IMG/VR virus record: IMGVR_UViG_3300040770_000334
Location: 1 to 46,016 of that record
Strand: one strand, 5' to 3'
DNA length: 46,016 nt
Origin: a virus
Shown: positions 1-46,016 of the stretch, in pieces
Position numbering within the stretch: the stretch's first letter is position 1
Layout of the letters: the number at the start of each line of letters is the position of its first letter
The notes under the pieces: model-generated
What the model saw: only the letters and a program-made list of their open reading frames with translations
Databases searched by the model: none
What the model was told of the DNA's origin: nothing
Made by a program: the position numbers and the translations under genes

Positions 1-807
1 GTTACTGGATTTAGTAATACCGATATTAGAGTAACTGGTGGTACGTATTCAAATGGTACGACTATATTTACTAATAATACTGGTGGTACGTTTAACGTTA
101 CTGGATTTAGCACTGCACCTAACACATCCGCTATATCAGTAATTAATACGAATAATTTGTTCTCAACTGGTTTATCTAATTCTGGTGCTGGTGCAACGGG
201 TGTTACACACTCAATTTTCTTTGGTCAAGCAGCTGGGCAAAATGCCCCAAATGCGTTTAATTCAAGTTTCATTGGGCTTAATGCTGGTTTTAACGCAAGT
301 GGTGCATCTAATTCAAATTTATTTGGTCAGAATGCTGGTAGGGGAGCAACAAATGCATCTAACTCAAATTTCATTGGTCAGAGTGCTGGTGATGGAGCAA
401 CAGGCGCATCTTACTCAGTTTGCATCGGTTATTTTGCTGGGGCTGGTATTGGTAATGGTAGTATTGGGAATAATAATGTTATTATTGGAAATAATGTATC
501 ATTGGTTAGTGGTAAAACAAATAGTATAAACGTAGGTGGGGTTTTATTTGGAACTGGAATCTATTCAGCAACAACAGGTAACCCAAGTGTTTCTGGTCAA
601 ACAACTGGTAGGTTAGGTATTAACATTGTTGAACCAACAGCTGTATTACATATTGGACCATCAACAACATTATCTGCTCTTATGAGACTTAGTATAGGTT
701 CAGCACCGACAACACCAAACGATGGTGATATTTGGTTTGAATCAAATACTGACACTGGGCTAAAAATAAGAGTTAACGGAATTACAAAAACAATTACATT
801 AAGCTAA
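1..807 (+). CDS. Tail-fibre-like repeat protein, 5' partial (starts upstream of the window)
   Basis: The frame is open from base 1 (VTGFSNTDIRVTGGTYSNGTTIFTNNTGGTFNVTGFS), so the track start at 157 is not real. It has ~14-aa S-N-F-I/F-G-x-x-A-G repeats and is paralogous to the C-terminal part of 12841..16287. Confidence 0.75.
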   Translation, partial: VTGFSNTDIRVTGGTYSNGTTIFTNNTGGTFNVTGFSTAPNTSAISVINTNNLFSTGLSNSGAGATGVTHSIFFGQAAGQNAPNAFNSSFIGLNAGFNASGASNSNLFGQNAGRGATNASNSNFIGQSAGDGATGASYSVCIGYFAGAGIGNGSIGNNNVIIGNNVSLVSGKTNSINVGGVLFGTGIYSATTGNPSVSGQTTGRLGINIVEPTAVLHIGPSTTLSALMRLSIGSAPTTPNDGDIWFESNTDTGLKIRVNGITKTITLS

Positions 808-825
808 AATAATTATAAACTTAAT

Positions 826-833
826 ATATTTAT
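826..833 (+). promoter_or_regulatory. Putative late promoter motif ATATTTAT
   Basis: The same 8-mer recurs upstream of most structural genes in this window. Confidence 0.6.
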
Positions 834-851
834 AAATAAATAAAACAAATT

Positions 852-1226
852 ATGGAGTTTTTTATAAACAAAAATGCAACTTTAAACAAATTAAAGTTAG
901 AACTTATTCAAGATGGAAGGAATGATTATAATTCCTTCTATCAAGAAATTCAAAATGCTAATATTTTTTTTACAATGACAGATGTAATCACTGGTGTAAA
1001 AAAAATAGCAAAAAAAACTGCTGGAATTGAATTGGTTTTACCAACAAGTGATTGTGTTGGTGAAGAATATTATCTTGTCTACCAATTCAATCAAAAAGAA
1101 ACATCTGTAGCTGGAAGGTACGTTGGTCAATTTGAGATAGATTTTCTTAACGGTACTGGTAAATTAATTGTACCAGTACGTGAAGAGTTATTTATCAACG
1201 TATTAGAGGGAAGTATTAAAAAATAA
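852..1226 (+). CDS. Small virion protein, BppU N-terminal (Ig-like) type
   Basis: FFINKNATL...TSVAGRYVGQFEIDF..LIVP pattern; late motif upstream. Confidence 0.5.
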   Translation: MEFFINKNATLNKLKLELIQDGRNDYNSFYQEIQNANIFFTMTDVITGVKKIAKKTAGIELVLPTSDCVGEEYYLVYQFNQKETSVAGRYVGQFEIDFLNGTGKLIVPVREELFINVLEGSIKK

Positions 1227-1237
1227 CCTTCAAAATG

Positions 1238-1268
1238 TTGTTTATCTAATTTTAAAAAAGTAAGTTTG
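1238..1268 (+). promoter_or_regulatory. Bacteroidota-type primary sigma promoter
   Basis: TTG(1238)-N20-TAAGTTTG(1261) matches TTG/-33 and TAnnTTTG/-7. Confidence 0.65.
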
Positions 1269-1303
1269 TTCTACAAACTTAAAAAAATATTTATGGGTCT
1301 GGG

Positions 1304-1334
1304 TTGCTAAATGGGATTTTATGTAGTAGTTTTG
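1304..1334 (+). promoter_or_regulatory. Second Bacteroidota-type promoter upstream of polB
   Basis: TTG(1304)-N20-TAGTTTTG(1327); this implies the true polymerase start is ATG 1350. Confidence 0.6.
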
Positions 1335-1349
1335 CACAAAATACATAAT

Positions 1350-4300
1350 ATGAGTAAAATAGAAAATAGTAAAATTGAGAATTTTTTAGAAGGTTCGGAC
1401 CCACAAAAATATATCGTAGCTGTAGAAGGTGGGTACGATAAAGCTACCGTAACTTTGGTAATTAACGACCCGAATGAGGATAAAAAAATGGTTGAACATA
1501 AATTTAAACCTTTTTTATGGTTTAAGGAAGATGTAACTCAATTAATTTATGGCGGTAAACGACTCAAAATAATTGAGGCTTGCCAGAAATATGGTGTAAA
1601 ACTCACAAAACTTAGAACTTGTGATGATAATGGTGACTCACCAGAACGGTTAGCAAATGGTTATAAATACCTAGCTACTTGTACACACTCTTACAACAAC
1701 TTAATCAATTTCTTTAAATATGGTGGTGTTGACTGTTTTAACGAGGAATTCAGAAGACTTTTCGTAACATTTAGTCCAGTAGAACAGTTTTTAATCCAAA
1801 CGGGTAAAAGACTATTCAAAGGGATGGACGATTATGATGATGTGCATAGACTTCAATTTGACTTAGAAACCGAGGGTTTATTTGCCTCATCTAACGCTAT
1901 TTTCCAAATAGGTATTCGTGATAACAGAGGGTTTGAAGGAGTCTTGGAAACACTTGGTAAGACTGGCCTTGAAAACAGACAATCTGAAAGAGATAACATC
2001 GAGAAGTTTTTTAAAGTGATTGATGCAATACAGCCCGATATTATAACTGGTTATAATTCAGAATCATTTGACTGGCCCTATATTTTTCAGCGTGCTGAAA
2101 GACTTAACATGGACGTTACTGATGTTGCAATCACCCTAAATAGAATATCTAAAATTAAACGTAAACCAGCAACAGTTAAATTTGGTGGTGATACTGAGAG
2201 GTATGAACAGACACACATGTTTGGGTATAATATTATTGACATATCACATGCTGTTCGGAGAGCAATGGCGATAAACTCAGAAATCAAGGCTTGGGGGTTA
2301 AAGTATATTACACAATACTCTGAGATTGCAAAACCTAATAGGGTTTATGTTCCTGGTGATAAAATTAACACAACTTGGGCCGATAAGGTAAATTCTTATG
2401 CATTTAATGACACCAATGGTGATTATTATATGATAACAGATAAAAAACCTTTAAAAACTAACTACGTGGTAGTAAAAGGTGATTATATTGTACAACGTTA
2501 CTTATGTGATGATTTATGGGAGACAGAACAAATTGATAATTTATTCAATCAAGCATCTTTCTTAATTGGTAAAATGTTACCTACTTCATTCCAAAGAAGT
2601 TCAACAATGGGTACTGCTGGTCAGTGGAAATTGATTATGGCCGCTTGGTCATATGAAAATGGTTTAGCTATACCAGAAACACAATCTAAACGTGAATTTA
2701 CAGGTGGTTTGGCTCGTTTATTAGAGGTAGGTTACGCTAAGAATGTTGTTAAACTAGATTATGCTGCATTATACCCTAAAATTCAATTAACACATGGTAT
2801 TTTCCCTTTGTTAGATATTAGTGGTGTTATGCAAGGTATGTTAACCTATGTAGTTGATACACGTGATAAATTTAAATTCCTTAACGGTAAAGAGAAAAAA
2901 ACATATAAAAAATTAGAAAAACAATTAGCTGAAAACAAAGCTTCATTATCTGAGAGTGAAATAACTAATCTTACCGAGGAAATAGCAAAACATAAAGCAT
3001 TGGCTAATTTATATGATAAGAAACAATTACCACTTAAAATTTTAGCTAACTCATGGTTTGGTTCATATGGTGCGCCATATATCTTTAATTGGGGTGACAC
3101 AGATTCAGCTGAAGAAACAACTTGTAGAGGTAGACAGTATTTACGTTTAATGGTTAGACATTTTACTGAAAAACATGGTTTTAGGGCGTTGGTTGGTGAT
3201 ACCGATGGTTTTAACTTTTCGTTTCCAGATAATATAGACGATATTAAATACACCGCAATTGGGAGTCACTGGAAAACAACAGATGATGCAAACAAAGAGT
3301 TAACTGGGTTAGATGCCGTTTTAGCTGAATTTAACGAGCACTATATGGAAGGTCGCATGGGTTTAGATATTGACGACATTTGTTCATCGACAATCAACTT
3401 TGCAAGAAAGAATTACGCTAATGATATCGGTGGTAAAATTAAATTAGTTGGAAACTCCGTTAAGTCTAAAAGGATGCCAGTTTATATCGAAGATTTCTTA
3501 GGTAAATCTATTCGTATGTTATTAGATGGCGATGGTTATTCTTTTATACAGTATTATTATGAGTATGTTGATAAAATCTATAACTATCAAATACCATTAG
3601 TTAAGATAGCTTCTAAAGGTAAGGTTAAGATTACAATGTCTGACTACAGAAAGAAAGCAACTCAGAAAAATAAAGCTGGTAACCCTATGCCTAAACAAGC
3701 GCATATGGAATTGGCTCTTAGAAATGAGTTAGATATTAAATTAGGCGATATTATTTATTATATAAACACTGGTGTCGTAAAATCTCATGGTGATTTAAAA
3801 ACTACAAAAAATAAGGAAACGGGTGTGTCAACGGTTACACTCAACTGTAAATTAATTGAACCTAATGTAGTTGAGAAGGATTTTGAAAAAATCAAAGAAC
3901 TAGATGTGCTTAAAAAAGCATTGACTAGAGTTCTAGAGGATGGTGATGATAGTTATGAATTTGTTCAAGCTAGAATCGACACAATCAATGATGAGTTGTT
4001 TACTGATGAATATAACGTTGCTCGTTATTTAGATGCATTTAATAAAAAAGTTAAACCTTTATTGGTTTGTTTTAATGAAGATGTTCGTGCAACAATTCTA
4101 TTAGACATCATTAAAATTAAAGATAAAGCAACAAAAAAAGTTACTGAAAAACTTAAAGAGAGAACAATTTTTACCAAACAAGAGTGTGAGTTGATTTCTG
4201 GAATACCAATGAAAGCTGGTGACCAAGATTCATATGAGGACCTTATGCGTATGGAAGATAAAGAGATTAAATTTTGGGACAAAGTAGATATGGTTCCGAA

Positions 4301-5111
4301 TAATATGGATGATGATGAGTGGATAGCACTTAGAGACGATTATAAGGTTAGAATGGTCATTGCCAAAGCAGAAGGTATCGAAAGAGAAAAAGAGGCTTTA
4401 GAAGACATATTTAAACACCTAGAGTTAGATGAGATTAACATAATGTATGATACGTTCATATTACCAATTGATATATTGGCTATTGCCGACATTTCAGATA
4501 GTGATAACTCTTTGAAGTCTAGAAGATGGGGTGAGAGTTTATGCGAATTAAACGATATTTTTAAATATGAGGAATTAGCGATTGAACGAGACGAGTATTA
4601 TACTTTGATGGGTCTTAAAACAGATGTAAAAAGGTATCAGAAATATTTGGATTACGACATGGAGCGAAAAATTATGACTGGTGACACAATATCAGTCAGT
4701 TACGTTGAGGTTGCTATTGTTGAAAGACCAATAGGTGAATTGATTAGTAACTTAAAAACAAATAACGGTAATATTATTGAAACGAATAAAGAAACAGTTG
4801 TTAAGAAAAAAGGTAGTGTTGAAACCGATGATGACGATACGGGTGTTGTACTTGATGCTAAGGGTAATGTTATCTCAAGAGAAGATGAGAACCTTAAGTT
4901 AGATGATGAGTTTGATGATTCGGTTGCTGATATGCCCGATGATTATGAAGTAAATTACGAATCATATACTGATGATGAACCATATGGTAACACTTTGGTC
5001 GAACCAATAATAAATAATGAAATTGGTAAGATTAAAATAGAACCAGTTATAGTTAATAAAATTATAGTTGTTGCAACTAAAGTGGAATCAGACGATGAAT
5101 GGGGTTTTTAA
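1350..5111 (+). CDS. polB: Family B DNA polymerase with proofreading exonuclease and long acidic C-terminal extension
   Basis: Exonuclease motifs FDLET, GYNSESFDWPYI and YLCDD; polymerase motifs KLDYAALYP, KILANSWFGSYG, GDTDG and RKNYA. Start moved from 1311 to 1350 on promoter position. Confidence 0.95.
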   Translation: MSKIENSKIENFLEGSDPQKYIVAVEGGYDKATVTLVINDPNEDKKMVEHKFKPFLWFKEDVTQLIYGGKRLKIIEACQKYGVKLTKLRTCDDNGDSPERLANGYKYLATCTHSYNNLINFFKYGGVDCFNEEFRRLFVTFSPVEQFLIQTGKRLFKGMDDYDDVHRLQFDLETEGLFASSNAIFQIGIRDNRGFEGVLETLGKTGLENRQSERDNIEKFFKVIDAIQPDIITGYNSESFDWPYIFQRAERLNMDVTDVAITLNRISKIKRKPATVKFGGDTERYEQTHMFGYNIIDISHAVRRAMAINSEIKAWGLKYITQYSEIAKPNRVYVPGDKINTTWADKVNSYAFNDTNGDYYMITDKKPLKTNYVVVKGDYIVQRYLCDDLWETEQIDNLFNQASFLIGKMLPTSFQRSSTMGTAGQWKLIMAAWSYENGLAIPETQSKREFTGGLARLLEVGYAKNVVKLDYAALYPKIQLTHGIFPLLDISGVMQGMLTYVVDTRDKFKFLNGKEKKTYKKLEKQLAENKASLSESEITNLTEEIAKHKALANLYDKKQLPLKILANSWFGSYGAPYIFNWGDTDSAEETTCRGRQYLRLMVRHFTEKHGFRALVGDTDGFNFSFPDNIDDIKYTAIGSHWKTTDDANKELTGLDAVLAEFNEHYMEGRMGLDIDDICSSTINFARKNYANDIGGKIKLVGNSVKSKRMPVYIEDFLGKSIRMLLDGDGYSFIQYYYEYVDKIYNYQIPLVKIASKGKVKITMSDYRKKATQKNKAGNPMPKQAHMELALRNELDIKLGDIIYYINTGVVKSHGDLKTTKNKETGVSTVTLNCKLIEPNVVEKDFEKIKELDVLKKALTRVLEDGDDSYEFVQARIDTINDELFTDEYNVARYLDAFNKKVKPLLVCFNEDVRATILLDIIKIKDKATKKVTEKLKERTIFTKQECELISGIPMKAGDQDSYEDLMRMEDKEIKFWDKVDMVPNNMDDDEWIALRDDYKVRMVIAKAEGIEREKEALEDIFKHLELDEINIMYDTFILPIDILAIADISDSDNSLKSRRWGESLCELNDIFKYEELAIERDEYYTLMGLKTDVKRYQKYLDYDMERKIMTGDTISVSYVEVAIVERPIGELISNLKTNNGNIIETNKETVVKKKGSVETDDDDTGVVLDAKGNVISREDENLKLDDEFDDSVADMPDDYEVNYESYTDDEPYGNTLVEPIINNEIGKIKIEPVIVNKIIVVATKVESDDEWGF

Positions 5112-5112
5112 T

Positions 5113-5139
5113 AAAGAAAGGGGCTTAGGCCCCTTTTTT
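5113..5139. terminator. Bidirectional intrinsic terminator between convergent genes
   Basis: aaaggggc-ttag-gccccttt flanked by A and T runs. Confidence 0.85.
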
Positions 5140-5141
5140 AT

Positions 5142-6287
5142 TTAATATACGTAAAAACCTAGTGGTCTAAAACCTAAAGATTTATTTAAATTTTCAGCCT
5201 CATTCGCACTTCGCTCTAATTGTGCAGTAGAGCTCAATCTCAATAGTCTCGCATCCAATCTTTCTAAGACAGCCTTTTTCTCTTCATTACCTTCAGATAT
5301 AAGCGTTTCATAATCCATTGTTCTTTCAGCCTCTGGTGGTCCAACTAATCCACCAAACTTACCACGTGTTCTACCTAATGCTTTTTTTGCCTCAGCAATA
5401 AATAATTGTCTAACAAGTGTTTTGGTTGGTTCATTAAAATCAGAAAAATCTAATTTCGCCAAACCCACTTGATTTGGATATTTTATAATGTCTGGGTTAT
5501 CTCTTTTACAATCAGCCAAATTTTCTGGTGTCGTATCGTAATAATGATACCAAACATTACAACCAGTCATGTTTATTGAACTATTACCAGCAGCACCAGA
5601 ACCAGCAGAGCCAAACGATAGTTTAGAACCAGGAACAGATAACAAATGCAACAATTTGGTCCCATTAGGACCAGCCGTAATTTTATACACTAATTCACTT
5701 CTAACAATTCTATTTTTAAGATTCATATCAGCAGCAGTAAGTAAGATATCAAAAGCTGGTGCGATATAATACCCACTTCTTTGACCACCACCACCAGTTC
5801 CCATTCCACCACCAGTTTGTGCCATACCACCACCAAAACCAGAATCAATTCCACCATAATTGGCAAGTAACGCTTGGCTAGTAGCTGGTGGAGTTATCCA
5901 TAACACTTCATTAACTTCACGTCCAGCTGGTATTGAATAAACTTGTCTACCAGCTTCAAGCTCAACATAATCTTTCTTAAGTTCCCAAGGTCCATTGGTT
6001 TGTAAACCAACTTGTTTTGAATACGCATAAGTGTATTGTGTCGTAAAATCAAAACCTCTAACACTAAGGGCAAATGCCATATCAGTGCTATCAACGTTTT
6101 GACCTAATAATGATTGCCATTGGTGTTCTACCAGCCATTCTTGTACATACTGAGCATAATCCTCAATAGACATTTCTAATAGTGTACACAACATTTCGTC
6201 CGTAACTTCAATTTGTCTAATAGGAGCACCTACTGAATGTCTAAACTGACGGAAAAGTTTATCTTGGTCTTCGTTACTTACTGGCAT
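5142..6287 (-). CDS. Neck / head-tail adaptor protein (T4 gp13-like)
   Basis: N-terminal GAPIRQIEVTDE, C-terminal AKKALGRTRGKF...LISEGNEEK; late motif upstream. Confidence 0.75.
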   Translation of the reverse strand: MPVSNEDQDKLFRQFRHSVGAPIRQIEVTDEMLCTLLEMSIEDYAQYVQEWLVEHQWQSLLGQNVDSTDMAFALSVRGFDFTTQYTYAYSKQVGLQTNGPWELKKDYVELEAGRQVYSIPAGREVNEVLWITPPATSQALLANYGGIDSGFGGGMAQTGGGMGTGGGGQRSGYYIAPAFDILLTAADMNLKNRIVRSELVYKITAGPNGTKLLHLLSVPGSKLSFGSAGSGAAGNSSINMTGCNVWYHYYDTTPENLADCKRDNPDIIKYPNQVGLAKLDFSDFNEPTKTLVRQLFIAEAKKALGRTRGKFGGLVGPPEAERTMDYETLISEGNEEKKAVLERLDARLLRLSSTAQLERSANEAENLNKSLGFRPLGFYVY

Positions 6288-6302
6288 AATTTTTCTTTTA
6301 TT

Positions 6303-6310
6303 ATAAATAT
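6303..6310 (-). promoter_or_regulatory. Putative late promoter motif ATATTTAT (minus strand)
   Basis: ataaatat on the + strand, 15 nt upstream of the neck gene start and oriented with the gene. Confidence 0.6.
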
Positions 6311-6338
6311 AATAAAATAATGAATTATTTTAAAATAA

Positions 6339-6755
6339 TTATTTTAGTAACCCAAATCCTTTTAGTATTATATCTAAACTTTCATATAAGAACTTTTTAC
6401 TTTGAATGGCATCAACCATGAGAGATTCACAATCGATTATACCACCATCGTCTGTCGCTATATTTAACATAGGAAAACTACTTAAAACATAACTTAAATT
6501 TTTTTTAACCTCAGCTACAAAAAGTTTAGTAACTATAAAATTTTTTCCATTAATTTCTAAAGGAAGTTCTAATAATTTAATATCTACATTATTGGTATCG
6601 CTCCATTCTTTTATATAACGAATATAATCCTCAATGGTAATTATTAATAATTGCTCTAAAATTTCATCAGTAATGTTTATTTGCCTAATAGGGTAACCCA
6701 GTACACGTCTTACATGTTTAAACAATAATAATTGCTCACTTTTATTAACTAACAA
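6339..6755 (-). CDS. Short, internally deleted paralog of the adjacent neck protein
   Basis: Visible alignment to both termini of 5142..6287; TTG start directly after the glutaredoxin stop. Confidence 0.7.
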   Translation of the reverse strand: MLVNKSEQLLLFKHVRRVLGYPIRQINITDEILEQLLIITIEDYIRYIKEWSDTNNVDIKLLELPLEINGKNFIVTKLFVAEVKKNLSYVLSSFPMLNIATDDGGIIDCESLMVDAIQSKKFLYESLDIILKGFGLLK

Positions 6756-6756
6756 A

Positions 6757-7017
6757 CTATTCTTCTCTTAGAATTTGTGCAGTAATCTCATAACACTCTC
6801 TAATTGACTTAAATGACACATTCGGTATTAAAAGTTGGTTCTTAACCGCAACGATGGGTACGTCATCTGATTTAGTTATTTCAGTTAACTGATTATATTC
6901 TGATTCATTCTCTGGTAGATTTACATCCACATCTAAAAATTCTACACCCTCTGCTATGAATATATCTTTTAATTCAACGCAGTAAGGACAATTTGGTATA
7001 CTATAAACTTTAACCAT
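6757..7017 (-). CDS. Glutaredoxin / NrdH-like redoxin
   Basis: 86 aa, VKVYS..CPYC active site, VP motif. Confidence 0.9.
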   Translation of the reverse strand: MVKVYSIPNCPYCVELKDIFIAEGVEFLDVDVNLPENESEYNQLTEITKSDDVPIVAVKNQLLIPNVSFKSIRECYEITAQILREE

Positions 7018-8860
7018 CTATTCCATTTATTAATTCATCTACCATTAAAGTAGTTATTTCTTCATCACTTAACTTTTTATCACCCATGATTATATTGATT
7101 ATATCTTTTTTATTTTTTAACATAGACCACATTCTAGTCGATATAGTATTTGAAAATAATTGATAGTAAACATTTACGTCATTTTTCTGACCTATACGAA
7201 ACGCTCTATCTTCGGCTTGCTCATTATTTCCTGGTACCCAGTCAAATGAATTAAAGATTACAACCGTTGCTTCTGTAAGTGTAATCGCAACACCAGCCGA
7301 TTTAATATTCCCAATAAAAACTTTAACTTTAGCGTTTTCTTGGAACGCATCAACTGATTTTTGCTTGGCTTTAGCACTCATAACTCCATTATGACAAACA
7401 CCCAATTTTCCAAAATGTTTTGATAGCGTTTCTAATTCTTCAGTAAAACTAGTAAAGATAATAACTTTTCTACCCATAGCAATAGCATTCTCAACCATTT
7501 CAATAGTGTATGGAATCGCTTGGTTAGCGATAAATTGCCTTAACAGTATTAATTCAACTAAATCTTTTTGTAAATTACCTGTTTTTTTACCAGCTTTTTG
7601 TTTAGTTTCGATATAATCATCCCATAGCGCATTGTATTCCTTAACACCTTTTATTGATAGGTTATGGTATGTCGGGGAAATTACTTTATCTGGCATATCC
7701 AAAACATCAACTTTAAGTCTCCTTAAAATAATATTTTTAGTTTTTGCTGACAACTCATCCAAGTTAGATGCTCCATCAGTAAGCCATATCTGTTTCCTAA
7801 GACCATTTTTAAGCACTTTAAAGAACTGTTTCCCATCACAGTATCTAACGGCATAGTGTTTCCAGTTTTCAGCGATAGGAGACTTAATAATTTTCAATAA
7901 ATTAAAGAAATCCATAGGTCTATTAGCTACGGGTGTTCCAGTCAATAACCAAACTTTAGGTGTTTTAAATTTAACACTCAATTCAGCCATTATCTTACCA
8001 CGAATACTCTCATGGTTTTTAAGGTAATGGGCCTCATCAATAATTATTAAATCAAAACCAGCGTTAACTAAATCTCGATTTAATGGCACAACAATTTCAC
8101 CTTCTTTGGGTTTCTTTGTTTCACCCATACCGTGAAAGTTTTTAAGTATGTCAAAATTGATAATTGTGAATTTTGATTCATTCCACACCTTACCATCAAC
8201 AATAGCTGTTTCATCACTGAAAACGTTTATCTCACGCTCCCAGTTAATTTTTGCCGAAGCTGGTGCAACAACTAATATTTTTTTAGCTTTTGACTCTATA
8301 GCAGCAATAATGGCTTGGGTAGTTTTACCCAGACCCATATCGTCAGCTAAGATACACCCATTTCTAGTTAATAAAAATTTAATACCTTCCTCTTGGTGAG
8401 TATACAATTTTTTACCCGTTTTACCTAAAACATCATTATACACATTAAAATCAACAGCTACCTTGATATCATCAAAATATGGGTCATCAGTTACTTGCGT
8501 TTTAGGTAACCAATACATTGCTGATTCAACTTGTTTTTGTGTTAACTTTCCATAAACATGAAATGTTTTTTCAGTTTCAGCTAAAATGAATTCAACCAAC
8601 AACCTCTCTGGTGTAAAGTTTAACCCGTGTTGCTTTTGAAGCTCATCACCTAAATATTTAGTGATATTTAAGACTCTATTAATATACATCGGAGCCTTTT
8701 GATGGTTGTCCATAATATATTTCGTCTGATTCTCTGTTAATACCAATTTTTTCTTTTTAAGTAACTCATTTTTAAGTTTTCTTATATATGGGTTGATACC
8801 ATCGTAGCTCTCCAATAGTGATAGAGCTTGACGACTTTTTATGTTTTCTAAATTTATCAA
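7010..8860 (-). CDS. SNF2-family (SMARCAL1/HARP-like) helicase/ATPase
   Basis: ILADDMGLGKT, IIDEAH, LTGTPVANRP and QAEDRAFRIGQ motifs; TTG start. Confidence 0.92.
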   Translation of the reverse strand: MINLENIKSRQALSLLESYDGINPYIRKLKNELLKKKKLVLTENQTKYIMDNHQKAPMYINRVLNITKYLGDELQKQHGLNFTPERLLVEFILAETEKTFHVYGKLTQKQVESAMYWLPKTQVTDDPYFDDIKVAVDFNVYNDVLGKTGKKLYTHQEEGIKFLLTRNGCILADDMGLGKTTQAIIAAIESKAKKILVVAPASAKINWEREINVFSDETAIVDGKVWNESKFTIINFDILKNFHGMGETKKPKEGEIVVPLNRDLVNAGFDLIIIDEAHYLKNHESIRGKIMAELSVKFKTPKVWLLTGTPVANRPMDFFNLLKIIKSPIAENWKHYAVRYCDGKQFFKVLKNGLRKQIWLTDGASNLDELSAKTKNIILRRLKVDVLDMPDKVISPTYHNLSIKGVKEYNALWDDYIETKQKAGKKTGNLQKDLVELILLRQFIANQAIPYTIEMVENAIAMGRKVIIFTSFTEELETLSKHFGKLGVCHNGVMSAKAKQKSVDAFQENAKVKVFIGNIKSAGVAITLTEATVVIFNSFDWVPGNNEQAEDRAFRIGQKNDVNVYYQLFSNTISTRMWSMLKNKKDIINIIMGDKKLSDEEITTLMVDELINGIDG

Positions 8861-8896
8861 TTAATAATTATGTGTTTAAACTTGGTAATTTTATTA

Positions 8897-8925
8897 AATA
8901 TACTAAAAGATTTAATAAAAATCAA
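8897..8925 (-). promoter_or_regulatory. Putative early promoter for the helicase-glutaredoxin operon
   Basis: Minus strand TTGATT-N17-TATATT. Confidence 0.45.
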
Positions 8926-8954
8926 TAGTTTATTGTTTATTATCTAAAATGTAA

Positions 8955-8962
8955 ATATTTAT
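8955..8962 (+). promoter_or_regulatory. Putative late promoter motif ATATTTAT
   Basis: Recurrent motif, 9 nt before ATG 8972. Confidence 0.6.
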
Positions 8963-8971
8963 TATAAAAAG

Positions 8972-9490
8972 ATGAGTAAAAAAATAATTCCAATCACTAG
9001 AATTAACAAATTTTTTTCTGGTGAGGACTTTAATTTGGAAGTGGAAATGGGTCGTGAGGCTATTGAAGGTGATGGTAATTTTACCGTTGTATTGTATCGT
9101 GTTGATAGGGAAATGACCGAATCAGATAACTTATATGGTGAAGCATCAAAAGATGGTATACGTTATTTCCCACCAATAGAATTGAAGGTAATTCCGATAT
9201 TAGCGGAAGCAGTAAATAAAACATATAACAATAATGGTGGGTTAAGATACCTACAAGATGGTCAGTTAACATTTGGTATTTATTCGGCACAATTAGTTGA
9301 GTTGAAAACAACGATATCTTATGGTGATTATATCGGTTACCCTGTTTCAGAAACAGAGATACGGTATTTTACCGTGGTTAATGATGGTAGTAAAAACTAT
9401 GATAATAAACACACAATAATGGGGTATAAAGGTGCTTTTCAAACAGTAATCTGTACACCAGCAGACACCACTGAATTTAAGGGTGTATAA
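8972..9490 (+). CDS. Neck / head-closure protein (gp14-like)
   Basis: DNLYGEA and GDYIGY motifs, size, and position before the gp15-like gene. Confidence 0.6.
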   Translation: MSKKIIPITRINKFFSGEDFNLEVEMGREAIEGDGNFTVVLYRVDREMTESDNLYGEASKDGIRYFPPIELKVIPILAEAVNKTYNNNGGLRYLQDGQLTFGIYSAQLVELKTTISYGDYIGYPVSETEIRYFTVVNDGSKNYDNKHTIMGYKGAFQTVICTPADTTEFKGV

Positions 9491-9512
9491 TAAATAAAAA
9501 AATTAGTTAATT

Positions 9513-10571
9513 ATGGCAATGCCTAAAGGTTATCGAACGAATATTAATATCAACCCTAGTAAAATAGGTACTGATAGAAGACAAGAAATACTGGATGGGA
9601 TTGCTGCTAAAAATACTTTCTTACCAAATGGTGTTTTGGAAGAAGATATGGACCAAACACTATTAGATTTTATTAAATCAGACAAAACCATAGGATTAAC
9701 CATTGATGGTGAAGTAGTGCCAGTTATTTTTTTAACAATTCAAAGATGGACTGAGTTTAGTAAAACTTGGCAATTCTCTGATAAATATAAAAATATCGAG
9801 TTACCATTTATCACTGTTGTTAGAAAACCAGATATACAACAAGGTCAAAACCAAGCTGGTTTATGGAATATACCAGGAAATCGCTCATACACCTATATGA
9901 AAGTACCAACATGGGATGGTGCCAGAAAAGGTTTCGATGTTTATAAAGTCCCACAACCTACATCTGTAGACATGACATACGAAGTGAGAATATTCACTAA
10001 TCGAATGAAAGATTTAAATAAATTCAATAGAAAGGTTCAAAAAGCTTTTCAATCAAGACAATGTTATATCAATGTTAATGGTCACCCAATGCCATTGCAT
10101 TTAGAAAATATTGGTGATGAATCTAATATCGATGATTTTGAGAATAGAAGGTTTTACATTCAAATGTTTGAGATGAAATTATTGGGTTATATTTTAGACG
10201 AAGAAGATTTTGAGGTAATCCCTACGATTAACCGAACAATGGTGTCTACAGAAGTAGTAGCATCATTATTACCTAGTAATGTAATTACTGATTTCGCTGT
10301 TTCAACAAATGGTGTTGTATTTACATTCAATTTTAAACCGCAATCGGATACACAATTTACCTTTATATCACAATATGATGTTAGTTTTACACAAATTTTG
10401 GATATCTCAAACGTAACACGTATAGTTATTTCAATTAACGAAAGTGTAGTTTTTGACGGAACTGTTTTAATAACACCTATATTAGTTAACGCTAACGATA
10501 GCATTAAGATTAGAGTAAATAAACCTTTTAGTAGTGAAGGTATTTTTAAACTGAAAGGAAACACAACGTAA
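9513..10571 (+). CDS. Tail completion / sheath stabiliser protein (gp15-like) with C-terminal extension
   Basis: VPVIF...RW, LPFITVVR and PQPTSVDMTYEVRIFT patterns; synteny. Confidence 0.65.
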   Translation: MAMPKGYRTNININPSKIGTDRRQEILDGIAAKNTFLPNGVLEEDMDQTLLDFIKSDKTIGLTIDGEVVPVIFLTIQRWTEFSKTWQFSDKYKNIELPFITVVRKPDIQQGQNQAGLWNIPGNRSYTYMKVPTWDGARKGFDVYKVPQPTSVDMTYEVRIFTNRMKDLNKFNRKVQKAFQSRQCYINVNGHPMPLHLENIGDESNIDDFENRRFYIQMFEMKLLGYILDEEDFEVIPTINRTMVSTEVVASLLPSNVITDFAVSTNGVVFTFNFKPQSDTQFTFISQYDVSFTQILDISNVTRIVISINESVVFDGTVLITPILVNANDSIKIRVNKPFSSEGIFKLKGNTT

Positions 10572-10572
10572 A

Positions 10573-10959
10573 ATGAGTAGAACAAACAACCATTCGGACA
10601 TTAACCAAACATTCATAATATCTGCCCCAGAACAACTAGCTAGTTCGGGGTGTACAAACGTATATACAAATAGATTAATAAACTGTGAAAATGGTGCTGT
10701 TATCTATTTGGGTAGAACTCAAACTATTTTCAACACTAATATTGTACCAGAAACAACTGATTTTATCGTTTTGGGTACACCATTGAAAAGATTTAGAGAC
10801 ATAAACGTTATGAGTGGTACAACATCTGTTTGGGCAGTTACCGAAAAAGTTAAAACCCCAACATTAGCTTTAGGTCTAGATGCTAATGGTGAAAATAGAG
10901 AAATAAACGCACAAAACTCTATCATTCAATACGATTCTTTGAATGGTGGTGAATATTAA
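10573..10959 (+). CDS. Small virion/fibre-associated protein
   Basis: IVP...LGTPLKRFRDI fibre-type motif; ends in LNGGEY. Confidence 0.5.
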   Translation: MSRTNNHSDINQTFIISAPEQLASSGCTNVYTNRLINCENGAVIYLGRTQTIFNTNIVPETTDFIVLGTPLKRFRDINVMSGTTSVWAVTEKVKTPTLALGLDANGENREINAQNSIIQYDSLNGGEY

Positions 10960-11005
10960 ATGAACATTTAAATAAAATAACATATTTATAATAAAACAAA
11001 GATAA

Positions 11006-12685
11006 ATGGCAAATAGAATAACCACACACATTTTAAAAAATAGTGATGTAATTGCAAGACCGTTACCTTCGGTATTATTAAAAGGTGAACCAATTATTAA
11101 TACCGCTGAAGGTATTATGTTCTTCTCTGGTTCTACTAGCTCAACAGCTGGTTGGACACAAGCTGGTCCTAACCCTTCATTTTTTGAGGTAGGGTCTAAT
11201 CTTTATGATTTAAAAATTAGAAATAGAATAACAGCATACAATGGTTTAACTAACCTAACAGGTAAATTCCTTTCTGGTACAACTAGTGGGTTCGTTTTAG
11301 CCGATATAGCAAATATTGTTGGTGTTGATACATATGTTACTGGTGGTACTTACAACGCTGGTACAGCAACCTTCAGAAATAATTTCGGTGCATCATTTAA
11401 CGTTACTGGATTCAAAGAATCTGACTTGGTTGTAACTGGTGCTACTGGTAATGATAGTGTTAAAACTTATACCTTCACAAATAATACAGGTGGTACATTT
11501 ACTGTTAATGCATTATCTGATATTCGTGTAACTGGTGGTACTTTCTCAAACGGTACGGCTATTTTCACAAATAGTACTGGTGGTACGTTTAACGTTGCTG
11601 GTTTTAGTGATGTTCGTGTAACTGGTGGTACTGCTAATGATAGTGCTAAAACTTATACCTTCACAAATAATACAGGTGGTACTTTTAACGTTAACGCATT
11701 AAACGACATACGTGTAACTGGTGGTACTTACTCAAACGGTACAGCTATTTTCAGTAATAATACTGGTGGTACGTTTAACGTTACTGGTTTCAAAGAATCT
11801 GATACTGTAGTAACTGGGGCGACTGGTAATGATAGTGCTAAAACTTATACGTTCACCAACAATACTGGTGGTACTTTCAGTGTTAACGCATTATCCGACA
11901 TACGTGTAACTGGTGGTACTTTCTCAAATGGTACAGCATCGTTTACAAATAGTACTGGTGGTACGTTTAACGTTGGTGGTTTTGCTACTGGTACATCAAG
12001 TAGTGATACTTATGTTAGTGGTTTTACATACACCCCAACACAAAATAAATTTACAATAGCGCAAAACGGAATAGCTAATCTAGATGTAACGCTTTCAGCT
12101 GTATCTGGTTTAACTGTATCTGATTTAGCAACAAATAGACTTGTTTATACAACAACTGGTGGTAAACTATTAACTGGTACCGCAGTTTTTGATGGAACTA
12201 ATACTAACTTACCATCGAATGGTTCGTTAACTGTTGGTAGTGGTGGTTTAATCATTGGTAGTGGTGGTTCACCAAGTGTTGCTGGAACTGGAGACCTTAT
12301 TGTTAATGGTAACATAACAGTATTTGGTAATGCCTTCTCAGCATTTACATCTCAATTATATGTTGAGGATAACAACATTTCACTTAACTTTAACCCTACT
12401 GGAAGTACTGTCGCAACATCTGTTGGTGCTGGTTGGACTATCCAAGATGGTAATGGTGTTAGTACTGGTGACGTTAACTTCGATATTAGAGCAATGAACG
12501 TATTTAGTGGGCTAACTGGTACACAAATACCGAATGTTAGTGAATATGGTGGGGCAACTGGATACGCAAATAGAGGTTTTGTTACACAACTAAACGATAT
12601 CGTTATTCGAAGCACAAATATCAACACACCAAATGGTGTTAGGTTATTGGCCGAATTTGATGTTTTAGATGGTGGGGTTTACTAA
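11006..12685 (+). CDS. Tail-fibre-like protein with tandem VTGG/FTNNTGGTF repeats
   Basis: N-terminal LLKGEPIINTAEG (Mtd_N/hyaluronidase-N-like), seven tandem repeats, ends in LDGGVY; late motif at 10982. Confidence 0.7.
   Translation: MANRITTHILKNSDVIARPLPSVLLKGEPIINTAEGIMFFSGSTSSTAGWTQAGPNPSFFEVGSNLYDLKIRNRITAYNGLTNLTGKFLSGTTSGFVLADIANIVGVDTYVTGGTYNAGTATFRNNFGASFNVTGFKESDLVVTGATGNDSVKTYTFTNNTGGTFTVNALSDIRVTGGTFSNGTAIFTNSTGGTFNVAGFSDVRVTGGTANDSAKTYTFTNNTGGTFNVNALNDIRVTGGTYSNGTAIFSNNTGGTFNVTGFKESDTVVTGATGNDSAKTYTFTNNTGGTFSVNALSDIRVTGGTFSNGTASFTNSTGGTFNVGGFATGTSSSDTYVSGFTYTPTQNKFTIAQNGIANLDVTLSAVSGLTVSDLATNRLVYTTTGGKLLTGTAVFDGTNTNLPSNGSLTVGSGGLIIGSGGSPSVAGTGDLIVNGNITVFGNAFSAFTSQLYVEDNNISLNFNPTGSTVATSVGAGWTIQDGNGVSTGDVNFDIRAMNVFSGLTGTQIPNVSEYGGATGYANRGFVTQLNDIVIRSTNINTPNGVRLLAEFDVLDGGVY
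11327..11985 (+). repeat. Seven tandem ~90-100 bp in-frame repeats alternating two subtypes
   Basis: Type A DIRVTGGTFSNGTAIFTNSTGGTFNVAGF alternates with type B DxVVTGATGNDSxKTYTFTNNTGGTFxVNAL. Confidence 0.9.
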
Positions 12686-12700
12686 TTAAAATATTTAATA

Positions 12701-12741
12701 AAAAAAAAAAGAGATAACACATGTTATCTCTTTTTTTTTTT
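12701..12741 (+). terminator. Intrinsic terminator
   Basis: Poly-A, gagataac-acat-gttatctc, poly-T. Confidence 0.9.
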
Positions 12742-12769
12742 ATTAAAGTAAATAAACTTTATTTTACGC

Positions 12770-12844
12770 ATATTTATATTATACTGGTTAAATAACCAAT
12801 AGAATAAACTCTAGATAGAGTATTAATTAAAACCATAGATATGG
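12770..12844 (+). promoter_or_regulatory. Late motif followed by a 5' leader with three U-ARAU-A hairpins
   Basis: ATATTTAT at 12770; tggtt-AAAT-aacca, actct-AGAT-agagt and ccat-AGAT-atgg (contains the start codon). Confidence 0.65.
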
Positions 12845-15800
12845 CAAATAGAAAAAATACGTTTTTAATAAAACGTTCAAACGTTCCTGGTAATAAACCT
12901 ACAGCTGGTCAGATTTTACTGGGTGAATTAGCCCTTAACACAGCTGATGTTATTTTATATACTTCTGGAACAACAGCAAATTCTATATTGCCAATTGGTT
13001 GGGATAGGGTGAGCAAGACTGGTGATACCATGACTGGGCCTCTTTACTCACCAACAATATCAGCAACAACATACCTTAATTTACCAATAACAGCTGACAT
13101 ACGTGTAACTGGTGGTACGCATTCAAATGGTACTGCCACGTTTACAAATAATACTGGTGGTACGTTTAACGTTACTGGATTTAGTACTGGTGGTGGAAGT
13201 AGTACTATTTTAACTGGTGGTACGTTTAATAATGGTGTTGCAGTATACACTAATAACTCTGGTGGTACTTTTAATGTAACTGGGTTTACGTCATCGAACA
13301 TTCCAGTTAAATCAGAACTTGGTTCATCATTCTCTAAACTTCAAGATTTTATTGATGTTGGTTGGTCTGCTGGTAGGATTTCTGGTGGTGAATTGGTTAA
13401 TAATGGAAATGGTACTGTTAACATACTATTAGGTTCTGGTATGATTAAAACAACCGATAATATTCTTGGAAACACAAATTTCTTTAGTTGGAACACGCAG
13501 AATAACATATCATTAGTAAATGAACAAACATCTTACCTTTATGTCGATTATAATGGTGGATTACCTTTAATTACAGCAACAACGGATTCACTGAGCGTTA
13601 CACAAACAACACAGTTTATTTTAGCATCTGTTTATAGGAAAAACAACGATATCTATACGGCACAAACTGGTACAGAGATATCTAACTTACCTAGAAAAAT
13701 ACAACGACGATTAACTGAAGCTTTTGGTTATCAGAGAACATCTGGTATCATAACAAGTGAAACTGGTACATTAGGTTTTAAGGTGTCTACTGGTATTATA
13801 TGGTCATCCTTAAATAGAAACATATTCCCACCATTCTCAACTATTTCTGGTGGTACATTTACATTATTTACTAGAAATGGAGTTGGTGGGTTCAATGAAT
13901 TAGCAAGTCAAACTACGTTAGACCCTAACATATACGATAATGACGGAACCACACCACAATTAACAAACGGTAGGTATTCTTCTTATTTCGTATATGTTGG
14001 AACAGGTGGTAAGGTAGACGTATTAATGGGTCAAACAAATACAACCTTATCATTAACCCAGAGTAGTGTTGTTCCAGCTAACCTACCAAAGGTAATGAAT
14101 GATTTTAGTTTATTTGCGGCTAAAATAATTATATTAAAAGGTGCAAATACTTTTACTGAGGTGCAATTACCGTATGGTACACTTGTATCTCAAGGCTCTA
14201 CTAATAACCATAATGAATTATCGTCTCTTCAAGGTGGTAGTGTTGGGGAATACTATCACTTAACATCAAATGATTATAATACAGTGTTGGGTGTTAACAC
14301 ATCATTACAACAAAAAGCTAATCTAACTGGTGCAACGTTTACTGGTGGTGTATCAGCTACAACAATTTCAGCAACAACATACCTTAATTTACCAATAACA
14401 GCTGACATACGTGTAACTGGTGGTACACATTCAAATGGTACAGCAACCTTTACAAATAATACTGGTGGTACATTTAATGTTACTGGTTTTAGTACTGGTG
14501 GTGGTGGAAGTAGTACATTCACAGGTGGTACGGTTAGTGGTGCAACGCAGTTCACTGGTGGCCTAACAGCTAATACTATTTCAGCAACAACATATTTAAA
14601 TTTACCAATAACAACAGATATTAGAGTAACTGGTGGAACTTATTCAAACGGTACAACGTTATTCACAAATAATACTGGTGGTACATTTAATATTACTGGT
14701 TTTACCACAAATACTTATGGCGATTTAAGACAAAAAAATACCGTAACTACAACGGGAACATCACAAACACTCTTAGGTATAATAACTGGGATTACTATTG
14801 GTACATATATTATTGAGTCATACGTTACTGCAAATAAATCAAATAATGAGTATGGTGTTTGGAAAAGAACATTAGGCGTAACTACTAGTGGTGGTACTCC
14901 TGTTATTGTTCATGAAAACGCTGATTTAGATAAAGTATCTTCTGGATTTACTGGAAACACTATAGTATATAGTGCAATTACTGGAAATGCAATTAATATT
15001 TATGTTACAGGTATTTCAGCAAACACATATAACTGGGCATCATATTATAATATTATTGACCAAGGAATTGCTGCTAATAATATATTAACATTATCAACAA
15101 ATATTTCTGCATCAACAATAGTTGTTGGTGCTATAACAGCCACTAATTATTTAGGTTTACCAACAGATATTAGAGTAACTGGTGGAACACATTCAAATGG
15201 TACAGCCACATTTACAAATAATACTGGTGGCACGTTTAATGTTACTGGTTTTAGTACTGGTGGTACTGGTAGTGTGTCACCGATAACAATTGTTAACACA
15301 TCAAGCTTATTCTCAACAGGTTTAGCTAATACTGGGAATGGCTCAATAGGAGTTGATTCACTTTTCTTTGGTAGAAGTGCTGGTAATGGAGCAACAAATG
15401 CTAGTAACTCTAACTTTTTTGGTTTTAGTGCTGGTCAAAATGCTATAAATGCTAACAATTCAAATTTCATTGGAGCTCAAGCTGGACAAGAAGCAACAAA
15501 CGCTACTTATTCAAATTTTATCGGATTCCAAGTAGGTAGTGCGACAAGTGCTCAATTCTCAAACTTCTTTGGTTTTCAAACTGGTAATCAAGCAACAAAT
15601 GCCAGTAATTCAAATTTCTTTGGTCAAAATGCTGGATTTCAAGCAACAACTGCTAATGATTCAAATTTCTTTGGTTATTATGCTGGTAATGGGGCTACGG
15701 GTGCTTCTTTTTCAAATTTCATTGGTCAGAGTGCTGGTGACTCAGCATCAAGTGCGACTGGTTCAAATTTTATCGGTCATAATGCTGGGCAATTTTCAAT

Positions 15801-16287
15801 AGGTGCTTCACAATCAAATTTTATAGGTTACCAAGCTGGTGTTCTTGCAACAAATGCAAGTGGTTCAACCTTTATTGGTTCCCAAGCTGGTAGAAGCGCA
15901 ACAGGTGCTTCTTACTCAACCTTAATTGGTTTTAATGTCGGTAACGGTGCAAACTTAAAAAGTATTGGGTCAAATAATATAATTATTGGTACTAACATAT
16001 CATTGGTTAGTGGTAAAACAAATAGTATTAATTTAGGTGGTGTTTTATTTGGGACTGGGGTCTATTCAACAATAACGGGTAATCCAAGTATTACACCACA
16101 AACCCAAGGTAAAATAGGCGTTAACATTATTGACCCAATCCAAGCATTTGAGGTATCGGGTGGAACAAGGTTATATGGTGGTTTAACCGCAACAACAATA
16201 TCGGCAACAACATACCTTAATTTACCATCTACTGGTGGTGGTCTATCTTTTGGTCAATTATACGCAATAACAACATTAAACATATAA
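12841..16287 (+). CDS. Long modular tail fibre
   Basis: N-terminal LLGELALNTAD; dispersed TISATTYLNLP/DIRVTGG repeats; ~14-aa SNFFGxxAG solenoid-like repeats near the C-terminus. Confidence 0.75.
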   Translation: MANRKNTFLIKRSNVPGNKPTAGQILLGELALNTADVILYTSGTTANSILPIGWDRVSKTGDTMTGPLYSPTISATTYLNLPITADIRVTGGTHSNGTATFTNNTGGTFNVTGFSTGGGSSTILTGGTFNNGVAVYTNNSGGTFNVTGFTSSNIPVKSELGSSFSKLQDFIDVGWSAGRISGGELVNNGNGTVNILLGSGMIKTTDNILGNTNFFSWNTQNNISLVNEQTSYLYVDYNGGLPLITATTDSLSVTQTTQFILASVYRKNNDIYTAQTGTEISNLPRKIQRRLTEAFGYQRTSGIITSETGTLGFKVSTGIIWSSLNRNIFPPFSTISGGTFTLFTRNGVGGFNELASQTTLDPNIYDNDGTTPQLTNGRYSSYFVYVGTGGKVDVLMGQTNTTLSLTQSSVVPANLPKVMNDFSLFAAKIIILKGANTFTEVQLPYGTLVSQGSTNNHNELSSLQGGSVGEYYHLTSNDYNTVLGVNTSLQQKANLTGATFTGGVSATTISATTYLNLPITADIRVTGGTHSNGTATFTNNTGGTFNVTGFSTGGGGSSTFTGGTVSGATQFTGGLTANTISATTYLNLPITTDIRVTGGTYSNGTTLFTNNTGGTFNITGFTTNTYGDLRQKNTVTTTGTSQTLLGIITGITIGTYIIESYVTANKSNNEYGVWKRTLGVTTSGGTPVIVHENADLDKVSSGFTGNTIVYSAITGNAINIYVTGISANTYNWASYYNIIDQGIAANNILTLSTNISASTIVVGAITATNYLGLPTDIRVTGGTHSNGTATFTNNTGGTFNVTGFSTGGTGSVSPITIVNTSSLFSTGLANTGNGSIGVDSLFFGRSAGNGATNASNSNFFGFSAGQNAINANNSNFIGAQAGQEATNATYSNFIGFQVGSATSAQFSNFFGFQTGNQATNASNSNFFGQNAGFQATTANDSNFFGYYAGNGATGASFSNFIGQSAGDSASSATGSNFIGHNAGQFSIGASQSNFIGYQAGVLATNASGSTFIGSQAGRSATGASYSTLIGFNVGNGANLKSIGSNNIIIGTNISLVSGKTNSINLGGVLFGTGVYSTITGNPSITPQTQGKIGVNIIDPIQAFEVSGGTRLYGGLTATTISATTYLNLPSTGGGLSFGQLYAITTLNI

Positions 16288-16290
16288 ATT

Positions 16291-17508
16291 ATGATTTTTT
16301 TAAACACAACAAATGAATCTTTAGAGATTAAAACTACATCTATCGCTGATATTGATTTCCAAGTAAATTTTGTAGATGTAGTTCCATCTACTTCAGCAAC
16401 TCCTGGTAGTTTCCAAGGAAAAATTACAACTATTGGTATAACCGTGATATTATCGGCACCAGCAGCATCAGTTTCAAGACAAATTAAATCGGTCTTTATT
16501 AGAAACAAACATGCATCTTTAGCAAATACAATTTCAGTTAATAAAGATGTATCGACAATTGAATATTTATTAACTAGTGATACGCTTTTACAGGCTGGGA
16601 CATTTATGGTGTATGAAAGTGGAAATGGTTGGAGCCTTGGTTCTACATTAGTTAACACACTTAATAACGACTACCATACTGGATATCAAGACTGGCTAGG
16701 TATTTCCGACCCAGTATCTCCAGCAATTGGTGATTTAAGGGTTTACGCAAAACCAGTTGTTGGTAGAATGTTACCAAAATGGAAGGGCCCATCTGGGCTT
16801 GACACACCATTTCAACCAGCTTTTTTTGGTAATAATATTGTTATGTGGAATCCAGCGGCAACCTCTGGTGTTATGATTGGCGCACTACAGACAGTTATAA
16901 CTGCTGGTGTTTCAACACTTCCAACAGTAACAAATCGATACACTAGTTTACGTAGAAGTGTGTTTACCTCAGCAACTGGTGTTAACACAATGAATAGTCT
17001 TAGAAGCGAAGCTACTTTTTTTAGAGGCGCAACAGTTGGTGCTGGTGGTTTCTTTTTCTTTTGTAGGTTTGGTTTTACAACTTGGACCCAAGGAAATAGG
17101 TTGTTTATAGGTTTGGCCGTTGATACTACCGCTTTAATAACGGCTGACCCATCATCTAAACTTAACACTCTTGGTTTTGCGGTTGATTCAGCAGATACCG
17201 CAATTAGCTTTATACATAATGATGGTACTAGTGTCGCAATTAAAGACGTTATTGTCGGACAACCAGCCTTATCTAGTAATAATGCTTATGATGCGTATAT
17301 ATTCTGTAAACCAAATGATACGACAGTATTCTACAGACTTGATGACGTATCATCTGGTTTAACAATTATTGACACATCAACAGCTATTGACTTACCAATT
17401 TCAACAACTATGCTTAACGCAACAGCGGCAATAGGTTCTGGTACTAACGCTGGTGCTGGTGTAGCCGCTATAGGTGTTAACAGAATGTACATTGAATCGG
17501 ATTACTAA
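16291..17508 (+). CDS. Putative virion appendage / fibre-tip protein
   Basis: Beta-rich, T/S/G-rich; 3 nt after the fibre stop; no clear family motif. Confidence 0.45.
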   Translation: MIFLNTTNESLEIKTTSIADIDFQVNFVDVVPSTSATPGSFQGKITTIGITVILSAPAASVSRQIKSVFIRNKHASLANTISVNKDVSTIEYLLTSDTLLQAGTFMVYESGNGWSLGSTLVNTLNNDYHTGYQDWLGISDPVSPAIGDLRVYAKPVVGRMLPKWKGPSGLDTPFQPAFFGNNIVMWNPAATSGVMIGALQTVITAGVSTLPTVTNRYTSLRRSVFTSATGVNTMNSLRSEATFFRGATVGAGGFFFFCRFGFTTWTQGNRLFIGLAVDTTALITADPSSKLNTLGFAVDSADTAISFIHNDGTSVAIKDVIVGQPALSSNNAYDAYIFCKPNDTTVFYRLDDVSSGLTIIDTSTAIDLPISTTMLNATAAIGSGTNAGAGVAAIGVNRMYIESDY

Positions 17509-17547
17509 TAATCCAAAAATAATTAAAAATAAATATAATATATTATA

Positions 17548-17799
17548 ATGGCAACAAGTAATTTAAAAAGAGTAACTATTGGTTCAATAGAGTTACAAAG
17601 TGGTAATGGTTCGCCAAGCCATTTTTCAGCAATTGGTAGTACATATATAAATGTAGATACTGGAATTAAATATAAAAATAATGGTGGTATAAATTGGGGT
17701 TTAGAAGCTAGTGGTTCTGGTAGTGCAATTACTGTTTCATTATTACCACCAACAGGAATACCATCTAATGGTGACCAGTGGGTCACGTATAGCGGATAA
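17548..17799 (+). CDS. Small fibre adaptor-like protein
   Basis: GNGSP...GSTYINVDTG and PPT..PSNGDQW motifs typical of fibre modules. Confidence 0.5.
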   Translation: MATSNLKRVTIGSIELQSGNGSPSHFSAIGSTYINVDTGIKYKNNGGINWGLEASGSGSAITVSLLPPTGIPSNGDQWVTYSG

Positions 17800-17802
17800 T
17801 TT

Positions 17803-20427
17803 ATGGCAAATAATAGTAATGGTTACATAGGAGTTAATGGTGGTTGGAGTGGAATAACAAGTAGGTCTATTGGTGTTGATAACCAATGGAAGGACCAGAC
17901 ATTTCAATATGTTGGTGATAATGGGTATTGGCGATTAACATATACTAAAAACCCAATAGATTTAGGTGGTAACTTTTTTGTCCGATACCTAGAAGGTTAT
18001 GAAGTAGTAACGGGTAACTCATTAACGATATACGGAAGTAATTTAGTTGGAAATCAAGTTATGTTCCCAGCAGATGGTGGTTATTTTGAATTGACTGCTA
18101 ATCTTAGTGATTTATATGGAAATTTTGCTGGTGGTACGTTAGTTGGGACACCAAGTATTGGTCAATTATTTGGTGGTCAACCAGCTCTGGGTATAACAAC
18201 AAATAATGATTATTTCAACTTACCTAGTGATTTAGATGCAATTGGTATTTTTGGTAATGATGGTAATAAAAATTACAATTTAGGTTCTTATTTCTATTTA
18301 AACACTTTACCTAGTGGGTCAACAGTTACCCCTGTTTTATCTTATGGTAACGCAGCTAATGGTATGGAAGTAGTGGTAACATCTGGTGGGAATTTACAAC
18401 AAAAAATATATACTGGTAGTTCACCTTTATTAATTGACTCTGGGAGTGGAAAAATAAAGGTAGGGTGGAATTCATTTTTAATTAATAGAACAACTGGTAC
18501 AACAAAAATGTATTTATCTGGAACAACAACAGCTGTAACAACATCATCATTAGTTACAATAACCCCATCTCTTAATAATTTAGTTAGAGTTGGTGCTTCA
18601 TTTACTAGTGGGTCAACAACGCCTATATCACCAGCTATGTCAACTACTAGGACAGCACCAGCGTATGCACTTAGTAACAATAATTTAACCATAACATCTA
18701 GTGATGTAAACTATTATACATCAAGAAGTAATATGGTTATATCACGTAATACTGGTAAATACTATATCGAAGTATTTATTAATGCTGTTGGTTCTGGATG
18801 GCAATGGTTAGGTCTTGGTAGTACATCTGATTCGGTGACTAATGGTAATGGTGTTGGTTTATTAACTTGGAGTATAACAAGTAGTTCTAGAACTTTTAAT
18901 AAAGATAACGGTGTTGTATGGGGTGGTGGTGCAAATACATTCACTACTGGTGATATTGTAGGTTGTATTTACGATTCAAATGCTGGGTCATTAACATGGT
19001 ATAGAAACAATGTTTTATTAGGTACTAGCACAACTGCTGTTATTGGCGATACGGAATTTATCTTTTCATCAGATACTGGTGGGTCCGACACAATGAGATT
19101 TACTTCTGGTAGTTGGACATACGCACCACCTGTTGCTGGCGCAATCGCTTTTCCACCAGCAACAGTTATTGTTGCTGGTACTGTTTACTCAACTATCGGT
19201 ACTGGGTATAAATACGTTTATTGGAAATTACAAGCGTTAACACCGATTAACCTTTCAAAATATTTAAATAGGGGTAACACTAAAATTATCTTTAAAAACA
19301 AAACAACTTTAGCTGAATCAATTGTACCAAGTAATTGGTTATTAAATAGTACTAATGAATATATCTCTTTTACTGTACCACCAAACGTTACCGAAGGTAT
19401 TTATGATGTATTACTTAGATACTCAGATATCGAGGAATCATATGGTCTTCCAGTTACCGTTAATAAACCAGTAATTGCAACCACGGAATTCATTGACGAT
19501 TTTAGTGATGAAACAACACTTAAAAATAACTATCTTTTCTCAAACACTGCTTGGGGTGGTGCCAACGGTGGTGTTGTACCAGATAATGTGTTTTTAAGAG
19601 ATGGTGTTTTAATATTAAAAGGTAATGGTGATAATTATACTGGAACAACTCAAGGTGTTGATGGTAATGGAGTTAAAAAATTCCATACTAACCCTTCAGA
19701 CCCACAATTTGGTTTACCATGGACAAATAGGGTTGGTGGGGTTATATCGTATAATAAACTGACTGGGTATGGTAGTTATGAGGTAAACGCATTGATACCT
19801 AATGTATTAGGCGTGTCTTATGCTTTTTGGACATTTTTCTATAACGAAATATATCTTGATGACCCAAGGTATAATGAGTATCTAGCTGAAGGTTTGTCAC
19901 CACAAGGTGTTAGTAATTATATTGCTCGTAACCATGAAATAGATATAGAATTCCCGTCACATTTAACTGGTGGAACTTATAATAACCCAAGCCTTAATAA
20001 TATGAAATGTAATACTTGGATAGGTGAATTATCTGCTGAAAATACTATTGCGTTAACACCTGTAGGTTTTAATATTGCTGATGGTAATTATCATAAAATT
20101 AGGTTTGATTGGTACCCAACACGTGTTGACTACTATGTTGACGATGTTTTAAAAAATAGTGTCACTAAAACGATACCAAATATAGCTGGTTATTTTACTT
20201 TTGGGTCATGGTTCCCATCATCACCTTTAACAGCTAAACCTTGGTTGGCTGACCCAGAAAATGCATGGGCTGGTGGAACGGTAACAGCTGATGGTGGTAT
20301 GAAAGCTAATTTTGGTTCCGTTGAGCTTAAAGTTAAGGGGTTTAAATTTACACCATTTAGTGGTTTCACAGCACAACAGAGAGTATTAGGTGTTACATAC
20401 CCATTTGGAGACTACATAAAACCATAA
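17803..20427 (+). CDS. Multidomain virion appendage: LamG-like + SPRY + glycoside hydrolase family 16
   Basis: SPRY: GKYYIEV...FTTGDIVGCIYDSNAGSLTWYRN. GH16: GYGSYEV, AFWTF, catalytic EIDIE (19936-19950), YHKIRFDWYPTRVDYYVDD. Confidence 0.8.
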   Translation: MANNSNGYIGVNGGWSGITSRSIGVDNQWKDQTFQYVGDNGYWRLTYTKNPIDLGGNFFVRYLEGYEVVTGNSLTIYGSNLVGNQVMFPADGGYFELTANLSDLYGNFAGGTLVGTPSIGQLFGGQPALGITTNNDYFNLPSDLDAIGIFGNDGNKNYNLGSYFYLNTLPSGSTVTPVLSYGNAANGMEVVVTSGGNLQQKIYTGSSPLLIDSGSGKIKVGWNSFLINRTTGTTKMYLSGTTTAVTTSSLVTITPSLNNLVRVGASFTSGSTTPISPAMSTTRTAPAYALSNNNLTITSSDVNYYTSRSNMVISRNTGKYYIEVFINAVGSGWQWLGLGSTSDSVTNGNGVGLLTWSITSSSRTFNKDNGVVWGGGANTFTTGDIVGCIYDSNAGSLTWYRNNVLLGTSTTAVIGDTEFIFSSDTGGSDTMRFTSGSWTYAPPVAGAIAFPPATVIVAGTVYSTIGTGYKYVYWKLQALTPINLSKYLNRGNTKIIFKNKTTLAESIVPSNWLLNSTNEYISFTVPPNVTEGIYDVLLRYSDIEESYGLPVTVNKPVIATTEFIDDFSDETTLKNNYLFSNTAWGGANGGVVPDNVFLRDGVLILKGNGDNYTGTTQGVDGNGVKKFHTNPSDPQFGLPWTNRVGGVISYNKLTGYGSYEVNALIPNVLGVSYAFWTFFYNEIYLDDPRYNEYLAEGLSPQGVSNYIARNHEIDIEFPSHLTGGTYNNPSLNNMKCNTWIGELSAENTIALTPVGFNIADGNYHKIRFDWYPTRVDYYVDDVLKNSVTKTIPNIAGYFTFGSWFPSSPLTAKPWLADPENAWAGGTVTADGGMKANFGSVELKVKGFKFTPFSGFTAQQRVLGVTYPFGDYIKP

Positions 20428-20451
20428 TAAACAATTTAAAACAAAAACAAA

Positions 20452-20928
20452 ATGTTCGGAAGTAAAAACGATTTTTTCTTACAAGATTCAGCTAGGTTGG
20501 CCGATAGAAGGGACCAACTAATTTTCTTATTAAATAATATTTGGGGTAGAAACTATCTAGTTACAAAACTTTACTTAGAAGCATATGATTTCTTCTGTGC
20601 TGAACCAAGTGAATTTGATGGCGCAACAATAGTTAAGGATTTAAAGAGTATACCTAACCTTGATATTCATGCGATGCTTCACGATTACTTATATGTGAAA
20701 TACAATGTTTCGGTTAATGTTAAATATAAATGGTACGCTGATTTAATTTACGCTAAAGAAATGGAGCGTATGGGTTCAGCGGCTTACTCAACATGGAGCC
20801 GATTCATAGGGTTAACATTGTTTGGTGGATTATTTTTTACACCAATAATGTATTTTTCTGGTAAACGAATGTCACCAGAACAGAAAACCGAAATGTCGAA
20901 AATGGTAGTATTTTTTAATATTAATTAA
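20452..20928 (+). CDS. DUF1353-like protein with C-terminal hydrophobic segment
   Basis: FDGATI...AMLHDYLY...ADLIYAKEM pattern. Confidence 0.6.
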   Translation: MFGSKNDFFLQDSARLADRRDQLIFLLNNIWGRNYLVTKLYLEAYDFFCAEPSEFDGATIVKDLKSIPNLDIHAMLHDYLYVKYNVSVNVKYKWYADLIYAKEMERMGSAAYSTWSRFIGLTLFGGLFFTPIMYFSGKRMSPEQKTEMSKMVVFFNIN

Positions 20929-21077
20929 TCTTCACCATAAATACCTTTTTTAGGTACACATTTATCATTTATCAGTTTTTCAACAAATGAAAACATCTTT
21001 AACCCATTTTCTTCACAGTATTTTTTGAGGATAAGATGGGTTTTTGTCGTTATTTTTAAGTTTTTATCTCGTACCAT
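20925..21077 (-). CDS. 50-aa ribbon-helix-helix-like DNA-binding protein (not in the ORF track)
   Basis: Manual translation: MVRDKNLKITTKTHLILKKYCEENGLKMFSFVEKLINDKCVPKKGIYGED. Confidence 0.7.
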   Translation of the reverse strand: MVRDKNLKITTKTHLILKKYCEENGLKMFSFVEKLINDKCVPKKGIYGED

Positions 21078-21172
21078 ATAAGTATTTAACTATAAGTATG
21101 ATAGAAGTAGGTCAAAAAACATACTAAATCAAATTTATCTTTTGGTAAGTACTTACTTTTGGAAAAAACCTA

Positions 21173-21180
21173 ATATTTAT
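21173..21180 (+). promoter_or_regulatory. Putative late promoter motif ATATTTAT
   Basis: Recurrent motif upstream of the sheath gene. Confidence 0.6.
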
Positions 21181-21230
21181 AATAAAGAAAACGATAAAAG
21201 TAAATAATAACATTAACAAAAAAAAATAAT

Positions 21231-24047
21231 ATGTCACAAAAAGTATTCGTTAGTCCTGGGGTTTATACGTCAGAAAAAGACTTAACATTTGTTACTCGTC
21301 AAGTAGGGGTAACAACACTTGGTTTGGTAGGTGAGACAACAATCGGTCCAGCGTTCCAACCAATATTCATAAGTAATTATGGTGAGTTTCAGTCATTCTT
21401 CGGTGGGTTAAACAACACATTAGTAAAAGACACGGGAAGTCCACTATATGAATTACCTTATGTTGCTAAATCATATCTATCACAATCAAATCAATTATTC
21501 GTAACTAGAGTATTAGGTTTGTCTGGATACGATGCTGGTATGGCTTGGGGTATCACACTTGATGCCGCAATGAATGAAGCTTCAGTTGTAGAAGTAAGTG
21601 GTGGTGGTGATTTCCCAGCATTAATTAGTTATTCAGCTAACACTGCTGGTATTGTAACAAACCTTACATCTAGTAGTTCATTAATACAATCACTTATTGA
21701 TTCTGGTGAATTTACTTCATCTCTTGCATTTTTAGGTAACGCACCTTTAGCTTCTGGTGGACCAATAACTGCAAAATATAATAAAGTGAATGGTACATTT
21801 TTAGGTGCATCGATGAACTTAACTGTTACATCAAGAACAGTTAATAATGGTGGTGATATTGTTGGTGTTGCCTCTGGTAATACAACACATTTTTATGGTC
21901 AAGCTTTTGGTGACGTAGAAAATAAGTTAGTTGCTTTAATTCGTTCAAGAGGTAGTGTTAACCAAGTAAGTCAATTAACTTCGTTTGAGGTTGATACTAT
22001 TGATGGGTTAACTTTTGATGAATCAATTACTGATTCAATTAACAATCCATTAGGTAATTTTTCATTGAAAGGTACTTCAAGTCTTCAAGGAACATTTGAT
22101 TATAGTGTGTCTTTAGATAGAACAAAGAAAAACTACTTACCTAAAGTATTAGGTAGAACAGCTCAAGATGGTAGAGCAGCAATATTTGTTGAGGAGTTAT
22201 ACGGTAATATGTTTAAAGATGCTGTTTCTTCTAACAAAATAAGAGGTATTAAACAAACTATGGTTAATTATAACTCTGAGTTTTCAGATTATTTAAACCA
22301 ATTTAGTGCAGCTGTAACACCTTATATTGTATCTGAATTACGTGGTAACAAAATATTAAGATTGTTTAGATTCCATACCATTTCTGATGGTAATGCAGCG
22401 AACGAACAATTTAAAATATCTATTGTTAACATTAAACCAGATGCTAGAGAATTTGATATCCAAGTAAGAGCTTTTTATGATACTGACAACCAACCAGTTG
22501 TTTTAGAATCTTTTAGCCGTTGTACGATGGACCCATCTTCAGCTAATTATATTGGAAGAAGAATTGGGACAACTGATGGTACTTACGGTTCTAAATCAAC
22601 GTTTGTTTTAGTTGAGTGTGATGATGCTAGTGATACTAGTGATGCGTTTCCAGCTGGATTTACTGGTTACCCAGTTAGAGATTACCAAGCTAATGATAAC
22701 GATACTGTTCTTGCACCATCATTGATGTACAAACAATCATATAGTCCTTTTGAAAACAAACGTAAGATTTATTTAGGTGTTTCTCAAGCTGTAGGTATCG
22801 ATGCCGATTTCTTTGACTACAAAGGTGTTCCATTAAGTGCTAACCCAAACATGTGGACTGGTCTAACAAATGGTTTCCACATGGATATTGATGCTGGTAG
22901 TGTTACTATAGAAAATGGTGATAGATATAATCCAATTTATAAATTTGATGCTGGTGTTGGTGAGTTTAGAACTGATGCTGATTTATTTAACGGTCCTTAT
23001 GAAAAAGTTTACGCACGTAAATTTACGTTAGTACCTTTTGGTGGTTTCGATGGATGGGATGTTTATAACTCTAGAAGAACAAACACTGATAAATTTATTA
23101 TAAATGGTACTGGTGGTTCAGCTGGGTTGTTATCTGGTAGATTCACGAATAGAGTTTTATCTAACGGTGACTTGGGTATTAACTCTGATTACTATGCTTA
23201 TTTAGAAGCTATTTGGACATTTAAAAACCCAGAGGCGGTGAATGTGAATGTGTTTGCAACACCTGGAATTGATAACTTCGAAAACACTAACTTAGTTGAG
23301 GCAGCAATCGAAATGGTTGAACAAGATAGAGCCGATTCATTATATATTATAACAACACCAGATACAGCTAATGGCGAAATCTTAAGTGTTGGTGATGTGG
23401 TTGACCAATTAGATGGTCAAATTGATTCAAACTATTCTTGTACATACTGGCCTTGGGTACAAATTAATGATGTTGAAAATAATGTATTCATTTATGTACC
23501 ACCAACAAGAGATGTTGTTAGAAACATTGCGTTGACAGATAATATTGCTTTCCCTTGGTTTGCAGTTGCTGGTATTCAAAGAGGGGATGTTGATGCAGTT
23601 AAAGCTAGAAAGAAACTTACACTTGCTGAAAGAGATGAATTATATGAAAATAGAATAAATCCTATCGCTACGTTCACAACTGATGGAGTTAAAATCTGGG
23701 GTAATAAAACGCTTCAAGTTAAAGAAACAGCTCTTAATAGAATTAGTGTTAGAAGACTTCTTATTCAAGCAAGAAAACTTATTTCTGCTGTATCTATCAG
23801 ACTATTGTTTGAACAAAATGATTCAGTTGTTAGAAGTCAATTCTTATCACTTGTTAACCCTATCTTGGATAACATTAGAAGCGAACGTGGTTTAACTGAC
23901 TTCCGTGTTGTTCTTTCGAGTAACCCAGAAGATATAGATAGAAATCAATTAACTGGTCAAATATTCTTGAAACCGACAAGAAGCTTAGAATTTATTCAAG
24001 TTGAGTTCGTAATCATGAACACTGGTGCATCATTTGATAATATCTAA
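21231..24047 (+). CDS. Contractile tail sheath protein (gp18-like)
   Basis: SPGVYTSEKD, PWFAVAGIQRG, LYENRINPI, WGNKT and RISVRRLL motifs. Confidence 0.96.
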   Translation: MSQKVFVSPGVYTSEKDLTFVTRQVGVTTLGLVGETTIGPAFQPIFISNYGEFQSFFGGLNNTLVKDTGSPLYELPYVAKSYLSQSNQLFVTRVLGLSGYDAGMAWGITLDAAMNEASVVEVSGGGDFPALISYSANTAGIVTNLTSSSSLIQSLIDSGEFTSSLAFLGNAPLASGGPITAKYNKVNGTFLGASMNLTVTSRTVNNGGDIVGVASGNTTHFYGQAFGDVENKLVALIRSRGSVNQVSQLTSFEVDTIDGLTFDESITDSINNPLGNFSLKGTSSLQGTFDYSVSLDRTKKNYLPKVLGRTAQDGRAAIFVEELYGNMFKDAVSSNKIRGIKQTMVNYNSEFSDYLNQFSAAVTPYIVSELRGNKILRLFRFHTISDGNAANEQFKISIVNIKPDAREFDIQVRAFYDTDNQPVVLESFSRCTMDPSSANYIGRRIGTTDGTYGSKSTFVLVECDDASDTSDAFPAGFTGYPVRDYQANDNDTVLAPSLMYKQSYSPFENKRKIYLGVSQAVGIDADFFDYKGVPLSANPNMWTGLTNGFHMDIDAGSVTIENGDRYNPIYKFDAGVGEFRTDADLFNGPYEKVYARKFTLVPFGGFDGWDVYNSRRTNTDKFIINGTGGSAGLLSGRFTNRVLSNGDLGINSDYYAYLEAIWTFKNPEAVNVNVFATPGIDNFENTNLVEAAIEMVEQDRADSLYIITTPDTANGEILSVGDVVDQLDGQIDSNYSCTYWPWVQINDVENNVFIYVPPTRDVVRNIALTDNIAFPWFAVAGIQRGDVDAVKARKKLTLAERDELYENRINPIATFTTDGVKIWGNKTLQVKETALNRISVRRLLIQARKLISAVSIRLLFEQNDSVVRSQFLSLVNPILDNIRSERGLTDFRVVLSSNPEDIDRNQLTGQIFLKPTRSLEFIQVEFVIMNTGASFDNI

Positions 24048-24065
24048 TTTTAAGGATAAATAAAT

Positions 24066-24099
24066 AAAAAACCCTAACTTAGTCAGTTAGGGTTTTTTT
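24066..24099 (+). terminator. Intrinsic terminator
   Basis: aaccctaact-tagtc-agttagggtt followed by a T run. Confidence 0.9.
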
Positions 24100-24122
24100 A
24101 TATATTTATATTAAAAGAAACA

Positions 24123-24566
24123 ATGTCAAAACTAAAAATAACTAAAGAACAATATAACGCAATTTTGTTACATGAACAAACGACACGTTTAAACGCTAAT
24201 AGAGCAACTATAATCGAATCGACAACACATAGACCAGAATTATTAAATGAAGCTTGGAAAGACGTTGTTTTAGGTGTTGCTATGCTATGTGGTGTTAACC
24301 TTACTGGCCAGAATAAAGAAATTGCCGATAATGCGGTTAAAGACCCAACTATCATGGCCGAAATAAAGGCCACGTTAGAAGATGAAGTAAAAATAAGTGA
24401 ATTAATTGATTCATTGCTTGAGAAAGGAATGAAAGCCCCAGACAAAATGTTATCAGTTAATCCAGAGAGCATGGTATATGATTTTAATAAAACAGCAAAA
24501 TCTAATAGTATTGATACAACTATTGGTATCAAAGCCGCACTTAATTTAAATTCTATCGCAAAATAA
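24123..24566 (+). CDS. Hypothetical late protein, candidate head-packaged protein
   Basis: Own ATATTTAT at 24102; KLKITKEQY leader; hydrophobic segment after LLNE. Confidence 0.55.
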   Translation: MSKLKITKEQYNAILLHEQTTRLNANRATIIESTTHRPELLNEAWKDVVLGVAMLCGVNLTGQNKEIADNAVKDPTIMAEIKATLEDEVKISELIDSLLEKGMKAPDKMLSVNPESMVYDFNKTAKSNSIDTTIGIKAALNLNSIAK

Positions 24567-24687
24567 TTTATATTTTTAAATAAAATTTTAGTTTTTACAC
24601 ATTATTTTATTTTTTATGATATTTATATTTATATAACAATAATTATTGGTGCCAATGTACTGATAAACAACTTAAACAAAAAACAAA

Positions 24688-25176
24688 ATGGCTGATTTAT
24701 TAATGAAAATGCCCCTTCCATACGAACCTAAAAAGAAGAATCGTTGGTTAATTACATTTCCAGCGGATTTGGGAATCCAACAATGGTGGTTATCTGCTGC
24801 ATCTAGACCTACTATAACTCAAAGTGAAGTAGAGATACCTTTTCTTAACACTTCAACTTATGTTCTTGGTAGATTTAACTGGGAAACAATTGATGTTACT
24901 TTCCGTGACCCAATTGGACCTTCAGCATCACAGGCGATTATGGAATGGGTACGTTTACACTCTGAATCAATTTCTGGTCGTCAAGGTTATGCTGCTGGAT
25001 ATAAAAGACCTGTTGAACTTGAAATGCTTGACCCTACTGGTGTGGTTATTGAAAAATGGTTATTAGATGGTACTATGATAACATCTGCTGCTTTTGGTGA
25101 TTTATCGATGGACGATGATGGTATTGCTGAGATAATTGTAACATTAAGATTTGATAGAGCAATATTACTTTTCTAA
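24688..25176 (+). CDS. Tail tube protein (gp19-like)
   Basis: 162 aa; GRFNWETIDVTFRD, YKR..LEMLDPTG..IEKW; tandem ATATTTAT at 24619/24625. Confidence 0.92.
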   Translation: MADLLMKMPLPYEPKKKNRWLITFPADLGIQQWWLSAASRPTITQSEVEIPFLNTSTYVLGRFNWETIDVTFRDPIGPSASQAIMEWVRLHSESISGRQGYAAGYKRPVELEMLDPTGVVIEKWLLDGTMITSAAFGDLSMDDDGIAEIIVTLRFDRAILLF

Positions 25177-25188
25177 AACAAAGTTATT

Positions 25189-25716
25189 ATGAGAAAAATA
25201 GATAAACTTATAAACTTGGCAAAAGCCAATTTATTAACTGAACAACGTTATTTGGAAGCTAAAGGTTCTGTAAATGAGCTTTCACCAGAATTAAAACAAG
25301 CAGCATATAATAAAGCAAGTTATCAAGCTAGTGTTCACGGTAATGCAAATAGCCCAGATACGCTAAATCCTTTGAAAGCTGATAGAAGACGACAACAAGC
25401 ACACGCAATTGGTAATAGTTTACCGAAGAAATATGAAACATCAGTTAACGATATTGGGAATTATTTAGGTCTTAATGGTGCGATAAAAAAAGTTGCAGAT
25501 ACTGAAAGTCAAATCGTTCTAACCTTTGATAAGAAGGATGAGTATAGTGGAAGAGCTACTAAGTTATTACAATATAATATATTTAAAAATAAATATACTG
25601 CTAACCATAATAATAATGTACAAGTGCCAGATAATTATGCGAGAAGAATTGAGAGATTCATTATTACCCTTCAAAAAAATGAATTGAGTGATTCTGATAA
25701 CCCATACGAGTCATAA
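25189..25716 (+). CDS. Hypothetical late protein, candidate head-packaged protein
   Basis: Leader KANLLTEQRYL..VNELSPE; lies between the tube gene and a terminator. Confidence 0.5.
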   Translation: MRKIDKLINLAKANLLTEQRYLEAKGSVNELSPELKQAAYNKASYQASVHGNANSPDTLNPLKADRRRQQAHAIGNSLPKKYETSVNDIGNYLGLNGAIKKVADTESQIVLTFDKKDEYSGRATKLLQYNIFKNKYTANHNNNVQVPDNYARRIERFIITLQKNELSDSDNPYES

Positions 25717-25729
25717 TATATAATCAATT

Positions 25730-25763
25730 AAAAAAAAACCATCTATTTCTAGATGGTTTTTTT
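25730..25763 (+). terminator. Intrinsic terminator
   Basis: accatcta-tttc-tagatggt with A/T runs. Confidence 0.88.
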
Positions 25764-25840
25764 ATTTAATACACTTGTCATTTACAAAAAAACTTAAAAA
25801 ACTATATTTATTATAAATAACAAAAATTAAATAGTTTTAA

Positions 25841-27109
25841 ATGGATATTAAACCAAATGTTTTCCCTTCAAAAGACCAACAGGGTGCGAATAAAGATACT
25901 GCGACTAAAATTGCCGAATATGAAGCTAAAAAAGCTGAAGTAGTGGATGGTATTTTTAACGAGCAACCATCAGACACACCACAACAACATACTGATGCGA
26001 TGGAAGCTATGCGTGCTAGAACAATGAATCAAATCAACCAAAACAAGCAGAACGGTATTGTTATCGATGAATCTTTAGCTGAAAAAAAACCTAGAACAAA
26101 TGCTGTTGCATCAAACAATAATGCTGAACAAATTAGACTTCGTGATGAGCAGTTGGAGAAAAATAAAGAACAGACAAGAAATTATCAAAACTTATCTGAA
26201 GCAGCGACAAATAGACATCTACAACCAAAAGAAAAACAACATATGGAAAATAACAACAATTTCACACCATCAACACCAACACAACCACCAACGAATACGT
26301 CCAATGGTTATGGTGATAATTATGGTAGTAACAACCCTAACCTTAACCCACAAATAGTACAACTTAGTCAACCAAACTATAATTGTGCTTTTGATGTAAT
26401 CCCATTACCTTCAGAGGGTAAATTATACGCTAATAAAAGAAAAAACGTAAGAATTGGATTTATGACAACAGCTGATGAGAATATCCTTACTAGTCCTAAT
26501 CTATTACAAAGTGGTCAATTTTTAGAAGTACTTATAAATAGAAAATTATTGGAAACTGATATGCGATATTCTGATTTACATATTGGTGATAGAAACGCAA
26601 TTATGTTATGGTTAAGAGCAACATCATATGGTGAAATGTACCCAATAACCATATTGGATGAACAAGGTGAAGCTTTTGATGCTGACGTTAATTTAAATGA
26701 CCTTAAAACAAAAAAACTTGGTGCTGAACCAGATGTCGAAGGGTTGTTCGAATTCACAATGCCATTGTCTGGTGCGGTAATAAAATTTAAATTATTGACA
26801 TGTGGTGATGTTGATGCTGTTGAACAATTGGTTTCTAGAGACACAGATAATGATTCTTTAGTTGATAACACTGCGATATATAGTCTAAAAAGAGCTGTTG
26901 TTGAAGTTAACGGTACTAGAGATAGACAATCTATATCAGACTTTGTGGATTCAATTAGAATACATGATGGAAATGAATTTAATAAGTACATAGAAAAAAT
27001 AGAAAGCGGTATTGATTTAACTATCAACGTTCCGACTCCAAGAGGTGGGTCTATTGCCACCTTTCTTCCACTTAACATCAGATTTTTTTGGCCTAACATC
27101 CAGCTATAA
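25841..27109 (+). CDS. Baseplate hub assembly protein / tail assembly chaperone (gp26-like) with disordered N-terminal extension
   Basis: LPSEGKLY, MTTADENILT, GDRNAIMLWLRATSYG and terminal FFWP; late motif at 25804. Confidence 0.7.
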   Translation: MDIKPNVFPSKDQQGANKDTATKIAEYEAKKAEVVDGIFNEQPSDTPQQHTDAMEAMRARTMNQINQNKQNGIVIDESLAEKKPRTNAVASNNNAEQIRLRDEQLEKNKEQTRNYQNLSEAATNRHLQPKEKQHMENNNNFTPSTPTQPPTNTSNGYGDNYGSNNPNLNPQIVQLSQPNYNCAFDVIPLPSEGKLYANKRKNVRIGFMTTADENILTSPNLLQSGQFLEVLINRKLLETDMRYSDLHIGDRNAIMLWLRATSYGEMYPITILDEQGEAFDADVNLNDLKTKKLGAEPDVEGLFEFTMPLSGAVIKFKLLTCGDVDAVEQLVSRDTDNDSLVDNTAIYSLKRAVVEVNGTRDRQSISDFVDSIRIHDGNEFNKYIEKIESGIDLTINVPTPRGGSIATFLPLNIRFFWPNIQL

Positions 27110-27350
27110 AGTCCCGTTACTTGAAGAAATATATATTTGTACCCAGCATTTAAAAGGAATGTCCTATAACGATGTGTTATCCATGCCGACTTTTGAACGT
27201 AGATACTTTTTAGGTTTATTAACTAAAGAGTTCGTCACAAGAGAGGAAAAAGCCCAAGACCAGAAATCGGTTAGTGGTAGCGGTAAACGTGTTTTTACTG
27301 GAAATGAATTAAAAAATAGAATGAATTCGGGTGATATACCATTAATATAA
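27045..27350 (+). CDS. gp51-like small assembly protein, possibly a frameshift extension of the upstream gene
   Basis: MSYNDVLSMPTFERRYFL motif; overlaps the upstream ORF in the +1 frame; start uncertain. Confidence 0.65.
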   Translation: MGLLPPFFHLTSDFFGLTSSYKVPLLEEIYICTQHLKGMSYNDVLSMPTFERRYFLGLLTKEFVTREEKAQDQKSVSGSGKRVFTGNELKNRMNSGDIPLI

Positions 27351-27353
27351 AAT

Positions 27354-27383
27354 AAATACTCGCAATTGCGAGTATTTTGTTTT
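27354..27383 (+). terminator. Intrinsic terminator
   Basis: aaatactcgc-aatt-gcgagtattt followed by a T-rich tail. Confidence 0.85.
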
Positions 27384-27412
27384 ATAACATATTTATAGAA
27401 AAGTAATTTATT

Positions 27413-28732
27413 ATGAAAATAAAACTGACTGAGGCACAATTTAAAAGAATAGAACAATACATTTCAGAATCTAGGGTTCCACCTAAATCAATAAATTTAA
27501 TTGATTTCTTTAATAAAAATAAAGAAACCAGCTATTTTATGGTGGATAATAAACAAAAAGATGGTCAAGATAACTCATACCGTTTTGGTGTTAAATTCGC
27601 TGGTTTAGGTGATTTTCATATTACTGATTTAAATAAGGGTACCAAAACAAGAGGTTGTTCACAAAACGTTAGACTTAACGATTTTCTGTACGATGATGAA
27701 GTTATATTTAATTGTGGTGGTAAAAGACTTATGATTAATAAGGTTACTGGGATTAGACTTTTTGATTCCAATAACCAACAACTTGACCAGATTACTTTTA
27801 ACAACACAACAAATGTTGATGCTGATTCGTTAGTACAAATATATAATGATGACCTTATGGATTCAAATAATGGTAGTCAATTGTTTTTTGATTCAACAAA
27901 AAAATATGACGGTATTGTATATAATAAAGCCGCTGATGGTTTTGAAGTAGAATTTTCAGAACACGGTACAAATAAAGAATCAAGTCTTTTATTAATAGAT
28001 TTTAATAAAGTACATTTTTATGAACAAAATGGTAACGTAATGTTTAGTGCGATAAAAAAAAATGTTAAAACAGGTGCTGAGATTGAATTCACAATACCAA
28101 TCAAACGTTTCACGATAACTGGTGGTGGCGGTAGGGCTAAAGCTGCGACTGATGATGACGAACAACCAAAAGATATTAAGCTTGATGATAAAGAGTTGAA
28201 AAGGCAAGCCAAATTAGCCTATGATGAAATATTAGCCGATAAAACATTACAACAAGCATTTTATAAAGCACCATCATTATGGAATCTGTTTGTTGCCGAA
28301 TTAACAGGTAAAAAAGCACCAGGAACTGGTATCTTACCAACACTACAAATAGTTAGAGCAAATAGAGGTAAAAATTTAAACAATGATTTAGATGCAACGT
28401 TTATACCAAGAAAATGGGTAGAGATTAAAGCTTATAAAAACAATATTGAGCTTAACTCATTTCAAATAAGGACAGGAGATTGGGACCGAAGAGCCTACCC
28501 AAAAGAACTAGAACTTAATGCAGAAAACCAGATTTTAATAAATAAAAGGGAGAACTTTGAGATTGTTATTCAAAGTAAAACTGAAAAACCTAATGTATAT
28601 CGTTGTGATTTATATCACCCAATGAGGACTACAGGACAATCTGGTAACTCCGATAAATTAGAAGGTATTTACCTTGAATTTAATCCAGCCTCAGAAGGGT
28701 ATAACCCAATAGATAACGAAGAAATTGATTAA
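27413..28732 (+). CDS. Hypothetical late protein, candidate head-packaged protein
   Basis: MKIKLTEAQFKRI..ISE leader; ATATTTAT at 27389. Confidence 0.55.
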   Translation: MKIKLTEAQFKRIEQYISESRVPPKSINLIDFFNKNKETSYFMVDNKQKDGQDNSYRFGVKFAGLGDFHITDLNKGTKTRGCSQNVRLNDFLYDDEVIFNCGGKRLMINKVTGIRLFDSNNQQLDQITFNNTTNVDADSLVQIYNDDLMDSNNGSQLFFDSTKKYDGIVYNKAADGFEVEFSEHGTNKESSLLLIDFNKVHFYEQNGNVMFSAIKKNVKTGAEIEFTIPIKRFTITGGGGRAKAATDDDEQPKDIKLDDKELKRQAKLAYDEILADKTLQQAFYKAPSLWNLFVAELTGKKAPGTGILPTLQIVRANRGKNLNNDLDATFIPRKWVEIKAYKNNIELNSFQIRTGDWDRRAYPKELELNAENQILINKRENFEIVIQSKTEKPNVYRCDLYHPMRTTGQSGNSDKLEGIYLEFNPASEGYNPIDNEEID

Positions 28733-28734
28733 TT

Positions 28735-31107
28735 ATGACAACAGCACAAATTAAAGCGGAAGCCGCTGCGTTATTAGCGCAAGCGGAAGCACAACAAAGG
28801 GTAAATGGTAGTCTTGGTGAATATCTTAAGGCGTTAGAACGAATTGAAAAATTAAGGAAAACAATTCTAGAAAGTACTGAGGCTGAAAATAAATTACAAG
28901 CTGAAGTTAATACAGCCGTAGGACAGGCTAAAATTACTGCTCAGAAGAAACTTGATGTTCTAAAAGAAGTAAACGATGAATTAAAAAAAACCCTTAAAAC
29001 AGAGGAAGATATATTAGCAACAGCTAAAAAAACTAACCTTGTTTTAGCAGCTGCTGGTGCTAGTGCAGTTAAAGGTTTCGGTAAACTTCCAGGATTATTA
29101 AAAAATTCATTTGGTAAAATAAAAGGTTGGGGCCTATTTGAAATGGAGAAATCTATGAAAATGTCTACCTTACAAATGGGTATTCTAGGTTCACAATCAA
29201 AATTTTACGAAAGCAATATAAAGGACATATCTCAAAGCACTGCTGAGTTAGGTATTACCTTGACAGAATTAACCAAGATGCAAGCTGATTATAGTTTGGA
29301 GATGGGTAGAACAGTTATGTTAAGTAAACAAAGTCTAAGTGCTATGGCTCAAATGGCAACAGCAACTGGTTTAGGTGCTGAAGGTGCTTCAGAAATGGCT
29401 GCTTTTATGGATGCGCAAGGTCTATCTGTTGAGAAGACCCGTGATTTAATGGAAGAAACCATGAACTCATCAAGTAAAATGGGTATCAATGGTACTAAGA
29501 CTATTAAAAACATGTCTACTGGAATGAAGATGATGAATAGGTATAACTTTAAGGGTGGTACTGAAGGTCTAGCTAAAATGGCGAAGCAAGTTGCCAAGAT
29601 GAATGTTAGTATGGAAATGGCCGCTGGTATGGCAGATAAGTTATTTGATATTGAAGGAGCTGTAGATATGGCCGCACAGCTACAAGTTATGGGTGGTGCA
29701 TGGGCAAATATGGCCGACCCATTTAAATTGGCTTATATGGCTCGTAATGATATGGGTGCTTTAACCGAACAACTGGGTAAGGCCGCTGAATCTATGGTTA
29801 CTTTTAATAAGAAAACTGGCGAAATGGAGATTTCAAGTATGGAAATGCATAGACTTCGTATTATATCTGACCAAACTGGTGCATCAATTGACGAATTAGC
29901 TGAAGCTGGTAAGCGTGCTAAGAAAGCAACGATGATTAAAAGTCAAGTCAGTTTAGATGTTGATGATGAAACAAAAGAGTTCTTGGCTAGTACCGCTGAA
30001 TTTAAAAATGGTAAGGCGACAGTTATGATAGGTTCATCACCAAAACTTGTTAGTCAGTTAAATGATGGTGATAAGAAAATATTAGCTGGTCAAATGCTTG
30101 AGAAGAAATCATTGGAAGCAAGGGCTATATCATCACAGACTTTTGATGACAAATTAACTAATTTAATCAGTATGGTTAAAACTAGTATGTTACCAATAGT
30201 TGAAGGAATGAATGAAATTTTAGGTCCTTTAGTTAAGGAGATATTCGCAAATGATAAATTTCAAGATAACTTAAAAGGTTTAGGTAGAGACATTGGTGAG
30301 TTTGTAAAAGCTGGTGCAAAAATAGTTAAATATGTCGCTGAAGTGGGTGTTGCGTTAGGACCAAAAGGAGTTTTAGCTGTAATGTTAATACCTTCACTTA
30401 TTAGTCTTGGTATTTCAGTCGCTTCATTTACCACATCACTTATTCCTTTATTAGGTGCTGCTGGTCCACTCGTGCTTGGGTTGTTGGCTGTTGCTGCCGC
30501 ATCTAAAGTTGGGTCATATGTTGGTGGAAAGATTTCTAAATCTATGGGTAATAAAGACACCAAAGAAGGTGATACATCAGCAATGTGGACTGGTGCAGCT
30601 ATTGCTGCTAGTGTTGCAGCGATAGCATTGACTGGTGGTTTAGCTACTCCAGCCGTAATAGCTTTAGCTGCTGCTGGTGGGTTAGCTGGTGGTACTGTTG
30701 GTAAAGTTGTTGGTGATAGTATGAATCAAGATAGTTCAGCTGTTGGTGGGGCAACTGTAGGTAGAGGTATGAACGATGGTATAGCCCATGGTGATTTCAG
30801 TCAAGGTAGAGGAATAATACAAGGTGGTCACATAACACCAATTGATAACAAAGATGATTTAGTTGCTTATAAACCAAATGGACCAATCGATAAGTCGATG
30901 AAAAGTAACGGTAATACTAAACCTAGTACAATGAAGATTGAATTTGGTGAAATTAGATTTAAATTTGACGAACTGAAGGTTTCAAATACAAATGGTCAGT
31001 CAGTTTCAGTTGAATTACTAAAAGACCAAGCGTTTATAAGGTCTATAACGAATATGGTACATGCTCAAACTGAGAAAGCAATAAATGGTGGGGTTGTTAG
31101 AGGTTAA
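28735..31107 (+). CDS. Tape measure protein
   Basis: Helical A/M/K-rich sequence, several hydrophobic G/A-rich segments in the C-terminal half, position between tube/chaperone and baseplate genes. Confidence 0.8.
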   Translation: MTTAQIKAEAAALLAQAEAQQRVNGSLGEYLKALERIEKLRKTILESTEAENKLQAEVNTAVGQAKITAQKKLDVLKEVNDELKKTLKTEEDILATAKKTNLVLAAAGASAVKGFGKLPGLLKNSFGKIKGWGLFEMEKSMKMSTLQMGILGSQSKFYESNIKDISQSTAELGITLTELTKMQADYSLEMGRTVMLSKQSLSAMAQMATATGLGAEGASEMAAFMDAQGLSVEKTRDLMEETMNSSSKMGINGTKTIKNMSTGMKMMNRYNFKGGTEGLAKMAKQVAKMNVSMEMAAGMADKLFDIEGAVDMAAQLQVMGGAWANMADPFKLAYMARNDMGALTEQLGKAAESMVTFNKKTGEMEISSMEMHRLRIISDQTGASIDELAEAGKRAKKATMIKSQVSLDVDDETKEFLASTAEFKNGKATVMIGSSPKLVSQLNDGDKKILAGQMLEKKSLEARAISSQTFDDKLTNLISMVKTSMLPIVEGMNEILGPLVKEIFANDKFQDNLKGLGRDIGEFVKAGAKIVKYVAEVGVALGPKGVLAVMLIPSLISLGISVASFTTSLIPLLGAAGPLVLGLLAVAAASKVGSYVGGKISKSMGNKDTKEGDTSAMWTGAAIAASVAAIALTGGLATPAVIALAAAGGLAGGTVGKVVGDSMNQDSSAVGGATVGRGMNDGIAHGDFSQGRGIIQGGHITPIDNKDDLVAYKPNGPIDKSMKSNGNTKPSTMKIEFGEIRFKFDELKVSNTNGQSVSVELLKDQAFIRSITNMVHAQTEKAINGGVVRG

Positions 31108-31258
31108 ACCTGGAATGCCAGGAAACCATAACATTTAAATATTTTAACCAGGAAATTGTTTTTATATTTAAATTAATTAAATAGTTGATATATTAATGTT
31201 TAAGTATCATTGATTATCAGCTATTTAGATATTATATTAAAATAATAGTTATAAATCA

Positions 31259-31289
31259 TTGACATTGTAGTTTTAAAACGGTATATTTG
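31259..31289 (+). promoter_or_regulatory. Consensus-like host-type promoter with no ORF before the next terminator
   Basis: TTG-N20-TATATTTG, also readable as TTGACA-N17-TATATT. Confidence 0.65.
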
Positions 31290-31358
31290 TATATAATTAT
31301 ATAATAAAGTAATAAATAAATTAATAAATAATAAACATATAATATCAATATATAAACT

Positions 31359-31382
31359 AAAGGTACCTACGGTACTTTTTTT
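31359..31382 (+). terminator. Putative intrinsic terminator
   Basis: aaaggtacc-tac-ggtactttt followed by a T run. Confidence 0.6.
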
Positions 31383-31464
31383 GTTATATATAAAAAAAAA
31401 AGTAAATATTAATGGTTTAATGTATTAAAACAACCTATACTTGTTTATATATATAATTTAAACT

Positions 31465-34400
31465 ATGTCAATAATAAATAAAAATACTATCAATTCTGTA
31501 TCACCTAATATAAGGGATTTTTTATTAAATAAAAATTTAAAACCAATTTACCCAAATTTATTAGGAAGATTACCATCACCAAGAATAGGTGAACAGGTAC
31601 TTAGTACATCAAATGGGGATAATTCAGTTTCAATTCCTAACGGTTTACCACTTGAAGAAGAAGGTATACTTAATATGGAATTGCATGTAATGCAGAATAA
31701 ATTCCAAAACAAATCTTCAGAGACCAATACTTTAGTTTCTATTGAAAATGAAACAGCACCTCAAGGACCTTGGGGTAAAACTGATTATTCTATTGGAACA
31801 ACTTCTTACCCTAGAACAGCTAATGATGATACTACTTCTCTTGGTTTAATGGGTAAAACTAATAAAATTGGTTTTAGAGATGATTCAACTGATAAAAATA
31901 TATACTCAGATAAAAGTAAGAGAGTTGATGCAAGTGATTTTCTTGCATACCAACCAGTTACCGCTTCAAAAACAGTTAAAGGTTATTTAGATGAATATGG
32001 TCATTTAAATCTTGGTGGTAATCAAAATACTATTGGTGCTATTAATACAATTGGTAGTCTTATAAATGGTCAAGGAATTGGTTTTAGTAAGAGTGGTATT
32101 GTAAATAATTTTGATATAAGAAGTTCACTAGCTGGTAGAGTTTTAGGTGCGACTGGCGTACTTAATGATACTAAATTAGGAATGATAGGTGGTCAACAAC
32201 TAGCACTTTCTTTAGCGAACAATGCAGCGTTTAATGTACAACAAAGGTTGTTAGGTTCTTTAAACGTTAAAGACAACCTACTTAGTTTAGTTAAAACTGG
32301 TGGGTTAGCTGGTTTTAGACCTAATTACCAAATTACAGTGCCATCTAAGACGTTAAATAAAGTTTTAGATACTGGTGCAAGGATTTTGGGTTTTACGCTT
32401 CCTAAGAGCCTTTTAAGTGATTCTGGGTCTATTTTTCAGAGTGAGAGTGGTGGTGATATCGATAATGTAACAAGAACCAACAATATGATTCTTAATACAG
32501 GTAGTGGTCAAGTTATTTCTTTATTGAAGAATGCTACCGCAAATCTAAACGGGACTAGTACTAGTGGGTACGACTCACCTTCTGGGACCGCATTTAGAAG
32601 TGGTTATTCGCCATCATACACTAATAACGATGGTGAGGCTCAGATTAACGGCAACAACATCTATGCTTACTCAAAAGACGGTATTTTAGATAATTTACTT
32701 TCATCGATTGATGGTATAATTCCAAATATAAATAATAATAGGGAAGCTTCGTTAGCGAAAGCTGGTTTTAGGAGTCCAGAGATGGATTATTTGGGCCCAG
32801 TTGGAAATCCTGGATATGGTGAGAGTAATATTAATAATCCAGGTTTTACCTGGACTTCTGGTAATGCTGAAAGTGTAAACAACATTGAAAATCATTCTCA
32901 ATTAGTTGGTGATAAGAAATCTTTATTAGTTAAAACTCAAAAACTATTTAATAGTGCTGGTATGTTAAATATCGTAACTAAAAAGGGTGATATGAATAAA
33001 ACAGCAACACAAATACAAACAGCTGTCGTAGGTGGTGGTATCTCAAAAGGTAACGCTGTTATGAAAAGTGATGTGTTTCTTGATAATGGTGTTTGGGATG
33101 GTAGGCTTGATAGGTCAGCTGAAAACACTTATTGTAGAAGCTGGACGACATTAGATAGGTATGATAAAGTTAATAAAATGGTTAGAAGCCGTGGTATTGA
33201 TGAGTCGGTACCATATAGATTTAGAACTGAAAACTCAGTACTAGAGGATAATGGTATGCCAAAAATTGCACCGTATCGTAATGATGGTGTAGATGTTAAA
33301 AAATATATGTTCTCAATTGAGAACCTAGCTTGGTCTGATAATGTTACAGATTTACTACCTAGTGAGCAAGGTGCTGGTGATTTAATATCTGGTAAAAAGG
33401 GTAGAGTTATGTGGTTTCCACCATATGAGATACAATTTAATGAGATGAATTCTGTTAACTGGGAGAGTAATAACTTCATCGGTAGAGGTGAATCGGTTTA
33501 CACTTATAATAATACTGAAAGAAGTGGTACTTTATCGTTTAAGGTTATCGTTGACCACGCTAGTTATGTAAATGGTTTTAGCGGTGCGAAAGGTAGTGTT
33601 GTTGATGACCATTACGTTGCATCGTTCTTTGCTGGTTGTGTTGACCCAAGTAAAACTTTTTCAGATAAATTAACAACGACTGATATAAACAGTATTGAAA
33701 ACGAACTATTATATCAAGCAGAAGTTAAAGCGGTCACTAAGGAATCGGTACCACCATCATTCAACGTATATTTTCCAAACGATAATGCTCAAATTCCATA
33801 TAATTATGAAAATGGTTTAAGTGGTATAACATCTACACAACATATTAATTATGAAGTTTACGATGCTGGATATGGTATTGGTCCTTACCCAAGTAAGTTT
33901 ACTAAAGGAGTTACTAGAAACTGGAATGATAACCACAATTATGGTCTTAATGCTGGTGTTACAAAACATGGCGGTGATTTAATCAAACTTGATGGTGATG
34001 ATATCGAATATAAGGGTTGGTTAGATTACAGACTATTGACTGGTATTAGTAAATTTATTGATGCTAAATGCCCTAATTGTGTAGTTACAGTCACTGGTTA
34101 TGCTAGTGTACAAGGAGTTACCGCATCTAATAACAAATTGGGTAAAGCTAGGGCTGAATATATTGTCGCTGAGATGAAAAAAACCCTTTTCCCTAATTTA
34201 ACTGAGGCTGAAAAAAATAAAAGATTCAAAGCGATAGGTTCTGGTGAATCTAATATTGCTGGTTGTGTTGTTGCCACTAAGGAAAACCCAGAACCACCAA
34301 CTGATACTATATTTTGTAAAATAGCTAGAAAAGTTACTGTAACTTTTAAATCTGACACTTCGTTGGCTGGTGAGGCTTTGGCCCCAAAACCTACGGCTAA

Positions 34401-35550
34401 ATCTATAACGCAACGAAAGAAAACCGTAACAAATAGAATTATTAACAAACTATATAATGAACAAGATTATTTTGAAAAACTAAACAGAGAGGACAGTTTT
34501 GTTTTTGATAAATTTAGGGATAAAATTAAATATTTTCACCCAGGATTCCATTCAACAACACCAGAGGGTTTAAATTCAAGACTGACCTTTTTATTACAAT
34601 GTACAAGACAAGGCCCAACTATAGGTCAAGGTGCAAATAATTTAGCTTTTGGTAGACCACCAGTTTGTATTTTAAGAATTGGTGATTTTTACAACACAAA
34701 AATAATAATGGATTCTGTTAATATTGATTACGAGCCACTAGTTTGGGATTTGAACCCAGAAGGTATTGGTGTACAACCTATGATTGCGAATGTAAGTATT
34801 TCGTTTAAATTTATAGGTGGTTCATCACTAATGGGGCCAATTAATAAATTACAAAATGCGTTGTCATTTAATTATTTCGCTAACACGCAAGTATATGACC
34901 CAAGAGCTGATTACATCGCTAAGAATAAGCCAATGGTATCTACTGGGGTTAAAACTAAATCAACGCCACCAACAGAAACGACAACAAATTATTCGATTAA
35001 TAATGATTTAGCACCTAATGGTAACATGAATAAATTTAAGGGTAATTCAAATGAAACTTTTACAACTACACAAGATTTTAAATTTGATGCCGATGTTGCT
35101 GATAAATTAGTAAATGATGAGAGTAAAAGCTTTGATGTGAATGGAAATCCAATAACTAATAAAGAAATAAAAATATCTGGAATTAGTTGTGATGAAAAGA
35201 AAACTGTTAAACTAAAATCGAACTGGCAGTTAAATGTTAAATTTAATGTTACTAATGGCACTAATGACCCAAAAGTTGATGCGTTATCGTTATCACAAAA
35301 TGGTGACGTATACTCGCTAAGAATAACGGATGTTAATTCAAACGAAACATATCAAGAGATAATGAATGTTATTGGCCTTGAATCTGCTTTAACCCCAAAT
35401 AGCGATAGTGGTAACTTTTTAGTTCCTCTTAAAAACTCAAAAAATGATACTGGGGAAGGTATTGTTGATAGTTTTGGTAAAGAGAAGTTTATGTTAGAGG
35501 TTCTAGTTAATAATAAATCAATAAAGAAAATAAATATAAAAATAAAATAA
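31465..35550 (+). CDS. Large baseplate/tube-initiator protein (gp48/gp54-like core) with inserted OmpA-like domain
   Basis: Tube-fold motifs NWESNNFIGRGESVYTYNNTERSGTLSF and PPVCILRIGDFY..QPMIANVSISF flank VYFPND..TVTGYAS..NNKLGKARA..RKVTV. Confidence 0.7.
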   Translation: MSIINKNTINSVSPNIRDFLLNKNLKPIYPNLLGRLPSPRIGEQVLSTSNGDNSVSIPNGLPLEEEGILNMELHVMQNKFQNKSSETNTLVSIENETAPQGPWGKTDYSIGTTSYPRTANDDTTSLGLMGKTNKIGFRDDSTDKNIYSDKSKRVDASDFLAYQPVTASKTVKGYLDEYGHLNLGGNQNTIGAINTIGSLINGQGIGFSKSGIVNNFDIRSSLAGRVLGATGVLNDTKLGMIGGQQLALSLANNAAFNVQQRLLGSLNVKDNLLSLVKTGGLAGFRPNYQITVPSKTLNKVLDTGARILGFTLPKSLLSDSGSIFQSESGGDIDNVTRTNNMILNTGSGQVISLLKNATANLNGTSTSGYDSPSGTAFRSGYSPSYTNNDGEAQINGNNIYAYSKDGILDNLLSSIDGIIPNINNNREASLAKAGFRSPEMDYLGPVGNPGYGESNINNPGFTWTSGNAESVNNIENHSQLVGDKKSLLVKTQKLFNSAGMLNIVTKKGDMNKTATQIQTAVVGGGISKGNAVMKSDVFLDNGVWDGRLDRSAENTYCRSWTTLDRYDKVNKMVRSRGIDESVPYRFRTENSVLEDNGMPKIAPYRNDGVDVKKYMFSIENLAWSDNVTDLLPSEQGAGDLISGKKGRVMWFPPYEIQFNEMNSVNWESNNFIGRGESVYTYNNTERSGTLSFKVIVDHASYVNGFSGAKGSVVDDHYVASFFAGCVDPSKTFSDKLTTTDINSIENELLYQAEVKAVTKESVPPSFNVYFPNDNAQIPYNYENGLSGITSTQHINYEVYDAGYGIGPYPSKFTKGVTRNWNDNHNYGLNAGVTKHGGDLIKLDGDDIEYKGWLDYRLLTGISKFIDAKCPNCVVTVTGYASVQGVTASNNKLGKARAEYIVAEMKKTLFPNLTEAEKNKRFKAIGSGESNIAGCVVATKENPEPPTDTIFCKIARKVTVTFKSDTSLAGEALAPKPTAKSITQRKKTVTNRIINKLYNEQDYFEKLNREDSFVFDKFRDKIKYFHPGFHSTTPEGLNSRLTFLLQCTRQGPTIGQGANNLAFGRPPVCILRIGDFYNTKIIMDSVNIDYEPLVWDLNPEGIGVQPMIANVSISFKFIGGSSLMGPINKLQNALSFNYFANTQVYDPRADYIAKNKPMVSTGVKTKSTPPTETTTNYSINNDLAPNGNMNKFKGNSNETFTTTQDFKFDADVADKLVNDESKSFDVNGNPITNKEIKISGISCDEKKTVKLKSNWQLNVKFNVTNGTNDPKVDALSLSQNGDVYSLRITDVNSNETYQEIMNVIGLESALTPNSDSGNFLVPLKNSKNDTGEGIVDSFGKEKFMLEVLVNNKSIKKINIKIK

Positions 35551-35551
35551 G

Positions 35552-35872
35552 ATGAGTATATATCACGACAGATACAGTAAATTTAGAGGTAATAGCGAAA
35601 TGAAAGCAATTCCTGGTATTATTATACCAGATTCGTCAACCGATAAATTGGTTGTTTACAAACAAGGAACCTCTAGACTTGACAAGTTAAGTAATTTATA
35701 CTATCTTAACCCATACAGTGGTTGGTTAATTTTATTAGCTAACCCAGAATTTGGTGGGTTAGAGTTTAACATACCAGATACGACACAAATTAGAATACCT
35801 TACCCTTTCGATAATGCGTTAGAGAGGTATTCATCACAAATTTTAATTCATAAAGCATTGTATGGTGAATAA
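35552..35872 (+). CDS. LysM-like baseplate wedge protein (gp53/gpX-like)
   Basis: RLDKLSNLYY..WLILLANP..IP..QIRIP. Confidence 0.8.
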   Translation: MSIYHDRYSKFRGNSEMKAIPGIIIPDSSTDKLVVYKQGTSRLDKLSNLYYLNPYSGWLILLANPEFGGLEFNIPDTTQIRIPYPFDNALERYSSQILIHKALYGE

Positions 35873-38800
35873 TAAAATCGGTTGTAGTGCTGGTAAAACC
35901 AGTCTTATCGACCCAAATAATTTTAGTGGAACCCAATTTGATAACAACACATCAGTTCCATTAGAAGATTTAAATATTTCAGTTCAACTTAGTACTTATA
36001 AAAAAGGACGTACTGTTTTATCAGCTGGTAGTGGCGGTAATAACGGTCAAAGTTCTAAAACTGTTAAGGTTAATTTTATCGAGGGTAGTGTTGTTAACGG
36101 TGTTAACGTTTTAACCACAAAATATACTGATTTAACTACTTCATTCGAGAGTGGTAATGATGGTGGTGAAAATATCGGTATAACAAACATAGATATCGAT
36201 TTTAATTCACAACAAGTACCTATGGTCAACATTAGTTTTGTTGATGTTAGGGGAAGTGCTATTTTCCAGAATGAGGATAATATTTTGAACGGTAGTAATA
36301 AGTTTAGTACATTTTTCCAACTACCTTATCCTATGTATGAATTAACGGTTAAAGGGTATTATGGTCAAGCAGTTAAATATTGTTTACATATGATTAAATT
36401 TAACACTAAATTTAATTCACAAACAGGTAATTTTGAGATAACAGCCAATTTTATTGGGTATACGTATGCGATGCTATCAGATATGATATTAGGGTTTTTA
36501 AAAGCGATACCATATACTACAATAGGTAAAGATAGGTACAACCTAATTAATACTGAACGCCAAAATGCTGGGAAACCACCTATAATAGATTTAAATGAAT
36601 TAGCTATAAAAATTGAAACAATAACTTCAGAGATTGCTAAAATAAGTAAAGATGAAAAAACTGCGGCAACTATTGGCGCAAGTAACCGAAAAAATGATAT
36701 ACTCGTTTCAATTAAAAACGAGATACTTATTCTTGGTCAAGCGATAGGTGTTCGACAAGATACCGACTCAACGGATACTAGTGAGTTACCATCTGAGTAT
36801 AAATACATTTTCACGATAATTAATGATAATAGCCTTTCTATCAATAGGCTTACGACTAACGTTGGTAAACTTATTGACGAATTTAATGATGGTAGTAAAA
36901 CAACTATAACTAAAGATGTTTTTGATAAAATAGGTGATAAATTATCAATAGGTGTGACTAATGAAGAATTAAACGATGCGATACCTTTAACTACTGAAAA
37001 ACTACAAGTTTTAGCTGGTAAGTTAAATGTGACACCAACACTGGTGACCGCTAAAAGAACTGATATTTTTAAGTATAGTAAAAGGTTAGGTATAATTTCA
37101 ACTATTAATATTTATGATTTATCTACATTATATTCTGAATTAGATAGGGTTAAATTAAATTTAACATCGGAAACAGATGATGCTAAAAAAGAGTTCGCTA
37201 TTGTTATAAAAAATAGTATTAGGGATAAAATTGGTTTTGAGCCGACAATTAGAAACATAGTTGAAATTTTTACAACAGCTGTTGAGGTATTTATGAGTAC
37301 GTTATATACCGTATCGATTGCAGCCGAGGGTAATCCTTTGAGAACGGAACAGCTTAAACAAAAATTTAAACCAGCTAACTCTAATGATTTTAAACTTAAA
37401 AGTGATGGTGATTTAGTTTATTTTCCATGGCCAGATTATCGTGAAGAAGATGAAGCAAATAAACAAGGTTTTGTTGAGAAATATTTAGGTTCTTATAATG
37501 TTTTAAATAACCCAAGCAACGTTAATGAATTGGAGTTTATAGATAATTTATTATCAGCATTTTTAATTGCCGATACCAAAAGTCAAAATGCTCTTAACGC
37601 TTTAACCCTTGTTGAAAAATTATGGTTACCGATTAACCCTGTAGATACTAAATTATTTGTAGATAACTTCCCATATAAAAGGTTAAAAGATGGTGGTATT
37701 GATATAAATGCTATTGCTAAAACTATGGTAATAAGAGGTATGACTTTTTTAGGATATAGTAATGCACCAAACTCTTTAAGTGATGATGATATAATAGCAA
37801 TGGCTGGTGAGGAAGCAACTAGTGCTTTAAGGGATATTGCTAATACAACAGTAAAAGGCGGTTTAAATGGTATTACTTTAAAAGATTTTGTGAACGCTAA
37901 AGGTGATATTGATGGTAAGTCTAAATTGGTTCTATCGTTAAAAGATAGTGAATATTACTATGAGTATATATCTGGTAGTAAAGATATTAAATTACTACCT
38001 ATAACTGGTAATGCTGAGAATGGTTTAAATAATTTAAATGAAAGTGATGTTTTTTTAACTAACTACAATAACAATACGGGAAAAAAAGGTGATATAAAAA
38101 AAACAGATGGTGGGGTGTATATTAAAATTTTTAGTGATACAGAGTTTAATAGCACCAATACTGAATTTATTAGTAGCGTAACAACAACCACTCAACCTAT
38201 TATATTATCTGAGATAAAAAAAGAACCTTTTGATTCTGCGGCTGCTGGGTTTTCATTATTTGGTGGTAAATATGGTATTCAAGAGTTTAAAGACCTTACT
38301 TGGAGTGACAGTGTTGGTACGACACCATTATCGTTAGTTTTCTATAAAGACTCAACTACCCATCCTATATCAAGTAATAGGGTTACAAGTAAAGTTGATG
38401 GAACTAAATATGATTTAAGAACTTTAGATAAAAAGTTTTATTATGATAAAACGATATTATTTCCCTCTAAAAAAAGTATACGTGAGTATTATTATTTAAA
38501 TTCTGGTCGCAACATATCTTTACTTAAACAAAACAAGTTAGAAAGTAATATAGCTATAACATACCCTTTCATTAATTATGGGTATATTAATCAAGATTTC
38601 CTAAACGGAAAAGAAGAAATATTTAGTTTATTTGGTAGTACTTGGTATTATTCACAGAGTAACTCTAAATACCCAGAACATAGTAAAGCTATGTTATATT
38701 TACATACGCTACCTTTTAGAGCCAATAGTTTTGAAGTTAACGAAATTGCTAATCTATTTAATAAAAGGTCTGGATTTATCCATGCACCTAAATTATGGTG

Positions 38801-41800
38801 TGCATATATTGGTAGTTTATTATGGCGAGCTGATACCTCTGAACTTACAAATGGTGGGTCTGGTAAAGTTGACCCTATTGTTTGGGGTTTAAAAATAGGT
38901 GAAGAAACATTTAGTATGGCACCTACGATAGATATAGATGATGTTCCAAAAAGAAACCAATATATAAAAACTTTAGATGAGAACGATAATGATAACTATT
39001 CGGACCAGTTAACCTATCTACCAGAACAAGTTAAAGATGAGTTTAAAAGAATATTTTTTGATTTTGTTACGGGTGGTTCAACAAAAGATTGGCCAAGTTT
39101 AAAAAATAGGTTAGAGATATGGAGTGGGAGTGGTCATTCATTTTTACAAGAACTAATTTCATTAACTGGTAGAATAGTTAATGAAAGTAATGATAATAAT
39201 TATATCAAAGGAAGCCCATTTAAAAATTTTAAAAATGTTGATAAATATGAAGTGATAACAGCTCTTGCTGATTTGGATAGAAAACCATACTTAAAAGAGT
39301 TATTTTTAGAGTTACGTGGTGATTATGGAACGAATTACCCTAATGGTGATACAAACGTGATTAAGGACCTTATCGATGGTATGACAGAAGAAGTCATAAT
39401 TGCAAATACTGGTTATGGTACTTGGAGATATACTGGTAGTGGAAAGGCACAAATTTCAACTGGTTCATCAGCTAGTGTTGGTGGCTCTGGTACTGGGGGT
39501 TATACTTCAACAGGTACAGTAGATACCTCAGTGCGTAGAGATATTAAGGTGAGTACAGTAGAATTCAATAAATATTTTAATGAGATAGTTAGAATTTTAA
39601 CCGACAAAACTAATGAAATATCAACAAGTAAAATATTAAAAGACCAAGAGAACAAATTATTTGGTACATCTAATGATGATATCATTAAAATGCAATTATA
39701 CCGTCACTGTAAAAACGTTTATGATAAATGGCTTGGTGGTGCTAAAGATATTGATAATTTAATATTTCAATGTGGTGATGGAGCTAGAAATTCTCTTGAT
39801 TTTAGTGCTGCAACATATAACCGTAATTCAGATAAACCTAGACTTATTGATAGTTTTAAATTCGTAACAAGGTCATTTAAAGATATTGGTGATGAGTTAT
39901 TTATTAACCCATCACCTATTGGTGTTTCCTTAAGTGAAAATCCTAACTCTAGCGTTTATACCGCTATTACAGATTTATTAGGGTCAAATAACTTCCTATT
40001 CAATGCTTTACCTACATTTATTAATTATAAGGATGAAAATGTTCTTACCTCTATTTTTGAACCTCAACAATATGGTAAGGCGATAGAAAATGGTGTATGT
40101 GGTCCATCATTCGTTTGTGTTTATGTTGGTCAAAGTTCAATACATTTAGATTATAATGATTCTGATTACTCAAATGATAGTTTTGATTTTAAATGTGATG
40201 AAAATAGAAACCTAATTGGTTTACCTAAAGATTTTAGTGAAGATGCGTTAGCTCATGAGAATTCGGTACCAGTATTTGGGGTTAATTTTGGTCATCAAAA
40301 CCAAAATATATTTAAAGATATAACGCTAGACCAAAGCGAATTTGGTGAGACCGCTGAATCGTTAAAAATAGTTGATAATATCACGAAAAACGGTGCTGAA
40401 AACAATAAAACTTTGGCTGGTCAAAACATGTATAATGTTTATTCGGTACGAAGTTATAAAGCTGAGGTTGAGATGATGGGTAACGCTATGATTCAACCTA
40501 TGATGTACTTCCAGTTGAATAATATACCAATGTTCCATGGAGCATATATGATTACTAGGGTAAAACATAATATTAAACCAAATACTATGTCAACAACGTT
40601 TTCTGGTGTTAGGGTTAGGTTTCCAGAAACTAAATTATTTGATGCATCAGATTTATACATGTCATTAATTGATAGTTTAGATTTAAGTAAATCAAATGGT
40701 ACAAAATCAAGTGGTGGTTCAACAACTGGTAGTTTCCCACCAATTGTTTTAACAATACGTGAAAATGGTGGTGATAATGGTAATATAATAAATGGTAATA
40801 TTACTGGTACTAAAATACCAAATATAAAGGGTATTTCGGTACTGGTTAGTGGTGAGTCAAATATATTAGTTAGTGAAGCGGTTCCACCATTAGAAGAGAT
40901 GTTAAAGGAATGGGTTGCTTGGATGATAGCTAATGAGTTTAAAGGGATTAATGGTGTGTACGCTAAAATAAATAGTGCTTTTAGGTCAAATGCTGAACAA
41001 GTTAGATTAAAGAAACAATTAGGTGCTACGGCAGCTGAACCTGGTAGTAGTAATCATGGGTGGGGGATAGCTATAGATTTTCAATTTATAGCTAAAAATG
41101 GTGATGTTATTAGTAATTATTCTAATGGTAAACCAAATACAAGCGTTGGTTATGATTTAAAGAGAAACGAGTCATTAGTTTGGTTGTTAGAAAATTCTTA
41201 TAGGTTTGGATGGATAATACCAGAAACATTAAGAGATGATAAAGGTTTAGAAGAATTTTGGCATTTTGAATATCACGGTACATGTGCTGTAACAATGCTT
41301 AACGAAATGCCATTGATTAAAGGTTTATTAGTTAAAACAAATAAAACTGTTTCTAACTTAGTTAAAAATCCAAAAACAGTTAAAAATGTGGCGGCAGTTT
41401 ACACTAGTTGTAAGTATCAAAAGATAAAAGGTTTAGATGGTGGTAATGATGATGGCGAGGGCGTTAAAACAATTACTGGTGATGCACCAGACTTCTGGGC
41501 TCTATTAGCTATATGTTCGTTAGAAGCTGGGAATAAACAAGGTAGGGTAGATGTTGCACAGTCTATTTATAATAGGTTGGCAACACCAAATAAACCATAT
41601 GGTAAAACAATAAAGGGTATTATTATTGAACCAAAACAGTATGAACCAACCTTTAAAAATCGTGGGGATTGGAAACGAATTAAAGATTTACCAACAGCTA
41701 TAATAGCGGTTAGTTATTCAAAAGGTGTTTCTGAGACTACCGCTAGAATAATGTTAAGTGATACTAAAAATGCTTTGCTCGACCAAAATTTAATTAGCGA

Positions 41801-42002
41801 ATCAAAAGCATTTATTGGTACTAGGACTGAATTTTTAGCTAATGACCCAACGTCTAGTGAAGCGATAAGTGTTATCCAAAGAACCCCAGAAAATATACAT
41901 AATGCGTTTTACTGGCGTTATGCTGGTGTTGCGTTAAGGGGTAAGGCTGCACCAAACCCACCAAACTGGGGTGGTTTAAATGTTGATACTAAAATAAGTT
42001 AG
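35862..42002 (+). CDS. Large baseplate hub / tail lysin with M15-family peptidase and SleB-like (Hydrolase_2) domains
   Basis: Hub motif GNAMIQPMMYFQL..FHGAYMITRVKHNI; M15 SAFRS..QPGSSNHGWGIAID-like (AAEPGSSNHGWGIAID)..EFWHFEY; SleB-like LEAG..VAQSIYNR..QYEP. Confidence 0.8.
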   Translation: MVNNKIGCSAGKTSLIDPNNFSGTQFDNNTSVPLEDLNISVQLSTYKKGRTVLSAGSGGNNGQSSKTVKVNFIEGSVVNGVNVLTTKYTDLTTSFESGNDGGENIGITNIDIDFNSQQVPMVNISFVDVRGSAIFQNEDNILNGSNKFSTFFQLPYPMYELTVKGYYGQAVKYCLHMIKFNTKFNSQTGNFEITANFIGYTYAMLSDMILGFLKAIPYTTIGKDRYNLINTERQNAGKPPIIDLNELAIKIETITSEIAKISKDEKTAATIGASNRKNDILVSIKNEILILGQAIGVRQDTDSTDTSELPSEYKYIFTIINDNSLSINRLTTNVGKLIDEFNDGSKTTITKDVFDKIGDKLSIGVTNEELNDAIPLTTEKLQVLAGKLNVTPTLVTAKRTDIFKYSKRLGIISTINIYDLSTLYSELDRVKLNLTSETDDAKKEFAIVIKNSIRDKIGFEPTIRNIVEIFTTAVEVFMSTLYTVSIAAEGNPLRTEQLKQKFKPANSNDFKLKSDGDLVYFPWPDYREEDEANKQGFVEKYLGSYNVLNNPSNVNELEFIDNLLSAFLIADTKSQNALNALTLVEKLWLPINPVDTKLFVDNFPYKRLKDGGIDINAIAKTMVIRGMTFLGYSNAPNSLSDDDIIAMAGEEATSALRDIANTTVKGGLNGITLKDFVNAKGDIDGKSKLVLSLKDSEYYYEYISGSKDIKLLPITGNAENGLNNLNESDVFLTNYNNNTGKKGDIKKTDGGVYIKIFSDTEFNSTNTEFISSVTTTTQPIILSEIKKEPFDSAAAGFSLFGGKYGIQEFKDLTWSDSVGTTPLSLVFYKDSTTHPISSNRVTSKVDGTKYDLRTLDKKFYYDKTILFPSKKSIREYYYLNSGRNISLLKQNKLESNIAITYPFINYGYINQDFLNGKEEIFSLFGSTWYYSQSNSKYPEHSKAMLYLHTLPFRANSFEVNEIANLFNKRSGFIHAPKLWCAYIGSLLWRADTSELTNGGSGKVDPIVWGLKIGEETFSMAPTIDIDDVPKRNQYIKTLDENDNDNYSDQLTYLPEQVKDEFKRIFFDFVTGGSTKDWPSLKNRLEIWSGSGHSFLQELISLTGRIVNESNDNNYIKGSPFKNFKNVDKYEVITALADLDRKPYLKELFLELRGDYGTNYPNGDTNVIKDLIDGMTEEVIIANTGYGTWRYTGSGKAQISTGSSASVGGSGTGGYTSTGTVDTSVRRDIKVSTVEFNKYFNEIVRILTDKTNEISTSKILKDQENKLFGTSNDDIIKMQLYRHCKNVYDKWLGGAKDIDNLIFQCGDGARNSLDFSAATYNRNSDKPRLIDSFKFVTRSFKDIGDELFINPSPIGVSLSENPNSSVYTAITDLLGSNNFLFNALPTFINYKDENVLTSIFEPQQYGKAIENGVCGPSFVCVYVGQSSIHLDYNDSDYSNDSFDFKCDENRNLIGLPKDFSEDALAHENSVPVFGVNFGHQNQNIFKDITLDQSEFGETAESLKIVDNITKNGAENNKTLAGQNMYNVYSVRSYKAEVEMMGNAMIQPMMYFQLNNIPMFHGAYMITRVKHNIKPNTMSTTFSGVRVRFPETKLFDASDLYMSLIDSLDLSKSNGTKSSGGSTTGSFPPIVLTIRENGGDNGNIINGNITGTKIPNIKGISVLVSGESNILVSEAVPPLEEMLKEWVAWMIANEFKGINGVYAKINSAFRSNAEQVRLKKQLGATAAEPGSSNHGWGIAIDFQFIAKNGDVISNYSNGKPNTSVGYDLKRNESLVWLLENSYRFGWIIPETLRDDKGLEEFWHFEYHGTCAVTMLNEMPLIKGLLVKTNKTVSNLVKNPKTVKNVAAVYTSCKYQKIKGLDGGNDDGEGVKTITGDAPDFWALLAICSLEAGNKQGRVDVAQSIYNRLATPNKPYGKTIKGIIIEPKQYEPTFKNRGDWKRIKDLPTAIIAVSYSKGVSETTARIMLSDTKNALLDQNLISESKAFIGTRTEFLANDPTSSEAISVIQRTPENIHNAFYWRYAGVALRGKAAPNPPNWGGLNVDTKIS

Positions 42003-42022
42003 GTTCAATAAATTATTTTAAG

Positions 42023-42030
42023 TATCTTTG
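42023..42030 (+). promoter_or_regulatory. Bacteroidota -7 element TATCTTTG
   Basis: TAnnTTTG immediately before ATG 42035; the -33 position reads TAG rather than TTG. Confidence 0.5.
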
Positions 42031-42034
42031 TGAA

Positions 42035-42673
42035 ATGAAAGTAGCAAATATATTATCAGATACTAATTTAAGTGTTTCAGATTATTTTAATGTAGTTGAT
42101 TCCATGGATAAAATTATTCATGGAATCCCTACCTTAATTATAGGGTATGAATTTACTGATACAATTTTTCCAAATTTTGATGTAACTGAAATGTGTATAA
42201 AACATAATTTCTATTGGACCTTTAAAAAAAGGGAACGAAGAGATAAATTTGAACAAGATATGGATTGGTTCGTTAGTAAGGTTTTTAGTGAATTAATTGA
42301 AAATGTTAACTACGTTTACCTAGATGTAATACAGTATCCAGTTAAAACACAAATAAAAATTGTTAAAAAAATATTATCACTTAAGAAAGTTATTTCCTAC
42401 CAAAAGGGGTCTATGGTATATATATATGGGGATAACTTAATATTTGGTGTTGATTTAAAATTGTTAAAGTATGTTGGTTTTAATATTGATAATGTTAAAA
42501 CTAAAATTAAATCAATTAGTTCTGTCTTTTTGGTAGGTAATAAGATAATTATAGATTATACAACTATAGTTGAATCGCTTGGAAATCAAGTGAAATACAT
42601 ACCTTATATATATAATTTATTAAATGGACAAGACAATATTATTAGCGACATTCGTATCACCGAAAAAGGTTGA
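42035..42673 (+). CDS. Hypothetical protein
   Basis: 212-aa ORF on the coding strand with a host-type promoter element; no recognised motif. Confidence 0.6.
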   Translation: MKVANILSDTNLSVSDYFNVVDSMDKIIHGIPTLIIGYEFTDTIFPNFDVTEMCIKHNFYWTFKKRERRDKFEQDMDWFVSKVFSELIENVNYVYLDVIQYPVKTQIKIVKKILSLKKVISYQKGSMVYIYGDNLIFGVDLKLLKYVGFNIDNVKTKIKSISSVFLVGNKIIIDYTTIVESLGNQVKYIPYIYNLLNGQDNIISDIRITEKG

Positions 42674-43022
42674 TTGGTTCTTACAACACCTTGAAGTTAC
42701 TCACAATATAACAAAAAAAAAAGTATTTTGTTATAAAAATCTAGATGATGAAAATAATTTAATTTTCACGTTTAAACTTACATATCCTAGTGATAAAAAA
42801 ATAGAGATAAAGAGGTTATTCCCAAACGGTATTATTATACATAAAAAAGGTAATGCTCTATACACCATAAATGCTTTGAACAAACTAATTGACTCCACTG
42901 GAATAAAACCAATTGATGGTAATTATAAATCAGTGAAGGTTGATTGGTCAGATTATCAAAATAAATTAATATTAACTAATAGAGGTGAATTGATGTTTTT
43001 AAACATAAATAGGGTCTTTTAG
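42624..43022 (+). CDS. Hypothetical phage protein
   Basis: 132-aa ORF with an IHKKGNALYTINALN motif; overlaps the upstream gene by 50 bp. Confidence 0.65.
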   Translation: MDKTILLATFVSPKKVDWFLQHLEVTHNITKKKVFCYKNLDDENNLIFTFKLTYPSDKKIEIKRLFPNGIIIHKKGNALYTINALNKLIDSTGIKPIDGNYKSVKVDWSDYQNKLILTNRGELMFLNINRVF

Positions 43023-43070
43023 TGTTTTTACGATATTTATTATAAACTAACATACAATAAAAAAATAGTT

Positions 43071-43253
43071 ATGGAAAATAAAGATACAAAAAAAGATGTT
43101 AACCCATCATTAGACAAATTTTTAAATGCTGAGGATAAAAATCAAGATTTAGATTGCTCTACTGGTACTTGTGTTATCAAAGGGGATAAAAGCCTTATTG
43201 AGAGAATAAATAAAAAAATAATCACCGAAGACGGTAGACAACTATTATTCTAA
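43071..43253 (+). CDS. Small late protein with CxxGxC motif
   Basis: ATATTTAT at 43033; DCSTGTC; ends IITEDGRQLLF. Confidence 0.65.
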   Translation: MENKDTKKDVNPSLDKFLNAEDKNQDLDCSTGTCVIKGDKSLIERINKKIITEDGRQLLF

Positions 43254-43258
43254 TATTA

Positions 43259-44026
43259 ATGAAAAAGAAATTTAATCAAGAATTGTTAAACGAGGAACTT
43301 AAAAAGTTTAAGATGATAACAGAGTATGGTTTTTTCAGTGAAAAACAAGAAGAACCAACATATGAAGAAATTGCTGAAGTTGACGAAGAACCATCTAACG
43401 ATTTAGAAGGTGATGCCGAAAACGTATCCACTGATTTAGGTCTTGATACACCAGATGATGGTGGTGAAGCACCAGAAGGTGAACCAGCAATGGGTGATGA
43501 GCCAGAAGGTGAACCAGCAATGGGTGATGAGCCAGCACCAGAACCACCAGTTGAAGAACCACCAGTTGCACCATTACCAGCACCAGAACCAATTGATGAT
43601 GGCGTTGAAGTTGATGTAACTGAATTAGTTAAAGGTTCAGAAGAAGCAAAGAAATCAGCTGATTTAGCTGGTCATAATACTGAGCTATTACTACAAAAAC
43701 TTGCAGATTTAGAGGCACGTGTTGGAAACATGGATAAAGTTACCGCAAAAATTGATAACCTTGAAAAGGAGATAATTAGTCGTAACCCAACACCAGTTGA
43801 GAAACTAGAAATGCGTTCGCTAAGTTCATATCCTTATTCTCAAAAACTAACTGACTACTGGGCCGACAAAGAGGGTCCTTACGATGTTATGGGTAATGAG
43901 GCTAAGAAAGAAGAATACGTTTTACGCCAAGATGATGTTGATTCATCGTATAGTGATTCAAATATCAAAAAATCGTTCTCTGTTGACCAAAACGATGAAA
44001 ACGAATATGAAGAAGAAGATTATTAA
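43259..44026 (+). CDS. Acidic Pro-rich coiled-coil protein, prohead core/scaffold-like
   Basis: LLNEE/ITE leader, E/D/P-rich disordered middle, heptad-like C-terminal half. Confidence 0.5.
   Translation: MKKKFNQELLNEELKKFKMITEYGFFSEKQEEPTYEEIAEVDEEPSNDLEGDAENVSTDLGLDTPDDGGEAPEGEPAMGDEPEGEPAMGDEPAPEPPVEEPPVAPLPAPEPIDDGVEVDVTELVKGSEEAKKSADLAGHNTELLLQKLADLEARVGNMDKVTAKIDNLEKEIISRNPTPVEKLEMRSLSSYPYSQKLTDYWADKEGPYDVMGNEAKKEEYVLRQDDVDSSYSDSNIKKSFSVDQNDENEYEEEDY
43472..43535 (+). repeat. Perfect 30-bp tandem duplication (PEGEPAMGDE x2)
   Basis: ccagaaggtgaaccagcaatgggtgatgag twice, plus ccag. Confidence 0.95.
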
Positions 44027-44046
44027 TAATATATCGTAAACTATAT

Positions 44047-44081
44047 AAAAAGACCCTATAATTTATAGGGTCTTTTTTTTT
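44047..44081 (+). terminator. Intrinsic terminator
   Basis: agaccctata-att-tatagggtct followed by poly-T. Confidence 0.9.
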
Positions 44082-44108
44082 GTTTTAAAAATAAATATTA
44101 TTAATATG

Positions 44109-44139
44109 TTGCAACCATAGATAAACAGTAGTATGTTTG
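44109..44139 (+). promoter_or_regulatory. Bacteroidota-type promoter for ssb-recA
   Basis: TTG-N20-TATGTTTG; a second TTGACT-N16-TATATT lies at 44171-44198. Confidence 0.65.
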
Positions 44140-44254
44140 TAAATAATTAAACTAATGAGTAAAATATCGCTTGACTTTTGGTAAATTTTTAGTATATTAT
44201 ACATAACTAAGTAAAGAAAATAACAAACATAAATATAAACAATTAAAGAAAAAA

Positions 44255-45169
44255 ATGAGTACCGAAAAGAAAGAAATGACACAATTAGAGAGAATGATGG
44301 CCCAGTACGAGGACAACAACAAACCACGATTTGCTAAGGCTGAAACAGCAAAAACTTATGATTTAAAAAATTATTTTAACACTTACATTGCCGAAGGTCT
44401 TACTACGGCAAACAAAGAGGTTAGGATTTTACCTAACCCAGATGGAACACCAATTTCTCAGATTCGTGCACACAAAGCACAAGTTGATGGTGCTTATAAA
44501 ACATTTGCATGTTTAAAACATGAAAACAATGAAGCTTGCCCTTTCTGTGAGGCATACGATGAGTTGACAGCAACTAAAGACCCTAAAGACAAAGAATTGG
44601 CGAAACCATTTAACTCAAAGTTAATGTACATCGCTAAAGTTATCGATAGAGATAATGAGGATGAGGGTGTTAAGTTTTGGAGATTTAATCATGACTATCG
44701 TAAAGAGGGTATTTTTGATAAGATTCACGGTGTTCTTAACAGTGTGAAAAAAAACAAAGATATTTTTGACCCAGAAACTGGTCGTGATTTAGTAATTACA
44801 ATAAATAGAAACGCACAATCAAAAGCATGTGTTGTAACAACTATCGTTCCTTTAGATTCTGACGTATTGTCAACTGATGATACACTTAAAGCTGAATGGC
44901 TTGCAGATACTAGAACATGGAGAGATGTTTATGCTATTAAAAGCTACGACTACTTATTATTAGTTGTTAATGGTCATACACCAATATGGAACAAAGACCT
45001 TGGTAAATTTGTTGCTAAAAACGGTGAAACTGAGGAAGGTGATTCTTCTGAAGAAGAAGTTACTATGGGGCTTGAAACTGTTAAGTCTGGTATAGAGATT
45101 GCTAAGACTGCTGACAAAACTGCTGGTAAAAAAACAGCTGAAGCGGAAACAGATGATTTACCTTTCTAA
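44255..45169 (+). CDS. Single-stranded DNA-binding protein (T4 gp32-like)
   Basis: VRILP, H..C..CPFC zinc site, GVKFWRF, DIFDPETGRDL and acidic tail DDLPF. Confidence 0.88.
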   Translation: MSTEKKEMTQLERMMAQYEDNNKPRFAKAETAKTYDLKNYFNTYIAEGLTTANKEVRILPNPDGTPISQIRAHKAQVDGAYKTFACLKHENNEACPFCEAYDELTATKDPKDKELAKPFNSKLMYIAKVIDRDNEDEGVKFWRFNHDYRKEGIFDKIHGVLNSVKKNKDIFDPETGRDLVITINRNAQSKACVVTTIVPLDSDVLSTDDTLKAEWLADTRTWRDVYAIKSYDYLLLVVNGHTPIWNKDLGKFVAKNGETEEGDSSEEEVTMGLETVKSGIEIAKTADKTAGKKTAEAETDDLPF

Positions 45170-45188
45170 AAGGTAATATAGATTAAAT

Positions 45189-45218
45189 AAAAAAGGTGAT
45201 ATAATATCACCTTTTTTT
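45189..45218 (+). terminator. Intrinsic terminator
   Basis: aaaggtgat-ataat-atcaccttt followed by a T run. Confidence 0.85.
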
Positions 45219-45260
45219 ACCTAAAATAATTAATAACAAAAAAAACAAAGTAAAATAAAC

Positions 45261-46016
45261 ATGGCAAATAAACCAGTAAAAAAAAATATAGAAAAAGCAC
45301 CATTTGATAATAGTTCATTTAAGAAAAACCTAGGTTTAAGCGGTGAAACGGTTAAAGAGAAAGAAGTTACATGGATTCCATTTAAAAAAGCGTTCCATAC
45401 AGCAACAGGTTTGCCAGGTGTTCCAAGAGGCTATGCAAGTCAATTTAGAGGGTTTTCAGATGTTGGTAAATCAACTGGTATCTACGAAACTTTAGCTGGT
45501 GCTCAAAAATTAGGTGATTATTGTGTTATTATTGACACAGAAGGTAGTTTTAACTGGGAACATGCTAAATTAGTCGGTTTTAATTTCAACGAGATTGTTG
45601 ATGAAGAAACTGGTGAGATATTAGATTATGATGGAAATGATTTCATGTATTTCGGTGGTAGTGATTTATTGGAGCTATATCAAAATTTTGATTATAAAGA
45701 TTCAAAAATGAAAACAACACCTCAAAGATACGTGCCAGTTGTTGAAGATGTCGCAAGATTAATTAATGAAACGCTTGATAGACAAGAAAAGGGTGCTTTA
45801 CCATTCAATATAGTATTCCTTTGGGATTCTATTGGTTCGCTAGGTTGTTACCAAGGTGCAGTCTCTAATACTAATAACAATCAATGGACCGCTGGTGCTT
45901 TAAAGAGAGAGTTTGAATCTATTTTAAACCATAGAATACCAGCATCTAGGAGAGAGAAATCACAATATGTTAATACATTTGTTTCTGTACAGAAAATATG
46001 GCTAAGGCCAAATGCT
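45261..46016 (+). CDS. uvsX: RecA/UvsX-like recombinase, 3' partial (not in the ORF track)
   Basis: Manual translation MANKPVKK...GVPRG..GFSDVGKST (Walker A), IIDTEGS, VFLWDSIGSL (Walker B); open to the window end. Confidence 0.88.
   Translation, partial: MANKPVKKNIEKAPFDNSSFKKNLGLSGETVKEKEVTWIPFKKAFHTATGLPGVPRGYASQFRGFSDVGKSTGIYETLAGAQKLGDYCVIIDTEGSFNWEHAKLVGFNFNEIVDEETGEILDYDGNDFMYFGGSDLLELYQNFDYKDSKMKTTPQRYVPVVEDVARLINETLDRQEKGALPFNIVFLWDSIGSLGCYQGAVSNTNNNQWTAGALKREFESILNHRIPASRREKSQYVNTFVSVQKIWLRPNA

Follow-up and report, generated by a model that had tools for sequence, protein, structure and literature searches.

Fibre and adhesin plasticity in the T-even phages has been explained by recombination at conserved motifs within genes gp37 and gp38 (Tetart et al. 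1996, 1998; PMC3157838). In the passages cited these motifs are His boxes and glycine-rich motifs, and the specificity segments are swapped or duplicated (Trojet et al. 2011, PMC3157838). Domain mosaicism is moreover general in phage receptor-binding proteins (Smug et al. 2023, PMC10684548). Here we describe a fibre locus in the window, by which we mean the whole stretch of 46,016 nucleotides that was analysed (positions 1 to 46,016 of IMG/VR record IMGVR_UViG_3300040770_000334). The window is part of the searched record, which measures 119.7 kb and represents about 34% of the phage genome. An earlier note, made from the letters of the window alone, had proposed that repeats in one fibre gene serve as both structural linker and crossover site of a shuffling system driven by the phage UvsX/SSB.

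The locus resembles the T-even case in several respects: the phages are T4-type myoviruses with UvsX/gp32, short conserved motifs part the variable specificity segments, the chimeras among relatives have their junctions at the motifs, a small domain can be duplicated, and no dedicated recombinase is involved. In contrast, the linker here is an unrelated unit of ~60 aa (J-R) for which Pfam, PHROG and NCBIfam hold no model, exchange involves entire domains (110-340 aa) instead of the loops of the T-even phages, and several tip-type domains stand in series in one polypeptide. A conserved N-terminal anchor, exchangeable distal domains and fragments common to otherwise unrelated fibres are shared with receptor-binding-protein mosaicism in general (PMC10684548), whereas one recurring linker at nearly every junction is not. 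Unlike general mosaicism, the locus also has J-R as linker-only modules, which gives it an unusually regular "beads on a string" grammar.

Gene 12841-16287 (+ strand; fibre C) encodes a protein of 1148 aa (P0001), a long tail fibre of a large, distant T4-like (jumbo) phage. Its identity as a virion fibre or adhesin gene follows from the tail neighbourhood (PolB, gp13-like and SNF2 genes on one side of the fibre locus and a tail sheath gene on the other), from the Peptidase_S74, Mtd_N and YadA_head domains found in relatives of the protein, and from the U1 matches and the U2 fold given below. The fibre protein is presumably trimeric. P0001 itself matches none of the Pfam fibre families considered (Phage_fiber_2, Mtd_N, Peptidase_S74, YadA_head): hmmscan of the protein and its segments found no Pfam family at E up to 5, PHROGs and NCBIfam gave no match to either, phmmer gave no match among PDB sequences, and the gene had no blastn match among 50,697 phage records. 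At least 1400 metagenomic proteins match the fibre among the matches listed in one search.

The gene opens with an N-terminal anchor (aa 1-70, 12841-13050), the conserved virion-attachment part, which is 74-83% identical to syntenic fibre genes in three related contigs (L016, L018, L020), a level equal to that of the flanking core genes. It is paralogous to the N-terminus of the neighbouring fibre B (38% over 56 aa, E 2e-8); its comparison with the Mtd_N-bearing relative P0022 was not significant. Behind the anchor, a repeat search and the translation revealed a junction motif J (TISATTYLNLP) that occurs five times, four of the copies being followed by R, a 29-aa unit (DIRVTGGT.SNGTATFTNNTGGTFNVTGF). 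All of these parts lie on the + strand. Linker 1 (13054-13182) is made of J1 (13054-13086) and R1 (13096-13182), linker 2 (14362-14490) of J2 (14362-14394) and R2 (14404-14490), and linker 3 (14578-14703) of J3 (14578-14610) and R3 (14617-14703). Linker 4 (15133-15252) has a degenerate J4, ITATNYLGLP (15133-15162), and R4 (15166-15252). The fifth J, full from 16195 and read as ISATTYLNLP at 16198-16227, stands alone before a 19-aa C-terminal tail and the stop codon (16198-16287). The repeat sites that the earlier note had placed at about 13054, 14362, 14575 and 15133, with a partial copy at 16195, were thus recovered. Its list had missed an extra diverged R unit at 13204-13287, TILTGGTFNNGVAVYTNNSGGTFNVTGF, with 59% aa identity to R1.

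The five J and five R copies flank three blocks, U1, U2 and U3, which have no detectable mutual similarity and separate homologue sets, in agreement with the earlier description of them as unrelated. U1 (aa 150-495, 13288-14325, +) is a body of ~340 aa that ends in the motif HN.L..LQGG....YYHL. Its 12 aligned homologues are 25-37% identical, it matches annotated tail fibre proteins in tblastn, and a U1-type module is the last one in P0031, P0067, P0076, P0115 and P0120. An ESM Atlas feature search with U1 returned nothing but unnamed viral clusters, and the AF2 model of aa 60-515 (linker plus U1, 13-row alignment) reached a pLDDT of 41, from which no fold claim is drawn.

U2 (aa ~624-745, 14710-15075, +) was modelled by AF2 with a pLDDT of 86 as an 8-stranded beta-sandwich. 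The model aligns over 102-117 residues (Z 7.9-11.0) with the C-terminal domains of T4 gp9 and of tailspikes (1qex, 7xy1, 6e1r, 6c72): Z 11.0 for the gp9 C-terminal domain (1qex; 116 residues, rmsd 3.8), 9.9 for that of the Kp9 gp42 fibre (7xy1), and 9.0 (6e1r) and 7.9 for those of Acinetobacter tailspikes. It also matched 9f4a with Z 9.7. U2 is therefore predicted to be a gp9-C-terminal-like or tailspike beta-sandwich with a fold that superposes on C-terminal domains of trimeric fibre proteins, although its sequence identity to these domains is 5-14%. Like them, most U2 homologues are terminal: 100 were found among 1.8 billion representatives, and in 77 of 90 full-length matches U2 ends within 6 aa of the protein C-terminus. 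In P0001, by contrast, and also in P0124, U2 is internal with R units on both sides, and 391 residues lie downstream of it in P0001.

U3 (aa 805-1105, 15253-16155, +) consists of ~11 tandem 17-aa repeats (consensus SNF.G..AG..A..A., 51-nt periodicity) and a conserved end piece. Modules of this type occur in 96 of the 120 best homologues, often several per protein; U3 matches Sphingomonas phage PAU gp257, and one relative's U3 copy weakly touches the Pfam model YadA_head. The bodies U1, U2 and U3 may bind receptors.

U3 also has a homologue in gene 1-807, whose C-terminal half is 54-59% identical to it at the aa level. This gene (+) is the 3' end of fibre A, cut at its 5' side by the window edge, and carries one R, a U3-type module and a different C-terminal tail. 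Fibre B (11006-12685, +, 559 aa) holds an array in which R units alternate with a second, 31-aa unit; it is collinear with its orthologues at 46-50% identity, and the array length varies. The repeat had been reported earlier in both of these genes, and a fourth gene outside the window (69716-71902 of record G000), where it is present eight times, can now be added. Within the 119.7-kb record we counted 21 repeat matches, all on the + strand and all inside expressed fibre genes. As the earlier note had assumed, recombination functions are at hand: a gp32-like SSB (44255-45169, +; PF08804, E 7.9e-18) and a RecA/UvsX-like recombinase (from 45261 onward, ending at 46373 of G000, +; PF00154, E 3.3e-8) both score above the Pfam cut-off.

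A comparison with orthologous fibres showed the same modules in other orders and numbers. The genes flanking the locus are 55-88% identical in L016, L018 and L020, and beyond the N-terminus the rest of the fibre is not collinear with theirs; the fibre locus is extremely variable among relatives. When 11 proteins sharing the N-terminus were cut at J, 45 of the 56 segments fell into 8 families, which recur in different orders: C-D-B-u-A in P0001, C-F-B-H-B-D in P0031, C-F-A-B-u-A-A in P0011 and C-E-A-A in P0019. J occurs 376 times in the best 120 homologues and never in shuffled sequences, and 74 of these 120 carry at least two copies. Orthologues of 1650-1980 aa with a like architecture are found in many assemblies. 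The relatives are chimeras with junctions at J motifs; since the bodies shared with syntenic relatives are 25-60% identical, the breakpoints are placed at the level of modules and not of nucleotides.

To describe the DNA of the repeats, we compared the codons of the copies. The match of 13060-13118 with 14368-14426 (linker 1 and linker 2), already noticed from the letters, is exact over 59 nt. Between these two copies 39 of 48 identical residues keep the same codon (0.81), against ~22 expected from genome or fibre codon usage, and 0 of 20000 simulations gave 39 same codons or a 59-nt run. Their identity thus goes beyond protein constraint and includes synonymous sites, as had been claimed. The same-codon fraction is 0.60 in the between-phage baseline for the repeat, against which 0.81 is still high, and 0.74 for R units within the A/B/C gene cluster, while the R units of the fourth gene lie at the between-phage baseline of synonymous similarity to A/B/C. 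R4 equals R1 and R2 in protein sequence with 20-22 of 30 codons the same. Three of the four J copies have the codons TAC-CTT in common, a combination absent from the 19 J copies compared in relatives. The differences among the repeats are ordinary synonymous changes; in most pairs of copies the nucleotide divergence is 7-25%, and a long identical tract is found in one pair only. A permutation that keeps the number of differing codons constant makes this tract only weakly unusual (P = 0.04), and it could have come from a recent duplication about as well as from gene conversion.

Four contigs (L021-L024), which come from three samples other than that of the window, align collinearly along window 11790-24474 (92-98% identity), with spans of 11790-17451 and 13270-24474. 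These are indel-rich consensus sequences, two of them near-duplicates of each other, and across the four no deletion, duplication or swap was seen in the fibre gene. A substitution map of the same contigs, drawn to find conversion tracts and subject to the same indels and near-duplication, has seemingly more differences in the repeat arrays (11800-12000, 13000-13400) than elsewhere.

We consider it probable that the gene is a modular fibre, an anchor followed by modules each opened by J-R, and that general recombination tends to cross over at the linkers, given that J-R is the only sequence common to unrelated modules. Its main competitor, which we regard as unlikely, is that J-R is purely structural and plays no part in crossing over, the modules having been joined by rare fusions or illegitimate events and the likeness of the repeats being due to constraint on the protein and to a single recent duplication within the gene. 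The baseline level of the distant fourth gene, the divergence of most copy pairs, the 59-nt run, only marginally unusual given the number of differences, and the collinearity of close contigs all fit such a history. Yet the modules of 11 orthologues, in their many orders, are bounded by J, and repeated in-frame joins are hard to obtain without homology; the higher same-codon fraction in the A/B/C cluster than between phages also speaks against it, and the TAC-CTT codons shared by three J copies beside old, unrelated modules argue for exchange at the DNA level. That the dispersed repeats of this metagenome assembly, up to 59 identical bases within the gene, joined several fibre genes into one chimeric ORF is hardly credible, and assembly artefact was rejected: the independent contigs from three other samples span the region collinearly, and the like-built orthologues come from many assemblies.

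At the other extreme, UvsX recombination at high frequency in each infection cycle would maintain a standing mix of variants, shufflon-like without an invertase. The perfect tract between copies 1 and 2, repeat offsets that are all in frame, the UvsX-like and gp32-like genes and the extreme variability of the locus among relatives could be read in this way, but the four consensus contigs are collinear over the whole gene and long identity is limited to one repeat pair, which together with the gene content of the record makes this reading highly improbable. Shufflons (Mu Gin, P1 Cin, p15B Min) and diversity-generating retroelements (BPP-1 Mtd) likewise put alternative ends on a constant N-terminus, and some relatives of the fibre have an Mtd_N-type N-terminus. 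Unlike those systems, the 119.7-kb fragment yielded no match to Resolvase (serine invertase) or RVT_1 (reverse transcriptase) and no inverted repeat copies, silent cassette store, dedicated recombinase or template/variable repeat pair. An invertible shufflon of the Gin/Cin/Min kind was rejected on the missing Resolvase match and the single orientation of all repeats, and an Mtd-type retroelement on the missing RVT_1 and repeat pair; the earlier statement that neither an invertase nor a reverse transcriptase is involved agrees with this fragment.

The modular reading with crossovers at linkers may be put as follows. The conserved anchor would fix the fibre to the virion, and the rest would be a chain of modules, each opening with a J-R linker of ~60 aa followed by an optional body: U1, U2, which would usually form the fibre tip, or U3, a probable rod of 17-aa repeats. 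J-R would primarily be a structural shaft or connector element, a role suggested by its position and beta-strand pattern because J-R is not modelled well (pLDDT below 40). Crossovers at J-R, probably inside it rather than merely near it, would come from general homologous recombination, whether by UvsX/gp32-type proteins of the phage or by those of the host, and would remove, duplicate or swap entire modules without loss of frame. The evolutionary outcome would be a fibre family with one anchor and many module orders.

As an evolutionary process, cassette shuffling at linkers is supported by these comparisons of sequence. A dedicated or high-frequency shuffling "system" is not supported, because the contigs are collinear, most of the copies are 7-25% diverged, all of them are direct, and the fragment has no reverse transcriptase or invertase. 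Of the original proposal, then, the in-frame linkers bounding autonomous modules stood, and a distinct system working at appreciable frequency did not. It also seems quite improbable that recombination at the J-R linkers is still going on at population level, within as well as between the four fibre genes, and keeps the linker DNA similar; if it were, a single lineage would keep producing deletion, duplication and swap forms of its fibres, all in frame, with UvsX/gp32 only.

The locus is clearly a new example of a known mode of fibre evolution and reveals no new mechanism. It offers a clean natural case, beyond the enterobacterial T-even phages, of conserved linkers at the junctions of shuffled domains, and one in which a normally terminal tip domain (U2) has been captured within a longer fibre. 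It also defines, without any database model, a very common fibre grammar, an anchor followed by repeated J-R linker and body, and its definition would make it easier to annotate the receptor-binding modules of large environmental phages and to delimit them.

The window makes up the first 46 kb of a 119.7-kb IMG/VR virus record, which is about 34% complete by CheckV and is therefore a fragment of a jumbo phage. Its gene neighbourhood is T4-like: genes for a family B DNA polymerase, a gp13-like neck protein and an SNF2 helicase precede the run of fibre genes and the tail sheath, and beyond the sheath follow genes for a gp32-like SSB (44255-45169) and, from 45261 on, a RecA/UvsX-like protein. Isolated phages are all distant: identity of the sheath protein to cyanophage, Bacillus phage SP-15 and T4-type sheaths does not exceed about 35%.

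Within the fibre C gene (12841-16287), which encodes the 1148-aa protein P0001, the repeat is composed of two linked elements: a junction motif J (TISATTYLNLP, at nt 13054, 14362, 14578 and 16198, and as a degenerate copy, ITATNYLGLP, at 15133) and a 29-aa unit R (DIRVTGGT(H/Y)SNGTATFTNNTGGTFNVTGF, at 13096, 14404, 14617 and 15166, with a diverged additional copy at 13204). Together, J and R form linkers of about 60 aa. The blocks between them, U1 (13288-14325), U2 (14710-15075) and U3 (15253-16155, about 11 tandem 17-aa repeats), share no similarity that we could find, so that the three unrelated, repeat-bracketed blocks of the earlier note were recovered; the 59 identical bases it reported (13060-13118 = 14368-14426) proved exact, and the repeat was indeed present in two other genes, as R in fibre A (1-807, cut at its 5' end) and in fibre B (11006-12685), in which R units and units of a second, 31-aa type (VTGATGNDSAKTYTFTNNTGGTF.VNAL) alternate. 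A fourth fibre gene outside the window (69716-71902 of the whole record) carries R eight times, and the + strand holds all 21 DNA matches to the repeat across the record. Two adjacent R units of this fourth gene (70178 and 70274) are 98% identical in DNA, and a series of 14-aa SHAEG repeats comes after its R units. Orthologues of fibre B are collinear but range from 480 to 623 aa, thus the copy number of the array varies among relatives. Fibres B and C also have a paralogous N-terminus (MANR..., LL.GE..NTA...SG; 38% over 56 aa; 11006-11170 and 12841-13008), which suggests one common type of docking site for them on the baseplate.

A word-indexed search, in which at most 8000 candidates were scored, returned at least 1444 homologues of P0001 at E <= 0.001, none of them collinear over the protein. 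Among the best 120, the first 70 residues are common to 18 (74-83% identity), and the contigs of three of these (L016, L018 and L020) were compared with the window. All four share the order PolB, gp13-like, glutaredoxin, SNF2, three small genes, fibre B, fibre C, ..., sheath, and the flanking proteins are 55-88% identical to those of the window, so the fibre C loci are orthologous. The fibre C proteins of these relatives (1856, 1979 and 1698 aa) align with P0001 only over the anchor and one U3-type module. When eleven N-sharing proteins were split at each J motif, 45 of the 56 pieces fell into eight families recurring in varied orders. With B for the linker alone, D for linker plus U1 and A for linker plus U3, P0001 reads C-D-B-u-A-tail, compared with C-F-B-H-B-D in P0031, E-F-H-B-B-D-B-u in P0027, C-F-A-B-u-A-A in P0011, C-E-A-B-A-u in P0004, C-E-A-A in P0019 and C-A-G in P0025. 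Cassette content and order are therefore not fixed among relatives, and in these eleven proteins the module boundaries fall at the linker; this result speaks for the earlier note, which took fixed content and order in relatives as counting against its proposal. The best 120 homologues hold 376 J copies (none in shuffled versions), 74 of these proteins carry at least two, and R follows within 25 residues in half of the copies.

Searched alone against 1.8 billion representatives, U2 gave 100 homologues, and it ends within 6 residues of the C-terminus in 77 of 90 full-length matches; in P0001 and P0124 it is internal, with R units on both sides. Its AF2 model (70-row alignment) is a confident eight-stranded beta-sandwich (pLDDT 86), and in structure it comes closest to C-terminal domains, without exception from fibre-type proteins of phages: T4 gp9 (residues 160-288, Z 11.0), fibre gp42 of Klebsiella phage Kp9 (Z 9.9), a baseplate protein of KP1 (Z 9.7) and tailspikes of Acinetobacter phages (Z 9.0 and 7.9). 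Its BFVD matches include many uncultured-phage fibres with Mtd_N, collagen or YadA-like parts. U1, of which the AF2 model was poor, has about a dozen long homologues (25-37% identity), is the last module in several relatives, and closes with a conserved HN.L..LQGG....YYHL motif running into the next J. U3 is common to gene 1-807 (54-59% identity), Sphingomonas phage PAU gp257 and 96 of the best 120 homologues. P0001 thus has the appearance of a single anchor that bears a string of three distal fibre modules.

The surroundings of fibre C also vary. In two syntenic relatives, a GIY-YIG/NUMOD3 homing-endonuclease gene lies exactly between fibres B and C (L016 9087-9863; L020 9089-9859), where the window has merely a 155-nt spacer (12686-12840); an endonuclease adjoining the fibre anchor could promote recombination in the region. 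The genes from fibre C to the sheath all differ: a 405-aa protein, an 874-aa SPRY plus GH16-like protein and a 158-aa protein in the window (16291-20928), three Gly_rich_2 genes in L016 (15605-19024), a YadA-like fibre together with three Laminin_G_3 genes in L020 (15099-20780) and two unrelated large genes in L018 (15970-20958). As a whole, this region is a hypervariable host-recognition island.

At the DNA level, linkers 1 and 2 use the same codon at 39 of 48 identical residues, compared with 22 predicted from genome or fibre codon usage (39 same codons or a 59-nt run were reached in 0 of 20000 simulations), a baseline that is too low for such a Gly/Thr/Asn-rich repeat. Empirically, the same-codon fraction of R units is 0.60 between different phages, 0.74 inside the A/B/C cluster of this genome and 0.60 between this cluster and the distant fourth gene. 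For Tyr-Leu, the codon pair TAC-CTT recurs in three of the four J copies and is absent from 19 J copies of relatives. Taken together, these codon patterns point to recent common DNA ancestry of some copies, through duplication or conversion. The identical run of 19 codons between linkers 1 and 2 (permutation P = 0.04, given ten differing codons) is suggestive of a patch, not decisive.

Four near-identical consensus contigs from three other samples (L021-L024) are 92-98% identical to the window, indel-rich and collinear with it over 11790-17451 and 13270-24474; therefore, a chimeric assembly of fibre C is effectively ruled out. Base differences shared by at least two of them reach their highest density in the fibre B R arrays (11800-12000) and the start of fibre C (13000-13400), and may reflect conversion among repeats or mere alignment noise. 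These contigs are the source of the short, frameshifted members of the 90% cluster of P0001.

No deletion, duplication or swap was seen in L021-L024, repeat copies other than linkers 1 and 2 differ at 7-25% of bases, and no reverse transcriptase, serine invertase or inverted repeat copy was found on the 119.7-kb fragment. Therefore, none of these observations indicates that the process is dedicated or frequent, and an active generator of diversity at the population level is very improbable. That the repeats are structural only is somewhat less so, though still unlikely. We consider it probable that the linkers are structural and have also been the usual crossover points of module shuffling over evolution.

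Recombination at conserved motifs is described for T-even fibre and adhesin genes in the summary of the 1996 and 1998 work of Tetart et al. in PMC3157838, and ongoing domain shuffling is documented for receptor-binding proteins across phages (PMC10684548). The window locus works in the same way as the T-even fibres, but its linker is a different one, as yet not covered by any model, and what is exchanged are whole domains; in such evolutionary shuffling of modules, structural linkers would double as the usual points of crossover.
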